Shown here: positions 1-64,000 of the stretch, piece by piece
How the letters are laid out: every line of letters begins with the position of its first letter
Numbering within the stretch: the stretch's first letter is position 1
Sequence record: NC_061442.1
Length of the DNA: 64,000 nt
Direction: 5' to 3' (one strand)
The notes under the pieces: generated by a model
The model's database searches: none
Seen by the model: only the letters and a program-made list of their open reading frames with translations
What the model was told of the DNA's origin: nothing
Translations under genes and position numbers: made by a program

Positions 1-1400
1 GGTGCAGCGACGAAAGAGTTCTGCGTTACCATCTCGGTATCGCCATTCGACCACGTAATACGGAACGTGTAGGTTGCGCTTTGCTGGGACGTGATGGTGG
101 AAGCACCAAGCACTTCAAGCAGCGTAATCAACTGCGCTTTAACCGTGACGTTCTTATTCGCAGTGAAGGTGACGCCGTTATACACATACGTGGCAGTCAG
201 CTTGACGACTGTATCAGTCGAGACTTTCTTACCAGTACCCTGCAGACCAACTAGGTCCAGAGCGTTTACGTTATCAACCACGAAGTTCGTAGGCATGATA
301 GTCGCAACGTTACCAGACTTGTAGCGAGCAGTAACGGTGTAGGTTTCTTTCTGCTTATAGAACAGCGTACCAGTACCAACGATAGCGATGGACACCAGCT
401 CGTCATCAATGATGAACGTGTTCTTGATCAGCAGATTGTAGGTAGCTGTTACCCAGTTGCCGTACACAGGGTCGCGCTTACGGGCAGTCACTTTCAGAAC
501 AACGTCAGCAGCTAAATCAGGAGCAGTGACTGTACCGTCCTGCGTGATAGTCACACCGATTACGTTTTCTTCGATAGACCACTCAACGCCAGCAGGCTGG
601 TGCTCGATACGGTCTGACCACTCAGCGTCAACGTTCAGTTTGACGCTACTGTTATCCGACATGTAACTTGCGTTGCCTGGCAGGCTAATACGCAGGTTCA
701 TCAAGTGAGGTGATTCCCACTCGACGTTATCAGCAGTAGGTTTTACCCACTTACCGATATACTTGTTAGGATTAACAGGGTCCTGATCGACGATAGCCAG
801 CACGTAGCCTTCTTGCGGTTCGTTAGAGCTTGCGACTTCAACGAATGCGGTAGCATTCAGGCGAATCATGGTGCGAGCGTAATCAGGATGGTCGTGGTTA
901 GTCGGATAACGTGCATTACTCATGCGCGTATCAGAGCTGGACACAGCAACTGTTTCAGCAGTCGATTCGGGTTCGTCTTTAGTGACGACATTCCCCAGAC
1001 GGCTGGTGGTCGCATGTGGGATTTCCAGATCGCCAACTTCAATCCCCAGATCACCTGCGTTCTCAACAACGAAGCGGAAGAACTGTTTCTGATTGAACAG
1101 TGCAGCGTAGTCGTTCACAGTTACCCATGAACCACGGTGATTACCGTCAGACACGGCGGAGGTACGACGCAGCACATACATATACTGCGGGCTGCCTGTG
1201 TTGGCATCAATCCAAATCAGGTTGTACGGCTTTTCAGAAAACGACGGCTCGGTCATAGACACGATAACCTGATGCACTTCCGTTTGATCGTTCGCGTTAG
1301 GACGGAACAGGAAAGTGATTGGGTTACGTGGCGTCAGACCGCGAGTGCGAGCCAGGCCGATATACTGTTTAGCAAAGCCGTCGATCGTGGTTACGCTCAT
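1..1400 (-). CDS. Virion structural protein (shared N-terminal domain, tail-fibre-type repeat, Ig-like beta repeats); 3' end beyond window
   Basis: Missing from ORF track because it runs off the edge. ATG at 1400 overlaps the TGA of the upstream gene (ATGA). Hand translation: MSVTTIDGFAKQYIGLARTRG...NLIWIDAN...HATTSRLGNVV...NHDHPDYARTMI...ITWSNGDTEMVTQNSFVAA. Confidence 0.75.
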   Translation of the reverse strand, partial: MSVTTIDGFAKQYIGLARTRGLTPRNPITFLFRPNANDQTEVHQVIVSMTEPSFSEKPYNLIWIDANTGSPQYMYVLRRTSAVSDGNHRGSWVTVNDYAALFNQKQFFRFVVENAGDLGIEVGDLEIPHATTSRLGNVVTKDEPESTAETVAVSSSDTRMSNARYPTNHDHPDYARTMIRLNATAFVEVASSNEPQEGYVLAIVDQDPVNPNKYIGKWVKPTADNVEWESPHLMNLRISLPGNASYMSDNSSVKLNVDAEWSDRIEHQPAGVEWSIEENVIGVTITQDGTVTAPDLAADVVLKVTARKRDPVYGNWVTATYNLLIKNTFIIDDELVSIAIVGTGTLFYKQKETYTVTARYKSGNVATIMPTNFVVDNVNALDLVGLQGTGKKVSTDTVVKLTATYVYNGVTFTANKNVTVKAQLITLLEVLGASTITSQQSATYTFRITWSNGDTEMVTQNSFVAA

Positions 1401-2029
1401 TCATTATTCTCCAGAATGTCGGTCGCAATCAGATGGCCGTAAGATGCTTTCACGTTAGTGTCAGCGATGAACGTAGCACCGTTATCACCTACATCGGCGT
1501 CCATGTTCACTTTATCCTGCACGGTCTTCACTTCAACCAGCGGCTTCTCTGGGTGCATTTCATCATGCGGCAGAGGAGTACGCTTGTCAGTGTTACGCGG
1601 GTCAGTCACAGACACAAATGTAGGACGACCAACAGAAGCAGGCTCAGCGGTCAGACGAGCGATCCCGTATTCGTCCACAGACGCGTTAGGAATATCTTCC
1701 GTACCGCTAATATCAGACGGGTCGTAATACTGTGGAGCCCAGAACGAGTTGAAGTTCTTCACTTCTTCCCACGTGTTCTGAAAACCACCAGCAGGCGTCT
1801 TAGACTTACGTGCAAGGAACTTACGATAGAACACACTATCGCGTACCATGCACAACCAGACGACGTTCATTGGCAACACGATCCCAACAGGTTCTTCCTG
1901 TGCGATGATGTGCGTACAACTGATGTTGAGTGTTGGGTTAATCTGACGAACAACCTGCTCTTTAGCAGTGTTATCCATGAAGCCCGTAACATTCAACAGA
2001 GCAGCGGCGATATCATTCAGTGTAGTCAT
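1397..2029 (-). CDS. Virion protein, paralog of the N-terminal domain of flanking genes
   Basis: 210 aa; LPMNVVW...TW...QYYDPSD...ASVDEYGIARL...DPRNTDKRTPLPHDEMHPEKP aligns by eye with both neighbours. Confidence 0.6.
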   Translation of the reverse strand: MTTLNDIAAALLNVTGFMDNTAKEQVVRQINPTLNISCTHIIAQEEPVGIVLPMNVVWLCMVRDSVFYRKFLARKSKTPAGGFQNTWEEVKNFNSFWAPQYYDPSDISGTEDIPNASVDEYGIARLTAEPASVGRPTFVSVTDPRNTDKRTPLPHDEMHPEKPLVEVKTVQDKVNMDADVGDNGATFIADTNVKASYGHLIATDILENNE

Positions 2030-2038
2030 AACCGCTCC

Positions 2039-2677
2039 TTAGTCAGTCGGCTGGCCGAGTTCAGATTCACGCACCTTACGCCACTGGAGCGTACTATCTT
2101 CAAGCACCATTACTTGGTTCACTTGAGGAACCAGCTGGTCTTTGATTGGCACATGTTCTTCACCGTAACTACCATTGATGCTGATCATGGTGGCGGGCTT
2201 CTCAGGATGGGTGTGGTCTAGTGGGTCACGATTGTTGGTAAGTGTTTCATCACCTTCAATCAGGACACGCGACTCGGATTCTGGATATGACAGATAGCCA
2301 ACACCACGAGTGACGCTAGTAGCCAGAGGAGGCAGCGCACGGTTGATGATTTGCAGATCGTTCGGGTCATACGTCTGTTCGGTCATCGCGTCATCGTAGA
2401 AATACAACGCAGTCCAAACATCTTTGTATGGGTCCGAGTTATCTTTCGCAGTACGCTTGAAGGCTGTACCGAAAGTAGACGACTCAGGGTTGTAGTCAAT
2501 CCAAATCGCATTGATTGGAAGGACCACGAAACGCGGAACTGCATACGAGCAGTAGAACAACAGACCTAACTGAGAGCCTTCCAGTGGAAGACGAAACATG
2601 ATCGGGTTTTTGTTCTGCTGGTGGATATTCGTAAGCAACTCAACGTTACTGATGAACTGTTCAAGTTTCAGTTCCAT
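2039..2677 (-). CDS. Virion protein, paralog of flanking genes
   Basis: 212 aa; LPINAIWID...VW...QTYDPND...ATSVTRGVGYL...RDPLDHTHPEKP; SD GGAG upstream. Confidence 0.6.
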   Translation of the reverse strand: MELKLEQFISNVELLTNIHQQNKNPIMFRLPLEGSQLGLLFYCSYAVPRFVVLPINAIWIDYNPESSTFGTAFKRTAKDNSDPYKDVWTALYFYDDAMTEQTYDPNDLQIINRALPPLATSVTRGVGYLSYPESESRVLIEGDETLTNNRDPLDHTHPEKPATMISINGSYGEEHVPIKDQLVPQVNQVMVLEDSTLQWRKVRESELGQPTD

Positions 2678-2708
2678 TGTGTTCTCCGTTTACCAGAAGC
2701 GGTAGTTA

Positions 2709-2715
2709 AAATTAT
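2709..2715 (-). promoter_or_regulatory. Late-type promoter motif variant ATAATTT
   Basis: 32 nt upstream of the start at 2677; variant of the CTAATTT motif found before structural genes. Confidence 0.4.
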
Positions 2716-3407
2716 ACAGGGTCACCGGACTTCGGACTGGTGGAACCGTATTTAATGCGGAACACGTAGTCAAGACTATCGAACGGGAAGTCATTGCGAT
2801 AGACGACATAATCAAAGCCACCCAACGAGACCTCAGCCGCACCCTCGAAGTTGAAGTCGTTAAACTCCATTGCACCATCCCATGAGCCAGAGAATCCTTG
2901 TGCAGTCTCTTGGAAATATCCATAGAGCAAGCGCTTTGGCCATGCGACATAGAAGAAGCGGTTGTTGTCTGATGTAGACTGGTTAGGAGGACAGGTAATT
3001 TCTTGAGGACTCGACTCACCTAGAACTGTAGGAAGTGAGCGGAAGAAGGTATCGTTATAGTCAAGCAACGACAACACTTTATCATGAATACCAAAGCGTG
3101 GGCCATACTCACCACTGAACGGCACAGACACCCTCACCTTATTCGACGTTGAGTTCAGGACAGTGCTGACGTTATATGCTTTGGCTACGATATCATGCTC
3201 GCCTGTATCAAAAGGCAGAGTGAAGTCGAAGTAGGCAGTCGTACCTGACGTAGGCATATCAAGTTTCTTGAGCACCGTACCCGCAGCGTTCTCAATCTGG
3301 AGTGTACCGCGCAACGGCGGATTGTCCATCGAGACCAAGAAGCGCAGCTCCTTGTTACGCAGCGAGAAGCAGTATTCCAAGTTACCTTGAATGGTCAAAG
3401 TAAACAT
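2712..3407 (-). CDS. Probable virion structural protein (beta-rich)
   Basis: 231 aa, SD GAGG, lies between tail sheath and fibre-like genes; no family recognised. Confidence 0.5.
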   Translation of the reverse strand: MFTLTIQGNLEYCFSLRNKELRFLVSMDNPPLRGTLQIENAAGTVLKKLDMPTSGTTAYFDFTLPFDTGEHDIVAKAYNVSTVLNSTSNKVRVSVPFSGEYGPRFGIHDKVLSLLDYNDTFFRSLPTVLGESSPQEITCPPNQSTSDNNRFFYVAWPKRLLYGYFQETAQGFSGSWDGAMEFNDFNFEGAAEVSLGGFDYVVYRNDFPFDSLDYVFRIKYGSTSPKSGDPV

Positions 3408-3423
3408 AGAACCTCACAATACG

Positions 3424-3451
3424 AAAAAAGGAGGACCGAAGCCCTCCCTTT
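3424..3451 (-). terminator. Intrinsic terminator
   Basis: GGGAGGGC-UUCG-GUCCUCCU plus U6, directly after the tail sheath stop. Confidence 0.8.
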
Positions 3452-3455
3452 GTGA

Positions 3456-5132
3456 TTACAGACTCAGACTTGTGGAGGTACTGCCTGACGGGTTGATGTT
3501 GAAACGATAGATCAGACGCTTAGTGGTGCGTGTCGGGTCTAACACGATATCCAGAATCAAGTCGCCGTTAGCGATAGTCTGGTTGGTGTTGTTGACTTCG
3601 TTACAAACAACCTGATAGCCCTGCGAGCCAGAAGAACCGCCACGAAGACCACGACCGAGTTTAATCTCTTCGAGGAACTTCTCAACGATACCCTGCAGGT
3701 AGCCACGAAGGATAGCATCGTTCGGATCGAACAAGCCAACCTTACAGGTGCGGTGACATACTTCAAGCACGTAACCGACCATACGCTGAATCTGAATCTG
3801 CTGGAATGCAGAGTTCATGTTATACTGCGTACTGGCTTCCCACACCGCGTAACCACCACCAGCAATGTCAGGCAGCTTACGGATGTAGTTGACCTGCTCA
3901 CGGGTCATAGCATCACGGTCATCCTGATCGTACTTCTGAGCAATAGCCAAGAAGTCAAGAGGGGCGGATGCAGTAATACCCGCAGGCGCGAACCACGTAC
4001 CACGATTGTTGTCGGTGTACGCAAACACAGCACAGATCTGTCCGACACATGCTGTCCACAGATAGCGGCCAGTATCTTCATCGAAGACTTTAATGTCAGG
4101 TGTGTACAGTGCCATGTTCGTGTCGTTCACGTTCAACGTCTGGCGGCGATAGCGAATTGCCTTAGACACAGACTGCTCGGCGGATGGAATACCGCAGATA
4201 ACGAAGCAGTTGATATGCGCAGCAGCAGCCGCTTTCATGCCACGATGGATGATGTAATCCTGAGTAGGACTAATCAGCAACGTCACACGAACTTCTTCTG
4301 GGTCACCGAAGTAATCCTGATACGCTTGCGCCAGCTGGTCAGAACCAACCGTGTCACCATCCGAACCACCCTGGAAGAAGATGAAGTCAGTGGTGAAGAA
4401 GTCGATATCAGTGGTGAAGTACGGGTTACGGATGAAGCGGAAGTTTGAGCTTTCGTTCTCCATCGCATAGTCGATACGATACTGACGTTCAAATTCATCG
4501 GCGTAATCGAACAGGCTGCACTGGTAGCTGTTTACCGGAGCGCTTCCTGCCTGATAGTTTTCATACTCGTCGATATAGAACAGTTTCGTATTGTACTTCG
4601 TGCGGTCATCGAATGGGTCGAGGCCACGAGGCGTAGCAGGGCGAATCTGCATAGCCATTGCGTTGTTCCAGTCGCCCGGGTTTTCCAGAATGACGTAGCC
4701 GATGATATTCTCATTCAGCGGGTCATCTGGCAGGAAGCCCAGTTGGTCTGGAGAGTCCACACCGACAATGTTACCTTCGTCGTCAGTGTAAGGACTGATA
4801 CGCAGCACAGGTTGAACAGCCGACGGGTCATCTACAGTCACGACACCGACCGCGTATTTCGCGTTCTTAGTCACACGGACGTATTTGAGTTGGTTGGTCT
4901 GTTTTGCCACAGGCAGCGCTAGATACAAGCCGAGGCCATACTTGGGATCTTTTGCACCGAAGATGTTTTTCAAATCATCTTTATTACGCACATCAACACG
5001 CTGATTGACAGGACCTCGACGGGCCTGACCAACGATGCCTACGACGGACGTAGATAAAGACGTTGCACCAACGGAGAGATCCCGTACGCCAGTGTAGACA
5101 CCAGCAGAGGAATGCGTTGAGTTAACGGGCAT
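3456..5132 (-). CDS. Contractile tail sheath protein
   Basis: Likely start ATG 5132 (SD AAGGAG). N-terminal SAGVYT...VGIVGQARRGPVN, WFAPAG, REQVNYIR, IQIQRM, LFDPND and C-terminal DIVLDPTR are typical sheath motifs. Confidence 0.92.
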   Translation of the reverse strand: MPVNSTHSSAGVYTGVRDLSVGATSLSTSVVGIVGQARRGPVNQRVDVRNKDDLKNIFGAKDPKYGLGLYLALPVAKQTNQLKYVRVTKNAKYAVGVVTVDDPSAVQPVLRISPYTDDEGNIVGVDSPDQLGFLPDDPLNENIIGYVILENPGDWNNAMAMQIRPATPRGLDPFDDRTKYNTKLFYIDEYENYQAGSAPVNSYQCSLFDYADEFERQYRIDYAMENESSNFRFIRNPYFTTDIDFFTTDFIFFQGGSDGDTVGSDQLAQAYQDYFGDPEEVRVTLLISPTQDYIIHRGMKAAAAAHINCFVICGIPSAEQSVSKAIRYRRQTLNVNDTNMALYTPDIKVFDEDTGRYLWTACVGQICAVFAYTDNNRGTWFAPAGITASAPLDFLAIAQKYDQDDRDAMTREQVNYIRKLPDIAGGGYAVWEASTQYNMNSAFQQIQIQRMVGYVLEVCHRTCKVGLFDPNDAILRGYLQGIVEKFLEEIKLGRGLRGGSSGSQGYQVVCNEVNNTNQTIANGDLILDIVLDPTRTTKRLIYRFNINPSGSTSTSLSL

Positions 5133-5158
5133 GTTTCGTCTCCTTATATGACTGTCTG

Positions 5159-5165
5159 AAATTAT
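5159..5165 (-). promoter_or_regulatory. Late-type promoter motif variant ATAATTT
   Basis: Between a terminator and the tail sheath start (27 nt upstream). Confidence 0.5.
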
Positions 5166-5186
5166 CGTATAAGCAGTTAGAAACGC

Positions 5187-5213
5187 AAAAGGGGCAGCCG
5201 AAGCCACCCCTTT
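5187..5213 (-). terminator. Intrinsic terminator
   Basis: GGGGUGGC-UUCG-GCUGCCCC-UUUU; tandem G-U pairs fix the minus strand; identical to 31677 copy. Confidence 0.85.
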
Positions 5214-5216
5214 GTT

Positions 5217-6317
5217 TTAGCAATCACAACCTACGGAATCGAAGTCAAGTTTCAGGCCCGGATAGAGTTGGTTAAACTCCTCCAGCGGCATGTTAAAGCC
5301 GGCGGCATTAACGTGACCATCACCACCACGAGAACGTGCGATAAAACGAGCACTGCCTACATGACCTTCAGGGAAACCACGAGAGCGGCAGCTAACGTAA
5401 ACCTTGGTAGGGTCACGATGGCCTTGGCGCACAAGCATCACTGTTTGGAAATGATCATAGTTCTCATAGACATACGTTCCTGTCTCGGACGCAATGCCTT
5501 TATCACAAGGAACGACTGCGTGTTTGACACCAATCAAATGGTTGGGTTCCGAGAAGAAGCTATTGGTATCAATCAGACCACGAATCTTTTCATTACGCGC
5601 TTCGATATTAATGAAGCCCTGAGCGATGATCTCTTCGATATCGCCAGACAAAATGATCTTATACGCAGCACGGACGGTATGAGGCATTTCAGTGTAGACG
5701 TGACCACACTTCTCTACTTCTTTGAAGACGTCCTTAACGTAACCTTCATAGAAAGCAAAGGCACGTTCATTGGTACGAATCCACAGGTCACGGTCAGACA
5801 CCAGTTGCGCACTGCGAATGATGTTATCAGTGCAGGCATATTGATGCTGTTGGAACTCTGACACATGAGCCATGTATGCGAGCAGCGTACCACTACCACC
5901 AGCTTTGAAAGTAAGACCCAGCGGAGATACGTCAAGCGCAGCACACTCTTTGGCGTACAGCTCTTGGCTGCGGCAATCATGGTGATCAAGCACCTTGAAG
6001 TTACCGCCATAGCGTTTAGTCATGACAGCCATCTGGCGTTCGGTCAGAGAGAAGTCAACAACGACAACGCGCGTATACTCGGAGGGTTCACCGATTAACT
6101 TACCGTCGGCGTCTTTCTGCAAATCGCTGAGTTTGATACCTTCGAGACCCTTCATGTCTTCGAACTTAGTACCATCGGCAGAAACGATATCTCCCTGGTC
6201 GTTGGCGTACACGGCAGGATAGAAATGGAGAGTATCGTTAGGGTATGCAAGTGCTGTAATGGCAGCAGCGAAACTACCATCAGCACATCCTTGATGATAG
6301 ACAACAAGTGTAGTCAT
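5217..6317 (-). CDS. DHH/DHHA1 family phosphoesterase
   Basis: YHQGCADG, VVVVDFS, VLDHH, DRDLW, SCRS and GGDGHVNAAGF motifs. Confidence 0.88.
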   Translation of the reverse strand: MTTLVVYHQGCADGSFAAAITALAYPNDTLHFYPAVYANDQGDIVSADGTKFEDMKGLEGIKLSDLQKDADGKLIGEPSEYTRVVVVDFSLTERQMAVMTKRYGGNFKVLDHHDCRSQELYAKECAALDVSPLGLTFKAGGSGTLLAYMAHVSEFQQHQYACTDNIIRSAQLVSDRDLWIRTNERAFAFYEGYVKDVFKEVEKCGHVYTEMPHTVRAAYKIILSGDIEEIIAQGFINIEARNEKIRGLIDTNSFFSEPNHLIGVKHAVVPCDKGIASETGTYVYENYDHFQTVMLVRQGHRDPTKVYVSCRSRGFPEGHVGSARFIARSRGGDGHVNAAGFNMPLEEFNQLYPGLKLDFDSVGCDC

Positions 6318-6319
6318 GA

Positions 6320-7180
6320 CTAAACCCAGTGGTTATTATGATTCGTTCCAGATTGGACGCTACGCATATGCTCAAGCATTTGACGCAGGCCCGCCAACGT
6401 CTGCTCCAGTGATACGCGGTACTGATCAGAAGCCACACTCTCTCCGTGGTGCAGCGAAAGAATATAAAGCGACCATTCTTCCGATTGGCGCAGGCGCTCC
6501 ATTTTCTTGTAGAGAATCTGACGGCGTTCACGAGCACGTAACAGACGCTGCATTAAATTAAGAGGTTCGTGAGATTTTTTCAGCAATTCAATGTGAATCG
6601 CATCCAGTCGCTCATAATCCAAACGCAACAGGGCCTCTTTGGCCTCAAGGAAAAGTTTGGAACGACGTAGTGCTTCATCCACAGGAAGGTTACGACACTT
6701 ATCCGGGTGAGTGATACGTGCGATAGCCTTGTAGATAGCCTTACATTTCTTACGCAGATGCGCCTTCGACCACTGTTCGTGCTCGGCCATCATATCTGCA
6801 TCTGCTTCGTTGTCCTGAGTTTCATGCTCAGTGTCTTCAACGAATGCTTCTTCCATGACCTTTTTGATATCATCCGCGTTGGCTTGATCTTCCAAGTCAT
6901 CGGAGTTAGCCATTTGCATGACCATCGCCTGAATCTCATTGTTCAAGATTTCAATCTCGGCGATGATTGGTCGATGTTCTTTGTTCAGGCCGTCCACCAG
7001 CTTTGTAACGCGTTCGCAATCAGCGCCATAGCGCAGTTCAAGCGCTGCGACTTCTTCGAGGATTTCGTCAAGCGTTTCGCCTGTGTCTTCCTCAAACTGC
7101 TCTACCGCATCTACCAGCTCAGTGGATGCGGTGTACGGCACAGGAAGTTGAGGGATAACCATCAACTGAGTATTTGTCAT
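6320..7180 (-). CDS. J-domain (DnaJ-like) protein with acidic coiled-coil N-terminus
   Basis: KAIYKAIARITHPDK (helix II plus HPD) followed by KLFLEAKEAL (helix III). Confidence 0.75.
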   Translation of the reverse strand: MTNTQLMVIPQLPVPYTASTELVDAVEQFEEDTGETLDEILEEVAALELRYGADCERVTKLVDGLNKEHRPIIAEIEILNNEIQAMVMQMANSDDLEDQANADDIKKVMEEAFVEDTEHETQDNEADADMMAEHEQWSKAHLRKKCKAIYKAIARITHPDKCRNLPVDEALRRSKLFLEAKEALLRLDYERLDAIHIELLKKSHEPLNLMQRLLRARERRQILYKKMERLRQSEEWSLYILSLHHGESVASDQYRVSLEQTLAGLRQMLEHMRSVQSGTNHNNHWV

Positions 7181-7371
7181 GGGCGCACAAGCTCCGAAAT
7201 TGGTTTAGCTACCAGCTCTGCAATGCGCGGCGGACACTGAGGGTTGCGTTTCAAATTCTTATGCAACCACTGCAAGTTATTACCGGACGAAGATACCTCA
7301 GCACGGAAACTGGGAAGTTTGAGTTCGTCACGATGTTTGGCCAGCAGCACATTCAGTTCATTCAGCAACAT
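7177..7371 (-). CDS. Hypothetical protein
   Basis: 64 aa; SD AAGGA; overlaps next start (ATGA). Confidence 0.6.
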   Translation of the reverse strand: MLLNELNVLLAKHRDELKLPSFRAEVSSSGNNLQWLHKNLKRNPQCPPRIAELVAKPISELVRP

Positions 7372-7380
7372 TGTTTTTCC

Positions 7381-8001
7381 TTAAAGAGATGAAGTCATGA
7401 GTTCAAGTAAATTTGAAACTACATGCGCAGGGCCTATGGAGATCCCTGTTTGCGCCTGTAGATGAATACGTTTCGTAAATAGCTCAAGCGGGTCAGGACT
7501 GCCGCCTGTAACTACAATGCGAGGTATCTTTGGGAACATCTCAAGGATATCACGCAGTCGCTCAATCTTATAGCTGGTGCTGTCTAGTGTTACGTTGGTC
7601 AACACTAACAACGACGGTCGCTTGCTTTTGAGTTGTTCATAGTCGAAGCGATCACCGTACAGCGTTACCCATCGTGGCTTGAGTGCGGTTGTCTCTGAGT
7701 CTTCAACGGCAGCATTGAAGATAGACAGCGCGGCCATCTTTGCACGGTAGTCGTTCGGGAAACTACTGATTACCGTGATACGTGGGTCAGCCTTGAAAGG
7801 GTCCTGAATCATACGTGCAAGGTGCGTAAGCTGTTTCGCTTTACCAACCACCTTGCCCTTGAAGTAAGGAGAAATAGACTTGTAGTCCTGTGCAGCTTCT
7901 GCCACATCAAACTGCTCTTGCTTACCGAATAATAGTTGTGGGTCAACGCCCAGCGTCTGCATCTGCTTTGCTACAGCAGGTTCAAAGTCAAATGTTAGCA
8001 C
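7381..8001 (-). CDS. Hypothetical protein, possibly degenerate DnaC/IstB-like AAA+ fold
   Basis: GTG start with SD GAGGG; strand/helix order RITVISS..AKMAALSI, PRWVTL, LLVLTN, RIVVTGG, but no intact Walker A/B. Confidence 0.45.
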   Translation of the reverse strand: MLTFDFEPAVAKQMQTLGVDPQLLFGKQEQFDVAEAAQDYKSISPYFKGKVVGKAKQLTHLARMIQDPFKADPRITVISSFPNDYRAKMAALSIFNAAVEDSETTALKPRWVTLYGDRFDYEQLKSKRPSLLVLTNVTLDSTSYKIERLRDILEMFPKIPRIVVTGGSPDPLELFTKRIHLQAQTGISIGPAHVVSNLLELMTSSL

Positions 8002-8021
8002 AATACCCTCCGTTGTTCATG

Positions 8022-8384
8022 TTAGGTATTTACAGATTCTGTGGCGCGCTGCCATACTACGAACTTGACGTTCAGGGCATGTTCTTCAAGCTCGGCCTCA
8101 CGTCTAGGCTCATACTTCGGGGAGTGCCAGCGTGTATGATCAGGACGTTCTACAGGCTTGGCCACAAACTGCTGTATTGGATTTGGTACTTGAAAATATT
8201 CATGGCTCTCGATAACAACTAGGTTATCAATGCGGAGAACACCAGGAACATCAAACACTTTCGGCAGGGTGCTCGGTGTGAGTGCAGACCCCATAACTGT
8301 TTCATGGTAATCAACAAGTGCTTTAACTAAAGCACGACCAGCACACGTAGACAGTGTAAGATTGTACTCGGTACGATATTCCAT
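8022..8384 (-). CDS. Hypothetical protein
   Basis: 120 aa, SD AAGGAG. Confidence 0.7.
   Translation of the reverse strand: MEYRTEYNLTLSTCAGRALVKALVDYHETVMGSALTPSTLPKVFDVPGVLRIDNLVVIESHEYFQVPNPIQQFVAKPVERPDHTRWHSPKYEPRREAELEEHALNVKFVVWQRATESVNT
8027..8035 (-). promoter_or_regulatory. Phage promoter motif CTGTAAATA
   Basis: Exact motif 26 nt upstream of the start at 8001. Confidence 0.65.
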
Positions 8385-8400
8385 GGTGCTCTCCTTAGTA

Positions 8401-8769
8401 TTACATCAGAGCCAGTTCAGGGTCGATATACGTGTATTGCCACACGATATTCCAACCTGAGGCGGCGTCTCTGTTCGGGTGAATGCGATAGCCGTAGATC
8501 ATCAGCTTGCCCTTAGTGTCAGGTTCAAGCGTAGGCTCATACTCCAGCCATGCTGCTTCGAGCTTCAACTTATCGGCGATATCTTTCGCCCAACCATCGA
8601 AGTCGTAGTCTTCTGGTACTTCCCAAGACAGAGAATGCTTGCGCCAGTGTTCAGCCTGCATGTCAGTGTCTTTGGAGATCCAGTCAAGATGTTCTACGCC
8701 CATATGGTAGGCAATGGAGTGTGCATATCCATGCTCATTCATGTGGCGCTGTAACTGATCAAGACGCAT
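8401..8769 (-). CDS. Hypothetical protein
   Basis: Likely start ATG 8769 (MRLDQLQRH, SD AAGGAG) rather than 8940, which overlaps the upstream gene. Confidence 0.65.
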   Translation of the reverse strand: MRLDQLQRHMNEHGYAHSIAYHMGVEHLDWISKDTDMQAEHWRKHSLSWEVPEDYDFDGWAKDIADKLKLEAAWLEYEPTLEPDTKGKLMIYGYRIHPNRDAASGWNIVWQYTYIDPELALM

Positions 8770-9079
8770 TAGGTTGCTCCTTAAAGCGTGGGAATACGGT
8801 AACGCTAATGCGCGTAGAACCTTTCTCATACTCACGCTCACTATGAGACACAAGCAGGACGTCGGTGACCTCCAAAGTATCTCTAATGAGAATGAGCAAC
8901 TGCCCAACAACGGACAGTGGATGGATATAGTTGGAGACAATCATATTGATCTCTGTTACCTGATCAGGATTGCCTACAGCACCATTTCCATCCCATTCTT
9001 CTACGCTCATACACGCTCGGGCTGCTTCACTCTTTAGCAGGTCCATCTCCAGAGTGAAGGGTAAACGCTCTTTCATCAT
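8759..9079 (-). CDS. Hypothetical protein
   Basis: 106 aa, SD AAGGAG. Confidence 0.65.
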   Translation of the reverse strand: MMKERLPFTLEMDLLKSEAARACMSVEEWDGNGAVGNPDQVTEINMIVSNYIHPLSVVGQLLILIRDTLEVTDVLLVSHSEREYEKGSTRISVTVFPRFKEQPNAS

Positions 9080-9118
9080 AAACTCCTTATAGCCTGTTGA
9101 AAAGAGACAGACTATAAA

Positions 9119-9589
9119 TTAGAGAGCGACGCCTTTAAGGAACGTTCGAGCGAATTTAATAAAGATCTTCTGCTTTGCCTCAGGCAGCTTGCGATAGCGC
9201 TGGATAATGTCTTCCAGCGAATCTTCATCAGTGGTGAGATGAACGCCTTCGACTGTACCGACTTCACCTTTCTGCCAGTTAGCTTTGGTTACTGTCAGCA
9301 GGAAGGTGCCACGATACTCTTCCACGCTGCGGCCACCAGCACCACCAACAGGATTGCGAACTTTAGTGTAGTCGATATTAGCAATACGCTGGACCGCAAA
9401 ACCATCAGGGAATTGCGCAAACACCGAAGACAGATCAATATCTGCTTTATTGTCAGGCGCAGGGGATTTAGCAACGAACTGCACACGGAACGATTCACCA
9501 CCTTCAACATCGTACTGGCCGTCGAAAATGATGTTGTCGTGCGCACGTAGCGTATCGGTAATGAGTTTGAAAATCGGATCGTTGAACAT
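9119..9589 (-). CDS. Hypothetical protein
   Basis: 156 aa, SD GAGGA; helical C-terminus (LEDIIQRYRKLPEAKQKIFIKFARTFL). Confidence 0.65.
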   Translation of the reverse strand: MFNDPIFKLITDTLRAHDNIIFDGQYDVEGGESFRVQFVAKSPAPDNKADIDLSSVFAQFPDGFAVQRIANIDYTKVRNPVGGAGGRSVEEYRGTFLLTVTKANWQKGEVGTVEGVHLTTDEDSLEDIIQRYRKLPEAKQKIFIKFARTFLKGVAL

Positions 9590-9590
9590 G

Positions 9591-10100
9591 TTAGTCCTCG
9601 ATATAGTTTACGAGCATACCAATGTGAGTAGTAATCATCGTTTTCTGCTCTACAGTGAGATCGGCAAATGCTGGAATATTTGGGTATTGTCCCTTCATTG
9701 CGAGATAGATCGTTTGAATATCAGAAGTCTTCTCCGCCTGACCCCGATAGATAATGCAGTCACGGAAGATATACGACATTGGTCTGCCGAGCGGATTGTG
9801 TTGAGGCTCAATCCTGTCAATAGCCACTAACACTATCGTACTGCCAAAGAGACTACGCAGCTCCTCAAGAGTCTCACCGTAATTGACACCTTCAAGGGAA
9901 TACGTTTCATACGTCGCGTCAACAGTGCTTGTTGCTGCACCGCCCAGGCTGATATCCAGGCGCAGGTCTATCTTCGTGCATTGGTCACGCATATCTGGAT
10001 GCGTAGTAAGAGTAAAGCCCTTCTCCTTAAGGGCTTCGCGCAACATCATCGGCAGTTCGAGACTTCCTGGGACGTGCTGCGGTTTATCATTTAGGTTCAT
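9591..10100 (-). CDS. Hypothetical protein
   Basis: 169 aa, coupled to the helicase stop; SD GAGG. Confidence 0.65.
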   Translation of the reverse strand: MNLNDKPQHVPGSLELPMMLREALKEKGFTLTTHPDMRDQCTKIDLRLDISLGGAATSTVDATYETYSLEGVNYGETLEELRSLFGSTIVLVAIDRIEPQHNPLGRPMSYIFRDCIIYRGQAEKTSDIQTIYLAMKGQYPNIPAFADLTVEQKTMITTHIGMLVNYIED

Positions 10101-11701
10101 CAGAGTCGCCTCATACCTAAGTTAGATGGCTGGCCTTTCACACGCGCTTCTGGTTCAAAGAAGTCAGGCAGTTCTCCATCGAGCGCTTCTTCTCTCGACA
10201 CAACTCCCATCCAGTCACGCAGTTTCTTCGGTGTACGTTTCGCTTTCGCGTAGCCAAATTTCCAGCACATCTTCAACACAGAGCGAGCACACTGCATCGA
10301 GCGGTCCATCTTTTGATCGATGAACATGCGTATGACTGGAGTGCGCTTACCTTCCATTGGTGTCAGAATACGACACGACTCCTGTTTCCAGTTCGGCTCG
10401 TTATTCATTGGCATGATGTAGTACAGCGTGTCCCACTTCGGAACGTTCAGGCCACGCTGCATCAGCTTACGCATACCGACGACACAACGAATCTTACCTT
10501 CACGCGCTGCATCAATGATTGGCTTACGACGCTTCGCCTCTTTCGCACCACCGAGGAACACGGCTGCGACTTCTTCCATGTAATGCTCATTGATACGCTG
10601 CACAAGGCGCCGTGCCTGATCAGTGAACATAATCGGTATCGCAATGCTTCGTCCTGCATCGAGATCTTTGATAACCCACTCAAAGATTTTGTCGTTACGA
10701 TCAGGATGGTTGGCAAGGAACTTACAGAAACGAACCCATCCAGCTTTCCCGTTATACTGCGCACGAGTCTGCACTTTCTTCGAGGTCTTATGCAGCGTTA
10801 CTTTCGGCACAAGCTCTTCCACGAAGGCTTCTGCAATCACAGGCCCGAAGATTGATTCGATCAGGTAGTGACGTCCATCTTTACGCTTAGGAGTTGCAGT
10901 CAGACCGAAACGATACTTCATCTTGAGAGATGCCAGTGTGCGACTATAGCAGCTCGCGTTACCAGCATGACATTCATCGACGAACAACGTACCGTAGTTT
11001 TCGTTCAGAAGTTTCAGGCGCTTCTTCGAGTTCTTACTGTCCGAGATAAGTGACTGGTAAGTAACGAGGATGATCTGAAAGTTCTTGTAGTCGTCGAGAG
11101 TCTTTGGGAAGCCGTACAGCTTCTTACCATGCTTCTCTTCCAACTCAGGCAGGTTCGTCATCTGCTCGATAGTTTCAAGAAACCCATCGAGGAAGTCTTT
11201 CTGGTCAGCCATAATGACTGTACGGAATCCAGAGTGACAGGCACCAGCAGTACCGATAACTGTCTTACCAGAACGCGGGGGTGCTTTGAACACACCACAC
11301 AGTTCGCCGAACATCTTCTCGAACGGCTCTTCCTGATAGTCACGCAGCTTACCAGTGAACTTCACTTTGTAGTCATACGGCACACGGCTTGTACCATTGA
11401 CGAACTTTACTTCTTTCAGGCTTAACCCTGCCGTACGTTCGAAGCGGTGCATCTCTCCGTAAGGAATCGAAACGTAACGCTTACCCTTGATATCAGAGTA
11501 TTTAGCCAACACGGTTATATCAACCAGACCACCCTTCGAACATTGACGGCATTCTTCGGACGGACGTATAGAACGAAACTCACAGTTCTTACAAGCGGCG
11601 TTGTCGAACTCATAGTGAGTCATCTTCTTAATGATGTTGTCAGCGTCTACATGCGTAACAGGAATATGCAGACGGCTATCGACCAGTACCTTGGCTGTCA
11701 C
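10100..11701 (-). CDS. uvsW: Superfamily 2 DNA helicase, UvsW-like, with N-terminal CxxC-CxxC
   Basis: LRDYQ, APPRSGKT, VDECH, GLTATPKRKDG, RGLNVP, QESCRILT; CKNC...CRQC. Confidence 0.85.
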   Translation of the reverse strand: MTAKVLVDSRLHIPVTHVDADNIIKKMTHYEFDNAACKNCEFRSIRPSEECRQCSKGGLVDITVLAKYSDIKGKRYVSIPYGEMHRFERTAGLSLKEVKFVNGTSRVPYDYKVKFTGKLRDYQEEPFEKMFGELCGVFKAPPRSGKTVIGTAGACHSGFRTVIMADQKDFLDGFLETIEQMTNLPELEEKHGKKLYGFPKTLDDYKNFQIILVTYQSLISDSKNSKKRLKLLNENYGTLFVDECHAGNASCYSRTLASLKMKYRFGLTATPKRKDGRHYLIESIFGPVIAEAFVEELVPKVTLHKTSKKVQTRAQYNGKAGWVRFCKFLANHPDRNDKIFEWVIKDLDAGRSIAIPIMFTDQARRLVQRINEHYMEEVAAVFLGGAKEAKRRKPIIDAAREGKIRCVVGMRKLMQRGLNVPKWDTLYYIMPMNNEPNWKQESCRILTPMEGKRTPVIRMFIDQKMDRSMQCARSVLKMCWKFGYAKAKRTPKKLRDWMGVVSREEALDGELPDFFEPEARVKGQPSNLGMRRL

Positions 11702-11703
11702 AT

Positions 11704-12255
11704 CTATTTCCTTTGATTCGGCAGACCGTACTCACGCTGATTAATCAAGTTCATCGTATCGACCAGCGCACGGTATGCAAACCCACACTTGTCGATATCC
11801 TTGATATAAAGGTCTAACTCTTCCTTGAGCAAATCAAGCTGATCAGCGTAACGGTAATACTCCGCCATAATGTTTCTGACACAACGCTCACGCTCTTTGG
11901 CGGCGCCGACGGCTTTCAGATCTCGTGCATAGGTTACCGAGGCATAATCCTGAAAACGTTCCAGCATATCATTTAACAGTTTCGAGGCTGCGTGGACATG
12001 CGTCATGATTTCAGTCATACGGCTTCGATAAGACTGATCTTGAATTATCGACTCCGCTACCTTGTTAAGAGCATTAGGGTCACCAGTCACATTCAGCGTT
12101 CTGACCTTGCGCATCTTAAACAGCTTACGCGCTTCGTCCTGATACTCTGCCAGAGGCATCTGAAACAGGTCATTGGTCTTGTAGATATCGCGCAACTTCT
12201 TATAGCGCTTATCTTCCTTGACCTTGAGTCGTATACGCTTTAGGTCATCCATCAA
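11704..12255 (-). CDS. Helical protein, possible UvsY-like recombination mediator
   Basis: All-helical; C-terminal LYIKDIDKCGFAYRALVD resembles T4 UvsY ALDAIKSRGFAIKHIQD (from memory); adjacent to uvsW-like gene. Confidence 0.45.
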   Translation of the reverse strand: MMDDLKRIRLKVKEDKRYKKLRDIYKTNDLFQMPLAEYQDEARKLFKMRKVRTLNVTGDPNALNKVAESIIQDQSYRSRMTEIMTHVHAASKLLNDMLERFQDYASVTYARDLKAVGAAKERERCVRNIMAEYYRYADQLDLLKEELDLYIKDIDKCGFAYRALVDTMNLINQREYGLPNQRK

Positions 12256-12686
12256 TCGCCTCTATCGGTTACAAGCAGTGGACTGTCAGGAGTCTTATGA
12301 GGCATGGCAAAGAAACTTCCATGCTCGTCACGATAGATCAACAGACCACCAGACGGCCCTTCAATCGGGCAGGTGAAGTTAAAGAGTTTTTCTAGTGGTG
12401 GCATATATCCCACAGACACATCGTTAAACGTACACCACTTCGCAGATATCTCCAGCATAGAACCAACAACAGTGTCAGCCAAACGCAGGTATGATTGTTT
12501 GAAGTGGTAGCTGTGTTCGATAGGAGCAACGCTATCAATCGTTAACTCAGTACCATACACCGCTTTATAAATTAGGCAGAAACGTCTGCGTCCCCGAGGG
12601 GCATTCGGTATTTCATACAACACATCATGTATGAGAGATGAAACGTCCCCAGAGAGGACGTTTTTCTTGACAACGAGTGTCGTCAT
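12252..12686 (-). CDS. Hypothetical protein
   Basis: 144 aa, ATGA-coupled on both sides. Confidence 0.6.
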   Translation of the reverse strand: MTTLVVKKNVLSGDVSSLIHDVLYEIPNAPRGRRRFCLIYKAVYGTELTIDSVAPIEHSYHFKQSYLRLADTVVGSMLEISAKWCTFNDVSVGYMPPLEKLFNFTCPIEGPSGGLLIYRDEHGSFFAMPHKTPDSPLLVTDRGD

Positions 12687-13861
12687 GCTGGCAGGTAACC
12701 GAAGTATAGCAGAGTGTGCGTGTCGAACTTATAGTTCAGGCTGAACGCATTCAACGAGTTGATGCTGCTACCGTGGAAGCCCATGTTATGCCGTTCTTCA
12801 CGCCCGATGTTACGCAGCAACTCACGGATGATACGCATGTCGAGAGAGGTGGTGAACTCTTTCTCAATCGGCTTCGCCAGTTTCAGGCTGTCCTGTACGC
12901 TACCACTATCGTTACCAAACTTGAGTCGGAACTCTTGTTTCTTAACATGCAGCTTCGCGTTCGTGTTGCCTTTCTTCTCAATCAGCGTCGAGATGTTAGC
13001 AAACGGTGCAGACAGGTCACCTTTGATTACGCAACCCAGAATAGGTTTACCGAGCTGTGCAATCATGTTGTCCATATAGCGATAGTCTTCATCGCTCGCC
13101 TGAATCGGAGGCAGAGTCAGAACGAACGATTCGGCTTCGGCAGCAAACGATGTGCTGTCAACATGGAACGTTACCTTTTCTTCGCCGCAGAAGCGATAGA
13201 CAAGGTCGAACATCTCACCTGTCATGCTGAAACGGAATGCAGGCACTTTCTTCTTCAACTCGAAACGATAACGAGATGAAGTCCAGTGCCCAGGACTGAC
13301 TAGGCTAAGGCTCTTACCGTCGCAGATAACACGACACATAACAGTCTGTCCTGTGATGGTATCTTTCAGACGAGTCAGCTTGACACCCTGAGTCATCGCG
13401 TCGATTACTTCACGCGTCATCTCATGACCACCTTCGATATGGTGATGCAGACCCTGTTCAACCATCGGAATTTGTTCGGCAGATACTGGGCGCAGTTTCA
13501 CTTCTGCTTTGTATTTGCCTTTCTGCTCGCTGATGTTCAAGACTTTACCATCGAACTCAACGCTCAGTTCCTTACGCTTGTTAATCAAGCCAGTCAACTG
13601 AATCGGGTCGATGTTCATGATTGTATCAGCGTCAGCAGTTGCACCAGGAACAAGGTACGCTACGAACGTGTCAGGAGTACGGCCCAGCACGAACACGTCA
13701 GACTTATACGTTACCAGCAGATGGATATGCGTCAACTTATCGTCCGACTCAGAGAAGCGCGTCACAAGGTCAACACGTTTCAGAATATCCGACAGGAACG
13801 TACCGTTCAATGTCAGGTTGCACTTCTTAGCGGGATTCTTCGGCAGTCGGCAAGTCTTCAT
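12683..13861 (-). CDS. dnaN: DNA polymerase sliding clamp, bacterial beta-subunit-like
   Basis: 392 aa (three-domain beta-clamp size); repeated beta-alpha units; LSLVSPGHW at the position of the beta VATDGHRL; next to the DNA polymerase. Confidence 0.65.
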   Translation of the reverse strand: MKTCRLPKNPAKKCNLTLNGTFLSDILKRVDLVTRFSESDDKLTHIHLLVTYKSDVFVLGRTPDTFVAYLVPGATADADTIMNIDPIQLTGLINKRKELSVEFDGKVLNISEQKGKYKAEVKLRPVSAEQIPMVEQGLHHHIEGGHEMTREVIDAMTQGVKLTRLKDTITGQTVMCRVICDGKSLSLVSPGHWTSSRYRFELKKKVPAFRFSMTGEMFDLVYRFCGEEKVTFHVDSTSFAAEAESFVLTLPPIQASDEDYRYMDNMIAQLGKPILGCVIKGDLSAPFANISTLIEKKGNTNAKLHVKKQEFRLKFGNDSGSVQDSLKLAKPIEKEFTTSLDMRIIRELLRNIGREERHNMGFHGSSINSLNAFSLNYKFDTHTLLYFGYLPA

Positions 13862-14123
13862 CTCTATCCTCTAAAACAAATTGTAGTGTGCCATGTATAT
13901 TTACAGCTTCAAGGCGCTTACCTGTTGGCATAAGCAGACCGTTCAACAGGCCAACGAAGTCAGCGCTGTAGCAGTCTGGAGCGATCTGGTGGACGTAGAT
14001 ATCGTCAGGAACATCCTGAGGATTAAGCTGCCAAGCAGTACGCAAGGCAGCTCCCATGAAAGCAGGACGCTCGACCAGATGCCTGTTCAGAAACGAACAA
14101 ATATCTTCGGCGCTTAACGTCAT
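13827..14123 (-). CDS. Hypothetical protein
   Basis: 98 aa, ATGA-coupled to polymerase stop; VGLLNGLL motif. Confidence 0.55.
   Translation of the reverse strand: MTLSAEDICSFLNRHLVERPAFMGAALRTAWQLNPQDVPDDIYVHQIAPDCYSADFVGLLNGLLMPTGKRLEAVNIHGTLQFVLEDRDEDLPTAEESR
13898..13906 (-). promoter_or_regulatory. Phage promoter motif CTGTAAATA
   Basis: Exact motif 37 nt upstream of the clamp start. Confidence 0.65.
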
Positions 14124-17100
14124 TTCTTGCTGATCCCCTTAATTGCATTCTTGAGAAGGGACTTGCTGATTTTGATTTTCTTCGGAGCACTTTCACCAGC
14201 AGAGGCTGCGGCTTTCTTAGCGGCTTCTTCTGCTTTATATTTCTCGAAGGTCTTGGTGTTCTTAGGAAGCTCGGCAAGCCATTCTTTGACGTTCTTCTTA
14301 TCCTTGTTGGTAAGAGGATTGACTTTGTCCATCGACCGAATCTTAATGTCGTTAGCCCAAAGCTGTTTCTTCATCCAATCGGACATAAGGTGATACTGGT
14401 CCTGCATGATGCTGTCAACAGTCTTGTCAACATCAAGGTCCTTCTCACCAAGCTCGTCACGTTTAATGATCAAGCCGTCTTTGATAAGTTTGTGGAGCTG
14501 AACATAAGAGAAGTTCCAGCCCTGCACATCTTTCTCGGACGCTCCAATCTCAAAGTCAATCTCAGGAACGGACGTGAACTCAAACCCTTCATGACGCTTC
14601 TGCACAACTTCGACCACTGCACTGGTCATCGCACGTTCGATCATATCAAGCGCAAGGAAGATCCATTTGTAATCGCAGTCTACGGTCAAGGAGTCGTGTA
14701 CAGATACGTTCATGTCGAAGTCAGGATAGTCGCCATTAGCTCTCCAGTATTCAAACTTCATGCGGTCCAGAATACGAATCGCGGACATCATCAAGTCAGA
14801 GCCGAAGCCCTGTACTGGACTGTTTACCGCACGACGGTCACAAGCGGCATGAACCATGTTCGCTTCTTTGTGTGACTCAGGCAGCATCAGGCCCCATAGA
14901 TGACGACGACGACCAACTGGAGATTCGACATAGAAGTTCTCGTGTGCAAACTTCTTGATTTTGTCGAACCATTTTAAGCCAACAGGGAAACGTGTTAAGA
15001 ACTTGCCTTTGATTTCTGCAATCTCTTTCACGTCACGGCCAGTAGACTTAGCAAGACCTTTATCACCCTGCTGATAAATCAAGCCGAAGATAACTGTCTT
15101 AACCGCGTTACGTACGGACTTGGTTACATACATTACGTTTGGAATACCGAAGAAGTATGCGGCGTTGATTTTGTGAACGTCACCCTCTGCTTCGACGCGG
15201 TGTTCAATCCACGGGTCAGGTACTGTACGGAAACGATGACGTAACTTACGGCCTTGCTCGAATACGTCTGCAACGCCTTGGTCACCTGAGATGATCGACC
15301 AGCCCCTTACTTCGTGGGCTGAGTAGTCGACCTTGATTAGTAAGCGATTTCGACGTGCAATCAAGATACGCTTGATCAGTTTACCCATCTCACTACGGCT
15401 CGGTACCTGCTGCAAGTTCGGGTCAGACGCTGAGGTACGACCCGTTACAACTCCAAGATAACCATACGTCGGTCGGATTGATCTATCGTGTTTGAAGTCT
15501 TCCGATTCGCCCCAGAGTTTAAGCAGGCTGTTAACGTAGGCGTTCTTGAGCTTGTACGCCTTTCCGAGTTTCGAGTAGAGAGCAACAAGCGGTATATCTG
15601 CATACGCCGCCTGGAAGTCCTTGTCCAGCTTGCCTGTCTTCTTACCGTTCTCACGTAGCTGTTCCCCTTCTTTCAGAGGCTTGAGTTTCATCACATCGAA
15701 GAACAGGATTTGCTTATGCTCTGACTTCGACATATCAAACTTCGTCACCTCAACACGCCCCATAAGACCCATCTTAGGAACGTTGTCGTCTTGGCAAATC
15801 AGTTTGTTCGCAGCCTTGACCTCGGGGCTGTTCATGAACTCACGCTCTACGTTTCGAATCTCCTCGTTGATAGGGCTATTCGGCAGGTTGAGCTTAAACA
15901 GGTAGTCGATATCGGCACCAGCGCCTGTCGTCTCCAGAATCGAGAACGCATGAATCTGGTCGGAGATTTGCTCACTAACCATCGACTCATACTTGGCGTA
16001 CTTGATATCGTTCGCACGAAGCATCTGCTTCTCTGCAATACGGAACGGCACGATAACGTCGAGGCCTGCGTATTCCTGAACGCTTTCGTCCAAGTCAACG
16101 TCTGCAATCGTCGCTCGCATTTCTTTACCGAATGATACTTCATGGTACACCTGACAGCCATACTGCATTGTCAGGTTCGCTAAGTTGTAGTAACCAGCGC
16201 CAGTAACGTTAAGCAATGACTTCGCGTTTTCATCGTTCGCAAATTCACCTGCCTGAATATCCCAGACGTTCGCTGCGTAACTACGAATGCCAAAGTTGGA
16301 GCGCATTACGTTCAGGTCGAACTTCGCGTTGGTATAGATCTGATACTTGTTGGAGTTATCCTCGAAGTAGTCTTTCAACATCGAGCTGACTTTACGCAAC
16401 TCTTTAGGAGTAAACGGGCTGTCGCGGTGATAGATTGGAATGACATACGCCTTCTTGCCGTCACAAGAAAGCTGTACCGTCAGAATCTTATTCTTGATTC
16501 GATTCAGGTTCTCTGTTTCGGTATCGACTGCAACCTTCTTGGCGCGCTTCATACGCTTCAAGATTTTCTCAAGTTGCTTGACCTTCGTTACATACACAAG
16601 GTCCCAGTTACGCTTCTTACCGCACGTAACCTCGTCGATCTTATAACGCATTCCCTTGTTCAACCATGGCAACATCCAACGTGCCATGTAGCCTAACGTG
16701 TACGATGACCCTTTGATGTGCATTGGGTTCAATACTGTATGATAGCTCACGTTCGGCAGATGGATGAAGCTATGCTTCTTACCATCACTCTTAACCTTAG
16801 TGGGAATCTCGACACCGTACCAATGCTCGTAGTGGTCTTTCGAGAATTGAATCTTCTCGTTGTTCAGCGCCTTGAACGGTGCCTTACCGAACGTCAAAAC
16901 ATAGTCAGGCTTATAGCTGACGATGATCTCACGAATACGTTCGGCGAATGCTGCATCAGCGTCTTCCTTAAACTGTTCACCCTTATCATAGGTTTTGAAC
17001 ATGTTATACGAGATAACAAGGAAGCTCCAGTCGTCGAGAGTGGTCTTGACCGGAAACGTATCTTCAAGATACTGCATCTGGTTCAGAAACAACTCACCTT

Positions 17101-17290
17101 CGGTTGAAGTAAAGATCTTACCGCTGCGCAAGTCTTCGGTGGGCATATGGTCGAGGACGAGTAGTGCTTTACCGCCTTTAGCGCTTTTACTTACGCTTTT
17201 CAGAAGTCGAACACCGTCATAGGTCTGCATGTCTGCAAACTGCTCCGGCGGGTCGAAGTCAAGAGCTATAAACTTGGGTTTGTTCACCAT
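14120..17290 (-). CDS. polA: Family A DNA polymerase: UDG-like N-terminal domain + 3'-5' exonuclease + polymerase
   Basis: Exo VAVDTET, NAKFDL, YAGLD; pol TGRTSASDPNLQQVP, motif A DYSAHEVR, motif B RNAVKTVIFGLIY, motif C VHDSL; N-terminal KPDYVLTFGKAPFKAL resembles family-4 UDG. Confidence 0.95.
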   Translation of the reverse strand: MVNKPKFIALDFDPPEQFADMQTYDGVRLLKSVSKSAKGGKALLVLDHMPTEDLRSGKIFTSTEGELFLNQMQYLEDTFPVKTTLDDWSFLVISYNMFKTYDKGEQFKEDADAAFAERIREIIVSYKPDYVLTFGKAPFKALNNEKIQFSKDHYEHWYGVEIPTKVKSDGKKHSFIHLPNVSYHTVLNPMHIKGSSYTLGYMARWMLPWLNKGMRYKIDEVTCGKKRNWDLVYVTKVKQLEKILKRMKRAKKVAVDTETENLNRIKNKILTVQLSCDGKKAYVIPIYHRDSPFTPKELRKVSSMLKDYFEDNSNKYQIYTNAKFDLNVMRSNFGIRSYAANVWDIQAGEFANDENAKSLLNVTGAGYYNLANLTMQYGCQVYHEVSFGKEMRATIADVDLDESVQEYAGLDVIVPFRIAEKQMLRANDIKYAKYESMVSEQISDQIHAFSILETTGAGADIDYLFKLNLPNSPINEEIRNVEREFMNSPEVKAANKLICQDDNVPKMGLMGRVEVTKFDMSKSEHKQILFFDVMKLKPLKEGEQLRENGKKTGKLDKDFQAAYADIPLVALYSKLGKAYKLKNAYVNSLLKLWGESEDFKHDRSIRPTYGYLGVVTGRTSASDPNLQQVPSRSEMGKLIKRILIARRNRLLIKVDYSAHEVRGWSIISGDQGVADVFEQGRKLRHRFRTVPDPWIEHRVEAEGDVHKINAAYFFGIPNVMYVTKSVRNAVKTVIFGLIYQQGDKGLAKSTGRDVKEIAEIKGKFLTRFPVGLKWFDKIKKFAHENFYVESPVGRRRHLWGLMLPESHKEANMVHAACDRRAVNSPVQGFGSDLMMSAIRILDRMKFEYWRANGDYPDFDMNVSVHDSLTVDCDYKWIFLALDMIERAMTSAVVEVVQKRHEGFEFTSVPEIDFEIGASEKDVQGWNFSYVQLHKLIKDGLIIKRDELGEKDLDVDKTVDSIMQDQYHLMSDWMKKQLWANDIKIRSMDKVNPLTNKDKKNVKEWLAELPKNTKTFEKYKAEEAAKKAAASAGESAPKKIKISKSLLKNAIKGISKK

Positions 17291-17329
17291 CTAGTCCTAT
17301 CAAAGTGTGTATCACAATATGATGGCAGT

Positions 17330-17338
17330 TATTTACAG
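17330..17338 (-). promoter_or_regulatory. Phage promoter motif CTGTAAATA
   Basis: Intergenic, right after a terminator, 40 nt upstream of the polymerase start. Confidence 0.75.
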
Positions 17339-17349
17339 ATTTAGAAATG

Positions 17350-17376
17350 AAAAAGGGCACCCTAAGGCACCCTTTT
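17350..17376 (-). terminator. Intrinsic terminator
   Basis: GGGUGCC-UUAG-GGUGCCC-type stem with G-U pairs plus U5. Confidence 0.75.
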
Positions 17377-17397
17377 GGATTATATTACACAGCGATA

Positions 17398-18135
17398 TTA
17401 CATGCGAAGTTCGGCAGCAGTGCGCTCGCCTTTCTTGGCGGCAGCGGCAATCTCAGCGTCAGTAGCATCCTTAGTGGCAAGGAGCTTGATGACGTTTTTG
17501 ATTGATCGCAGTTCGCCCAACTGTATTTGGACTTTCTTGACCTTTTTGAGATGATCACCAACGAAGGTCATCAGCCAGCCTTTCTGCTGCATGACAACAG
17601 CCACTTCCAGTTTCTTATACTGGAAGGAGAACTGCTTACCAGAAGCATATAAGAACTTACCAGTACCAGCCACAGGCTCAACAGCACGAATGAACTCAGG
17701 CGCATAGTCCTGTGCGTTTTGACTACGCAAGGAAGAGAACGCAGGAGAGAACGTAGTTGTGGTCGCTACAGCTTTACTTGCGCGTACGGGCTTCCCCAAG
17801 GTAGCATTCGCAGCTTCAGGTTTAACCTTGATGGCACGAAGCGCGTTGATGGTGGCCACCAGCGTCTTCGCCTTATACAGGTTCTTGATTGCAGTCACAG
17901 CGCTCTTGCCCGCAGCTTTCTTAGCAAAGGCCGTAGTGGCGTCAGTGTCTTTCAGAATGTCGAGAATGATTTCGAGCTTGGATGTGTCCAGCTCTTTGAT
18001 CTTCGTCAACTCGTCGATACGCTTGATCAACACTTTGGCATTCTTGCCAAAGAGGATATCTGCGTTGGCTACTTGAGCTTTGGTGGCCGCAGAGATAGAC
18101 ACAACTGCACCACTATTCATCGTCATGTTATACAT
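17398..18135 (-). CDS. Basic Lys/Ala-rich protein with VVSISA leader; probable internal head protein
   Basis: 245 aa, SD AAGGAA; leader motif shared with other ORFs. Confidence 0.55.
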   Translation of the reverse strand: MYNMTMNSGAVVSISAATKAQVANADILFGKNAKVLIKRIDELTKIKELDTSKLEIILDILKDTDATTAFAKKAAGKSAVTAIKNLYKAKTLVATINALRAIKVKPEAANATLGKPVRASKAVATTTTFSPAFSSLRSQNAQDYAPEFIRAVEPVAGTGKFLYASGKQFSFQYKKLEVAVVMQQKGWLMTFVGDHLKKVKKVQIQLGELRSIKNVIKLLATKDATDAEIAAAAKKGERTAAELRM

Positions 18136-18144
18136 CGTAGTTCC

Positions 18145-18711
18145 TTAGCGTTTCTTGGTCCAGTTGGAGTTCTGTTTGCCTTGCTGCTGATTGTTCTGCA
18201 CAGGCTGCTGGGCGTTTTCCGTTTCTTCTTCTGTCTCAACGTCATCTTCTTCCTCGTCGATGACTGGCTTAGCTTCTGGCACAGGTGCCTGCGTCTGCGT
18301 GTTGAGCGATGTTGCAGTTAGAGGTGCTGCCTGCAACGTATTTACAGCAGCTACGGGTTCCTGCACGGCAACCTTACGCGCTTGAGCAACTTCACCTACT
18401 GCGTGTTCGTGGACCAGATCGACAGTCACGAGCTGACCTTTCTCTTTCAAGATTTCATCAGCTCTTGCTTGGTCCCATTGGTCCCAAAGAATGTCCAGAC
18501 CTTTGTGCATGTAATTCATGCCCTTCGGCAGCTTACCGCGACCGTTGAAAGGTAGGCCGTTCGAAGGAGTGGCTGGCTCAAACTCGTCCATCATCTCCCA
18601 CTTACGTTTCGCTTCAATACACTTCGGTCCCCATACACCGTCACACAAACCATCATAGAGTCCCATCATGGTCATGATCAGCTGGAGCTTTTGGTAGAAC
18701 TTGTTTAGCAT
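18145..18711 (-). CDS. Protein with peptidoglycan-binding-like N-terminus and low-complexity tail
   Basis: GLYDGLCDGVWGPKCIEAKRKWE matches the PG_binding_1 DG.xG..T..A pattern; acidic then Q/N-rich C-terminus. Confidence 0.5.
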   Translation of the reverse strand: MLNKFYQKLQLIMTMMGLYDGLCDGVWGPKCIEAKRKWEMMDEFEPATPSNGLPFNGRGKLPKGMNYMHKGLDILWDQWDQARADEILKEKGQLVTVDLVHEHAVGEVAQARKVAVQEPVAAVNTLQAAPLTATSLNTQTQAPVPEAKPVIDEEEDDVETEEETENAQQPVQNNQQQGKQNSNWTKKR

Positions 18712-18728
18712 TGTCGTTCTCCTAAGAG

Positions 18729-18747
18729 AAAGGGGCCGAAGCCCCTT
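18729..18747 (-). terminator. Intrinsic terminator
   Basis: AAGGGGC-UUCG-GCCCCUUU. Confidence 0.8.
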
Positions 18748-18754
18748 AGTCTAA

Positions 18755-21700
18755 TTACACTGCCTTGTTTTTGGTAGTGGTGAGTTTCAGACGGTCAAGC
18801 GCCGTCGTCACTTTCTTGATGTTCGTGATATTGTAACCAGCTTTCACGATCTTGTTGATACGTGCTTTAGCGCCAGCGACATTCTTCACGAAACCAATCC
18901 ACATGCCAGGTGAGGAGTCGAAAGTACCAAACTTACGAGTGTTTGGAATCTTCGTACCGATGAAGCGTTTCATCTGCGGGTTTGTGTTCAGGTCGAACAT
19001 GATGCGCAGACGATCTTCCATCACCATAGGGTATGCCTTGACGTGTTTCTTATCAGAGGCTGCCTTGTGACGAATCAGGAAGAACTGCTTCAACTGCTCT
19101 TGAGCTTTCAACGCCAGTTTGATATTGAAGCCCATACGCGGCGTAGACTCGTCGAAGAAGTCCAGCACGAACTCCAAGCGCTTCTCAGAAGGCTTGTCGA
19201 ACACCAGTTTCTTCTTAACCTCTATGAAGTCGAGCATCTTCTCGAAGTCTGCATAGTAGGCACAGTCGTAATACACGTAGTCACCAAACTCCACGAAGTC
19301 GAATGCTTTGAGGGCTTTCGCATCAGGGTCGGTGGCGTTCGCGTAAATAGCCACGAAGCCGTTGTATACGGTAGGAGTCAATTCAAGCTCCATGTCCGCA
19401 CCAGTTGCGTCTTCAACAGCGGCAGCAACAGGTTTCTTACGACGGGTTGTGTTATCCAGCGCAGGCAGATCAGCAGGCTTACGACGACGAACACGACCAG
19501 CAGCCTCAGCAACACCTTCGTTGATTGGCTTACCTTCTGCCTTGTTCTCGGTACGTTTCTTGGCCCGAGCGGTCTTACGCGCTACTGCTACAACCTTCTT
19601 CTCTGTCTCAACCGTATCGGCAGTCTCAGTCTCGTCCTGAATGGTGTCTTCAACTTCAACACGATTCGCTTCGGCTGTAGCACGTTTGCGATCTTTCTCA
19701 TTCGCCCACGGCTTACGAGTCTCGAAGAACTTCTTGAGATCAGACTTATCAACTTTCGTTGCGATGTGAACCTTAGACGCAGGGAAGCTGACAGTCTCGC
19801 CTGTACCAGCCAGACGCACACGCACGGTACTGATTGGACTATCTGCCCGGAGTTTACCGTCAACAGTACGCACAGTCACAGACACTACAACACCATTGCC
19901 GTATTCAGTCACGACAGGTGCACGGGCCAGAGAGTCTTTCAGGCCTTCGCCGCTTGTGAAGTTACGGTTACGCGCCCAGTCAAGCAGACGCTCAAGGCCC
20001 CAGCCGTAGCGGTCAGGAATCTTCTGGTTAGCAACAAACGGAGTCTGCTCCATAACACGGAAGTCGTTCAGAGCAGGCGTGGACGGCAGTGCTTGCATTG
20101 CTGCAATCGTCGTCTTACGCATCTCTTGGAACTCCTGAGACTCGATATCGTTCAGCTCGCGTTTCGCAATGAAGTAATCTGCGAAGTCCGCCATTGTGTT
20201 GTTATCAATCAGAAGCTTGGCGCTCATTTTGATTGGTTCCAACTTGAACTGATCGAGTGCTTCGTAACGCTGGTTGCCCTTCTCGTCGAAGCGCGTTTTC
20301 TCCAGTGTCTTCCACATCAGGCGAGCGACCTTACCAACTTCAAGGGTCTTGTTCGTCATCACCCAGTCGATGAACACAACTTCACGGGCCATGTCGCCTG
20401 GCTTACCGTTCTCGTCGAGTTTTGCAGCAGCAACATCAGGACGGAAGATACGCGCAGTAGACTGGTCGTAAGTACCCGGTGACCACGGCGTATCGCAGCG
20501 GATGATACGACTACCCATCTGCATGTTGTGGCCTTCGGAGATTGCCTGTTCGTTCGCAATCAGAATCTGGACATTGTTGTCCGTTTTGAATGCGTCGAGG
20601 TTAGCGTCTTTGTTTTGCCCCAGCTTACCAACTTCACCGTGATACACTACAGCGACTTTCTTGTAGTTCTCAGGCAGAGCGTTGTAGATAGCGTTTGCGG
20701 AACGGACATAGCGCGTGAAGACAATCAGTTTACCCTGCACCTCTGGTTTCCAGTAGTCTGGATCATCTGGTGGAGGCGTCATTGAAGGCGGCAGCGCTTG
20801 ACGCTTGAACTCTTCGGACTGCTTACGTGCCAGATACTTCTGACCGTTGTAGACAGCAATGTCCAGTTCACGAGGAGTAACGCCTGGCTTCCAGTCGAAG
20901 ATCTGCTGTTCACCAACCATCTGGTCACGCTCAGGCTGCACTTCGAAGTGCTTCTTGATGCGGTCGATGATCGTCATGACTTTAGCAGAGGTGAAGCTGG
21001 TAACGCCAGCGGCTTCAAACGTCATACGTGCAACGTCATCACCCATTGGGTCAGTCAACATCATTTCCATACGCTGGAAGTACATGTTCAGATCGGCGTT
21101 ACCTGCAAGCAGCGCACCCAGGTCATCGCCTTCTTCGATATCGTCTTCGTCAATGTCAGAAGCGGCATCGTTATCACCACCAGCATCTTCGTCGTCGTCA
21201 TCGTTGGAGGCAGAGGCTTTGCGCTTCGCAGCGTTAGCAGCTTCCTGCAATTTCTCCAGCACCTGCTCATACATCGCGCTGTACACTTCCAGGTGTAGGC
21301 CCGAGTTAGGAACAGATGGGTCATCGATCTCAACCTGAATGAAGGTATCAATCGGGTTAGGCAGCATGAATGCCCAGTGCTTACGCTTGAACGAGATGAA
21401 CGCAGTGTGGTTCGCCATACGAGAGTGAGCACGACGAATCATTTCGATATCGTCCTTCGCACCGTCGTAAGCCACGTCAAGGTTATCACCAAACATAGCT
21501 GGTGTCATCAACGCAGCCTGACCTACGATATCACGCACACGGTCTGTTACCAGAGTACCTGTAGCGATACGAGCATAGCGAACGGACGGAGCTGTGAACA
21601 CTGCTTTGGTGTTGAAGTGCACCTGAGAACCAGCCTGACCACCAGAGAAGTTCTTCACCTTGTGCGATTCATCGAGCAGCACATAGCTGAAACGGAAGCG

Positions 21701-24604
21701 GTTGACGAACTCCACAGCACCACGAATACGAACGCGCACACCGCCAATGTCAACGTTGAACGTACCAGTCTGCAAGAAGCTCAAGCCCACGATGTAGATC
21801 GTGTTGCGAGGAGCCTGCTGGATAACGTCATACATGCGGTCTTCGCCCCACGTGTTAACAGTGTCAGCAGTAATAGGTACTGCGTTCCAGCCGTCAACGA
21901 TTTTGTGGAGGTCATCACACCAGTTAGCCACTAGGTTAGATGGGCAGATGATCAGAGGACGAATTGTTTCTTCACCCAGGTCATCCAGCTCTTTAATCAG
22001 AGCAGCAACGTCAGACAGACCGATGATAGTCTTACCACCGCCAGGCGCGATAAAGATAGTCGCAAAGCGAGGACGGCGACGCAGAGTTTTATGCGCTTCA
22101 ACCTGATGTGGAAGTAACGCAGCACCATCACGCAAACCAGGAATACGGATATCGTCAATCGTGATACCGCTGTCCGGTTTCAGTTTCTCAATCTCCACCT
22201 CAGCCTGTTCGAAGTATTCGAGAGACTTAGGAATCACTTCGCTGTACAGCGCGGCGAATGGCAGAATGATCTGTTGCAGACGGTCAGAACCAGGAGCCGT
22301 GTCGCTTTCAATCAGAGAGCTAAACAGCTTCTTACGATCAGACTTAGTGATCGCATTGGCCATTTCACGGTAGACTGCACCACCAAAGTAGTTGTTCAGT
22401 CGTGCCATGTCAGCCAGCTTCGACGTTTCACCCATCACGAAGTAGTGAGTGTGTGACGGCAGCGATTCTGTTGCAGCCTGAATGCTTCCCATCTCGGTGA
22501 GAGAGGTAGAGATCAGGTTAGAGCCACGCAGACCAGCAGCATCGTTCAGTACGCGAATCATGATACGCATCACGGTCAGTGCTGGCCGCTCTTCCGCAAT
22601 CTCAGGAATCGAGAAGTCGTTCTCAATCAGGTTCTGATACAGGTTCTGGTCCATTGGACTTTCTGCCAATGAAGCGTTCTCCGCATCCATACCGATTGCA
22701 ACACGCGCGTTCTGAATCAGCGTCTTCATGTCAGGAACTTGTTTGTTCTTGAGCATGAACTCATACGTCTGACAAGTAGACGCAATGATCTGAATCAGTT
22801 CGTGAAGGTTTGAACCTTCGGTGCTGTTGTACTTGATAGTGCTATCAGAGACAGCTTCTACCAAACGACCTGCACCAGACTCAGCTTTTGCCGCTTCAAT
22901 CATCATGTCGTTAGACGTGCGATAAGCAGGCATCATGCCGGAGGATTGGTTCTTATGGATGTTACCGATCACGTTAGACACAGAGCGATAGTTCGGTGCT
23001 TCACCAGGCTCTGCAAAGTCATAGCCCAGTGAGTCAGCAACGTCCAGAGCTGTAGGAGATTTCATACCAACGGTACGAGTCTCTTTAACATCAAGGCCGC
23101 CACCATTCGAAGTGTTGACGATCAGCGCGAAGTCTGGATCGATACCAATACACACGTTGCTGAAACGGTTCAGGGTTTTAGCTTTAGCCTGAATATCGCG
23201 GTCGAAGTCCAGATTGCCGTTCTGAATAGCGAACATGCTGGTACGCAGTGTATCGTGGTCAGTAGACAGCGGCACACCTTTCTCAAACAGGCTCTCCAGC
23301 ACATCGTTCAGCGTAGTCTCGTAGTTACGAACCATCTCAACGTCAATATCTTCACGGCGAGGCAGCACAGCGAGAGTACCGTTCGGCATGATCGTCAGAC
23401 CGTTGTCGTCAGCAACAACGTCATTAACTACATAGCCAAACTTCTCACGGAGTTTCTTCAACTCAGGCAGAGTGGTGGCTGAGGTAACGTAGCGTGGGAT
23501 ACGCGCAGCACGAGTGATACCAGTACGAGTAGAGCCAGCAACACGGAAGTAGTAGCTCGCCCAGCCCTGGAACCAACGATACAGACACATGGTCTGCGTG
23601 TCAGCACCCTGACTGATGTACTCCACCAGCTCTTTTTCGAAGTTAACGATCAACCCAGCTTCAACACGAACGTCGATAGCGAGAGCAACATCGTTAAAGT
23701 CAACAGGCGTGTCGTGACTGATCTTCATCGCCTGGAGCTTGCGCTCAATCATTGCCTTACCGGGCACAGGACGAATGCCAATAGTCATGAAGTCGCCCAG
23801 CGCTTCTGCGGCAGCCTTGTCCAGATTACGGAACAAGTCAATGTCGATGCCGTTCATCGCAGGGTGAATAGAGCGCAGTGCTGCGTTATAAACAGACCAG
23901 TCTTTATCGAGAGGTATACGTACCATCTTCGTATCAAAGACGTTGCCGTTGGAGCGCTCTACGCCGAAGATATCTTTGTACAGAGTCTTCGCCACACGAA
24001 TCGCAGACTGTGCGATCTCTGAGCTGTATGTACGCAGATTGGCGCTTTCGAAGCTCGCATCATTATCAACGCGAGGACGGTCGCTACCCTGATTGTTCAG
24101 GACGTTAAAGTTACCGTGCGCTGCCAGTTGGCTGGTAGGAACAGGCGTACCAGACATGACAATATCTTTACCGCCCGGATATCGCGTACTGTTTTCAATG
24201 ATAGCGCCCGACGAGGCAGACAGATGCTCGGCGAGTGAGGTCTTAATCTCACGGCTCAGCTTATCTCCGTTCAGCGTCATGTTAATGCGCATGGTCGCCA
24301 GATCGATGTTCGCCTTGATACGCTTGGTAAACTCCTCAGGAGCAACCTCCAGCATATCTTCGAACTCTGCACCGTTGACGACGATGTAGCTGATCAAGTC
24401 AAAGGCTGCGTATAAGCGAGCGACGGTTGACGCGGTGAATACTGCAAGGGTTTCGTAGTTACGACGAGACTTCCCTGTAGCATACATCTTCGACATTTTA
24501 CCATCGAACGCGGGCGGCAACGCACGGATAGCAAGCGCCTGGTTAAAGGTGTCGGCGATCTGCTGGGTTGCGGTTGCTGAGGTACTGATCATTTGATTCA
24601 TCAT
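18755..24604 (-). CDS. Large SNF2-family (SF2) ATPase/helicase, 1949 aa
   Basis: LLPHQVEA, APGGGKT, PLIICPSNLVANW, LLDESHKVKN, IATGT, LIVFTRY, SEGHNMQ, WSPGTYDQSTARIFR; long uncharacterised N- and C-terminal regions. Confidence 0.88.
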   Translation of the reverse strand: MMNQMISTSATATQQIADTFNQALAIRALPPAFDGKMSKMYATGKSRRNYETLAVFTASTVARLYAAFDLISYIVVNGAEFEDMLEVAPEEFTKRIKANIDLATMRINMTLNGDKLSREIKTSLAEHLSASSGAIIENSTRYPGGKDIVMSGTPVPTSQLAAHGNFNVLNNQGSDRPRVDNDASFESANLRTYSSEIAQSAIRVAKTLYKDIFGVERSNGNVFDTKMVRIPLDKDWSVYNAALRSIHPAMNGIDIDLFRNLDKAAAEALGDFMTIGIRPVPGKAMIERKLQAMKISHDTPVDFNDVALAIDVRVEAGLIVNFEKELVEYISQGADTQTMCLYRWFQGWASYYFRVAGSTRTGITRAARIPRYVTSATTLPELKKLREKFGYVVNDVVADDNGLTIMPNGTLAVLPRREDIDVEMVRNYETTLNDVLESLFEKGVPLSTDHDTLRTSMFAIQNGNLDFDRDIQAKAKTLNRFSNVCIGIDPDFALIVNTSNGGGLDVKETRTVGMKSPTALDVADSLGYDFAEPGEAPNYRSVSNVIGNIHKNQSSGMMPAYRTSNDMMIEAAKAESGAGRLVEAVSDSTIKYNSTEGSNLHELIQIIASTCQTYEFMLKNKQVPDMKTLIQNARVAIGMDAENASLAESPMDQNLYQNLIENDFSIPEIAEERPALTVMRIMIRVLNDAAGLRGSNLISTSLTEMGSIQAATESLPSHTHYFVMGETSKLADMARLNNYFGGAVYREMANAITKSDRKKLFSSLIESDTAPGSDRLQQIILPFAALYSEVIPKSLEYFEQAEVEIEKLKPDSGITIDDIRIPGLRDGAALLPHQVEAHKTLRRRPRFATIFIAPGGGKTIIGLSDVAALIKELDDLGEETIRPLIICPSNLVANWCDDLHKIVDGWNAVPITADTVNTWGEDRMYDVIQQAPRNTIYIVGLSFLQTGTFNVDIGGVRVRIRGAVEFVNRFRFSYVLLDESHKVKNFSGGQAGSQVHFNTKAVFTAPSVRYARIATGTLVTDRVRDIVGQAALMTPAMFGDNLDVAYDGAKDDIEMIRRAHSRMANHTAFISFKRKHWAFMLPNPIDTFIQVEIDDPSVPNSGLHLEVYSAMYEQVLEKLQEAANAAKRKASASNDDDDEDAGGDNDAASDIDEDDIEEGDDLGALLAGNADLNMYFQRMEMMLTDPMGDDVARMTFEAAGVTSFTSAKVMTIIDRIKKHFEVQPERDQMVGEQQIFDWKPGVTPRELDIAVYNGQKYLARKQSEEFKRQALPPSMTPPPDDPDYWKPEVQGKLIVFTRYVRSANAIYNALPENYKKVAVVYHGEVGKLGQNKDANLDAFKTDNNVQILIANEQAISEGHNMQMGSRIIRCDTPWSPGTYDQSTARIFRPDVAAAKLDENGKPGDMAREVVFIDWVMTNKTLEVGKVARLMWKTLEKTRFDEKGNQRYEALDQFKLEPIKMSAKLLIDNNTMADFADYFIAKRELNDIESQEFQEMRKTTIAAMQALPSTPALNDFRVMEQTPFVANQKIPDRYGWGLERLLDWARNRNFTSGEGLKDSLARAPVVTEYGNGVVVSVTVRTVDGKLRADSPISTVRVRLAGTGETVSFPASKVHIATKVDKSDLKKFFETRKPWANEKDRKRATAEANRVEVEDTIQDETETADTVETEKKVVAVARKTARAKKRTENKAEGKPINEGVAEAAGRVRRRKPADLPALDNTTRRKKPVAAAVEDATGADMELELTPTVYNGFVAIYANATDPDAKALKAFDFVEFGDYVYYDCAYYADFEKMLDFIEVKKKLVFDKPSEKRLEFVLDFFDESTPRMGFNIKLALKAQEQLKQFFLIRHKAASDKKHVKAYPMVMEDRLRIMFDLNTNPQMKRFIGTKIPNTRKFGTFDSSPGMWIGFVKNVAGAKARINKIVKAGYNITNIKKVTTALDRLKLTTTKNKAV

Positions 24605-25098
24605 TCACCCAGTTTACTATAGTTGTCGATTACAGACGTCCACACCGCAGGTACAGGCAGGCGTCGGTCCGCAGCGATATCAGAAAGCACGATGGCCAGC
24701 GCATAAGCACGAAGTGGGTTCAATCCCTCAAACTTATCACGGGTGAACACCGAAGTCAGTTGCTCATTGGTCAACGTCTGATACTGCGCTCTGTATTCAG
24801 TCAGGTAGGTGCGATACTTACCGTCGTCAACAGGCGTGGTGTCAGGAGTGTTCTGCACATAGAGCAGCGCTTTCCCCAACGCATCCATAATCAGCAGCAA
24901 GTCTGCTTGATCGTACGGCGTGATATCAGGAACGTTAGAAGTGCCGAGCAGTTCAATGACTGACTCAGGCAATTGGATAGGCTCTTGGGCCTCAGATATG
25001 GACTCAATAATCCCCTGCGCAGCACCCGCATAGCTCTTTCCGCTTAACGAGATACTTGACAGTAAGGAATGGAGCCGCGTATTTACGTCGTGCGTCAC
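24601..25098 (-). CDS. Hypothetical protein with SISLSG leader
   Basis: Likely GTG start at 25098 (SD AGGAG): MTHDVNTRLHSLLSSISLSGK. Confidence 0.6.
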   Translation of the reverse strand: MTHDVNTRLHSLLSSISLSGKSYAGAAQGIIESISEAQEPIQLPESVIELLGTSNVPDITPYDQADLLLIMDALGKALLYVQNTPDTTPVDDGKYRTYLTEYRAQYQTLTNEQLTSVFTRDKFEGLNPLRAYALAIVLSDIAADRRLPVPAVWTSVIDNYSKLGE

Positions 25099-25108
25099 GG
25101 TTCTTCTC

Positions 25109-25891
25109 CTAGATAAAAATGCTCTTGACCAGAGAGTTGAGTTTCTTTTCCACAGCATGTTTCTTGTGCGTGGTCAGGAAGCTGCACAGGCGACGGGACT
25201 GTAGATGCAGAGCAATAGCATTGCCCTTGACGCGCATACAATCAACACCCAGATCAATATTCCACGGATGCCAAGCACGGGGTGCAAGCATCGCCTGTTG
25301 GATATTTGGATAAGTGTCCATCACAACGGGTATCGCAGACTTCGCCAGTTTCTTGGTCAAATTATCAGTTTTGAACAAAGCCTTAGGCTGTTTGTTCGAA
25401 AACCAGTAAGGAATCTGCTTGTGAAGCAACTCGCCCACTTTCGGAATACCACTACGAGTAGTATGAGGTACATAGACCAAATAGATATCGATCGTGGTAT
25501 TGATGCAGTTCGCAACACGGTTATAATCGCTGGTGGTCCGTGAGTGAACTTCTGCGAGTTTGAACTTGTTGGTGAACTCAATGCGTTGTAACCACTGACG
25601 CAAGTCCTGTTGTTGCAGACGGAGCAGAGCGCGAGCCGTCTCAAGAGAATGCTTAGTCACAGAAGGAATAGGACGGAGCAGATACTTAGTGCTCGTCTTC
25701 GCCAGCGAGGACATGAAACCTTCAACAACACGCTGCATACCCAAAGGCTGAGGCAGCGAATGGAATAAATCGACTGCGGTCTGTGTTGTTATGAACGCAC
25801 CCCACGCTTCGATGTACTCTGGGCTAACGCAATCAGGGAACGCACGTAGGTTCAATCCTACTTCGGAGCCATAGCGTTTCAAACGACTCAC
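25109..25891 (-). CDS. Hypothetical protein
   Basis: 260 aa; GTGA overlap with the HNH gene stop. Confidence 0.6.
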   Translation of the reverse strand: MSRLKRYGSEVGLNLRAFPDCVSPEYIEAWGAFITTQTAVDLFHSLPQPLGMQRVVEGFMSSLAKTSTKYLLRPIPSVTKHSLETARALLRLQQQDLRQWLQRIEFTNKFKLAEVHSRTTSDYNRVANCINTTIDIYLVYVPHTTRSGIPKVGELLHKQIPYWFSNKQPKALFKTDNLTKKLAKSAIPVVMDTYPNIQQAMLAPRAWHPWNIDLGVDCMRVKGNAIALHLQSRRLCSFLTTHKKHAVEKKLNSLVKSIFI

Positions 25892-26253
25892 TTTCTACCT
25901 CCGTGCAGCAGTCTGGAACCTCTGCGGTTCGCAGTGCCTATCTGATTATTATCGCACACATAGCATAGCAGTTCAAGATTGTGCTTCATGTTAGAACCGC
26001 CATTAGCGTGTGCAATTTTATGGTTGAGTATAAGCTCTCGCGTAGGCTTACCACAACGTTCGCAGTAATATCCACGCTCGTCGATGATACTCATTTTGAG
26101 CTTGGTCCATTCTGCTCGATCCATACGGACGTGAGTGCCTGCGCGGGCTCGTTCAAATCCAGTTACGCCAGCAAGACGCTGAGAGGTAGACAGACTCCGC
26201 CCACGTCCTCCTTGTGCTCTTGCTGCAATACCACCTCTAGGTCTGTATGCCAT
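25888..26253 (-). CDS. HNH endonuclease with Arg/Gly-rich N-terminus
   Basis: CERCGK...NHKIAHANGGSNMKHNLELLCYVC. Confidence 0.8.
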   Translation of the reverse strand: MAYRPRGGIAARAQGGRGRSLSTSQRLAGVTGFERARAGTHVRMDRAEWTKLKMSIIDERGYYCERCGKPTRELILNHKIAHANGGSNMKHNLELLCYVCDNNQIGTANRRGSRLLHGGRK

Positions 26254-26278
26254 GTGCCTATTCTCCTAAATACAATGA

Positions 26279-26287
26279 TATTTACAG
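26279..26287 (-). promoter_or_regulatory. Phage promoter motif CTGTAAATA
   Basis: Intergenic, 26 nt upstream of the HNH start. Confidence 0.65.
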
Positions 26288-26289
26288 AC

Positions 26290-27096
26290 TTACGCAGAGG
26301 CGGAGAAGATCTGTACCGTCTTATCCAGTCCAGCTTGATACGATTGTTCCACGTCTTTCGCAGCACGTCGAATGATGTTCTGCGTAGAGTTCTGGGCAGC
26401 AGAGATAAGCTCAACAGGTAGGTTCTTTTTGTTCCAAGCATTAATCTGGTGGAACACGCCAACAAGAATCGTACCAGCAGACTCGGCGAATGGTCCAAGT
26501 ACCTCTGCGTTAAGAATCTCACCCAACTGGCCAACGTCACGCAGCGCACGTAGGTCTGCAATGATCTCACGCATCTGGTTATACAGTTGCATAAGCGCAT
26601 AGATATCACGGCTCTGCTTGGACTTTTTATACTGCGCCTCACAGATACGAGCCATGTCCTGACACTGCACGAACATGGTCATGTACTCGGCAATCTGCTC
26701 GTTCTCTTGTTTGATGACGTCAGGGATTTCGTCAATGACTTCAAGTAACTGACCTTCAAGAACGGCCACATCAGTGATTCCTTTCTTAGCCTTGTCCTTC
26801 TTGGACTTCTTCTTGATTGTATCGGCAGCGTTTTCTTTCTTCTTTTTCTTCTTCGGCTTTTCGTCGATAGAAGATATTGCCTTTTGGGTATTGGCGATAT
26901 CTGCGTAAAGTTCTTCTGGGTTAAGCACACCAGGCATGATATCTTTCGAAGGGTCTTTCTTCTTTTTCTTTTTGACTTTCACGCCTTTGCTAACTGTCTT
27001 AGCTTTAACAGCGGTAGTCTTAGCTTTCACTTTCGCTTTGCCTTTCTTTGTAGGCTGTGCGTAAGAGCCAATGTCATCCAAGCTTATGGCCGCCAT
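26290..27096 (-). CDS. Hypothetical protein: poly-Lys N-terminal half and helical C-terminal half
   Basis: 268 aa, SD GAGGA; K6 runs. Confidence 0.65.
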   Translation of the reverse strand: MAAISLDDIGSYAQPTKKGKAKVKAKTTAVKAKTVSKGVKVKKKKKKDPSKDIMPGVLNPEELYADIANTQKAISSIDEKPKKKKKKENAADTIKKKSKKDKAKKGITDVAVLEGQLLEVIDEIPDVIKQENEQIAEYMTMFVQCQDMARICEAQYKKSKQSRDIYALMQLYNQMREIIADLRALRDVGQLGEILNAEVLGPFAESAGTILVGVFHQINAWNKKNLPVELISAAQNSTQNIIRRAAKDVEQSYQAGLDKTVQIFSASA

Positions 27097-27118
27097 GTGA
27101 AAATCCTCTGTAGAAACG

Positions 27119-27146
27119 AAAAAGGGAACCCCGCGAGGCTCCCTTT
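27119..27146 (-). terminator. Intrinsic terminator
   Basis: AAAGGGAGCCUC-GCGG-GGUUCCCUUUU-type stem with G-U pairs after the stop at 27156. Confidence 0.7.
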
Positions 27147-27155
27147 AGGGTTTGA

Positions 27156-27956
27156 TTAGAAGCTGTGACCTTTGATGATACCAGCAATCTTGCTGTAGTA
27201 GTCCGGGCTGTAGCGGAACACTTGAGCATAGTAGCTCAACAGCTTAGGTACGTCAACGCCAGCAGCGGCAGACACGCTATCAACGGCAGGGAACTGGTTC
27301 GGGTCCAGTTCGTCGCCAGACAGAACAGCAACCATAGACATGGAGCTAATCTGTTCTTCGTTGCCTTCCTGATCAACCACCAGCATGGTATTGTCATCGG
27401 TAACGTTAGCAGCAACGAAACCAATCTTCAACGCGCCTGAGTTAGACACGAAGCTGACCATATCACCGCCTACAGCCGCCGCCAGAATCGCTTCATTGCG
27501 CAGGATTGCCTGAGCCAGTTCAGGACGCTGGGCCGAGAAGTTAACAGTCGAGGCACCGCTGACAGAACGAATCATGTCAATCAGTTCAGCGTTGTCATTG
27601 GCGGAGCTGTCACGCACCAGAACGTCTTCACCGGATTCAGATTTACGCACATGCCACATGCGCTCGCTCTGGTCCATGTACATGTTCTTAGACAGTGCCT
27701 GGAACTGATCGCCCATCTGAGACACAGGGATGATATCCTGCATACGGCTCATGATAGTACGCACGAAGCTGGTGGTCTTACCGCCTTCGATCAGAGTGGA
27801 TGCACCGTCGACTGGAAGATATTCGCGGTTGCAGGATGCACTTACGATTGCGCCGAAGTTATCAGCGATGTTCTCACCCTGTGCGTGGGTTAACTGTACG
27901 ATGGCAACGCTCTGAGTGTCGTTGACCTGATCGATCTGTTTAATGAAAGCCTTCAT
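27156..27956 (-). CDS. Probable head/virion structural protein
   Basis: Likely start ATG 27956 (SD AGGAG at proper spacing); late-type motif upstream; internal RSVSGA and DSVSAA. Confidence 0.5.
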   Translation of the reverse strand: MKAFIKQIDQVNDTQSVAIVQLTHAQGENIADNFGAIVSASCNREYLPVDGASTLIEGGKTTSFVRTIMSRMQDIIPVSQMGDQFQALSKNMYMDQSERMWHVRKSESGEDVLVRDSSANDNAELIDMIRSVSGASTVNFSAQRPELAQAILRNEAILAAAVGGDMVSFVSNSGALKIGFVAANVTDDNTMLVVDQEGNEEQISSMSMVAVLSGDELDPNQFPAVDSVSAAAGVDVPKLLSYYAQVFRYSPDYYSKIAGIIKGHSF

Positions 27957-27985
27957 TGTCATCTCCTGAATATTTCGACAATATG

Positions 27986-27992
27986 AAATTAG
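27986..27992 (-). promoter_or_regulatory. Late-type promoter motif CTAATTT
   Basis: Intergenic, 30 nt upstream of start. Confidence 0.55.
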
Positions 27993-28003
27993 TATACTTA
28001 GGG

Positions 28004-29200
28004 TTAGCCAGTGACGCGATAACGTGCATTGACCCAGATACTGCGGTTACCAACAGTAGCCCATTTGGTGGTTGGGCTGTTTGTGATGCCGAGCTTGCCG
28101 AGTGAACGTGCACCGTCAATCGCATTGGCACCCTGAGAACCATCACCGTCGTTTATTCCAGCTTTAGACAGTTTGTTCTTCAAGTTCGTAACAGGACCTT
28201 GAATCTCCGTTTCGAGTTTGCCTAAAGCAGACTCAATAGACGGCGTACGGTCCATGTTTAAGTTAACCACCTGACCGGTGAAGTCAAATGCCAACTGACC
28301 TTCTGCTTGCAATTGAGCAGCAAGCGCGTAGTACGAAGCGCAGATAACCCAACCATTAAGGATGGTGCCTTGCATATTCGTGCCGTTGAAACCCGTCACA
28401 CGAGGACCAATCGTGTTGAACAGCGCAAGCCCACGATAGAGATAGTTGATGATCTCTGCCTGAGTATATTCCAACTCAGGGATAACGTTCATCGCACGGG
28501 CTTTGTTGATGTGGTCTTCTACCATAGATGCTGCAATCAGGATCTGCGGTGTAACAACCCAGAGCTTGTACGTGAACATCTTCGTAGTCTTACGAGTGTT
28601 CGATGTGTGCTGTGCGATTAAGCTGATAGGCTCCAGTCGTCTGACTGCTACCCACACAGGAATCTGAAACACACAAGTCTTGGCGCGGTTCACAACCATC
28701 TTCACACCAGAATCACCGCCGTCGATATCCGAAGCAATGATTTGGTTGTTGAGTGCAAGTTGGAATCTCAGCTTATCGCCACGCGTGTCGAAGTGAAACG
28801 GCAACGTCATCTCAAACGTTTCGTCATCACCGAACAGGCACACGATATCTGTCACGCGGTTCTCTGTCATAGGCTCAACAATGAGTTCCTGACGAGACTG
28901 CATGATTCCTTCTTCCGACTCATAGCGCCATGAGAGCAGCAAACGTTTATCGTCCACCAGCCCCATGTTGGGCACAGCAACATCAGCAGTCCATGCGCCC
29001 GGGATTTCCCCAGGCGTTGCGACTACCTGTGCCAGAATCGATCTATCATCAGGGTCAATGAGGCTTACGACAGGCCCCATGTCATCTGATAGCGGGTACA
29101 GTGGTTCGTCTAGGTCGTTATAGAAACTTTCCTCGACTACCAGTACGTTACCTTCTGTTGTGCGCATATCAGTCTGCCTTAGTGAGTCCCAGATACTCAA
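28004..29200 (-). CDS. Probable neck / head-tail adaptor (T4 gp13-like C-terminal half)
   Basis: ELEYTQAEIINYLYRGLALFN and FDFTGQVVNLNMDRT...LETEI resemble neck-protein patterns from memory; Ig-like N-terminal half. Confidence 0.4.
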   Translation of the reverse strand: MSIWDSLRQTDMRTTEGNVLVVEESFYNDLDEPLYPLSDDMGPVVSLIDPDDRSILAQVVATPGEIPGAWTADVAVPNMGLVDDKRLLLSWRYESEEGIMQSRQELIVEPMTENRVTDIVCLFGDDETFEMTLPFHFDTRGDKLRFQLALNNQIIASDIDGGDSGVKMVVNRAKTCVFQIPVWVAVRRLEPISLIAQHTSNTRKTTKMFTYKLWVVTPQILIAASMVEDHINKARAMNVIPELEYTQAEIINYLYRGLALFNTIGPRVTGFNGTNMQGTILNGWVICASYYALAAQLQAEGQLAFDFTGQVVNLNMDRTPSIESALGKLETEIQGPVTNLKNKLSKAGINDGDGSQGANAIDGARSLGKLGITNSPTTKWATVGNRSIWVNARYRVTG

Positions 29201-30275
29201 TCAGATTGCGTAGCTGGTCGTTATACCCACCTTCGATTAGCGCTCTCGCCATTGATACGTGGTTGGAGTTCGCTGTACGCACTACCTTAGCCTGATAGTC
29301 AGGAACGTTTTGCATGTTCTGATTCAGGTTGTAGAAGTAGCTACGCACGAAGTTCGTTCGCTCCACGTTACTCGCTTCCATGTCGCTGGTGTCCTGTGTA
29401 GGTGTCAGCAACAGGTAGAGGGCGGCAAGCAGTTCAGGAGACTGATCGACCATCGGAGAGGCAAGTGAAGCAGCGAGCTTCATCAGACCCTTCGATACAA
29501 AGTCAACAACAGTCTTCTCAATATACGCCGTGCCCGCTCTGCCTACGTTAGGCAGATACAGGCCAGGCAGGATGTAGATGCAGAAGTACAGCGGGAAGTC
29601 TTTACGCATCACGTCAGAGATAAGCATCTCTGAGTAGTCCTTCCAGATGTTCACGTTGAAGTGCCATTCGTCGTAAGGCACAGTGCGCATCAAGTTAGAC
29701 ACTGACAGGTCTTTCACTTGGTTCGCCTGCGATGCAAGATCGCGAGCGCTCTGCGAAGGAGTCAGTGACGAACTAGATACCAGCTGGACGTAGTTGCGAG
29801 TGACTGCGCCTACAGTGTTGTAGACTACGTTCAACATTTCAACGCCGTTACCGTTCAGGCCGAAGATAACAGAACGAGGAAGACCGATGGTGATGTACTC
29901 GTTGTTATTGTCCACGCCCCACAAGCGCCAGTAACGCCCGCGTCCAAGTTGAGTCATAGGCTGCGGGAGAATACGGTTAGCGCGAGGTTTCAGGCAGAAC
30001 GTGAAACAGATACCGCTGTCAATCATGATCACTGAATCATCAGGACGATTCGAATAACCCATCGACATATCGTTGTCGGTACTGTACACGTTCACCAGAG
30101 TGAAGTTCAGAGCCTTAGTAAAAGGCATCTGCGCTTCAATCAAATAGCCGAGGACTTGTCGCAGGATAGTATCGAGCACATACGGAGTAGCAGAACGCAT
30201 TTGCTGCGGACGATACTGCCCGCTGTATGTGTTCTCTTTGAATGTGCGATCTACCTTGAAGTGCGTCAACGCCAT
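29169..30275 (-). CDS. Probable virion structural protein
   Basis: 368 aa in late operon; no family recognised. Confidence 0.55.
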   Translation of the reverse strand: MALTHFKVDRTFKENTYSGQYRPQQMRSATPYVLDTILRQVLGYLIEAQMPFTKALNFTLVNVYSTDNDMSMGYSNRPDDSVIMIDSGICFTFCLKPRANRILPQPMTQLGRGRYWRLWGVDNNNEYITIGLPRSVIFGLNGNGVEMLNVVYNTVGAVTRNYVQLVSSSSLTPSQSARDLASQANQVKDLSVSNLMRTVPYDEWHFNVNIWKDYSEMLISDVMRKDFPLYFCIYILPGLYLPNVGRAGTAYIEKTVVDFVSKGLMKLAASLASPMVDQSPELLAALYLLLTPTQDTSDMEASNVERTNFVRSYFYNLNQNMQNVPDYQAKVVRTANSNHVSMARALIEGGYNDQLRNLIEYLGLTKAD

Positions 30276-31564
30276 TACTTAACCGATTGCTTGAGCAAAC
30301 GTTTCTGCGCAGGGTTCAGGCCCATCACGTCTGCGATTTCATCAATCTTACGCAGAGTCAGAACGCCCTTAGCAGTACCACCAGAACCTGTCAGGCTGAT
30401 CTTAACCAGCTCTCGTCCACTACGACCACGAACGACCTGATGGATAACGCTGTTCTTACCACCACGTCCCGCACGAAGTACAGTAGAAGCCATGCCCAGG
30501 ATTTCAGTGATAGCTTCTTTCTTCTCGGTAGGGCTAAGGCCCGGCACCAGACGAACATACAGGCTATCGTTCTGCACACGCACGTTGTCGAAGATCTCTT
30601 TCTTACGACCACGAATATCGTGTTGAGCATTACCCAGTTGAGTAGTGTCGCGCAGGTTCTGAGTTGAGCGATTGATTGGTTTGCGTTCGCTGTAGTTCAG
30701 GAAACCGTCAACAGCCATGAGCTGGTTGATAGTACGCTTCATTTCTGGAGCAGTAGCAACCAGACGGCCCATAGGGAAACTACCCGGAACCTTCTCGTCA
30801 ACCAGCGACGTAAGGAAGTTTTCACTGATGCCACTGGCTACCGCGATCGTGGTAGACAGTACCATTGCGTAGTTCGGATAGTGCAGGCCTTCTGAGTTCA
30901 CGAAGTTATCAATGAACACATAGGTCTGGAAGCAGATAGGGTCCGTGCCAGACGCGATGAAGGTACGTGTACGAATCTTCGAATAGTCTTCTTTATTCAG
31001 AATCTTCGACAGGTAGTTGGCGATGGTTGCAGCCAGCTTGGTATGCTCTTTAGGAGCGCCGTTCTTAACGTCGATGCTCATAAGTTTAACCAGACGTTGC
31101 TGCTGGGTCTTCGCCTGTTCGATGACGCTTAACAGAGACTTAGCGGCTGCGTTCTGATCTTTGAATGCGCTGAAAGTCTTGCTGCTAAGAATCTGGTAGG
31201 CTACTGCCAGTTCACCAATCGCTTGGCTCAGTTGGCTCACCTGATTGTTATACTGCGCTTTACTGCGAACGTCAGTGATATCAATCTTAGACAGATCGAT
31301 AACCTGATTCAGGTCAATCGCTTTGGCCTGTTTACCTTTGATTGAACCTTCGAGATCAGCCAGCTCAACAGCTTTAGGGCTGGCGCTGACCGACAGAAGT
31401 TTCTTTGGAATAGTGACTGAGGTGGCTTTAGCGATAACTTTGTCGAGTACGTTACGGAACTCTTTCGCTGTACGCGCACCGCGTAACGCAGTCATATTCC
31501 CAGAGCTATAGTCAACAGATGCGCTGATGCTGCTAACTTCATTGTTTTTGGCAGTCTTAGCCAT
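30275..31564 (-). CDS. Probable virion/head protein with SSISAS leader
   Basis: Likely ATG 31564 (SD GAGGA); late-type motif upstream. Confidence 0.55.
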   Translation of the reverse strand: MAKTAKNNEVSSISASVDYSSGNMTALRGARTAKEFRNVLDKVIAKATSVTIPKKLLSVSASPKAVELADLEGSIKGKQAKAIDLNQVIDLSKIDITDVRSKAQYNNQVSQLSQAIGELAVAYQILSSKTFSAFKDQNAAAKSLLSVIEQAKTQQQRLVKLMSIDVKNGAPKEHTKLAATIANYLSKILNKEDYSKIRTRTFIASGTDPICFQTYVFIDNFVNSEGLHYPNYAMVLSTTIAVASGISENFLTSLVDEKVPGSFPMGRLVATAPEMKRTINQLMAVDGFLNYSERKPINRSTQNLRDTTQLGNAQHDIRGRKKEIFDNVRVQNDSLYVRLVPGLSPTEKKEAITEILGMASTVLRAGRGGKNSVIHQVVRGRSGRELVKISLTGSGGTAKGVLTLRKIDEIADVMGLNPAQKRLLKQSVK

Positions 31565-31602
31565 GATCATCCTCTACTGGGTCTAGTATTCATGTCGAGT
31601 AA

Positions 31603-31609
31603 AAATTAG
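31603..31609 (-). promoter_or_regulatory. Late-type promoter motif CTAATTT
   Basis: Intergenic after terminator, 39 nt upstream of start. Confidence 0.55.
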
Positions 31610-31676
31610 CGACTAAGGTCAGTTTTACCCAACATAGTTCTCGTATAGACTTTACAAATTTTGGGCTGTAGAATAC

Positions 31677-31707
31677 AAAAAGGGGCAGCCGAAGCCACCC
31701 CTTTTTT
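31677..31707 (-). terminator. Intrinsic terminator
   Basis: Same GGGGUGGC-UUCG-GCUGCCCC stem as at 5187, plus U5. Confidence 0.85.
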
Positions 31708-31737
31708 GTTTGTGTATCGTAGTACCGACCAGGTCGA

Positions 31738-32418
31738 TTAAACGATCACTTTACCTTTTTTCTTGGTCTTAGCAGCTTTCTTACCAGCTACTTTCTGAGC
31801 CGCGGTGCCGGTGTGCTTAACGGCTTTAGCAGTAGTCTGCTTACCGCCTTTCAGACGTGGCAGTGGTTTCAGCTTAGGCTTAACCAGAGTTACTGCTTTC
31901 GGCTGTACCTTTGGAGTTACCAGCTTGCCGTCTTTAACGGTAGGCTTACGCGCTTTACGTGCGGCCATACGCGCTTTCTGTTTGGCGATCAGGTTTTTGT
32001 AGCCAGCTTTCTGTTTGGCAGCCAGGTTGCTCTGAGCAACTTTCTGACGGGCCAGCAGCAGCTTGCGCACTTTGTCCTGAGAAACTTTGGTAGCTTTCAG
32101 GCCAGCCTGATACTTAGCCAGACGCTCTTTCAGACGCTGCTCGATAGACTTCGCTTTACCTTTCTTAGCCTGCTTACGCAGGTGAGTAGCACGTTCGTTG
32201 TCGAACTTCTTCTCGGAAGCGGTACGCGCAGCCTTCTTCGCTTTGGCTGGCTTAGCGGCAGCAGGAGTTTTAGCAGCTTTTGCTTTCTTCGCTTTTGCAG
32301 GTTTAGCAGCGGCTGGCTTGGCAGCTTTTGCTTTTTTAGCTTTAGGCGCTTTCGCAGCCGCAGGCTTTTTGGTCATCTTTGGATCTTTGGTGCTTTTCAG
32401 TTTGCGTTTTACGGCCAT
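31738..32418 (-). CDS. Histone H1-like (Hc2/AlgP-type) Lys/Ala-rich DNA-binding protein
   Basis: 226 aa dominated by K and A; repeats KAKKAKAAK(T)PAAAKPA; SD GAGGA; own promoter and terminator. Confidence 0.7.
   Translation of the reverse strand: MAVKRKLKSTKDPKMTKKPAAAKAPKAKKAKAAKPAAAKPAKAKKAKAAKTPAAAKPAKAKKAARTASEKKFDNERATHLRKQAKKGKAKSIEQRLKERLAKYQAGLKATKVSQDKVRKLLLARQKVAQSNLAAKQKAGYKNLIAKQKARMAARKARKPTVKDGKLVTPKVQPKAVTLVKPKLKPLPRLKGGKQTTAKAVKHTGTAAQKVAGKKAAKTKKKGKVIV
32227..32370 (-). repeat. Imperfect tandem coding repeat (about 16-17 codon unit, 2 full copies plus partial)
   Basis: KAKKAKAAKPAAAKPA / KAKKAKAAKTPAAAKPA / KAKKAART; boundaries approximate. Confidence 0.65.
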
Positions 32419-32471
32419 GATTATATCCTCAAGTTACAATTGAACTTTCGTCCTTCGGGACATTAAAGTTT

Positions 32472-32501
32472 TTGAAATCAGCATGTAAAAATTAGTATAA
32501 T
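32472..32501 (+). promoter_or_regulatory. Candidate sigma70 promoter firing antisense into sbcD
   Basis: TTGAAA (32472-77) - 18 nt - TATAAT (32496-501). Confidence 0.35.
32489..32495 (-). promoter_or_regulatory. Late-type promoter motif CTAATTT
   Basis: Context TATACTAATTTTT, 71 nt upstream of histone-like gene. Confidence 0.55.
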
Positions 32502-32537
32502 CTCTCCAGGATTCCTGAGGAAATTTCCTAAACATTT

Positions 32538-33611
32538 TTACATAGCAGTATACCCTATTTCAGATAACACCGCGTTAAGTTCTTTGCGAGCACTTATCCG
32601 CAAAGACTTTTTAATTCCAGACGCCTTAAGGTAATCCTTGAGGCCATCACGTGGGTCAATATCCGCAAGCGCCAGCTCACTAACATCAACTGTATCTATA
32701 TTATCGAGATCGACACGTTTATTCGTGGAATTAATTTGGGAAATATTTGGGACGCGAGTACGGATATCTGCTGGGATCGACACGGTATCTTTTACGATGA
32801 CACGATAACGGATCGCTGGGTTTACTTCAAGGCGTGACCAATCCTTTTGATTCTCAATCATAACTGTTTCTAATCTAAACCCAGGCTTACTGTCAACGAA
32901 CTTCCGCTGAACCACCAGCTCGCCTTTCTTATACTTGGCACGAATGTGGATGAATCCTTTCGGCAACGCTTCACCAAACGTTTTCTGGTAGGGCGAGCCG
33001 CAATACTCGAAGCGTTTCTTCTCCAGCACTTGAGCCAGATGGATGTGACCACTTATCGTATAATCACGTGGGTCAACCTTGATATCGTGCTTCGCTTTAA
33101 GAGGGCGTCCGTTATCCCCCAATGCACCCACAGCTTCTACGTGACAGAAGTTGAGGCAGGGCTTCTTGTGTTTGATACTCTCCTTCGCAGGGTGTGCTAG
33201 GAAGTTCACAACGATACCATCAATCTCAACCTGTTCAGGGCGCAGATAGATGTGCAATGATTTGAGGAAGTCCCACTCACAGAATGTTTTGATAAGGTCC
33301 ATGCTGGTGTTAGACATATCAGCCCAGTCATGGTTGCCTCCACAGTACCATGTGTCGATAACACCTTCGTACTTGAGGAAGAACTGGAGCAGCTTGCGCT
33401 TTGTCTCGTCGTCCATCTTGAACTTGTCAGTTATATCACCAGGAACAAAGATGTGACGTATGCCGTGCTCAACAGCGTATTGATAGATGCGGTCAATCGT
33501 TTCCAGTTGACGATCAACGTGGTCGACAGGGAAGTGATTAGCGAGTCCTTCGAAGTGCCAGTCAGCAGTCACTAGGGCTTCAAGGAAGGCCGCTACTTTG
33601 TTCTTTTTCAT
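32538..33611 (-). CDS. sbcD: SbcD/Mre11 (gp47-like) metallophosphoesterase nuclease
   Basis: TADWH, PGDITD, GGNHD, FCHVE, SGHIH, GSPYQKTFGE. Confidence 0.9.
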   Translation of the reverse strand: MKKNKVAAFLEALVTADWHFEGLANHFPVDHVDRQLETIDRIYQYAVEHGIRHIFVPGDITDKFKMDDETKRKLLQFFLKYEGVIDTWYCGGNHDWADMSNTSMDLIKTFCEWDFLKSLHIYLRPEQVEIDGIVVNFLAHPAKESIKHKKPCLNFCHVEAVGALGDNGRPLKAKHDIKVDPRDYTISGHIHLAQVLEKKRFEYCGSPYQKTFGEALPKGFIHIRAKYKKGELVVQRKFVDSKPGFRLETVMIENQKDWSRLEVNPAIRYRVIVKDTVSIPADIRTRVPNISQINSTNKRVDLDNIDTVDVSELALADIDPRDGLKDYLKASGIKKSLRISARKELNAVLSEIGYTAM

Positions 33612-33640
33612 TAGTGTAATCCACAGGTTTCAATGTCTGC

Positions 33641-33649
33641 TATTTACAG
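33641..33649 (-). promoter_or_regulatory. Phage promoter motif CTGTAAATA
   Basis: Directly after a terminator, 30 nt upstream of sbcD. Confidence 0.75.
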
Positions 33650-33677
33650 AAAAATGGGCACCATAAGGCACCCATTT
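33650..33677 (-). terminator. Intrinsic terminator
   Basis: AAUGGGUGCC-UUAU-GGUGCCCAUUUUU. Confidence 0.75.
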
Positions 33678-33680
33678 GGA

Positions 33681-34208
33681 TTATTTTCTGGCTTTTATTT
33701 TGTTTCGTTCATTGAATCTCTGCCAATCTTTCCACCAGTGCTCGATGGACTTGCCATTCTTGTACGCATAGTCGATACAGTTCTGTGTACCAGACGGTGC
33801 TCCGCAGCAGAGTGCAACTAGACGATCAGTGTTGTCTACCATGAAGTGGTTGCGCTTGTTCAACGCAAACACCTCTTGGCCATCCATGTGAACCCAATCT
33901 TCTTTGGAAGTAACAATATGGACTTCGTGGCTCTTGTTCAACAGACCGTCAAGTTCAAATACACTCGATATCTTCCACAGTTTGTTAAAGCCAGGGAAAG
34001 GAAGACAGGACACGACTCTGTGTCCTTGCTCAATAGCAGCGGTGGCGATAGCCATGTCAAACCCTAGAGCGCAGCCCACCCATATTTCAGTGTCTGTCTC
34101 AAGGCGCAGCAATCGTCTATGAGCAAAAGTATAGAGGCGACGTTTTGCCTCAGGGCTAAAGCCACCTAGATACTGTGGGCGATGACCGGTAAAGGATAGT
34201 TTCTCCAT
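33681..34208 (-). CDS. SLOG superfamily protein, YspA/DUF1273-like
   Basis: SFTGHRP, GCALGFD, LPF, RNHFMVD, SGTQNCIDYA..GK. Confidence 0.85.
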   Translation of the reverse strand: MEKLSFTGHRPQYLGGFSPEAKRRLYTFAHRRLLRLETDTEIWVGCALGFDMAIATAAIEQGHRVVSCLPFPGFNKLWKISSVFELDGLLNKSHEVHIVTSKEDWVHMDGQEVFALNKRNHFMVDNTDRLVALCCGAPSGTQNCIDYAYKNGKSIEHWWKDWQRFNERNKIKARK

Positions 34209-34214
34209 GCGCTG

Positions 34215-34223
34215 TATTTACAG
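34215..34223 (-). promoter_or_regulatory. Phage promoter motif CTGTAAATA (possibly leaderless mRNA)
   Basis: Only 6 nt between motif and ATG 34208; no SD in between. Confidence 0.6.
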
Positions 34224-35087
34224 CATTAATACCTTCTGCGACAAAGAGAAGTCTACAAGATAGAGTTGACTTGGGATGCAGTTATCTTCAACCGAGTAGT
34301 CTTCTCCTTTCTTCAAGCGTACAAGCAATCCGGAGTAGGGTAGACAGGCGTCAGACAAGTTAATAGTCTCGTCGTCCACCAGCTTAGACTTGATGCGAAG
34401 TCCTCGGGCTTCGGTGGTGGTCGCATTGGTGTAGGCAATCGAAGGGCCGTAGCCCGTATCAGAAATAGAAAAAGAGGTTGGCCATGAGGCGTGAGTGTAA
34501 TCACTCGTTACGGTTAGAGTGTTGTTCTCACCGTACGCAAAAGTACCGCCAGAAGGAGAGGATGGAGGTGTGTAGTAACCCAACGCATTCACGCTGGCTA
34601 CACCATCCGTTTTAGTTCTGTAGCTATATCCAACGTACACGGCGTAGGTGCGAGCCGCAGATATAGCAGAACGCACACCAATCATAGGCATCGAGGCATC
34701 ACGCGATCCATTAAGTCTACTGGGAAACAGTGTGATATACTGGAACGATGTGTTGGAAGAACCATACAGTCCAGTTAAATTCGGGACAGAGTGCTGTGAC
34801 CACGATCTGTTTGTCTGACGAGCCAAGGCAGCCAATAGAGCCACTGTGCTTCCAGATGTAATACGAGCAAGCTCCGTCAGATAGTACACAGAATCTTTCT
34901 GACCGGAAACTATCATGGTCCTACGATTCTGTCCTAACGTAGTTCGGGCCTCACGCAGCATAAGACCCAAAGATCTATCATCGGTTGGCGCTAACAGGTC
35001 TACGTTATCCTTGACTCGGTCGAAGAAAAACATGTCAGGTGAGGCTGCGTCTGACCATGAGTTTGCTGGTGCCGCTATGTATTGCAT
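34218..35087 (-). CDS. Virion fibre-like protein, paralog family member 1
   Basis: MQYI..., MFFFD, REARTTLG, YYL at N-terminus; ETINLSDA...RLKKGEDYSVE at C-terminus; S/T/G-rich core. Confidence 0.55.
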   Translation of the reverse strand: MQYIAAPANSWSDAASPDMFFFDRVKDNVDLLAPTDDRSLGLMLREARTTLGQNRRTMIVSGQKDSVYYLTELARITSGSTVALLAALARQTNRSWSQHSVPNLTGLYGSSNTSFQYITLFPSRLNGSRDASMPMIGVRSAISAARTYAVYVGYSYRTKTDGVASVNALGYYTPPSSPSGGTFAYGENNTLTVTSDYTHASWPTSFSISDTGYGPSIAYTNATTTEARGLRIKSKLVDDETINLSDACLPYSGLLVRLKKGEDYSVEDNCIPSQLYLVDFSLSQKVLML

Positions 35088-35127
35088 ATGATATTCCTTT
35101 ATTTAGCACATCCTTGTGCTGCCAGAC

Positions 35128-35493
35128 TCAAGCCACTACTTCAAGTTCACGATCACCAGATGCCCAAACGAGTTCACGAATGTTTCGTGGCATGATGATA
35201 CAGCCGCTCGACGCAGTGCCCGGCGCTTTGATGCTATCACCGTGCATCTGAAATGCAGAGCGACCAAACATCACGTTTTCTTTTGCAGGGGTTAAGTCCA
35301 TCGCGTATGGGCCTGTCTTCGCGCTGGTGCGAGGAGCATTCAGCGTGTAGTGACCTACAGGCAAGGGTCCCATTCCCACGATGTTCTGACTGTCGTGTTT
35401 GTTCTTGTGCTCACCTTTACCTGCATAGCCGGTAGCAATGAGTTTACCTGCCGAGTTATACAGACGGCCTGTTGTTTGTTCATACTTCCACAT
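35128..35493 (-). CDS. Tlde1/DUF2778-like L,D-transpeptidase-fold protein
   Basis: GPLPVGHY...GRSAFQMHGD...ASSGCII (H...C catalytic pattern); SD GAGGAG. Confidence 0.8.
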   Translation of the reverse strand: MWKYEQTTGRLYNSAGKLIATGYAGKGEHKNKHDSQNIVGMGPLPVGHYTLNAPRTSAKTGPYAMDLTPAKENVMFGRSAFQMHGDSIKAPGTASSGCIIMPRNIRELVWASGDRELEVVA

Positions 35494-35502
35494 AGAGACT
35501 CC

Positions 35503-36354
35503 TCAGATGTGTATGGTGGATTGTTTTAGTTGCACATACGGACGTGTACCTGGCATCAGGTCTGCGTCCACTTCGAAATCAACACCTTTAAGCAAACGCA
35601 TAAAGACATTATCTGCCATGACCATAACAGCATGACTCAGATTGATGGCCTCATTCTCAGCAGTGAGATTCTCACCAGTAGCTCTATACTGGACAGGCCC
35701 AGAATTTTGATATGGTCTATGTACTCCGTTCTGTGAAGCACTGTTTGGATAAGTCCACATTGACAGGCAATCAACAAACAAAACAGAATCAGTCACGTCA
35801 GAAAATACAGGTGAGATATCTAAGATACCGCCGGCTGGGCTGTTAGTGAACGGTATACTTTTTGTCGATAGCGTAGCGCCGTCCGAATACATACCACGAA
35901 CAGAATAACTTCTACCTAGAAATGTACCGCTGTCCTCTGCTTTCCATGTAGGATATAAGATTGCTTCCACATTCCCAGGATTCAGCACAGACACACGATT
36001 CTGCAAAGCCTGATAGGAGTACGCAGTAGGACCTTGTCTGTATTCGTCACCACCATTAGAAACATGATGGTGTATAACACCTACGTTTGATGAAGCAGTA
36101 GATATAGTGGGAGGTGCCGCATACTGGCTCTCGCCGTTTTTCGCGTACTTCAAGAAGGTGAGATAGTAGTTGTCGCCAGCACGACCACGCACAGGGTTGA
36201 GTTGATTGTTAGTGCCTAAGACAGTACGTGCTAAACGCAACGTGTCGTCGATGGCATCAGAAGTAAATTCAGGTAGGTCATCATGATCATCAAAGAACAT
36301 GACTGCGGGATGCACTGCTTCGTTCAGCGATGCGAAACTGGATAAGTATTGCAT
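35503..36354 (-). CDS. Virion fibre-like protein, paralog family member 2
   Basis: Likely start ATG 36354 (MQYLSSF); LARTVLG..LNPVRGR..YYL; EAINLSHA...LLKGVDFEVD...PGTRP. Confidence 0.55.
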   Translation of the reverse strand: MQYLSSFASLNEAVHPAVMFFDDHDDLPEFTSDAIDDTLRLARTVLGTNNQLNPVRGRAGDNYYLTFLKYAKNGESQYAAPPTISTASSNVGVIHHHVSNGGDEYRQGPTAYSYQALQNRVSVLNPGNVEAILYPTWKAEDSGTFLGRSYSVRGMYSDGATLSTKSIPFTNSPAGGILDISPVFSDVTDSVLFVDCLSMWTYPNSASQNGVHRPYQNSGPVQYRATGENLTAENEAINLSHAVMVMADNVFMRLLKGVDFEVDADLMPGTRPYVQLKQSTIHI

Positions 36355-36395
36355 GTTATATACCTTGGTTTTATTGATGTACCACGGCATAGCAC

Positions 36396-36428
36396 AAAAG
36401 GGCCTACACCTCTCGATGCAAGCCCCTT
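36396..36428 (-). terminator. Intrinsic terminator
   Basis: GGGCUUGCAUC-GAGA-GGUGUAGGCCC-UUUU; G-U pairs and GNRA loop on the minus strand. Confidence 0.75.
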
Positions 36429-36435
36429 GGGAGTG

Positions 36436-36573
36436 TCAGACTATGATTGTCTTGATCACGTTACGGTTCTTCTTTGGGTCGAACCATACTTCTTCGATAA
36501 TCTTGCCCATGCCGAAATTGATCATCTGAACCGTACGGCGTCGAACGAGTTGCAGACGTTTAGACTGGAACAT
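36436..36573 (-). CDS. Small basic protein, 45 aa (below ORF-track cutoff)
   Basis: SD AAGGAG + ATG 36573; MFQSKRLQLVRRRTVQMINFGMGKIIEEVWFDPKKNRNVIKTIIV; terminator follows the stop. Confidence 0.65.
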   Translation of the reverse strand: MFQSKRLQLVRRRTVQMINFGMGKIIEEVWFDPKKNRNVIKTIIV

Positions 36574-36575
36574 GA

Positions 36576-37085
36576 TTACTCCTTAATCATTTTGACGCGC
36601 ATATGATCGAAAATGCCGAACGTAGGCACGTCATGGTTTTGACCTTCATTACCTTTGATGGAGTCGTAGCCAGCGAGGTTCAGTATCTTACTGATCTCGG
36701 TGTACTCGTCCCACCACATGTAGACACGTTTGTGCTTACTGTCTGGAATGAGTTTGTTCAACTTATCTAGGCGTGCTACTAAGGTCAGTGCTTCGTCGCG
36801 GCCAACACGCTTATCCTGAAACGCTTCCATGATAAGTTTCTTAACCCGACTATAGATCTCAGCGAACTTGACCTCTGTCCAGAGAGAACGAAAGTTCAGG
36901 CTGGCATAGCGTCCAGGGTCCGCATGAAATTTGTAGAGGCGCCCATCCTCCGCATACAATTCAGCATACGCACGATCGGGAGTTACCCACGTCATGTGTT
37001 GCTTCTTCGCATGTTCATCTGACCAGTCTTCTGCAAGACCTCGATAGTAGATTGTGGGCGCACTCAGGCTGACGAAGACCTGCAA
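36576..37085 (-). CDS. ADP-ribosyltransferase-fold protein with VFVSLSA leader
   Basis: YYRG, WVTPDRAYAELYA..GRLYKF, C-terminal AGYDSIKGNEG...FGIFD; TTG start abutting the upstream TAA. Confidence 0.55.
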   Translation of the reverse strand: MQVFVSLSAPTIYYRGLAEDWSDEHAKKQHMTWVTPDRAYAELYAEDGRLYKFHADPGRYASLNFRSLWTEVKFAEIYSRVKKLIMEAFQDKRVGRDEALTLVARLDKLNKLIPDSKHKRVYMWWDEYTEISKILNLAGYDSIKGNEGQNHDVPTFGIFDHMRVKMIKE

Positions 37086-38033
37086 TTACTTGTCCAGACG
37101 CTCGAACTTAACGCCAGCATCGCTCTGGGTAAAGCGAATGACGCCAGGGATTTCGAAGCCATCGCGGTTCTTCTGCACAGGAATCTTTTTGTCTTCCAGG
37201 TGCATACGCAGTTCGGTCATGACGATGTTGTTCTTACCGATTGCTTTGCCTTTCAGGCCTTTCGCATTGTAAGTCACATCACCAGATTTCGTCTTCGTAT
37301 TGAACTTGATGCCGACAGTATCGAGCAGGTCAGGCAACGCTTTATGGACTTTAGCAGACAGTTCGCCTGGGTCCATCTTCGCAGCTTTGGCGCGGGCAGG
37401 AGTCTTAGCGCCCGCCACGATGCCTTTGTTGCGTTTGAAAGGAGCTTTGGCGTTTTTACGATCGGTATCGGTCACGCGAACTTTAGGCTTAGCGGCCTTA
37501 GTACCTACCGCATCGAACGCAGCTTCTTTCAAGAACTTAGGCTTGAACGCACCACGTTTACCAGTTACACCAAACTCAGTCAGCTTGGCACTACGGATTG
37601 CTTTCAGTGCCTTTTCTGCGCCTACGCCAGTTTTGATATCAGCCGCAGACAGAGGCAGATTCAAGCCGCCAAGACCATGTGCCTTAGCTACTTTGTTTGC
37701 TTCACGCAATTCCGCTTTAGCAGTTTTAAGGTCAGCAGCAGCTTTCGCCTTCTCTGCTTTGCGTGTAGCCATAAGCTTGGTGCGCTTGTCACCACGAGGA
37801 AGTTGATTAGCTTTGGTTGCAGCAGTGTTTGCTTTGATGGAAGCGGTGATGCCAGACACAGCAGCAGTCTTAGCTTTCTTCAAGTGACCAACAACAGCCT
37901 GCAACTCACCTTTCTTGGCAGAGTTAACCACCAGCGTAGAAGCGCCGCCAACTTTAGCGATCTTGTACGCAGGTTTCTTAGCGGCAGATTCAGAAGCTAC
38001 GGCTTCCGCGAGGTTGATTTTAATCAGAGACAT
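37086..38033 (-). CDS. Basic Lys/Ala-rich probable internal head protein (paralog A)
   Basis: 315 aa; MSLIKINLAEAVASESA leader; KRNKGIVAGA motif; SD AAGGAA. Confidence 0.6.
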   Translation of the reverse strand: MSLIKINLAEAVASESAAKKPAYKIAKVGGASTLVVNSAKKGELQAVVGHLKKAKTAAVSGITASIKANTAATKANQLPRGDKRTKLMATRKAEKAKAAADLKTAKAELREANKVAKAHGLGGLNLPLSAADIKTGVGAEKALKAIRSAKLTEFGVTGKRGAFKPKFLKEAAFDAVGTKAAKPKVRVTDTDRKNAKAPFKRNKGIVAGAKTPARAKAAKMDPGELSAKVHKALPDLLDTVGIKFNTKTKSGDVTYNAKGLKGKAIGKNNIVMTELRMHLEDKKIPVQKNRDGFEIPGVIRFTQSDAGVKFERLDK

Positions 38034-38086
38034 TTGTTATTCCTTAATCAGGATAGTACATAAGTGGTTAGTTGAGAGGACTTGCA

Positions 38087-38965
38087 TTATCGTGCGCGGA
38101 TAGCGTCGTCACGTTCACGCTCGGCCATTTTCATTTTCTGTGTAGCAGCCTCAAGACGTTTACCAGTAGCACCGTCGCGAATGATGTTATCGTACTTGGT
38201 AACCTGCTTGTCCAGTCGGGTGATAGCTCGCTCACGTGCGGCAGGAGACATTTCGCTATAGTCAACACCGGCAAGGGCAGCAGCACGTTTTGCTTTCGCC
38301 TCTTTAGCTTTTGCAGGAGAGTACGCGCCGGCCACAATGCCTTTGTTGCGTTTGGCCGCGACGGGCTTAGGCTTGTCGCTAGGCTTAGCACCTGGCGTAG
38401 GTTTCTTAGCAGCAGAGGATGCGCCGATCTTATCGAACTTATCACCCGTTGCGAAACGAGGCTTGAGCAATGATGGGCTACGATTCGTACCGCTCGCTTT
38501 CACCCAGAAGGTATCTGCTTTAGCTTTACCGATTTTGCTGATTGTGTAATCAGGCTGAGTCATCGTGATATAAGACGGACGAATCGGAGTGGACAGAACT
38601 TTCAGGCCCGCTTTAGCAAGAGAGGCAACAGCAGACGTAGCCAGCTTCTTAGCAGCAGTAACATCCTTTTTGATCTTGGCGTTGTTAGCTTTGATCTTAG
38701 CGCTGATAGGAGCTTTCTTTTCTGAGTCTCGCGTTGACTTCAACTTGAGTTTCAGCTTCGCAGTAGTCTGACCGAGTTTAGCCGCAGCAACACCTAAGAC
38801 CTTCGCCTGCTTCAATGAAGTAGCAGCCTTAGCGACAACAGGCTTATACTTAGAGTTGATTACGATCATAGGACCGTTGGACGATTGAACGATATGATAC
38901 GACGATTTCTTCACAGCAGACTCAGACAGCAAAGAATCCGCAATATTGATTCTGATAACAGTCAT
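38087..38965 (-). CDS. Basic Lys/Ala-rich probable internal head protein (paralog B)
   Basis: 292 aa; MTVIRINIADSLLSESA leader; KRNKGIVAGA motif. Confidence 0.6.
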   Translation of the reverse strand: MTVIRINIADSLLSESAVKKSSYHIVQSSNGPMIVINSKYKPVVAKAATSLKQAKVLGVAAAKLGQTTAKLKLKLKSTRDSEKKAPISAKIKANNAKIKKDVTAAKKLATSAVASLAKAGLKVLSTPIRPSYITMTQPDYTISKIGKAKADTFWVKASGTNRSPSLLKPRFATGDKFDKIGASSAAKKPTPGAKPSDKPKPVAAKRNKGIVAGAYSPAKAKEAKAKRAAALAGVDYSEMSPAARERAITRLDKQVTKYDNIIRDGATGKRLEAATQKMKMAERERDDAIRAR

Positions 38966-38974
38966 TCCTATTCC

Positions 38975-39580
38975 TTACACCAGCGCTCGGCTTGGGATAT
39001 CGAAGTTTTTACCAGCGGAATAATCACCCAATGCGCGATACAGTGAATCACGTAACATTTGCTCGATGATATCAGAGTTATGCGCAGATGCGTCTTTGAA
39101 AGCAACCTCAATCGAATCAGTTCTTGGATTCACTACTGCATAGCGCAGCGGGCAAATAGTTTGTGCTTCACACCAAGCGTCGATTCGCGGCTGCAATTCA
39201 GGCGTAATGGGAATGCGGAAATCAGCGAGAGCAAAGATCACGCTTTGAATTGGTGGTGGTGCAGACTGCGACATGTACTTGCCGTTAGGACTTAGGCGTT
39301 CCATAGCAGTCGAGGCTTCAAAGATCGATTGGTAACCTTCACCGATTGTGGTAATGTTACTGAGCTTGAAGCTATGCGTCGTCAGGCCTTTGCGAATGAG
39401 TTTGGCGACTTTCAGATCGTAGTCACCTGAATCATCTTGCGCAAAACAGACGAAAGCGTAGAAGGAAAATCCAGAGTCTTCGCGCAGCAGACGATGGTCC
39501 AGCACACGGAACCCCACGACGCTTTGCAGCGCCTGTGAGGTGATCTGAATTCCCTTAGATAAGGCGACAAAGATTTGCAT
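38975..39580 (-). CDS. Hypothetical protein with MQIFVALSK leader
   Basis: 201 aa, coupled to the upstream stop. Confidence 0.6.
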   Translation of the reverse strand: MQIFVALSKGIQITSQALQSVVGFRVLDHRLLREDSGFSFYAFVCFAQDDSGDYDLKVAKLIRKGLTTHSFKLSNITTIGEGYQSIFEASTAMERLSPNGKYMSQSAPPPIQSVIFALADFRIPITPELQPRIDAWCEAQTICPLRYAVVNPRTDSIEVAFKDASAHNSDIIEQMLRDSLYRALGDYSAGKNFDIPSRALV

Positions 39581-39918
39581 TAACGCAGAGTCTTCAACGC
39601 CTGTTTAGCTTTCGCCAAATCAGTGAAGTATTTGGCATCGTCATCGAACTCTGGTTCCATGCGGATTTCGATGCCAGATACGTTGAAGCCAATATCTTCA
39701 TCTTCATCTTTGGTGACCATGCCGAAACGAGCTACGCCTTCTTTATAGCTAATGAAACGGAAGTCGATGATATCTTCCGGACCGCTCAGGTCAGAAGGCA
39801 TACCATCATCCAGCAGATCGAAGAACTCTTTCTTCGTCAGCTTAGTGAACACACCGGTCATAGCGTTGGCCGAAGTAGACGATACAGATTCGTCCAGATT
39901 CAGTTTGATAAGACTCAT
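39580..39918 (-). CDS. Acidic hypothetical protein with SVSSTSA leader
   Basis: 112 aa; MSLIKLNLDESVSSTSA. Confidence 0.6.
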   Translation of the reverse strand: MSLIKLNLDESVSSTSANAMTGVFTKLTKKEFFDLLDDGMPSDLSGPEDIIDFRFISYKEGVARFGMVTKDEDEDIGFNVSGIEIRMEPEFDDDAKYFTDLAKAKQALKTLR

Positions 39919-39920
39919 GG

Positions 39921-40493
39921 TTAGTTTACTCCAACTTGTTTTGTGATGGTGATAACACGCTGGTACCAGCCGTAAATGTTATCTTCCTGGGTTTCGTCTG
40001 CCTTAGCAATGTTCTTCAACTTCGCAATACGGCATCCATTGTAGGCATAAGCCAGAACTTTGATATCGCGCACTTTGCAGTAAGCTGTAAGTGCGGCGAT
40101 AGTCTTAGGTCCGATATTTGCAGCAGGGGCAAAATCTGGGTAGAGTTTACCGCGCTGATTCAGGATGTTCAACTGGTCTTGCAGTTCTGCAATTGCAGCT
40201 GGTGGTCCTGAGTTAACTGCATAGTCGAATACCCACAGAGCCAGCTCTTGACTGAACTTCGCAAGTTCATCACACTTGCAGAAATCCCAAAAGTTAGCGC
40301 TATAGATAGCATATGCAATTTCGTACGGAAGATTCTGCATATCGCCTTTATAGCCATACGCACGAGCATTCTTCTCGGTGACGCCCCAACGAGTTGGGCC
40401 ACCACGATCTGCCGAACGATTCGTGTACTTCTCTCCACCTTCACGGTCAATGACCTCAGCGATGGCTTTCTTACGAAACGTCAGAGCGTCCAT
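39921..40493 (-). CDS. Glycoside hydrolase family 108 lysozyme (endolysin) with PG-binding C-terminus
   Basis: Likely start ATG 40493 (SD GAGG); IDREGG...DRGGPTRWGVT, FDYAVNSG, IGPKTIAAL, YGWYQR. Confidence 0.9.
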   Translation of the reverse strand: MDALTFRKKAIAEVIDREGGEKYTNRSADRGGPTRWGVTEKNARAYGYKGDMQNLPYEIAYAIYSANFWDFCKCDELAKFSQELALWVFDYAVNSGPPAAIAELQDQLNILNQRGKLYPDFAPAANIGPKTIAALTAYCKVRDIKVLAYAYNGCRIAKLKNIAKADETQEDNIYGWYQRVITITKQVGVN

Positions 40494-40519
40494 AATGATT
40501 CCTCTTGGTCGACGTATCA

Positions 40520-40526
40520 AAATTAG
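40520..40526 (-). promoter_or_regulatory. Late-type promoter motif CTAATTT
   Basis: Intergenic, 27 nt upstream of lysozyme start. Confidence 0.55.
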
Positions 40527-40528
40527 CG

Positions 40529-41386
40529 TTAGACAGACAACTTTGAAGATTTGAAACGCATTCTAGGGCGTGTACCAGGCACTGCATCAAACGGAGTAAA
40601 ATCGCTGCTGTCGAACTTAACAAAGCCGCCAAACTCATTCAGATAGCAGAATGCTTTATCCAGATGGACTGTTTCGTCCACACCCGTTTGCGTCTGATAA
40701 AGAAGGCCGTCGCCGGTAGTCTGCGTCAATCTAGGATAGCCATTGGAGCTGCCTGTCACACTTGCGGATATAGCGACTTGAAGCAACTGGAAAGGTAAAC
40801 CGACTGAGGAATATGAAGGTCTAACTTCTACGAAACTACACGCTGGAACTCCTGTGTACTGCGCGGCTATTCCATTCATCTGATTGCCGCCCTCATGAAC
40901 ATATCTTATACCTATCTGAGGAGATCCAGATTGTCCGTAAGGACAGTTCGAGTCGGATAGGCGCACAGGAGGAAACACAAGAGTACCTTGACCATCCTGT
41001 GTGAAAGAAATCGAACCTTCACCTATATGCAGAGTTGTTGCTGAGTCCAGACCTAAAGCATACGACTGGGCATCTGCAATGGAACTAACCCCAGACAGAG
41101 TTCCGATCCCTGTCTGCTTAACTATCTCAGTCGTCTTCTCAATCAGAGAAGATCTCGGCTGGGTGTACTTCAAATTAGGCAGGTAATATTTGTTGTTCTT
41201 CCTACCTCGTACAGGATTGAGAAAGCCATTGAAGGCTAATACCGCTCTAGCCTTACGTGCTATGACATTCGCAGTATTAAAGTCTGTCAGGTCGATGGTC
41301 TGATTCTCGGAGCTATCGTACAGAAACACGTTTGGGTTCTGGGCGGACGACCCTGCCAACCCGAAAAAAGAATGAATATATTGCAT
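40529..41386 (-). CDS. Virion fibre-like protein, paralog family member 3
   Basis: MQYIHSF...ARAVLA..FLNPVRGR..YYL; ETVHLDKA...PGTRPRM. Confidence 0.55.
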   Translation of the reverse strand: MQYIHSFFGLAGSSAQNPNVFLYDSSENQTIDLTDFNTANVIARKARAVLAFNGFLNPVRGRKNNKYYLPNLKYTQPRSSLIEKTTEIVKQTGIGTLSGVSSIADAQSYALGLDSATTLHIGEGSISFTQDGQGTLVFPPVRLSDSNCPYGQSGSPQIGIRYVHEGGNQMNGIAAQYTGVPACSFVEVRPSYSSVGLPFQLLQVAISASVTGSSNGYPRLTQTTGDGLLYQTQTGVDETVHLDKAFCYLNEFGGFVKFDSSDFTPFDAVPGTRPRMRFKSSKLSV

Positions 41387-41431
41387 GTAATGTGCCTCAG
41401 TAGTGAAGGGAAGGTTCTACGCGCTGAGGAA

Positions 41432-41438
41432 AAATTAG
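41432..41438 (-). promoter_or_regulatory. Late-type promoter motif CTAATTT
   Basis: Just after a terminator, 46 nt upstream of start. Confidence 0.55.
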
Positions 41439-41451
41439 CTCCAAGATCGAC

Positions 41452-41471
41452 AAAAGGGGCCGAAGCCCCTT
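41452..41471 (-). terminator. Intrinsic terminator
   Basis: AAGGGGC-UUCG-GCCCCUUUU, same as at 18729. Confidence 0.8.
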
Positions 41472-41811
41472 AGAATGTCCAACGCGTTGACCAAGCGATC
41501 AATCCTGAGATAATACCGATGTGTGACAGGTACCCGTACTGCAACACATAGCCTCTGACATAGTGCTTCATGCCGCCCTCATACGCACCATCATACACGG
41601 CAGAGATCATCGTGAACGACATAACGTAGGTGAACACATGCCACGTTGTCATCTCCATCACTTCGTTGCAGAACACTATCAGGAATAGTGCGACACCCAT
41701 GATGTACAATGTGCGTTTGGTCTCGGTTAGATTGATACCAAGCACAACAGGACGCATCATGAAGGACGCGAGTATCGAAACCAGCATTAGCGTTTCATAG
41801 TCGGCTGACAT
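41470..41811 (-). CDS. Small multi-pass membrane protein
   Basis: 113 aa with 3-4 hydrophobic segments. Confidence 0.6.
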   Translation of the reverse strand: MSADYETLMLVSILASFMMRPVVLGINLTETKRTLYIMGVALFLIVFCNEVMEMTTWHVFTYVMSFTMISAVYDGAYEGGMKHYVRGYVLQYGYLSHIGIISGLIAWSTRWTF

Positions 41812-42116
41812 GCTGCGTCCACCTGATCGGGAGTGATATGCGCTTTATTGCGCAGGTCGAGTGCCAGTTGCGCCTTACGTCCTATGCGGGCATACGACTC
41901 AAGATCATCGTCGGAGTAACCGCTCATGCTTTCGCGTACATGAGACAGCTCGGCCATTTGGCGTGGACTCAGTTCGTTCGAACGCGCATAGGCAGTCGCA
42001 TGATCAATGTTGCCTACATTAAAGCCTGCACAACGATTCCAGATAGGCTCGGCATTAGGGTCCGTCTGCACCATCAACGTACCGTGACGATCAACGTCAT
42101 GAATGTTACGACTCAT
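41787..42116 (-). CDS. Hypothetical protein
   Basis: Likely start ATG 42116 (MSRNIHD, SD GGGAG). Confidence 0.6.
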   Translation of the reverse strand: MSRNIHDVDRHGTLMVQTDPNAEPIWNRCAGFNVGNIDHATAYARSNELSPRQMAELSHVRESMSGYSDDDLESYARIGRKAQLALDLRNKAHITPDQVDAACQPTMKR

Positions 42117-42117
42117 A

Positions 42118-42834
42118 TCAAACTCCCTGGTTAGAAACGTAGGTGTCGGTGATATTAGCAGTCTTCTCCACGTTACCGCGAATATAACCGATCTCAAACA
42201 CCTGTACGTTATGCTTGACCACAGCCTCACCTACTGTCTCACACGCACCGCTATGCAGATCAAGGAATGCCTGACACAAACGTTCTGCTACGGGCTTCGC
42301 AAGAATCTTCATCAGCGTATGTCTCTGGACGGCAGACAGCTTTATGGGCATCGCATCAATCTCACGCTCAATCGACTTTCGTCCACCATTGAATATCCAC
42401 TTACAGATAGTGGCAGTCAGTGGCTTCTGGTGCGTCTTAGATGGAAGCGTATAGATGTATGTCATCAAACTGTAGAACAAACTTCCGTCGATGGCCCGAC
42501 GCTTGAGGTCATCAAGGTACTGACCTACAGGCTGCAACTTACCGCGCTGCGGAACCATGTCATCTAGTTTAAGATCAACATCAAGACCGAAGCGCTTCAA
42601 CGATTCAGAGTGGCCGAATACATAGACGATGTGCTGCGGCATATCTCGGATTGCTACAGCATTACGCGAATACTCTTTCGCACCAACAACGAACAGGTGC
42701 TTACGGTATTTCTTCGAGGGGTCAATCGTACCACCAAGCGGAACAAACGTCACACGATCGGCTTGACCTTTCTTCTTTAACCAACCCATGACTTGCTCTG
42801 GGCTCTGGCGTGTCACCGCGATTACAGGCATCAT
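42118..42834 (-). CDS. Hypothetical protein
   Basis: 238 aa, SD GGAG, in sbcC operon. Confidence 0.65.
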   Translation of the reverse strand: MMPVIAVTRQSPEQVMGWLKKKGQADRVTFVPLGGTIDPSKKYRKHLFVVGAKEYSRNAVAIRDMPQHIVYVFGHSESLKRFGLDVDLKLDDMVPQRGKLQPVGQYLDDLKRRAIDGSLFYSLMTYIYTLPSKTHQKPLTATICKWIFNGGRKSIEREIDAMPIKLSAVQRHTLMKILAKPVAERLCQAFLDLHSGACETVGEAVVKHNVQVFEIGYIRGNVEKTANITDTYVSNQGV

Positions 42835-43157
42835 TACTCCACAGTGTTGAGTGCTTTAGCCGTGTACTCACGCAGAGTACGTTCGATGTTCGTCGCCAAC
42901 GTAGGATGACAGATAAGCTGACTGTCTTTCATGAACACACGCAGCGACGGTCGCATCACCTTACGGGTTCTGGCATTCATGCGAAACACACGGTGCACAG
43001 TAGAGGTGAAATATTCCTCCTCTACTTCATCCATGCAGTTGACGTTGGCGACCACTTCATACTTCGCAAAGATTTGCGGATTGCGATTGATGAACGTAGG
43101 GTCCATCGGTACGCTATTCTTTTCGTGATCGCGATTGAGCTGACCAAAGATCATCAT
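42834..43157 (-). CDS. Hypothetical protein
   Basis: 107 aa, ATGA-coupled to sbcC. Confidence 0.6.
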   Translation of the reverse strand: MMIFGQLNRDHEKNSVPMDPTFINRNPQIFAKYEVVANVNCMDEVEEEYFTSTVHRVFRMNARTRKVMRPSLRVFMKDSQLICHPTLATNIERTLREYTAKALNTVE

Positions 43158-45481
43158 ATCACCTTACGAGACAGGCTGGACGTTCCACCTTGTTTGGTCA
43201 CTGTCCATTGATTGTTAGAGAAGTGCTCTACGTCATTCGGAGTTATCCAATAGATGTTCGGGATAATCTGTTTGAGTATAGGCAGGAAGTTTTCAATGAT
43301 GTGCTCACTCACTGCTGGGCTGCAACTGTTATCAGGCTCGTCGAGGATGATAAAGTTCGTGCGGCGGTTAGCAGGAATGAACGGCATGATCGCAACAGCA
43401 AACAACAGGCGGAAGCAGTTAGTCTCTGCACCACTCATGATACCAATGTCCGTAGTCTTCTTAGAAGTCATACGGGTCACCAACGCAACTACACCTTGCT
43501 TGCTGGTGGACAGAGTGAAGTGCATAGGCTCTGGGAACACGAGGCTGCTGTATTCGTTCAGCTTGTTTTCGATCTGCTTCAATCGGCTTTCAACGGCTTT
43601 CAGTTTGAGAGCGTTGTTGCTGTACGCTTTATAGAGAACTTCGAATACCTTGCGCTTATCAATCAGAGGCTGGAGCTTGGAGAGTTTGCTGCGAAGTTCA
43701 CGCAGTGTTTCCTCGTAGTGCTCATGCTCCTGAATACGCATCTGGATGCCTTGCGCCTTGCGTTCTTTCTTGTCGATATCGTTACGAAGTTGTTCTGACT
43801 TAGCCTCAATCTTTTTGTAACGACCATCGAGGATATAGAACGGGTCTTCTGGTTCACCTACGGCCTTCATTGCAGAAGTCAGGTCTTTCAGAATCTCAAG
43901 ATCCTTGATGCGGTTCTTGATTGTCTTACGAGCCTTCTTCGGCTGCTTAACCTCTTTAGGTTTCTTGAGTGCTGCTTTACGTGCTTGCAGCTTCTCCAAC
44001 TTCTTCGCCTGTTCGAATTGTTCTTCGATAGCGTCAAGCTGTTTGCCCAGCTTCTTGATTTGTTTCTCAAGGGCTTCACGGTCATGCTTAGGCTTCTTCA
44101 CCTTGTCGTCTTGCAACGCAGTGAGTTCAGCGTTCAGCTTATGATAGTCGATAGCCTCAATACACTCGTCAATGATCGCCTGTGCTTTGGTTGCAGCGCG
44201 TGCCATAGCTTTCAGGTCAACATCCTGACCGCATGTCGGGCAAGAGTTACCGTCGTGGTCGTGTTCTTCAAACGCACGATACGCCTGAACTATTGCTTTG
44301 GATTCTGCGCGGGCATCCTGTGCCTCTTCCTGAGTTCGTTTAGGACTTTTGAGCTTAGACAGTCGCTTGGTGAGCTTTGCACAGGCTTCTCGCCAGTCGT
44401 CGTACTCTTCCTGTTGTTCATCTACCTTCTCCAGTAGTTCCTGTGCAGCCTCTTCCTCTTTAACCAGCTTGCCATGTTGCTTACGCAGCTTCTTGTTATC
44501 AAGGTCTGCAACGTCACCAAGTGCTTTGATACGCTTCTTAACGTCAGCGAGTTCCTGCTCGTACTCGTCCAGCGCTTCAACGTAGTCATCATACTTGTCG
44601 TGATCAATCAATTGACCACGCAGGTCATTCAGTTCGCCTTTGAGATCGGTTGTCTCAATGCCGAGAGTGTCCAGCTGATGTTTCAGCTTCTCGTACTTAC
44701 GCGCATTGCTACGTGCGGAACTAAGCTCCAGCAGTTCTTCGTTCAGGCGATTACGCCGGGCTTTCATCTTATCCAGATGTTCGATGATAGCTTTTAGCGT
44801 ATTCTTTTCTTCTGCGTGAATGGACAGCGCGTTCTGCTTACGCTGCGTCACGTCGAGCATGTCAGCCAGACCTTTCGATTCTGTCTCGGCATCTTTTGCC
44901 AAGTCCAGTTTCTTCTTCAACGCCATACGAATGTTGTCAAAGATATCTAGGTTGAACAGACGTGTCAGGTAGACCAGACGCTCCGACGGAGTTGCACGTT
45001 GGAACGGATGTTGAATCTGCGACTGGATGTAGCAGTAGCTGTAGAACTCTTCCTTAGAAAGAGGCCAGTGCTTCTGTACCCAACCACGCGCAACGTCCTG
45101 ACGACCAACCTTCTGGTCTTCGCCGTTGTAGTACACCTGATACTTCGTGGCAGTCTGCACTATACGCACAACTCCACCAAGAGGTGAGTTCCACGACAGG
45201 TCAATCGAACTACCTTTGCCAAGCATGTTCCCCTTGTCTTTCTTTTTCATCGCAAGGGGATCAGCTTCATACAGCAAGGTAGGTATTGCAGCGAACAGCA
45301 TACTTTTACCTACGCCGTTCGTGTTGTCCTTAACGTTTGGACTATCGAGGTTCTTTCCGCAGATAGTTGCGAAGCCCTCTTTGTCTAGGCCGTCAATGTC
45401 GAGTTCCTTGTACACGCCAACGTCGCGCAAGTGAATCTCTTTCAGGCCGATACCATGTTGCTGTACTTTCTTTTTGGCCAT
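43154..45481 (-). CDS. sbcC: SbcC/Rad50 (gp46-like) SMC ATPase
   Basis: Walker A GKN..TNGVGKS, Q-loop IQSQ, coiled coils around CPTC zinc hook, signature MSGAE, Walker B IILDEP. Confidence 0.92.
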   Translation of the reverse strand: MAKKKVQQHGIGLKEIHLRDVGVYKELDIDGLDKEGFATICGKNLDSPNVKDNTNGVGKSMLFAAIPTLLYEADPLAMKKKDKGNMLGKGSSIDLSWNSPLGGVVRIVQTATKYQVYYNGEDQKVGRQDVARGWVQKHWPLSKEEFYSYCYIQSQIQHPFQRATPSERLVYLTRLFNLDIFDNIRMALKKKLDLAKDAETESKGLADMLDVTQRKQNALSIHAEEKNTLKAIIEHLDKMKARRNRLNEELLELSSARSNARKYEKLKHQLDTLGIETTDLKGELNDLRGQLIDHDKYDDYVEALDEYEQELADVKKRIKALGDVADLDNKKLRKQHGKLVKEEEAAQELLEKVDEQQEEYDDWREACAKLTKRLSKLKSPKRTQEEAQDARAESKAIVQAYRAFEEHDHDGNSCPTCGQDVDLKAMARAATKAQAIIDECIEAIDYHKLNAELTALQDDKVKKPKHDREALEKQIKKLGKQLDAIEEQFEQAKKLEKLQARKAALKKPKEVKQPKKARKTIKNRIKDLEILKDLTSAMKAVGEPEDPFYILDGRYKKIEAKSEQLRNDIDKKERKAQGIQMRIQEHEHYEETLRELRSKLSKLQPLIDKRKVFEVLYKAYSNNALKLKAVESRLKQIENKLNEYSSLVFPEPMHFTLSTSKQGVVALVTRMTSKKTTDIGIMSGAETNCFRLLFAVAIMPFIPANRRTNFIILDEPDNSCSPAVSEHIIENFLPILKQIIPNIYWITPNDVEHFSNNQWTVTKQGGTSSLSRKVI

Positions 45482-45693
45482 TAGAAATACTCTACGGTTT
45501 CTTCCTGCACAAGATTGGTACCGTGAGTCTGCGCAAACACTTCAATCTCGTCTTGCGAGTAAGGAGTGGAGGACTCGGCGATAACATCATACGAAACGGA
45601 TTCATCGCGCGTGTCAGACACAACAGGTTTAATGATGCGCCAGACAGGCAGTGCGATTGTTTCGCGCTTTAAGATTTTGGCTGCAACTACCAT
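45481..45693 (-). CDS. Hypothetical protein
   Basis: 70 aa, TAATG-coupled. Confidence 0.55.
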   Translation of the reverse strand: MVVAAKILKRETIALPVWRIIKPVVSDTRDESVSYDVIAESSTPYSQDEIEVFAQTHGTNLVQEETVEYF

Positions 45694-45902
45694 TAGTGGA
45701 ATACCGCCGTTGGTTCAACCCAGAGTTCAGGGTTGTTGTATTTAGCGCGAAGCTCGTTCATCTGATCATCAGTCAGAGGACTGTCGGAGATGTGAATGCA
45801 CTGAGGAACTTTTTCCTCTTGACCTGTAACAGGATGAATGTCACGGTCATTGCGCATAACTGCCCAGCGTTTGGTTACGTTGATATGAATGGTGCGTTCC
45901 AT
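45693..45902 (-). CDS. Hypothetical protein
   Basis: 69 aa, first gene after CTGTAAATA motif. Confidence 0.55.
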   Translation of the reverse strand: MERTIHINVTKRWAVMRNDRDIHPVTGQEEKVPQCIHISDSPLTDDQMNELRAKYNNPELWVEPTAVFH

Positions 45903-45939
45903 AGTGAAGACCTATGTATAGTGTATGAATGATACTCGA

Positions 45940-45948
45940 TATTTACAG
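45940..45948 (-). promoter_or_regulatory. Phage promoter motif CTGTAAATA
   Basis: Intergenic after terminator; heads the sbcC operon. Confidence 0.75.
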
Positions 45949-45965
45949 TTTTTAAGGCTATAGAC

Positions 45966-45995
45966 AAAAAGAAGGGCCACCGTTAGGCAGCCCCT
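45966..45995 (-). terminator. Intrinsic terminator
   Basis: GGGCUGCC-UAAC-GGUGGCCC-UUCUUUUU. Confidence 0.7.
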
Positions 45996-46267
45996 GCGAA
46001 CACTTTACGCACCCCATTATCCAGATAGTGGTCTGCATAGAAAGGTCCGTTTTCATTTTCAATACCAATACGGCGGCAGAGCTGACGACGCAAGCGCTTA
46101 GGCCACACCATCTCGTCATCCAGCAGATGAATAACCGTAGGTAGCGCTTCGAGTTGAGTCATTGTCAGGTCACGAATCTTATCGTCAATCTTACAAAGTT
46201 CAGCGTAGTCCTGTTCAGGTGTGGGTACAGGACGTTTGGGCTTAGATAGATCTACGGTGATTTCCAT
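45983..46267 (-). CDS. Hypothetical protein
   Basis: 94 aa, SD GGAGG. Confidence 0.65.
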   Translation of the reverse strand: MEITVDLSKPKRPVPTPEQDYAELCKIDDKIRDLTMTQLEALPTVIHLLDDEMVWPKRLRRQLCRRIGIENENGPFYADHYLDNGVRKVFAGAA

Positions 46268-46713
46268 CAGTACCTCCTAGGCTTCTTGATTTTCTTAATC
46301 GTGGACTTAGGACGTTTGATTGCCCGCAGTGCCTTACGTGCTTCGACAATCTTCTTGGACAACTCAGAGCGCTGGGCCTTAACAGCATCAGTGTCCTGCT
46401 CGGTGCCTTTAAGTTTCTCAAGGCGATTCCACTCTTTGACCAAACGATCAACGACGTTAGCACGAGACACACGTTGCTGGTTAACGCGCACAATGTCCTG
46501 TTGCTTCTTCACGGAGTCACGAGTGTTATTCACTTCGTCCCGTGCAGACTTCACGCCTTTAGTATCACCTTCGGACTGTTTGTCGTTCAGCTTCTTTCGT
46601 GCAACCTGCGAACGTCGCTGGGCGCCCTTGAGATCATCTTTCGAGTTCTCAAGGCTGACCTTTGTGTCTTCAAGTGGGCTGGTTCGCGCACTCAAACTGA
46701 TAAGTATTTTCAT
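46267..46713 (-). CDS. Basic coiled-coil protein with MKILISLSA leader
   Basis: Likely start ATG 46713 (SD GAGG); the 46776 start would run through a terminator. Confidence 0.6.
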   Translation of the reverse strand: MKILISLSARTSPLEDTKVSLENSKDDLKGAQRRSQVARKKLNDKQSEGDTKGVKSARDEVNNTRDSVKKQQDIVRVNQQRVSRANVVDRLVKEWNRLEKLKGTEQDTDAVKAQRSELSKKIVEARKALRAIKRPKSTIKKIKKPRRY

Positions 46714-46728
46714 ACTGACCTCAAATAG

Positions 46729-46753
46729 AAAAGGGTGACCCGAAGGCCACCCT
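46729..46753 (-). terminator. Intrinsic terminator
   Basis: AGGGUGGCC-UUCG-GGUCACCCU-UUU. Confidence 0.8.
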
Positions 46754-46844
46754 GTGTAGAATGGCGCGCTATGCACCCGACTGGTTAGGTCTACTACGAT
46801 TATTTAACCTCGCAGTAGTGAGCGAGGAGATGGGGATCACCTCC

Positions 46845-47381
46845 TCATGCGGATTGAAGTTGAATGATTTCTTCGTCTTCGATATCCGCGCCAGACCACG
46901 AACGAATCACGGATGCGTTACCACGATTACCTGTCAGCATCATCTTGAGAGATGGCTTGGCATCGCGCTCTGCGTAATAGTCGATCAGAGCTTTATCTGA
47001 ACCGAACCATAAAAGGGAGTGACCGCCCTTAGGGCAGATCAAGAACTGAGTAGGACGTTGAGGTACGCTCAATGTCAGATAGAAGTCACCTGCGCCAGTA
47101 GGTCCCATCATAGGCATAGGCTTCATGATCTGTTGGAAGTCTTTAGCATCTCTAAGACGCATATCACCCAACAACCAAACAGCACCTTCTTCACCTTCAC
47201 GCACGGCGCTCAACGTGCCTTTACGAGAAGTGATAGATCCGAATACATCTTGATCGAATCGAGCCAGCCCAAAGATAAGTGATGCGAGTTTCTTCAAATC
47301 AGGAGTGGTGCATGGACTGTCAATTTTAGCCATGCCCTCAGACCCGATTGTAATCTTCGATAACGAAACAAAGATTTTCAT
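46845..47381 (-). CDS. Hypothetical protein with MKIFVSLSK leader
   Basis: 178 aa; late-type motif upstream. Confidence 0.6.
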   Translation of the reverse strand: MKIFVSLSKITIGSEGMAKIDSPCTTPDLKKLASLIFGLARFDQDVFGSITSRKGTLSAVREGEEGAVWLLGDMRLRDAKDFQQIMKPMPMMGPTGAGDFYLTLSVPQRPTQFLICPKGGHSLLWFGSDKALIDYYAERDAKPSLKMMLTGNRGNASVIRSWSGADIEDEEIIQLQSA

Positions 47382-47417
47382 ATTGTCTTCCAGAGCTGTA
47401 TGATTAATTGTGTTATA

Positions 47418-47424
47418 AAATTAG
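47418..47424 (-). promoter_or_regulatory. Late-type promoter motif CTAATTT
   Basis: After terminator, 37 nt upstream of start. Confidence 0.55.
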
Positions 47425-47448
47425 TGTTTGATCAGACAATTCTGAAAC

Positions 47449-47480
47449 AAAAATGGGCGGCACAAAGGCCACCCATTTTT
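47449..47480 (-). terminator. Intrinsic terminator
   Basis: AAAAAUGGGUGGCC...GCCGCCCAUUUUU stem after clamp-loader stop. Confidence 0.75.
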
Positions 47481-47487
47481 CACTTAT

Positions 47488-48771
47488 TTACTTCTTCTTC
47501 TTTTTCTTTTTCGCAGGCTTGTCGTCTTCGTCGTCTTCGCCCATCTTGACTGACAGCTTACCTTCATAGATATCCGCCATGAGAGTAAGCACTTTGGATT
47601 CCAACATAATGTCTGCTGGTACGGACGTTGAGTTGAAAGCTACTTCGGCATCAGCCAGTGAGGATTGCAGATAGACCATGCTAACCAGATTGACTTTGAT
47701 GTTGTCTTTCTTGGTCATGTTCATGAACATCTTGAGGCCAGCCGACTGCCACTTATTCGTTTCGGCATAATGACCTAACACGCCGTGAATAATCCAACGA
47801 GCTTTCGCAACGATTGCACGTGGGTTGTTCGCTTCACGCAGGAACTGAATTACTGCAATCAGGTCCATAGACAGATACGCACCAATCATCTGGACAGCTT
47901 TCGCTTCCATGTCGATTTCTGGATCTGCTGCTGCTAGTTCGGCAACTAGGTTCTTATCGAACTCCTCACCACCTTTGACCGACGCATAGATGTTCTGCAA
48001 CATCGTGATTGCACCACGCATCTGGCCACCAGCATACTCAGCTACCTGATGAAGTGCCGACGTAGCTTTATCTAGAGCTTTGTCTTTCTTCGGCAGTATG
48101 GAGAGTTGCTCACTAATCTCGACCAAACGCTTATGAATAACATCGGTCGGGATAGGTCTGATAGGCAGTTGCGTCATGCGACTGATCATCGTGTTCTTCA
48201 TCTTCTCAGGGTTCGTTGTTACGAAGATGAATACAACGTGAGCTGGTGGTTGCTCGGTGATTTTCAACAGCTTGGATTCTGCCGCGCTGGACATTAAGTG
48301 GGATTCATCGAAGATGAACACACGGCGTTTGAACATCGGACTCAGAGGTGCGCTGTCCACAATCTTCTGGCTGCCGTCCACTTTACCTGCATCGCCACCC
48401 ATGTCGAACTCTTGCTCGTCAGGGTGTGCACCACGGTCGTGCATCTCACACGAACGACACTTACCGCAGGCGCTGAATGTTTCGCAGTTGATATACTTCG
48501 CCACCAGACGAGCGAACGTTGTCTTACCAGAACCGAGATGACCTGTGATGATCATCGTTGATGGAACTGTCTTCGACTTCTGCCAGCCTTTCATGATCTT
48601 AACTATGTGGTTTTGTCCCACATAGTCTTCGATACGCTTCGGTCTAAACTGATCAGCAAAGTTAATCGTGGTCAGTTCACCAGACTCGGAAGAATCGCCT
48701 TTCTTTTTCTTCGACGGCTTACCCTCGTCAAAGCTACGCGACTTCTTCTTTTTCTTTTCTTCTTTAGCCAT
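47488..48771 (-). CDS. dnaX: Clamp loader, DNA polymerase III gamma/tau-like
   Basis: FRPKRIEDYVGQ, GHLGSGKTTFAR, INC..ACGKCRSC zinc module, IFDESH, LLKITEQPP, FIFVTT, TMISR; poly-Lys termini. Confidence 0.9.
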   Translation of the reverse strand: MAKEEKKKKKSRSFDEGKPSKKKKGDSSESGELTTINFADQFRPKRIEDYVGQNHIVKIMKGWQKSKTVPSTMIITGHLGSGKTTFARLVAKYINCETFSACGKCRSCEMHDRGAHPDEQEFDMGGDAGKVDGSQKIVDSAPLSPMFKRRVFIFDESHLMSSAAESKLLKITEQPPAHVVFIFVTTNPEKMKNTMISRMTQLPIRPIPTDVIHKRLVEISEQLSILPKKDKALDKATSALHQVAEYAGGQMRGAITMLQNIYASVKGGEEFDKNLVAELAAADPEIDMEAKAVQMIGAYLSMDLIAVIQFLREANNPRAIVAKARWIIHGVLGHYAETNKWQSAGLKMFMNMTKKDNIKVNLVSMVYLQSSLADAEVAFNSTSVPADIMLESKVLTLMADIYEGKLSVKMGEDDEDDKPAKKKKKKK

Positions 48772-48808
48772 TTTCAATTCGCCCTTAGTTCTAATGCGTT
48801 ACACCAGT

Positions 48809-48817
48809 TATTTACAG
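48809..48817 (-). promoter_or_regulatory. Phage promoter motif CTGTAAATA
   Basis: After terminator, 38 nt upstream of clamp loader. Confidence 0.75.
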
Positions 48818-48826
48818 TATTTAGAC

Positions 48827-48864
48827 AAAAAGAAAGGACCACATCCAAAACGGAGGGTCCTTCT
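48827..48864 (-). terminator. Intrinsic terminator
   Basis: AGAAGGACC...GGUCCUUUCUUUUU. Confidence 0.65.
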
Positions 48865-48917
48865 ACGTGTAGCAATAAAGTTTGGAATGATAACGCATCG
48901 GCAGTGGGCGCTGACGA

Positions 48918-49115
48918 TTAGGCAAAGCTCAACTCCCAACGTGGAACCACGCGGAAGAATTGCTTAAAGTGGGACGGTGGGTTATTCTTGATTGATTCAA
49001 GTTTCTTTTCCACTACGTCATAATCTTTTATGCCACTCTCGACTGTATGAGTGGTGAACGTACCGTCAGCCTGAATCAAGTCGGCGACAACACGGTAGCT
49101 TGGTTTTCTCAGCAT
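48918..49115 (-). CDS. Small hypothetical protein
   Basis: 65 aa, SD AGGAG; variant promoter CTGTAAACA at 49155-49163. Confidence 0.65.
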   Translation of the reverse strand: MLRKPSYRVVADLIQADGTFTTHTVESGIKDYDVVEKKLESIKNNPPSHFKQFFRVVPRWELSFA

Positions 49116-49184
49116 CTATTCTCCTGAAAACGAAATTCTTATTGCTCTGAATTATGTTTACAGATTACTGGAGTAGTCATAAAA

Positions 49185-49545
49185 GAATAAAGTAAGACAA
49201 ATCTTAAACTCCAATAGGGACTCGTTAGAAATCCTATTGGAGTTCACCCTCAGTGCGATGACGGTCGCCCGAAGGTGTTCTCCCCGTGTCTTTCAAATGC
49301 ACCGACACGGTAGCGCTTGCGGTCTTACGCTCTTGTGTGTGCAGCGCGTCGGCAGCAGGTAGCATTTACGCGCAGCAAAGAGCAGCCGCTTTCGGCCATT
49401 AGCGATAACGCGGTGTTACGCTTAACGGCCTATGTGACTCTGGCCGAGTCTGTACAAAAAAGAGTTCGGCCTATCCCCAATTCGGCAAAAAGAACAGGCC
49501 GAACTAAACATTCAACACACACTCCATGTGCGCTGTTTTGTACTG
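49185..49545 (-). ncRNA. Candidate novel highly structured non-coding RNA (about 360 nt)
   Basis: No credible ORF; about 10 stems, several closed only through minus-strand G-U pairs; 7-bp long-range pairing 49192-98/49322-28; CTAATTT promoter motif at 49550-56. Ends approximate. Confidence 0.7.
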
Positions 49546-49549
49546 TTAC

Positions 49550-49556
49550 AAATTAG
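49550..49556 (-). promoter_or_regulatory. Late-type promoter motif CTAATTT upstream of candidate ncRNA
   Basis: 28 nt past the HAD gene stop, with no ORF following. Confidence 0.55.
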
Positions 49557-49583
49557 AAACATGTTGAAATAATCAGACAATTC

Positions 49584-50171
49584 TTAGTTGAGCATCGGAA
49601 GAAGATTTTCTAAGAAATGCTGGCGATCAAATGAACTAATTCGGTGAGGATGTTTGATGTGCAGGTTCCACGCCTTGTCAAACAGCAACACGTTCTTTGG
49701 TAGGACTACGTTAACACCAACACGCGTGAAGGAATCACGAACGGCCGTAACTGGATTGTCGTCAACAAGAATCCAAGTACCTTCACCGTAAGTCGCATTC
49801 AGAAAAGCAACCTTGTCAGGATGCTCAACGCTGTTTAAGCAGTGAACATGATCGAACAATGACAGGTGCTTCTCCAGAGACTTGCGCGTGTAGCGTTCAC
49901 CTTTTTCGTGGTAACCGCGATGCGTACAGATACCAGCACTGAATCCATCACGAACCAACATCGCAACTGTCTGGATGAAGTACGGACGCATGTTCGCATT
50001 CAACATGAACGTACCTTCGGCAAGCATGTCAATAAAAGGCTGCTTACCGTTCTCGGGTGTAATAAAGGTGTCAGTGCCTGGGTAGATTCCGTAATTCATA
50101 AGATGACACAGCATGAAGTTATGCGTATCAAATGCCGTGTCGTCCATGTCGAAGAAAATATGTTTGATCAT
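49584..50171 (-). CDS. HAD-superfamily nucleotidase (5'(3')-deoxyribonucleotidase-like)
   Basis: IFFDMDDT (motif I), ICTHR (II), DK (III), ILVDDN (IV). Confidence 0.82.
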   Translation of the reverse strand: MIKHIFFDMDDTAFDTHNFMLCHLMNYGIYPGTDTFITPENGKQPFIDMLAEGTFMLNANMRPYFIQTVAMLVRDGFSAGICTHRGYHEKGERYTRKSLEKHLSLFDHVHCLNSVEHPDKVAFLNATYGEGTWILVDDNPVTAVRDSFTRVGVNVVLPKNVLLFDKAWNLHIKHPHRISSFDRQHFLENLLPMLN

Positions 50172-50515
50172 TAATGCCTCGTGCTCTTAACTACCAGAGG
50201 AATATCGTTAATGAAGGCCAGAGTCAGCAACTCGCTGTTAAAGCGCAGGCGCATTTCATCGGCATTCGTAACAAGAATAATATCAGACAGAGGATCAACC
50301 TTGAAGATTGGAACCTCAATAAGTACGGTGGTGTCCTCAGTTTCGTCGTCATCAACAATGAAGTAACCACCGTACATCAAAACAGTATCACCAGAATCGA
50401 CGAGATGACCAACGATTGCGTCCTCTCCGTCCATGATCATGTGCAGAGGCTGATCGATGTAGTAGCCGCTATCATCGTCTGCCCCGAACTCAAAGTGGAA
50501 ATCATCATCGCTCAT
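50171..50515 (-). CDS. Acidic hypothetical protein
   Basis: 114 aa. Confidence 0.6.
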   Translation of the reverse strand: MSDDDFHFEFGADDDSGYYIDQPLHMIMDGEDAIVGHLVDSGDTVLMYGGYFIVDDDETEDTTVLIEVPIFKVDPLSDIILVTNADEMRLRFNSELLTLAFINDIPLVVKSTRH

Positions 50516-50517
50516 GG

Positions 50518-51090
50518 TTAGGCCCTCAAATCAACCAGTATCGAAGCACTCAGGTCTCGGAGCATATCTCGCCCAAGAGAAGTGTACATCGTCTGCGCTA
50601 TAACTATTCGTTCAAGGAAAAGGCGAGAACTGTTAACGTCATGGCCTGTCTTCTGCTGAACGAAGTCGATGATTGATGACGCAGGCTGAATTAGGAATGT
50701 GAGTATCTCGGCGTCGTGGAGCACGTTGCCCATAGCCGTCACAGGACGCATCTCTGTTTCCTGATCGAGAATGTATGAGATGACTCGGTCTTCATTGCCT
50801 ATGTTAGGGAATAGCTTAAAGAACTTGCGTACCGACTTGACTGTCGCCATGAAGTCATAGTCTGGGTTGGTGGGCATACGCAAGAAGAGGGAGGCGAGCA
50901 ACAAGTTTATTTCTAACTGTGGACCTTGTTCAATGTTCAACATTGCATGTGAAGTCAGCACAACATTCAACGAGAAGTCACGAGTGTAGAGCGGGTGAGA
51001 GGTCGCTGTCTGGTCAAAATAGTCAAGGGCGGAACGCAACCCCTGACGTATTAACAGGTGCTCTGCTTTAATGCGAGTCAGGCGATGCAC
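50518..51090 (-). CDS. Hypothetical protein, possibly inactive HD-domain fold
   Basis: Helix pattern HPLY..FSLNV...LLLASLFLRM...VISYILD...VLHDAEIL tracks HD domains but lacks the HD residues. Confidence 0.4.
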   Translation of the reverse strand: MHRLTRIKAEHLLIRQGLRSALDYFDQTATSHPLYTRDFSLNVVLTSHAMLNIEQGPQLEINLLLASLFLRMPTNPDYDFMATVKSVRKFFKLFPNIGNEDRVISYILDQETEMRPVTAMGNVLHDAEILTFLIQPASSIIDFVQQKTGHDVNSSRLFLERIVIAQTMYTSLGRDMLRDLSASILVDLRA

Positions 51091-52064
51091 TACTCAGCAC
51101 CGCGAATCTCTTTCAGACTATTCTTGATCGCTTTGCGTAGCGTCTTACCAACGTCGATGCCGTCGATGTGACGAGCAAACACGTTGGCGAATAGCGTGGT
51201 CGGGTTTTTCATAATCGCCTTGTCGAGATCAGGGCGACCCTCTGCAATTTGCAACTCGCCCGGCCAGAGTTCTGCAACTGCCGCGCTGTCATTAGCAGCA
51301 ATCAGTTCAAGCTCACGGACGGAGATAGAGTTCTGTCGGGCAATCGTACGGAAGATTATGTCAACGAACGGCAGCATGTCTTCGCTAACAACGTTCTTCA
51401 CGTCCTTAGCATCACCAGCACGTTGGAAATCTTCCAGCAGGCTTTCGAGATGTGACTGCGTGATCTTCTGGACGTTACGCAGTTTCTTGAACAGCATCAT
51501 CCAGCGGACCTTGCGCTTGGAACTCAGCAGGTGAGTCCACACAGATTCACCGAGCGCAATCATCAGACGATTGTACACGTCAACGCTCAGGCTATCACGA
51601 TCAACAAAGACAGTCATCTCGTCATGCCATTCGTCCTTACGGAACTTAGAACGGAACGCATGAGTCTTCGACCCCGACTGCTGGACGAAGTTGATTTGTT
51701 TGCAGCGGCGAACAGCTTCGGCCAGATGATATTTCTCAATCACCTTAGGAAGTTTCTTAACGCCCATGCGACACGCTTTTGCTACTTCGGACTCACGACC
51801 GAAAAGAGACAGACGAGGCAAGCCACCGTAGACAGGCATTGAAGCGTACGGTCTGACTGTCACACCGCATACGGACATGCCTGGCTCAGGGTCAGGACCT
51901 AATACGCAGAGAACATCACCCGCCTTAGGACTGAACTTGATTGTCTCAGGGTCTGGCGTACTAAGCGTGTTGGCCAATATACCAACAGTGTTCCCAGTAG
52001 CCAGTACCAAATGGTTTTTGTTACCCTGCCTTACAACAAGGTAATCCTTTTCACTGTGTTTCAT
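51090..52064 (-). CDS. Hypothetical protein
   Basis: 324 aa, SD AAGG; no family recognised. Confidence 0.65.
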   Translation of the reverse strand: MKHSEKDYLVVRQGNKNHLVLATGNTVGILANTLSTPDPETIKFSPKAGDVLCVLGPDPEPGMSVCGVTVRPYASMPVYGGLPRLSLFGRESEVAKACRMGVKKLPKVIEKYHLAEAVRRCKQINFVQQSGSKTHAFRSKFRKDEWHDEMTVFVDRDSLSVDVYNRLMIALGESVWTHLLSSKRKVRWMMLFKKLRNVQKITQSHLESLLEDFQRAGDAKDVKNVVSEDMLPFVDIIFRTIARQNSISVRELELIAANDSAAVAELWPGELQIAEGRPDLDKAIMKNPTTLFANVFARHIDGIDVGKTLRKAIKNSLKEIRGAE

Positions 52065-52072
52065 AACGACCT

Positions 52073-52606
52073 TTATTGAAGTTGATCAGCGATATCGAAC
52101 GTATGGACTTCGGCTGTGTAACCTTGTCGGAACATACGACCTTCCGAACGGCCAGTAGCTTGCTCAAACGATGGAGGCGACCACGAAGTTGAGGCTTCGA
52201 TTGAGATAAGAACTTGCTCGTCCCACATATCACCGTCTTCAAGATAGTCGGCAATCATGTTGAGAGCGGCAGGACGATCAAAGCCCAGATGCGCCAGCTC
52301 GGCGATAATGAGTCGCGGTGCAGTGCGGTCTTTCATTTCGTCGAGTTCATATTGCAGTTCAGCAAGCGTTGTGACTTTGTGAGAGTCCGCACCTGTCATG
52401 CCAGCATAGTCATCTGGTCCGAAATAAGCAATATCAAAGTCAGGGATATCGGTTTGACTAACAAAGAAATGAGGTGCGTCCACCAAAATTGAAGGTGAGG
52501 CGCACATCTGGAGAAAACCCATATAAGGATGTTTAATCTCATGGGCTTCTACCGAACAGGACTTCCCAGCAAGGTCTTGCTTAATGCTGTGTGCGAGATT
52601 ATTCAT
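52073..52606 (-). CDS. Hypothetical protein
   Basis: Likely start ATG 52606 (MNNLAHS, SD GAGG). Confidence 0.6.
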   Translation of the reverse strand: MNNLAHSIKQDLAGKSCSVEAHEIKHPYMGFLQMCASPSILVDAPHFFVSQTDIPDFDIAYFGPDDYAGMTGADSHKVTTLAELQYELDEMKDRTAPRLIIAELAHLGFDRPAALNMIADYLEDGDMWDEQVLISIEASTSWSPPSFEQATGRSEGRMFRQGYTAEVHTFDIADQLQ

Positions 52607-52613
52607 GGTAACC

Positions 52614-52826
52614 TCATTTCTCAGGAGTAGGGGTAAAGGGGCTGTGAACAAACGGGTTTGTCTTATTGACATACAGGAACCCGAATGCGTTTTGTTTGTA
52701 ACTCTGACGCGCGGCCGATTGCTTTTGTTTAGCTTCGGCGTGTTGTGCGTCCTGCTCGTCAAAGATACCTCGACGATGGAACTTAAAATCAGGGTGTACT
52801 GAAATATCTTTGACGATAGCAGTCAT
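52614..52826 (-). CDS. Small hypothetical protein
   Basis: 70 aa, ATGA-coupled to the TnpB-like gene stop. Confidence 0.5.
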   Translation of the reverse strand: MTAIVKDISVHPDFKFHRRGIFDEQDAQHAEAKQKQSAARQSYKQNAFGFLYVNKTNPFVHSPFTPTPEK

Positions 52827-53854
52827 TTTTTATATTGTCCTGTAACTGTATATACCAGGGTTTTCTTGGAGACGCGAGCATTGACTATCAGATACTTAAA
52901 CTCTTTCGTCAAGTCAAGCTCACCAGACGTAACGCCAATGATCGGAATGTTCTTGATCTCACCAAACGTGAGTGTCGTTCCCATGTCATTAATGGAATAC
53001 GAAGACGAAAGTGAAACACTGTTCAGTGACTTCTTGGAAATCATTGAAGGGTGTTTACCGTGTTGGCGTTTTGCATCCAACCACTTCTGCCAATCACTCA
53101 TTGCGTGGTGCATCGAACGTTTGATCAGCGAACGAGGAATATCTCCTTCGTACTGCTTGCGAAACTCCGTGATGACTTTCGAGTCAGGTGCACCTGCAGT
53201 AACGCGACGTTTGTCCTTAAGCGCTTTCTTCAAATGCTCTGACCAATAGTTGTATGCTTCGACACGGATTTTTAAATAGTCTTCCATGTCGGCTGCCTGT
53301 GCTAGGCTACATTCAATTTCAAATGTCACCAACTTACCCCGATAGCTTGGCGTGTCGGCGGCGTGTCGCTCTGCTTGTTTTGCAGCGCGTGTTTCGGCAA
53401 TCAATTTCTCCTTCAGGCACGCCGCCCATGAGTAAGCAAACGTCAAACGCAAATCAGCACCGTGCGTCATCAGGTCAGGACAGAATTGAAGAATCAACGG
53501 AATTGCGTAACCTAGATTACACTTGCGTTCGATAAACGCAGACTTGAGATCGTCTGGGCTGAGTTTACCCGCGCCTAAATCTGCGAACAATTTACGCGTC
53601 TGTTTGAACGATTCGGAAATGTGCGAGCTATCATAGATAACATCATCCATTGATATGCCAGACTCTACAACTTTGGCATATGCTTCTTCAATCGTAACAT
53701 CAGGCCACGTCCTGTACCCAACGTCCGCCAGCAAAAGATTTCGATGACAGTAAAGCTCATACATGTGCAAAAAGTCTGCGACAGGCAGACTCTCTGGGTA
53801 TACGAATTGTTGGGATACTTTCTTTGGCGTGATACTAGCTTTCTTCTTAATCAT
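52823..53854 (-). CDS. TnpB-derived protein: unknown N-terminal domain + TnpB-like WED/REC lobe, no RuvC
   Basis: Residues about 174-343 align by eye with the IS200/IS605 TnpB N-terminal half ([50 protein letters not shown]); the ORF stops just before RuvC-I. Confidence 0.6.
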   Translation of the reverse strand: [343 protein letters not shown]

Positions 53855-53861
53855 CGCGTTC

Positions 53862-55541
53862 TCACTGGAGTTTGCTGGCTATTTTCAGATACTCACTATT
53901 TACAGTTTCTACATCAGTGAAACCCTTCTTAGCGGTCACATCGCGCCTCAATCCCCCCATACGCAAACCATTCTCCCAGAGTCGCATGAACAACAAGCTA
54001 TTAAGAGTAGGTTGCATGAAGGGTTTTTCTTTCAACGCAACGTCACCTGTATACTCCGTCAAGAGTATCGCACCATCAAACTCGGCACTGCACCATTCAG
54101 CCTCCGCCAAGATTTTTAACAGGTTATGATTTTCCATGCCCTGTATCAAATGACTAAGCACTGTATATTGATCCCGCTTAAAGCGGTGTGCAGGGACCTG
54201 ATGTGAGCAGCCAGAATCATTCTTAAAATAGTAGGCACCGTTGCGGGAGTATGATGCGTCCCTAATTCGTTCGCAAAGTTCACTAACGACCTCAGACGCA
54301 GGCTTGAACATAGCCTTCCACTTATCCCAGATAAAGCCAACATGCTGGTGCATTTCTTTCTCGGTCATCCGAAGTTTCTTAACCGCATTGACCACTTTCG
54401 TGTCATTCAACAATTGTCGATAGATATCTGTCGCCATCGGCTTTTGTTGTTCGTTGTCCGTACGATTTTCGAAAGACTGTTTAAAATATTTCTGATTACT
54501 CCACCCGCTGTATATCCCCCCGTAGTTAAGGGTCTTCGCTGTACTTCGCGTTATCTTCAACTGACGTGCGACTTTATCATGATTGAGATTCTCCAGCTCA
54601 GGACAATCCAAACCGTGCGTTGCCATAAGGTCCAATAGCAGAACCATTTGGGCATTAGGCATATCGAAGTTACGTCCATACGAATGATCGAAACATAGCA
54701 GCTTTACCAGCTTAGGTAAAGCTGCGGTTGTGCCGAACAAACGCGAGCCGACGTGGTTCATCGTATACTCGTCGTAAAACTCAACCAGTCTATCATTAGG
54801 ATTATCGTTAACCAAACGGAACCCGAAACGACAAATCTTTTTCAAGAATGAGTTAAGACGTAGGTGCAGTTTCTTCCGTCGATTAGTCTTGGTGTTGTGC
54901 ATGATATCCAAGAATCGATCGAGGTAGAAACGATACGGACGTTGATTAGCCTGCGCCTTGTTTATCAAGTCGATAACCTCACCGCAATATGCCCTACGAT
55001 TCTCGAAGTTATGAGGACGTATGAACGAGCGGGATTTTATCTCAGAGCAGAACGAAGACTCGACCAAATCTTCCTCGTTCTTATACAACGCTCGCCTGCG
55101 AGCAGGCTTCATGAGATTATACATAGGTTCATCGAGCGTTATCAGCTCACAGAAAATGTCCGTGAACGTTTTGTTGAGCGTATATTTTCTGGCGATTCCT
55201 TTTATGTAGTCGTAACGAGTATGATCGACCTTTCGGCTCAACCATGAAGCCACGGAGTATTCTTTGTGGTACACCATGGCATATCGCATCTTTTCGTGCT
55301 GACGCATGTAGGTGTGAGTCACTACCGTCTCGTTATAAACGTTTCGGCGCTCCATGACATTGGATTTATCGAGAAGGTGCATGAAAAACCACGCCAAACT
55401 CTCGTAAAACTTATCAGATTTTGCTTTAGGTGGCTTTGGGCAAGAATAGATCGTATCCCAGAAGAACTTATGGGCCGATTTCTGCACCGTGAACGCCCAT
55501 CCAGGCATCACGGCCTTCTTGCGGTACACAGGCTTTGCCAT
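53862..55541 (-). CDS. Minimal family-A-fold nucleotide polymerase (TV-Pol-like), no exonuclease domain
   Basis: Likely start ATG 55541 (SD GAGG). GSRLF, motif A FDMPNAQMVLL, motif B RSTAKTLNYGGIY, motif C EFDGAIL in correct order. Confidence 0.65.
   Translation of the reverse strand: MAKPVYRKKAVMPGWAFTVQKSAHKFFWDTIYSCPKPPKAKSDKFYESLAWFFMHLLDKSNVMERRNVYNETVVTHTYMRQHEKMRYAMVYHKEYSVASWLSRKVDHTRYDYIKGIARKYTLNKTFTDIFCELITLDEPMYNLMKPARRRALYKNEEDLVESSFCSEIKSRSFIRPHNFENRRAYCGEVIDLINKAQANQRPYRFYLDRFLDIMHNTKTNRRKKLHLRLNSFLKKICRFGFRLVNDNPNDRLVEFYDEYTMNHVGSRLFGTTAALPKLVKLLCFDHSYGRNFDMPNAQMVLLLDLMATHGLDCPELENLNHDKVARQLKITRSTAKTLNYGGIYSGWSNQKYFKQSFENRTDNEQQKPMATDIYRQLLNDTKVVNAVKKLRMTEKEMHQHVGFIWDKWKAMFKPASEVVSELCERIRDASYSRNGAYYFKNDSGCSHQVPAHRFKRDQYTVLSHLIQGMENHNLLKILAEAEWCSAEFDGAILLTEYTGDVALKEKPFMQPTLNSLLFMRLWENGLRMGGLRRDVTAKKGFTDVETVNSEYLKIASKLQ
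53897..53905 (-). promoter_or_regulatory. Phage promoter motif CTGTAAATA
   Basis: Inside the upstream gene end, 43 nt upstream of the TnpB-like start. Confidence 0.65.
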
Positions 55542-55870
55542 TTGGACCTCAAAACATACGTTTCGTGGCTGATCTTTACAGAATCCGCTCTTTTCTCGTG
55601 GTACGGAACTCAAATTGCATCATCAGATGGGTAGATAGGATATATCAGCATGTTCATGCAGCATGAGCGCACTATAGTCACAAGAAATCAGTAGCCCGAT
55701 TCCGAATCCCTGCTCCCAGGAGACATATCCCTAAAGTATAACCAGCTAAAAACAGCAAAAAAGCTAAACCGTCTTTAGACTGGTTATTTGGTGTCAATGC
55801 AGAGGATTCTGAATCCTCGTGAGAAGACACGCATACAGGGTGCACCAGGAGCGAATCTGTCGGAAGTCGG
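55542..55870. promoter_or_regulatory. Long intergenic control region / candidate origin
   Basis: Two GATTCNGAATC palindromes (55698, 55805), three phased AGC(T/A)AAA tracts (55744, 55754, 55762), promoter variant CTGTAAAGA at 55573-81. Confidence 0.4.
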
Positions 55871-56527
55871 TTACTTTTTGCGCGAAACGCGCTTACCGAG
55901 TTTTACGCCAATCTGCGTCATAACACGCTTCACAGTCTCTCCATCGTGCTCCTCAATAGCGTTTGCGAGTTTTTCGCCTTGCTCCCGAGAAAGCTCAGGC
56001 ATAATCAATTTCAGCATCTGCGAACGCATTTTTGCCGACTTCGATTTGCCTTTCGATACAGACACGCCCTCATTAGCAGATAACGCACTGCTAATAGCCT
56101 TTTGCACACGACGGTCGCCGAAGATATCGCCGAAGATATCACCGAACAGGTCCTTGAACGACATTCCGCCGCTCATGATATCATCCTTAGTGAAGCGAAC
56201 AGGCTGCCCCAGCGCATTCGTCTTTGTGCTGTGCGTCGATTCAACTTCATTCGTTGTACGCCCACCAGCACGGAAGTTCTCGTCAGGACGTGACGCTTTG
56301 CCTTCTGCGCCCGGCTTTGTGTTGCCGTTACGCAAATCTGGGTCTCCCTCAACAGCCTTATCAGGGTCGAACATGTCGTCCGCTGTTTCGCTCTGGTTTG
56401 GATCGAAAGGAATCTTACCTGTCAGCTTATTCGGGTCCGGCCAGCTATCTGGGATATCAGACGCCGGTTGAGGCTTGTTCGTCATATCGTTCACATCGCC
56501 GCTCAGGCTGATCTTAATGCGAGTCAT
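55871..56527 (-). CDS. Probable virion protein with IKISLSG leader
   Basis: 218 aa, SD AGGAG; disordered P/D-rich N-half, helical C-terminus. Confidence 0.55.
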   Translation of the reverse strand: MTRIKISLSGDVNDMTNKPQPASDIPDSWPDPNKLTGKIPFDPNQSETADDMFDPDKAVEGDPDLRNGNTKPGAEGKASRPDENFRAGGRTTNEVESTHSTKTNALGQPVRFTKDDIMSGGMSFKDLFGDIFGDIFGDRRVQKAISSALSANEGVSVSKGKSKSAKMRSQMLKLIMPELSREQGEKLANAIEEHDGETVKRVMTQIGVKLGKRVSRKK

Positions 56528-56535
56528 GGTTGCTC

Positions 56536-57642
56536 CTATCGAATTTTATTGCCTTTGAAAATGTTGTACGCAATCTCTTTGCGCTGAACAGGACGCGTGG
56601 TACATACCCATTCCCATTGTTCGTTCTTTGCGGTACGCTTCTTAGGTGCTTCCATCACTTTCAGCACATAATTCTTGAACGGTAGGACGAGAATGTCCTC
56701 CGGCTCAATAGCACCGCTACGCGCAGGAAGGACTACTGTGATGTTACCGACAGTCAACTCCTGATCGTAGTTCAACACGTTTGCTTCTTCGCTGATGTTG
56801 CCTTTAACGGCAGACACACCCAAATCGAAGATAATCGTAGCGTGGGTGAATGCTGCGACGTCCTTGATACGGACAATCACATGCTTGCCTCGCCATGGTT
56901 CCAGATTGGCTGCTGTCAGCTCTTGCTCAACGCCATTGACCACCAGCACAGGACGCGGGAATGCAGGCAGCATCTGATCGTTTAGACGTACCGAATAAGT
57001 CGCCTGCGTAAAGTATTTTGGAATAAGCTGATCGAAATCAACGTGTCCGTCTTTACGCACCTGCCTGAAAGTTGCAGGGCTGGTGGACTGATCGAGCGTG
57101 TATGCTGTCAGCACTTTTGCGTGATGGTGAGTCATAACGTTGTATACGAAGCCTGTGCTGATAAAGCCGGGCACAACGCCTTGACGGAAGCAGATACCGC
57201 AGTTCACAACGTTACCTGCATCCCATCCGTTTGAAACTTCTTCGTCACCGTTACCCATGAGGTCGGCAGCGTCCATTACTGCATTCATGCCATCGTCGAT
57301 ATCATCAAGGGATACTGTCTGGCGCCCACCGCCGAACATACCTTTTGACACCGTGCCTAGTTTAACTCCAGCATCCATTGCAGACGATTCGCGGCCGAGC
57401 GACTTCATGCCACCCACCTGCTCGTCAAAGATATCGTTGTCCACTTTGTTGCAGCTACAGGTCAGACCCATCTTCGCTTTCTTGAAGATGATTACATCGG
57501 TGGCATCAACCTGCAACGCCTGTTCAACTTTCGACTGCACAACCTTCTGAACTGAGTCGAGGCGTTGCTGGACACGGTCCGTTTCGTAGGTCTTATGGCG
57601 GTCGTATGAATTTCGAGGGCGTCCTCGTTCAATCCAGCTCAT
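56536..57642 (-). CDS. Probable head-closure/neck protein with Cys cluster
   Basis: CSC...CGICFRQG..PGF and C-terminal EPEDILVL...VLKV...WEW beta pattern; late-type motif upstream. Confidence 0.4.
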   Translation of the reverse strand: MSWIERGRPRNSYDRHKTYETDRVQQRLDSVQKVVQSKVEQALQVDATDVIIFKKAKMGLTCSCNKVDNDIFDEQVGGMKSLGRESSAMDAGVKLGTVSKGMFGGGRQTVSLDDIDDGMNAVMDAADLMGNGDEEVSNGWDAGNVVNCGICFRQGVVPGFISTGFVYNVMTHHHAKVLTAYTLDQSTSPATFRQVRKDGHVDFDQLIPKYFTQATYSVRLNDQMLPAFPRPVLVVNGVEQELTAANLEPWRGKHVIVRIKDVAAFTHATIIFDLGVSAVKGNISEEANVLNYDQELTVGNITVVLPARSGAIEPEDILVLPFKNYVLKVMEAPKKRTAKNEQWEWVCTTRPVQRKEIAYNIFKGNKIR

Positions 57643-57665
57643 AATCGTTCTCCTCTGTGTGCTTT

Positions 57666-57672
57666 AAATTAG
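57666..57672 (-). promoter_or_regulatory. Late-type promoter motif CTAATTT
   Basis: In divergent intergenic region, 24 nt upstream of start. Confidence 0.55.
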
Positions 57673-57740
57673 TGTACAAAATTTAGGACCTTCACCCTAG
57701 TAAATACTTATTTAGAGTACGTTAAAACACGGAGCCTTTT

Positions 57741-58289
57741 ATGCGTATTCTTTCAGGCGACCCGGGCAAAGTGAACTTCGCGTTGGCTGTTCAGGAGTTT
57801 AAAGACAGACGCATCACTGTGCTTGGGACGAGGATGTTTAAGAAACCCATCCAAAATCTTCATCTGGACATGCGGCAGCCCACCAAAGAGTTTTTGGCTG
57901 AACTCGAAGAAATGTGGAAGCTATATGGACCGTTCGACGCTATGTGTTTCGAACGCTTCCAGTCGCGTGGTCTTGGCGGTAACACCATTGAAGCAATTAG
58001 TCTGATGCTTGGTGTCATATCGTTCTTCGCGCTCAAAAAGAAATGCCCGCTTGATTTGATTACGGCGAGCCAGTGGAAGAACGCATTCAACCGCAGCATG
58101 GTGCTCAAGGACTATTACGAGCTTCACAATCTCAAGTCCAAGAAAAGCCGCAAAGCTATTCACGAATTTGATGCGTGTCTCATTGGCGCGTATACCTTCT
58201 ACCGACATTCAGGGATTAAACCATTTACTGGCTTCTCTCGCATCATTGATGTGTATGTGCCTAAATTCCTGGCGTCACCTGTACTGTGA
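57741..58289 (+). CDS. ruvC: RuvC-type Holliday junction resolvase
   Basis: ILSGDPGKVNFA, CFERFQ, ITASQWK, HEFDACLIG; SD GGAG. Confidence 0.85.
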   Translation: MRILSGDPGKVNFALAVQEFKDRRITVLGTRMFKKPIQNLHLDMRQPTKEFLAELEEMWKLYGPFDAMCFERFQSRGLGGNTIEAISLMLGVISFFALKKKCPLDLITASQWKNAFNRSMVLKDYYELHNLKSKKSRKAIHEFDACLIGAYTFYRHSGIKPFTGFSRIIDVYVPKFLASPVL

Positions 58290-58295
58290 GGGCAT

Positions 58296-58661
58296 ATGGA
58301 ACAAATTGAACTGTTACGTGTAGTGAAAGAGATCCTCAGCGAATACGGCAAAGTCGAGTTTCTGGCGCAAGGTCATGTTGGTGTGAACACCGAGCATCGT
58401 GCGACCTATGAAACGTTAATCACTGTGACCTCGGATAGCGACACAACTTTCCCTGAAGCAGATTTCCGCGCTAAGATTGCGGCGCAGATTGACGAGTATC
58501 GTGTGGTGGGATTCAAGCGCACCTACAACGAGCAGACCAGAGAGTTTGTGCTGCAACTGACCGACCCTATATTCACCTACCGTGACCCATTGGTGTGTCC
58601 AGCAAACGGTAAAACTTTGTATTCGGTTTCCGTAGGTTTCCCGTTCGTGTCCACCAATTAA
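58296..58661 (+). CDS. Hypothetical protein
   Basis: 121 aa, SD GAGG. Confidence 0.65.
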   Translation: MEQIELLRVVKEILSEYGKVEFLAQGHVGVNTEHRATYETLITVTSDSDTTFPEADFRAKIAAQIDEYRVVGFKRTYNEQTREFVLQLTDPIFTYRDPLVCPANGKTLYSVSVGFPFVSTN

Positions 58662-58662
58662 T

Positions 58663-58671
58663 CTGTAAATA
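58663..58671 (+). promoter_or_regulatory. Phage promoter motif CTGTAAATA
   Basis: The only plus-strand copy seen, upstream of a plus-strand gene. Confidence 0.7.
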
Positions 58672-58707
58672 TCCTTACTTGGTTAACGTGCGTGTGGGAT
58701 ATTGAAA

Positions 58708-59391
58708 ATGGCGAAGTTGAAGAAAGAACCAGCGGTCAAAGTCAAGAAGAAAAAGGCTTTGACGGCCAAAACAAAGAAAGAAAAAGCGAAAGCGATTCCT
58801 ATCAGTGTTGTGCAGGACACACGTCCTATCACCACTTGTCCTGAAATGGAAGAGAAGCCGCAGCCTTTCCTATTCCGTGGCCAGTGTCCAATTGTAACCT
58901 GCCAGTATTGCACACGCGAAACGCCGACAGGCTGCATGGCGCTTGACCGCAAAGAGTCGGCAGATCGTTCAATCTCCAACAAGGAGATACTCTATTATAA
59001 GAAAGGTCTCTTCCCTGAACTTAAAGAGATGGATCAGAAAACGCTGGACAATACGATTCGACGCGCACAGAATCGTACCCGTAATGCTATCTGTCTTACT
59101 ATGTTTATTGCCGGCATTGATGATTCTGATTGCGATCGCTCTTTCAAATATGTAGAGGGTCGTTCCAAACTCGTCGATCAGGTCCATAACTATCTGATTC
59201 AAACGTTCAACGATTACCGTCCGTGGATGCTCGCATACCTCGATGACGAGAAACGTTTTAGCGACATGGTTGGCAAAATAACCAACTCTGACTTTAATTT
59301 AGTTAACGCATTACGATTGACTCCTCGCAAGTATCAAACGTTCTGCCAGTCGCTACAAAATCTTAAACAATCTGGAGACTCTCATGAGTAA
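58708..59391 (+). CDS. Hypothetical protein with basic N-terminus and Cys cluster
   Basis: CPIVTCQYC...GC possible zinc site; likely start ATG 58708. Confidence 0.6.
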   Translation: MAKLKKEPAVKVKKKKALTAKTKKEKAKAIPISVVQDTRPITTCPEMEEKPQPFLFRGQCPIVTCQYCTRETPTGCMALDRKESADRSISNKEILYYKKGLFPELKEMDQKTLDNTIRRAQNRTRNAICLTMFIAGIDDSDCDRSFKYVEGRSKLVDQVHNYLIQTFNDYRPWMLAYLDDEKRFSDMVGKITNSDFNLVNALRLTPRKYQTFCQSLQNLKQSGDSHE

Positions 59392-61156
59392 CTTTATTTC
59401 TCTCGATCAGTATCGCGCCATTCTAAAGCGCAATATTCTGAAAGAGCCTCAGATGCTTGTCATTAATCAGACGCAGCCTCTGGGACAAATCTTCTTCCAA
59501 TGCCCTGGCGATAACTTTGCGATGAAAGATATCATCGTGCCTGCTTCGAAGAACGCAATCGATCTGACTCAGCAAGCTCCGCTGGAAAACCTGCTGGCAT
59601 GTAGCCAACTGAAAGCGCTACTGCAAACGCAACGTCTGGTACTGCTGAACCCTGAAGAAATGCCAACGCCGGGCGAAGGTATTCAACAACCTGAGTTGAC
59701 TACACCTCCTGTTGCTGGTGCAATCTCTGTTGACGGCAAGACTATCCCGAATGCAATCGTGATCGTCGAGCAGAACGGCAACGTGTGGACCGGCGCTTCT
59801 AACGGCAGCGGTGTGTTCACTGTGGACGTGTCTGGCCTTGAAGAAGGTGTGTTCTCTATCACTGTAACTGCTGATGGTTTCGTACCTGCACGTTACAACT
59901 TCACTGCCGGTGCGCAACCTCTGCAACCAATGCCTGCGCCTACCGTACACGCTGTCTTTAAAGAGACAACTGTGTCGGGAACCACTGTTGCGAATGCTAA
60001 TATCATCGTATCGGTGCAGAGCAAAGAGTTTACAGGTCAGGCTGATGATCAGGGTGCGTTTAGCATTAGCGTTGACCCACTGCCGTTTGACATTATTCAC
60101 CTGACGATCACTGCTGCTGGTTATCTGGATAACGTTGTCAATCACATGGTTGACTCTGTTCCTGGTCTGGCTCAGATTAACAGCGCACCGTTCCTGTCTA
60201 CTGCACTGGCGGGTAAGGCAAGTCCAGAAGCTGAAATCGAAATCATCATCACTGGCCAGTCCAATCAGTTCGTTACTGCTGCTGCAAACGGCGATTGGTC
60301 TGCTGTTGTTGGTGCGGTTAAAGGTGAAGTCTCTATTCGTGTGCTGGAGAAAGATGGCTACGACGAAGCGACTGCTACCATGCAGCCTACCAAACTGCCT
60401 GCTCCTGTACTGGCTGTCGATAACGCCGATAGCATCGGTGAGAATCAAACAGCATTCGGCGGTGCAATCACAGGCCTGAGTGCAGAAGCAAATGACGTAG
60501 CTGTGACTCTGACTGTTCAGGCTGGTCTGTACGAAGGTACTGTTGACCTTCAATCAAGCCACTGGTCTGTGACTGGTGTTGATGCAAAAGCTGGTGTGGG
60601 TTCTGTAGGTGTTGTTAACCTGACGTCGGCCTTCTATGAAGACGCATCGACTCAGTTCAACATTCTGGAAGAGTTCGCTCAACCTACGCTGCAACAGGCG
60701 CAGGATGGTCAAACTGCTGTGGTCGGTGACACTGTAGCTTCCGCTACTGTTAAGGTCACGATGGGTGGTGAGACTAAAACTGCTTCTTCAAATCCTCAGG
60801 GCGCGTTCTCTGTTGATGGCTTCACCAACGTTGTTCCTGGGACAATTCATATCGAACTGTCCCGCGCACAATACAAACCTGCTGCGTTCGATGTAACACT
60901 CGTCGTGCAGGCGTTGGGTCAATTGGACCATGAGCTGGCTGTCGGTGATGACACAGCTACTGGCCACGCTACACCAGGGTCTACGGTAACTCTGACTCAG
61001 GGTAGCATTTCTGGCGACGCTGTTGCGGATGCTTCTACTGGCGAATTTATTATCAGCCTGTCTGGTCCGCTTGTCGCAGACACTCAGGTAGAGCTGAAAG
61101 TAGAACATGCGAACTACGTTGACTACACTGAAACCTTAGCTGTTTCTAATCCTTAA
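59384..61156 (+). CDS. Ig-like repeat virion decoration protein (Hoc-like)
   Basis: N-terminal domain paralogous to next gene, then about 5 beta-sandwich repeats (G.T...A.V.V....A...G.F.V). Confidence 0.7.
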   Translation: MSNFISLDQYRAILKRNILKEPQMLVINQTQPLGQIFFQCPGDNFAMKDIIVPASKNAIDLTQQAPLENLLACSQLKALLQTQRLVLLNPEEMPTPGEGIQQPELTTPPVAGAISVDGKTIPNAIVIVEQNGNVWTGASNGSGVFTVDVSGLEEGVFSITVTADGFVPARYNFTAGAQPLQPMPAPTVHAVFKETTVSGTTVANANIIVSVQSKEFTGQADDQGAFSISVDPLPFDIIHLTITAAGYLDNVVNHMVDSVPGLAQINSAPFLSTALAGKASPEAEIEIIITGQSNQFVTAAANGDWSAVVGAVKGEVSIRVLEKDGYDEATATMQPTKLPAPVLAVDNADSIGENQTAFGGAITGLSAEANDVAVTLTVQAGLYEGTVDLQSSHWSVTGVDAKAGVGSVGVVNLTSAFYEDASTQFNILEEFAQPTLQQAQDGQTAVVGDTVASATVKVTMGGETKTASSNPQGAFSVDGFTNVVPGTIHIELSRAQYKPAAFDVTLVVQALGQLDHELAVGDDTATGHATPGSTVTLTQGSISGDAVADASTGEFIISLSGPLVADTQVELKVEHANYVDYTETLAVSNP

Positions 61157-61164
61157 TCTTACCT

Positions 61165-61185
61165 AAGGGGCTTCGGCCCCTTGTT
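61165..61185 (+). terminator. Intrinsic terminator
   Basis: AAGGGGC-UUCG-GCCCCUU-GUU. Confidence 0.75.
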
Positions 61186-61208
61186 GAAATACAATTCGGA
61201 GAATTACC

Positions 61209-61862
61209 ATGTCAGATAAAGCAAGCACTAAGGTTCAACCTATCACGTTGACCGCATACAACGAAAAGTATGGCAACGATGTTACAGCACCGATGTATGT
61301 CGCTAACCGCACTGAGCCGCGCGGCAACGTAATGTTCAGCGCACAGGACGACATGGGACAGCCAGTTCCAGTTCTGGTGCCGGCAACATTCATCCCTGTC
61401 GACCTGACCCAGCAGGCTACCAAAGAGAGCCTGTTGAAATCTACTCACCTGCGCCGTGCGTTGAATCGTAACCAGCTGGTAATCATCGACACTGAAAGCG
61501 CAGAGCACTACCTGCGTACCAGTGCTATGGCTAAGTCCGAGATGAAGAACCTCAACAGAATGGGCAGCGCTATCGCAGCCGAGCTGGGCGAAGAAGGCGG
61601 TGACCTGGCGCAGATCGATCTGGGCGGTAACAATCGTCGTCACGTTCAATTCGAAGGCGGTACTCAGTATTCTGAAAACCAATTCGTCAACGCATTCATT
61701 GTTCGTGCTGCGGAAGACAGCGAAGAATCTGATGACAACCTGCAGCGTGAATTCCTGTCTCGCGGTATTAATCTGCCTGCGTCAGAGCTGCAAATCCTGC
61801 GCAAACACGTTACTCGTCCGGCAATCGTTGAACTGATCGTTCAGGCACTTGACGACGCGTAA
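61209..61862 (+). CDS. Probable virion protein sharing N-terminal domain with the Ig-like protein
   Basis: NRTEPRGNVMF...VPAT..PVDLTQQA...LL..L versus NQTQPLGQIFF...VPAS..AIDLTQQA...LL..L. Confidence 0.6.
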   Translation: MSDKASTKVQPITLTAYNEKYGNDVTAPMYVANRTEPRGNVMFSAQDDMGQPVPVLVPATFIPVDLTQQATKESLLKSTHLRRALNRNQLVIIDTESAEHYLRTSAMAKSEMKNLNRMGSAIAAELGEEGGDLAQIDLGGNNRRHVQFEGGTQYSENQFVNAFIVRAAEDSEESDDNLQREFLSRGINLPASELQILRKHVTRPAIVELIVQALDDA

Positions 61863-61878
61863 TCGAAAGCTACAGACC

Positions 61879-61918
61879 AAAAAAAAATGGGAGGCCCCGA
61901 AAGGAGTCTCCCATTTTT
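61879..61918. terminator. Bidirectional intrinsic terminator between convergent genes
   Basis: A9-UGGGAGGCCCC-GAAA-GGAGUCUCCCA-U5. Confidence 0.8.
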
Positions 61919-61919
61919 G

Positions 61920-62978
61920 TTACGTTCGCTTATTCGTTATGGCTTTAGGTCTAGCCCATCCCAATGTCTTCGCTGGCATGATGCACTTCTTACCGTGAAT
62001 ATCTTTCAGCGTCATACGCACTTCTTTTATTAGATTCATCGGAGCGTTGTCTGGGTCCAGTTTAATCAGCTTACCATCTTCGTCATACTCACGAGGAAGT
62101 TTAAAGTGCTTGACAGGTACTGGAGAGTTCTTTTCAAACTCCGCTTTGATTTTATTACGCAGCAACTTCCCGCCTCCATCATTGTCTGTCATTGTGTAGA
62201 CGACACTAACCCCTAACATCTCAAGCGTTCTGCGTTTCGTTTCCCCAAACTGCTCTGCACCGAGTACAGCCAACGCAGGAATCCCGTAAGACAATAAAGC
62301 AAGCGCATCACGAGGACCTTCAACAAGAACGATATATCGCAACTTGTATTTCTTCAAACACTCTTTGACTAGAGGTAGTGGGAACAAGCCTTTCTCTTTT
62401 GCCCAGTCACCATTCGAGTTCACATAGCTGGTGCCGTTCATTTGCTTACGCAGATACGCAGCGATACCACCTATATATTTCGAACCATGCTTACATGGGA
62501 AAAAGCACACGTTCGTGCCTTGACGTTGTGCGTTCAGCAATCCACCAGCAGCTTGGACAAGCGCTCCAGGATAACCACGCCACTCAACATCTACTGGCCA
62601 CTCCATGTAGCTGTTTCTGCCGAGAGCTTTCATCAACAAACCGACAGACGGGTACGTACCAATCTTCGTGCTGATTTGCTCATACGTTTTGAACAACGCA
62701 CTCAGGCTGTTTGTGTTCGCGTCTTTAAGCGCCCAGCCTTTAATTTCCTGTAGCTTTGCGTGTGCCGCTAATTTGTTCCAACCACCCTTCTCTCCACAGC
62801 CGAAGCAGTGAAAGAAGCCGAGTGGTATCTCCATACCAACAGAAGTGTAAATACCACAACTAGGAGTCTTATCGCTGTGGAACGGACAGCACACCATAAC
62901 AGTGTCACCGTTGTATTTCTTGTCGCCCGGCAATTTGCCTATTTCGTCAAGTATTATTTGATGAACATCTTCTGCCAT
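61920..62978 (-). CDS. dnaG: DNA primase, DnaG-type (CHC2 zinc finger + TOPRIM)
   Basis: CCPFHSDKTPSC...FHCFGCG; VLVEGPRDAL; TDNDGGG. Confidence 0.9.
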   Translation of the reverse strand: MAEDVHQIILDEIGKLPGDKKYNGDTVMVCCPFHSDKTPSCGIYTSVGMEIPLGFFHCFGCGEKGGWNKLAAHAKLQEIKGWALKDANTNSLSALFKTYEQISTKIGTYPSVGLLMKALGRNSYMEWPVDVEWRGYPGALVQAAGGLLNAQRQGTNVCFFPCKHGSKYIGGIAAYLRKQMNGTSYVNSNGDWAKEKGLFPLPLVKECLKKYKLRYIVLVEGPRDALALLSYGIPALAVLGAEQFGETKRRTLEMLGVSVVYTMTDNDGGGKLLRNKIKAEFEKNSPVPVKHFKLPREYDEDGKLIKLDPDNAPMNLIKEVRMTLKDIHGKKCIMPAKTLGWARPKAITNKRT

Positions 62979-63017
62979 ACCATCACCTGTTTGTTTCGTA
63001 ATTTGAGCATATAAGCA

Positions 63018-63026
63018 TATTTACAG
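63018..63026 (-). promoter_or_regulatory. Phage promoter motif CTGTAAATA
   Basis: Intergenic, 40 nt upstream of primase. Confidence 0.75.
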
Positions 63027-63041
63027 AAAAAGGACAATAGA

Positions 63042-63374
63042 ATGGGCAATCCACATCGTTACGTGCATACGGCACAACGTCGTTACTACGGCAAACACTG
63101 GATTGGCTTTTGCGATCTGATTCGCGTCGAGCCTCAAACTTACGGAGCATTCGACAAGCAGGACGATATGATTGGCCTGTCGCTCCCACGTAATTTTGAC
63201 GTAGACGCTGCAACAAAGAGTCTGCGCTTGATTTACACCACGAATGACGAGAACGTAGAAGTACGCTGCTACCTGTTTGGTACTCGCTACTATAGGTTCG
63301 TATTCTTCGAGCAAACCATTGCCGTTAGCGAGGACTCCAATGAGAACGTTAGCAAACATACCAGCGCGAGCTAA
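63042..63374 (+). CDS. Hypothetical protein
   Basis: 110 aa, SD AAGGA. Confidence 0.6.
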   Translation: MGNPHRYVHTAQRRYYGKHWIGFCDLIRVEPQTYGAFDKQDDMIGLSLPRNFDVDAATKSLRLIYTTNDENVEVRCYLFGTRYYRFVFFEQTIAVSEDSNENVSKHTSAS

Positions 63375-64000
63375 TGACACGCGCAATCTGTCTCGCATCG
63401 GTAAAATGATTGACGCTGCTCTTGACGTAAAGAACCAAGAGAAGCGTTGGCCGAAGAAGCGAGTCAGTCCATCTATGTTCCCTATCTGCCCTATTCAAGA
63501 GGCAGCCAAACTTATTTACCAGAAGCATAACAACTGCATGACCGGTGAGTCAGGTACGTTGCTGAACATCTTTGCGAAAGCAGGGACCGGGATGCACGAA
63601 TCATTGCAGAATGCTTTGGGTCATAGTGGTCAGATGGTTGGTCACTGGAAATGTACGAACGATAAATGCGTTGAGTTCCCAAAGACTAAAGGTAAGATGG
63701 TCGATGGTGAGTACGTCAAAGGCAAATACACGCGAACTCGAAGCACGAACAATCGTTGTCCATCGTGCGATAAACCCATGGCTTACGCAGAACTCAAAGT
63801 CCTGTACAAGTCACTCAAGGGATATGTCGATGGCCTGATTGATAATCTGGACGGTACGTACAGCCTGATAGATTTGAAATCGACTATGGTGACCAAAGCT
63901 GCTGATGGATCTTTCTTCGTTAAGTATCACCGCTTCCAGATTGCGACATACGCATACCTGCTGAAAAAGCGTTACGGCTATAACATCGTTGATTATACTC
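63340..64000 (+). CDS. PD-(D/E)XK (RecB/Cas4-like) exonuclease, 3' end beyond window
   Basis: Not in ORF track. ATG 63340 (SD GAGGA); hand translation gives VSPSMFPIC, GTGMHE, CTNDKC..CPSC, AE..GYVDG, IDLKS, QIATYAYLL. Confidence 0.8.
   Translation, partial: MRTLANIPARANDTRNLSRIGKMIDAALDVKNQEKRWPKKRVSPSMFPICPIQEAAKLIYQKHNNCMTGESGTLLNIFAKAGTGMHESLQNALGHSGQMVGHWKCTNDKCVEFPKTKGKMVDGEYVKGKYTRTRSTNNRCPSCDKPMAYAELKVLYKSLKGYVDGLIDNLDGTYSLIDLKSTMVTKAADGSFFVKYHRFQIATYAYLLKKRYGYNIVDYT

What the first reader, a model, noticed from the sequence alone, without database searches (positions are those of the whole stretch)
53862..55541. Second, minimal family-A-fold polymerase with an altered steric gate
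The 559-aa ORF holds GSRLF, motif A FDMPNAQMVLL, motif B RSTAKTLNYGGIY (compare PolA RRSAKAINFGLIY) and motif C EFDG, with both catalytic Asp residues, but no exonuclease domain. The residue five after the motif A Asp is Gln, not the Glu steric gate (DYSQIE in Pol I; DYSAHE in this phage's main polymerase), so it may accept rNTPs. This fits the TV-Pol group of predicted primase-polymerases described by Iyer, Abhiman and Aravind. GC is lower than flanking genes (sampled lines 38-43%). The phage already has PolA and DnaG, so the role is open: origin priming, a dedicated RNA polymerase, or partner to the adjacent TnpB-like protein.
Basis: partly seen in the sequence, partly recalled or inferred. 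Interest (0 to 1): 0.75.

Follow-up and report, generated by a model that had tools for sequence, protein, structure and literature searches.

The report
Second, minimal TV-Pol-type polymerase gene
This jumbo phage of Erwinia carries, besides its normal proofreading DNA polymerase and DnaG primase, a small unannotated second polymerase of the rare "TV-Pol" branch of family A, whose relatives sit in the replication slot of mobile genomic islands; it is real and conserved, but what it synthesises is still untested.

Summary
The window is Erwinia phage pEa_SNUABM_35 (Alexandravirus, 262 kb). The ORF is gp215: 53862..55541, minus strand, 559 aa, annotated hypothetical. All quoted motifs are at the stated places.

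It has no Pfam or NCBIfam hit and belongs to PHROG 30690 (function unknown). Only 20 relatives turned up among 1.84 billion representative proteins.

An AlphaFold model built on the diverse alignment (pLDDT 85) matches only family-A DNA polymerases and, more poorly, T7-type RNA polymerases.

The family profile matches cyanophage Ma-LMM01 gp030 (hhalign 97.7%, E 1.7e-12). Ma-LMM01 is a phage that Iyer et al. named as a TV-Pol carrier.

Across 26 members R267, D293, K336, H464, G468, E470, E487, D489 and G490 are invariant. The Glu steric-gate position is Gln in 25 and His in 1. dN/dS against pEa_SNUABM_16 is about 0.02.

Bacterial relatives lie in the backbone of integrase/RadC/AlpA islands, upstream of variable defence cargo.

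The phage does have a full PolA (gp170) and a DnaG primase (gp223).

Not supported: the TnpB-like neighbour, a T7-like RNA polymerase, and GC of 38-43% (it is 45.5%). rNTP use is untested.

Best reading: an active, exonuclease-less TV-Pol primase-polymerase. It is a new member of a known kind.

The parts
53862..55541 (-). gp215 CDS (559 aa + stop): TV-Pol-type minimal family-A polymerase
   Evidence: ORF; annotated hypothetical; PHROG 30690; fold and profile evidence; dN/dS 0.023
55002..55541 (-). N-terminal domain (aa 1 to about 180), non-catalytic, mixed alpha/beta; homologous to the N-terminal region of Ma-LMM01 gp030. It probably corresponds to the 'TV-PolN' domain and is a candidate DNA-binding or partner-binding module.
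   Evidence: AF2 secondary structure; hhalign alignment to gp030 starts at aa 48; no exonuclease or other Pfam domain; dN/dS 0.038
54675..55001 (-). Thumb-like helical region (helices about 183-239) and beta-hairpin carrying the invariant Arg267 (codon 54741-54743; 'VGSRLF' = Klenow 'TGRLSS' R668)
   Evidence: R267 in 26/26 members
54636..54668 (-). Motif A (FDMPNAQMVLL): catalytic Asp293 (54663-54665) and Gln298 (54648-54650) at the Glu steric-gate position
   Evidence: D293 in 26/26; Q 25/26 and H 1/26; ungapped register to Klenow D705/E710 by hhalign, with a matching hydrophobic pattern
54510..54548 (-). Motif B / O-helix (RSTAKTLNYGGIY): R332, invariant K336, aromatic 340 and 344
   Evidence: aligned to Pol gamma and T7 DNAP motif B by HMM and to Klenow R754/K758/F762/Y766
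54132..54152 (-). 'HLIQGME' block (H464, Q467, G468, E470) = PolA 'xxMQGTAAD' (Q849) region
   Evidence: Most confident hhalign segment, aa 421-482; H464/G468/E470 in 26/26
54072..54083 (-). Motif C (EFDG; family consensus EHDG): catalytic Asp489
   Evidence: E487, D489, G490 in 26/26; position 488 is H in 19 and F in 7; aligned to Klenow H881-D882-E883
55542..55870 (-). Constrained non-coding region upstream of gp215 (likely promoter plus long 5' leader). The proximal block, about 55542-55697, is about 96% identical to pEa_SNUABM_16. It contains TGTGACTATAGTG at 55670-55682.
   Evidence: synonymous sites in the neighbouring genes differ at 55-68%; no Rfam hit; weak consensus fold
52823..53854 (-). 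gp214 (343 aa), downstream gene. It co-occurs with the pEa35/Yoloswag-type and Dickeya JA-type copies but not with the AD1/SNUABM_1-type copies. Function unknown, not detectably TnpB. Whether it belongs with gp215 is uncertain.

Best explanation
gp215 is a catalytically competent, exonuclease-less nucleotidyl transferase of the TV-Pol branch of the family-A polymerase superfamily. It consists of an N-terminal accessory domain (about 180 aa) followed by a minimal thumb-palm-fingers core. Shown here: the fold, the colinear PolA motifs, the invariance of the metal-binding Asp pair, the template/primer-contacting Arg and the O-helix Lys, strong purifying selection, and homology to a TV-Pol-context protein of cyanophage Ma-LMM01. 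Inferred: it works as a stand-alone primase-polymerase. That is, it binds single-stranded or nicked DNA, perhaps through the N-terminal domain, starts or extends a short DNA strand without proofreading, and hands it to the phage's replicative PolA (gp170) with its clamp loader. In its bacterial relatives the same enzyme would provide self-replication of excised integrase/AlpA islands. The confidence below refers to identity (an active TV-Pol-type polymerase). I rate the primase-polymerase mechanism itself at about 0.4.
For: Fold: the AF2 model (pLDDT 85, pTM 0.83) hits only family-A DNAPs and T7/mitochondrial RNAPs in the PDB. Klenow and Taq match at probability 1.0 over about 320 columns. In BFVD the hits are its own orthologues, then PolA enzymes and a 'replication origin-binding protein domain' fusion. 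Sequence: profile against PDB chains finds only Pol gamma (E 0.02) and T7 DNAP, both at motif B. hhalign against a PolA profile gives P 3e-4 / 1.9e-4, versus 0.16 for a reversed control, with all motifs colinear. Membership: hhalign to Ma-LMM01 gp030 gives 97.7%, E 1.7e-12 over 374 columns including the N-terminal domain. A non-circular profile gives E 1.8e-10, and gp030 is the only matching ORF in the first 150 kb of that phage. gp030 sits beside IS200/IS605 TnpA and TnpB, which is the context Iyer et al. describe (PMC2579912). Activity: R267, D293, K336, H464, G468, E470, E487, D489 and G490 are invariant in 26 members that share about 20% identity. dN/dS is 0.023. Function by context: in Klebsiella, Hafnia, Scandinavium, RIT691, E. 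coli and Gilliamella the gene lies in the conserved backbone DUF2787/RadC-integrase-AlpA-(u381)-POL, upstream of variable cargo (type I R-M, Septu, a 2103-aa protein). u381 gives sub-threshold Rep_trans hits. In other large phage contigs the gene lies among ThyX, dTMP kinase, UvrD, FEN and DHH genes. The only characterised TV-Pol, CcPol-MP, is a dNTP primase-polymerase (PMC7581432).
Against: There is no biochemical evidence for this family. No Pfam, NCBIfam or PDB sequence hit reaches significance on its own. Foldseek E-values against the PDB are only about 1e-3, with TM about 0.28 over the whole chain. The phage already has a DnaG primase, so a second primase is not obviously needed. No helicase or OB-fold partner like those of CcPol is recognisable next to gp215, and the phage has no counterpart of the island protein u381. 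The Glu steric gate, described as universally conserved in A-family enzymes (PMC3715850), is Gln. In most members the Y766 position is Phe, and in the pEa35 clade the motif C His is Phe, so kinetics and substrate may be unusual. That gp030 is the exact Ma-LMM01 protein in Iyer's alignment is inferred from context, not checked against their accession list.
Confidence: 0.8

Rival explanations
1. A primer-dependent specialised DNA polymerase with no priming activity. It would be an error-prone or strand-displacing gap-filling, translesion or recombination-associated polymerase that acts on D-loops, nicks or damaged or modified phage DNA, in the way Pol theta and Pol nu do among family-A enzymes.
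For: It has no proofreading domain. Gln replaces the fidelity and steric-gate Glu, and E710Q in Klenow is a mutator (PMC3715850). The gene lies near a RuvC-type resolvase (gp218) and the phage has UvsX. In islands with a Rep_trans-like nickase a 3'-OH would already be available, so extension alone would suffice. The phage already has DnaG.
Against: In Gilliamella the gene follows AlpA directly, with no nickase-like partner, so it would be the island's only candidate replication enzyme. TV-Pols displace primase domains in other elements (PMC2579912), and the characterised member primes (PMC7581432).
Confidence: 0.25
2. The gene is part of a selfish or exchangeable cassette inside the phage genome (POL plus its downstream gene and upstream leader). 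It would be maintained for the cassette's own propagation rather than for core phage replication.
For: Within phages whose PolA is 83-90% identical, the same slot holds two deeply split clades, about 20% identical. The downstream gene differs between them: gp214 versus an unrelated 174-aa gene. GC is slightly low. TV-Pols are typically carried on mobile elements, and the Ma-LMM01 relative abuts IS200/IS605 genes. Split or truncated copies exist in K. oxytoca and Dickeya JA11/JA13.
Against: The position is strictly syntenic between gp216 and the peptidase gene in all phages examined. No integrase or transposase lies nearby in the phage. Purifying selection is very strong. This reading does not exclude the enzymatic role proposed above.
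Confidence: 0.15
3. It is a single-subunit RNA polymerase or RNA primase. The loss of the Glu gate would let it use rNTPs, either to transcribe phage genes from a dedicated promoter or to make RNA primers.
For: Gln or His stands at the gate position in all 26 members and in Ma-LMM01 gp030. T7-type RNAPs appear among the fold hits. A conserved 'GACTATAG'-containing block lies upstream.
Against: Gln is as bulky as Glu. Foldseek superpositions on RNAPs are poor (rmsd 18-27 over 650-800 columns) compared with DNAPs (rmsd about 7 over 320 columns). hhalign to T7 RNAP gives no signal. The Asp-to-Asp distance is 196 aa, against 177 in Klenow and 275 in T7 RNAP, which leaves no room for a specificity loop. 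Motif B reads N-[YF]-G as in PolA. The upstream motif is not recurrent in the window. The phage encodes a sigma factor, which implies use of host RNAP. CcPol prefers dNTPs (PMC7581432).
Confidence: 0.07
4. It is a catalytically dead polymerase-fold protein with a structural or regulatory role.
For: There are departures from canonical PolA: Gln for Glu at the gate, His to Phe in motif C of this clade, and no conserved fingers Asp. Some CcPol-context proteins are inactive RRM remnants (bioRxiv 10.1101/2022.12.02.518924).
Against: Both metal-binding Asp, the hairpin Arg and the O-helix Lys are invariant at about 20% overall identity. dN/dS is lowest in the catalytic half, at 0.015.
Confidence: 0.03

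Closest known systems
TV-Pol family (Iyer, Abhiman & Aravind 2008, PMC2579912), N-terminal-domain subgroup. Nearest tested member: Microcystis phage Ma-LMM01 gp030.
   Same: It has a minimal thumb-hairpin-palm-fingers core with a conserved hairpin Arg, two Asp and an O-helix Lys. It has no nuclease domain but does have an extra N-terminal domain. It is carried by phages and by integrase-bearing mobile elements that also have normal replication enzymes. There is a direct profile match to gp030 (E 1.7e-12) that includes the N-terminal region.
   Different: There is no D5-like helicase fusion or neighbour. The RxxxK Arg is only partly conserved (R in 11, K in 7 of 26) and the fingers Asp is not conserved. 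This subfamily lives in Erwinia/Dickeya jumbo phages, other large phage contigs and enterobacterial/Orbaceae AlpA-integrase islands, none of which appear among the organisms the 2008 paper names in its text and Fig. 2 legend (its full member list was not available). It is very rare: 20 hits in 1.84 billion representatives.
CcPol-MP primase-polymerase of SCCmec and related Firmicutes elements (PMC7581432; bioRxiv 10.1101/2022.12.02.518924)
   Same: It is a small A-family polymerase on a mobile element and is classed as a TV-Pol. CcPol-MP is the only biochemically characterised example: a polymerase that primes de novo.
   Different: CcPol needs a small OB-fold partner (MP) and sits in an operon with a helicase. 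Neither is recognisable beside gp215. CcPol retains a partial 3'-5' exonuclease fold and the residues that exclude rNTPs, whereas gp215 has Gln at the gate.
Bacterial/phage DNA polymerase I polymerase domain (Klenow, KlenTaq, T7 gp5, Pol gamma, Pol theta), and this phage's own gp170
   Same: It shares the fold and the colinear motifs 2, A, B, 6 and C. Motif B is nearly identical in pattern (RxxAKxxN[YF]GxxYG).
   Different: There is no 3'-5' exonuclease. The Pfam DNA_pol_A model does not hit. Glu710 is replaced by Gln, Glu883 by Gly and, in this clade, His881 by Phe. Identity is about 13%. The N-terminal domain is unrelated.
T7-like single-subunit RNA polymerases (T7 RNAP, POLRMT, N4 vRNAP)
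   Same: They belong to the same superfamily, share the catalytic Asp pair and lack the Glu gate.
   Different: gp215 lacks the promoter-binding N-terminal domain and the specificity loop, and is roughly half the size. Structural superpositions are poor and there is no profile signal.

Membership tests
Family-A polymerase superfamily (PolA fold) | Right-hand thumb/palm/fingers fold with an RRM-like palm | tested here: met
   AF2 model pLDDT 85. All top-50 PDB Foldseek hits are family-A DNAPs or T7-type RNAPs, probability 1.0 for Klenow/Taq over about 320 columns. BFVD agrees. Caveat: E is about 1e-3 and I could not inspect coordinates.
Family-A polymerase superfamily (PolA fold) | Two catalytic Asp (motifs A and C) conserved in homologues | tested here: met
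   D293 and D489 are present in 26/26 members and align to Klenow D705 and D882.
Family-A polymerase superfamily (PolA fold) | Motif B O-helix RxxxKxxx[FY]xxxY | tested here: met
   R332, K336, Y340 and Y344 are present in gp215. Across the family K is 26/26 and both aromatic positions are 26/26, while R is only 11/26 (plus 7 K). HMM alignments to Pol gamma and T7 DNAP fall on motif B.
Family-A polymerase superfamily (PolA fold) | Glu steric gate five residues after the motif A Asp (E710), described as universally conserved | tested here: not met
   The position is Gln298 (Q in 25, H in 1 of 26). The ungapped register is supported by hhalign and the hydrophobic pattern, but was not verified by 3D superposition. 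Conservation statement from PMC3715850.
Family-A polymerase superfamily (PolA fold) | Significant match to the curated DNA_pol_A model (PF00476) | tested here: not met
   No hit for gp215 or any of 17 members at E up to 1. My own PolA HMM finds gp170 but not gp215.
TV-Pol (Iyer et al. 2008) | Sequence homology to a recognised TV-Pol member | tested here: met
   A3 profile against Ma-LMM01 gp030: hhalign 97.7%, E 1.7e-12. Non-circular profile: E 1.8e-10; hmmsearch 2e-11. gp030 is the sole matching ORF in 150 kb of Ma-LMM01. Caveat: gp030's identity with the protein in Iyer's alignment is inferred from its IS200/IS605 context and from the paper naming this phage.
TV-Pol (Iyer et al. 2008) | [quoted passage not shown] | tested here: met
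   R267 is present in 26/26. Strands flank it and long helices 183-239 precede it in the model. It aligns to Klenow R668.
TV-Pol (Iyer et al. 2008) | Fingers with a conserved Asp and an RxxxK motif | tested here: inconclusive
   K336 is invariant. R332 is R in 11, K in 7 and other in 8. The candidate Asp (D322) is present in only 7/26.
TV-Pol (Iyer et al. 2008) | No fused or linked nuclease domain; minimal core, optionally with an N-terminal 'TV-PolN' domain | tested here: met
   No exonuclease Pfam hit and no invariant acidic residues in aa 1-180. The N-terminal region aligns with that of gp030. The model shows it as mixed alpha/beta rather than purely helical.
TV-Pol (Iyer et al. 2008) | Carried on viruses or mobile elements, linked to a D5-like helicase or to an integrase, resolvase or transposase | tested here: met
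   Relatives lie in integrase/AlpA islands and next to IS200/IS605 genes. In this phage itself no such neighbour exists. No D5 helicase was seen anywhere.
CcPol-MP type primase | Adjacent small OB-fold SSB partner and helicase in one operon | tested here: inconclusive
   Neighbours gp213, gp214, gp216 and gp217 have no Pfam or PHROG function, and none is conserved across all contexts.
CcPol-MP type primase | De novo primer synthesis with dNTPs | not testable with these tools
   This needs biochemistry.
T7-like single-subunit RNA polymerase | N-terminal promoter-binding domain, specificity loop, size about 800-1100 aa, profile similarity | tested here: not met
   gp215 is 559 aa with an Asp-Asp spacing of 196 aa, against 275 in T7 RNAP. 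hhalign gives E 0.55. Foldseek rmsd is 18-27.
TnpB / IS605 OrfB (claimed for the neighbour gp214) | RuvC-like OrfB_IS605 domain plus Zn-ribbon (TNB) domain | tested here: not met
   No Pfam hit in 6 orthologues at E up to 10. No PDB profile hit. hhalign to the genuine TnpB Ma-LMM01 gp031 gives probability 0.1%. No CxxC pairs are visible in the sequence.

The most novel reading that the evidence does not exclude
In this TV-Pol lineage the otherwise universal family-A Glu steric gate is fixed as Gln or His, and the Tyr766 partner is mostly Phe. The enzyme could therefore be a PolA-fold primase that starts chains with ribonucleotides or makes mixed RNA/DNA primers. That would make it a third, independent kind of replicative primase, used both by jumbo phages and by AlpA/integrase defence islands for autonomous replication. 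The strongly constrained upstream leader might act as its cis-acting operator or initiation site.
Probability: 0.15. Interest if true: 0.75.

Novelty: new member of a known kind. Interest (0 to 1): 0.55.

Why it matters
It gives a function-level name to PHROG 30690 and to dozens of 'hypothetical' genes, including one mislabelled 'putative helicase', in Erwinia/Dickeya jumbo phages, other large phages and enterobacterial islands.

It extends the little-studied TV-Pol group, which has only one characterised enzyme (CcPol-MP), to jumbo phages that already own a complete PolA/DnaG replisome. That raises the question of why a second, proofreading-free polymerase is kept under very strong purifying selection.

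The island context suggests how a class of integrase/AlpA defence islands carrying R-M and Septu might replicate after excision.

The natural Glu-to-Gln/His change at the sugar-selecting position offers a ready-made test case for how family-A enzymes choose between dNTPs and rNTPs.

Tried and rejected
- **Direct family scans.** Pfam, NCBIfam and PADLOC scans of gp215 gave nothing meaningful. phmmer against PDB gave nothing.
- **First structure prediction.** The 10-sequence shallow alignment failed (pLDDT 53). Only the diverse 27-sequence alignment worked.
- **Word-indexed homologue searches.** These returned only close relatives, even with a profile.
- **The search for related loci.** A narrower Klebsiella/Gilliamella alignment worked.
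- **hhalign against single sequences.** Comparisons with gp170 and T7 RNAP were uninformative. A 22-sequence PolA profile was needed.
- **Island partner u381.** I looked for a counterpart in the whole phage genome, piece by piece, and found none. Its Rep_trans assignment remains sub-threshold (E 0.005 and 0.017), with no PDB support.
- **Upstream region.** There is no Rfam family, no convincing consensus RNA structure, and the 'TGTGACTATAGTG' motif is not recurrent in the window. The sigma-70 and terminator scans were at or below shuffle expectation. One repeat finder failed on strand syntax and was not repeated.
- **gp214 as TnpB.** Rejected.
- **Ma-LMM01 gp134.** This 'putative DNA primase' was rejected as the TV-Pol of that phage.
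- **Steric-gate register.** I considered alternative registers with a 1- or 2-residue insertion, which would put Met299 or Val300 at the gate. I favour the ungapped one because the hydrophobic pattern at +6/+8/+9 matches PolA and hhalign keeps it ungapped. I could not superpose coordinates to settle it.
Full report
**Observation.** The window is a 64-kb stretch (record coordinates 124001-188000) of Erwinia phage pEa_SNUABM_35. This is a 261.7-kb Alexandravirus jumbo phage of Erwinia amylovora.

The flagged ORF is real: 53862..55541 on the minus strand, 559 aa from the ATG. It is MPK65_gp215, annotated 'hypothetical protein'.

- GSRLF at aa 265
- FDMPNAQMVLL at aa 292 (Asp293, Gln298)
- RSTAKTLNYGGIY at aa 332
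- EFDG at aa 487 (Asp489)

- 'DYSAHE' lies in gp170 (14120..17290). It is annotated hypothetical but hits Pfam DNA_pol_A (5e-52) and the 3'-5' exonuclease domain.
- gp223 (61920..62978) is a DnaG-type primase, with the CHC2 zinc ribbon plus Toprim.

GC of the ORF is 45.5% against 48.6% for the window. That is low (3rd percentile of equal-sized windows), but it is not 38-43%.

**Is it a gene under selection?** Yes. Against pEa_SNUABM_16 the DNA is about 82% identical but the protein is 94% identical. dN/dS is 0.023, lower than for both neighbours (0.067 and 0.107). It is lowest in the catalytic half, at 0.015.

**What family?** Standard libraries are silent:
- There are no meaningful Pfam, NCBIfam or PADLOC hits.
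- The only PHROG is 30690, 'unknown function'.
- There is no direct PDB sequence hit.
- In public phage records the gene occurs only in Erwinia/Dickeya jumbo phages, at 94% down to about 20% identity. It is always 'hypothetical', and once 'putative helicase'.
- An exhaustive profile search of 1.84 billion representative proteins found just 20 proteins at E up to 1e-3, so the family is rare.

Aligning the distant members (A2, A3) showed which positions survive at about 20% identity:
- Invariant: Arg267, Asp293, Lys336, His464, Gly468, Glu470, Glu487, Asp489 and Gly490.
- Gln298 is found in 25 of 26 members, with His in Yoloswag.
- The positions of Tyr340 and Tyr344 are always aromatic.

**Fold.**
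- A first AlphaFold run on the shallow alignment failed (pLDDT 53).
- With the 27-sequence alignment the model reached pLDDT 85 and pTM 0.83.
- Foldseek against the PDB returned only family-A polymerases among the top 50. Klenow, KlenTaq, Bst, Pol theta, Pol gamma and DpoZ matched at probability about 1.0 over about 320 aligned columns with rmsd about 7 Å.
- T7 and mitochondrial RNA polymerases also appeared, with much worse superpositions.
- The E-values are modest (about 1e-3) and identity is about 13%, so this is a remote but consistent relationship.
- Against viral predicted structures the best hits are its own orthologues (Yoloswag; Dickeya JA29, JA11 and JA13). After them come unnamed proteins, a 1019-aa algal-virus 'replication origin-binding protein domain' protein, and phage PolA enzymes.

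**Sequence-level link to PolA.**
- The A3 profile finds only Pol gamma (E 0.02) and T7 DNA polymerase in the PDB, aligned at motif B.
- I built a 22-sequence PolA profile from Klenow, T7 gp5, gp170 and 19 homologues. Against it, hhalign gives P 3e-4. This becomes 1.9e-4 after enlarging the family, against 0.16 for a reversed-profile control.

The greedy alignment is colinear for every motif:

| gp215 | Klenow |
|---|---|
| R267 | R668 |
| D293 | D705 |
| Q298 | E710 |
| R332 | R754 |
| K336 | K758 |
| Y340 | F762 |
| Y344 | Y766 |
| Q467 | Q849 |
| F488 | H881 |
| D489 | D882 |
| G490 | E883 |

The N-terminal region of about 180 residues has no exonuclease signature and no invariant acidic residues.

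**TV-Pol membership.** Iyer et al. define TV-Pols by these features (PMC2579912):
- a thumb unit
- a hairpin with an absolutely conserved Arg
- a palm with two Asp
- fingers with an Asp and RxxxK
- absence of nuclease domains
- either a D5-helicase link, or an extra N-terminal domain combined with integrase, resolvase or transposase neighbours

They name cyanophage Ma-LMM01 as a carrier. In that phage, gp030 (506 aa, hypothetical) lies beside an IS200 TnpA and an IS605 TnpB.

- The gp215-family profile matches gp030 with hhalign probability 97.7% and E 1.7e-12 over 374 columns, from the N-terminal domain through motif C.
- With a profile that excludes gp030 the E-value is 1.8e-10, and hmmsearch gives 2e-11.
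- gp030 is the only matching ORF in the 150 kb examined. The annotated 'putative DNA primase' gp134 does not match.

I therefore file gp215 as a TV-Pol of the N-terminal-domain subgroup. One caveat remains: I could not check gp030 against the accession list in the paper's supplement, which is not held. Two defining details are only partly met. The RxxxK Arg is R or K in 18 of 26, and the fingers Asp is not conserved.

**The 'altered steric gate'.** In the ungapped register Gln298 occupies the Glu710 position. hhalign keeps this register, and it fits the hydrophobic pattern at +6/+8/+9. The substitution is a fixed family trait (Q in 25, H in 1), and Ma-LMM01 gp030 also has His there.

E710 and Y766 are described as universally conserved in A-family polymerases, and E710Q in Klenow is a mutator with a low incorporation rate (PMC3715850). 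So this is a genuine departure.

It is not evidence for rNTP use, for two reasons. Gln is isosteric with Glu, and the characterised TV-Pol CcPol-MP strongly prefers dNTPs (PMC7581432). I could not superpose coordinates, so the alternative registers (Met299 or Val300 at the gate) are not formally excluded.

**Context elsewhere.** Distant relatives are chromosomal in Klebsiella species, Hafnia, Scandinavium, an Enterobacteriaceae isolate, E. coli and Gilliamella.

In all of them the gene belongs to a conserved backbone: DUF2787 / RadC / tyrosine integrase / AlpA / (a 340-380-aa protein, 'u381') / POL. Variable cargo follows, for example type I R-M plus Septu PtuAB, or a 2103-aa protein. The polymerase-like gene is thus part of the element's maintenance core, not its cargo.

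u381 gives two sub-threshold hits to the Rep_trans replication-initiator model, on the motif region (E 0.005 and 0.017). There is no PDB support, and u381 is absent in Gilliamella. From general knowledge, the gene after AlpA in P4-like satellites and related islands is usually the primase/helicase. The TV-Pol here occupies that slot, which is the same 'in situ displacement' logic that Iyer et al. used.

In two other large phage contigs the gene lies among ThyX, dTMP kinase, UvrD, FEN, DHH and PhoH genes.

**Context in this phage.** Synteny is strict on the minus strand: gp217, gp216, a gap, POL, then a variable downstream gene, and further on the peptidase.

The phage encodes the following:
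- a full PolA
- a DnaG primase
- a clamp loader
- an SSB
- UvsX
- a RuvC-type resolvase
- a sigma factor

It has no second copy of gp215 and no u381 counterpart.

Phages whose PolA is 83-90% identical carry POL alleles from two deeply split clades, pEa35/Yoloswag-type and AD1/SNUABM_1-type. Their downstream genes also differ. This points to accelerated divergence or cassette exchange.

**Mechanism.** What is shown: an intact family-A active site that has been kept for a long time. What is inferred: a stand-alone, proofreading-free primase-polymerase that initiates or extends DNA on single-stranded or nicked templates and hands over to the replicative PolA.

| Reading | My estimate |
|---|---|
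| Identity as an active TV-Pol | about 0.8 |
| Primase-polymerase mechanism | about 0.4 |
| Primer-dependent repair, translesion or strand-displacement role | about 0.25 |
| RNA polymerase or RNA primase | about 0.07 |
| Inactive protein | about 0.03 |

**Side claims.** gp214 is not detectably TnpB. It co-occurs with only some POL alleles.

The 329-nt upstream region is strongly constrained. The proximal 160 nt or so are about 96% identical to pEa_SNUABM_16, although 55-68% of synonymous sites differ in the flanking genes. Blocks are conserved at 70% protein-identity distance, and one block is recognisable even in Yoloswag. There is no Rfam match, no convincing consensus structure and no recurrence of the motif.

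The island copies also have a long leader and a similar TGTGGCTATAGT / TATAAT block. I read this as a promoter plus a long 5' leader of unknown role.

**Novelty and verdict.** I found no annotation or paper that calls this gene a polymerase. It is a new, rare subfamily of an already described kind (TV-Pol), and not a new kind. Interest is moderate. The open question is why a phage with a complete replisome keeps a second, gate-altered, proofreading-free polymerase under very strong purifying selection.

Noticed in passing
window 55542-55870 (minus strand), esp. 55542-55697; also L003:9614-10000, L010, L011, L012 upstream gaps: The non-coding region upstream of gp215 is far more conserved than synonymous sites of the flanking genes. 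A long gap precedes every family member: 329 nt here, about 390 nt in the islands, 400-840 nt in other phages. The phage block TGTGACTATAGTG resembles the island block TGTGGCTATAGT / TATAAT. This is probably a promoter plus a long leader, but the leader's role is unexplained.
   Followed up: partly
window 14120-17290 (-) gp170; 7381-8001 (-) gp159; 61920-62978 (-) gp223: There are annotation gaps in the public record. The real PolA (DNA_pol_A plus exonuclease) and the DnaG primase are both labelled 'hypothetical'. The 206-aa gp159, labelled 'DNA polymerase', has no Pfam hit at E up to 0.001.
   Followed up: partly
L013:4405-6021 (Dickeya phage AD1); L027:1501-3168 (pEa_SNUABM_5): The AD1 orthologue is annotated as a 350-aa CDS, but an intact 538-aa ORF with a GTG start exists. 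The pEa_SNUABM_5 orthologue is annotated 'putative helicase', which nothing here supports.
   Followed up: partly
L003, L009-L012, L029, L030/L031: A recurrent enterobacterial/Orbaceae integrative island has the backbone DUF2787-RadC-integrase-AlpA-(Rep_trans-like u381)-TV-Pol. Its cargo is variable: type I R-M plus Septu PtuAB in Klebsiella, and a 2103-aa protein in Gilliamella. In K. oxytoca the polymerase gene is split into 304-aa and 167-aa pieces.
   Followed up: partly
L013, L014 versus window 52823-55541: Phages with 83-90% identical PolA carry gp215 alleles from two deeply separated clades (about 20% identity). Their downstream genes are unrelated (gp214 versus a 174-aa protein). This suggests cassette exchange or strongly accelerated divergence in this slot.
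   Followed up: partly
window 54698-54725 (minus strand, inside gp215): A perfect 11-bp-stem inverted repeat (GCAGCTTTACC-TAAGCT-GGTAAAGCTGC) lies within the coding region, at the 'AALPKLVKLL' segment between the Arg hairpin and motif A. The terminator scan flagged it, but it lacks a T-run.
   Followed up: no
window 52823-53854 (-) gp214: The last 170 residues or so of gp214 look by eye like the N-terminal WED/REC part of TnpB ('HPSMISKKS' followed by beta strands). However, there is no RuvC or Zn-ribbon part and no statistical similarity to a real TnpB.
   Followed up: partly
L032:22749-24266 (Ma-LMM01 gp030): The Ma-LMM01 relative has His at the Asp+5 position (NYDVVKCH) and lacks the two aromatic motif B residues. 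The gate substitution is therefore older than the Erwinia phage clade.
   Followed up: no
window 63406-64000 (+) gp225; record 193949-194986 gp237: A gene annotated 'CRISPR/Cas system associated' starts at the window's end, and the phage encodes its own RNA polymerase sigma factor outside the window. Neither was examined.
   Followed up: no
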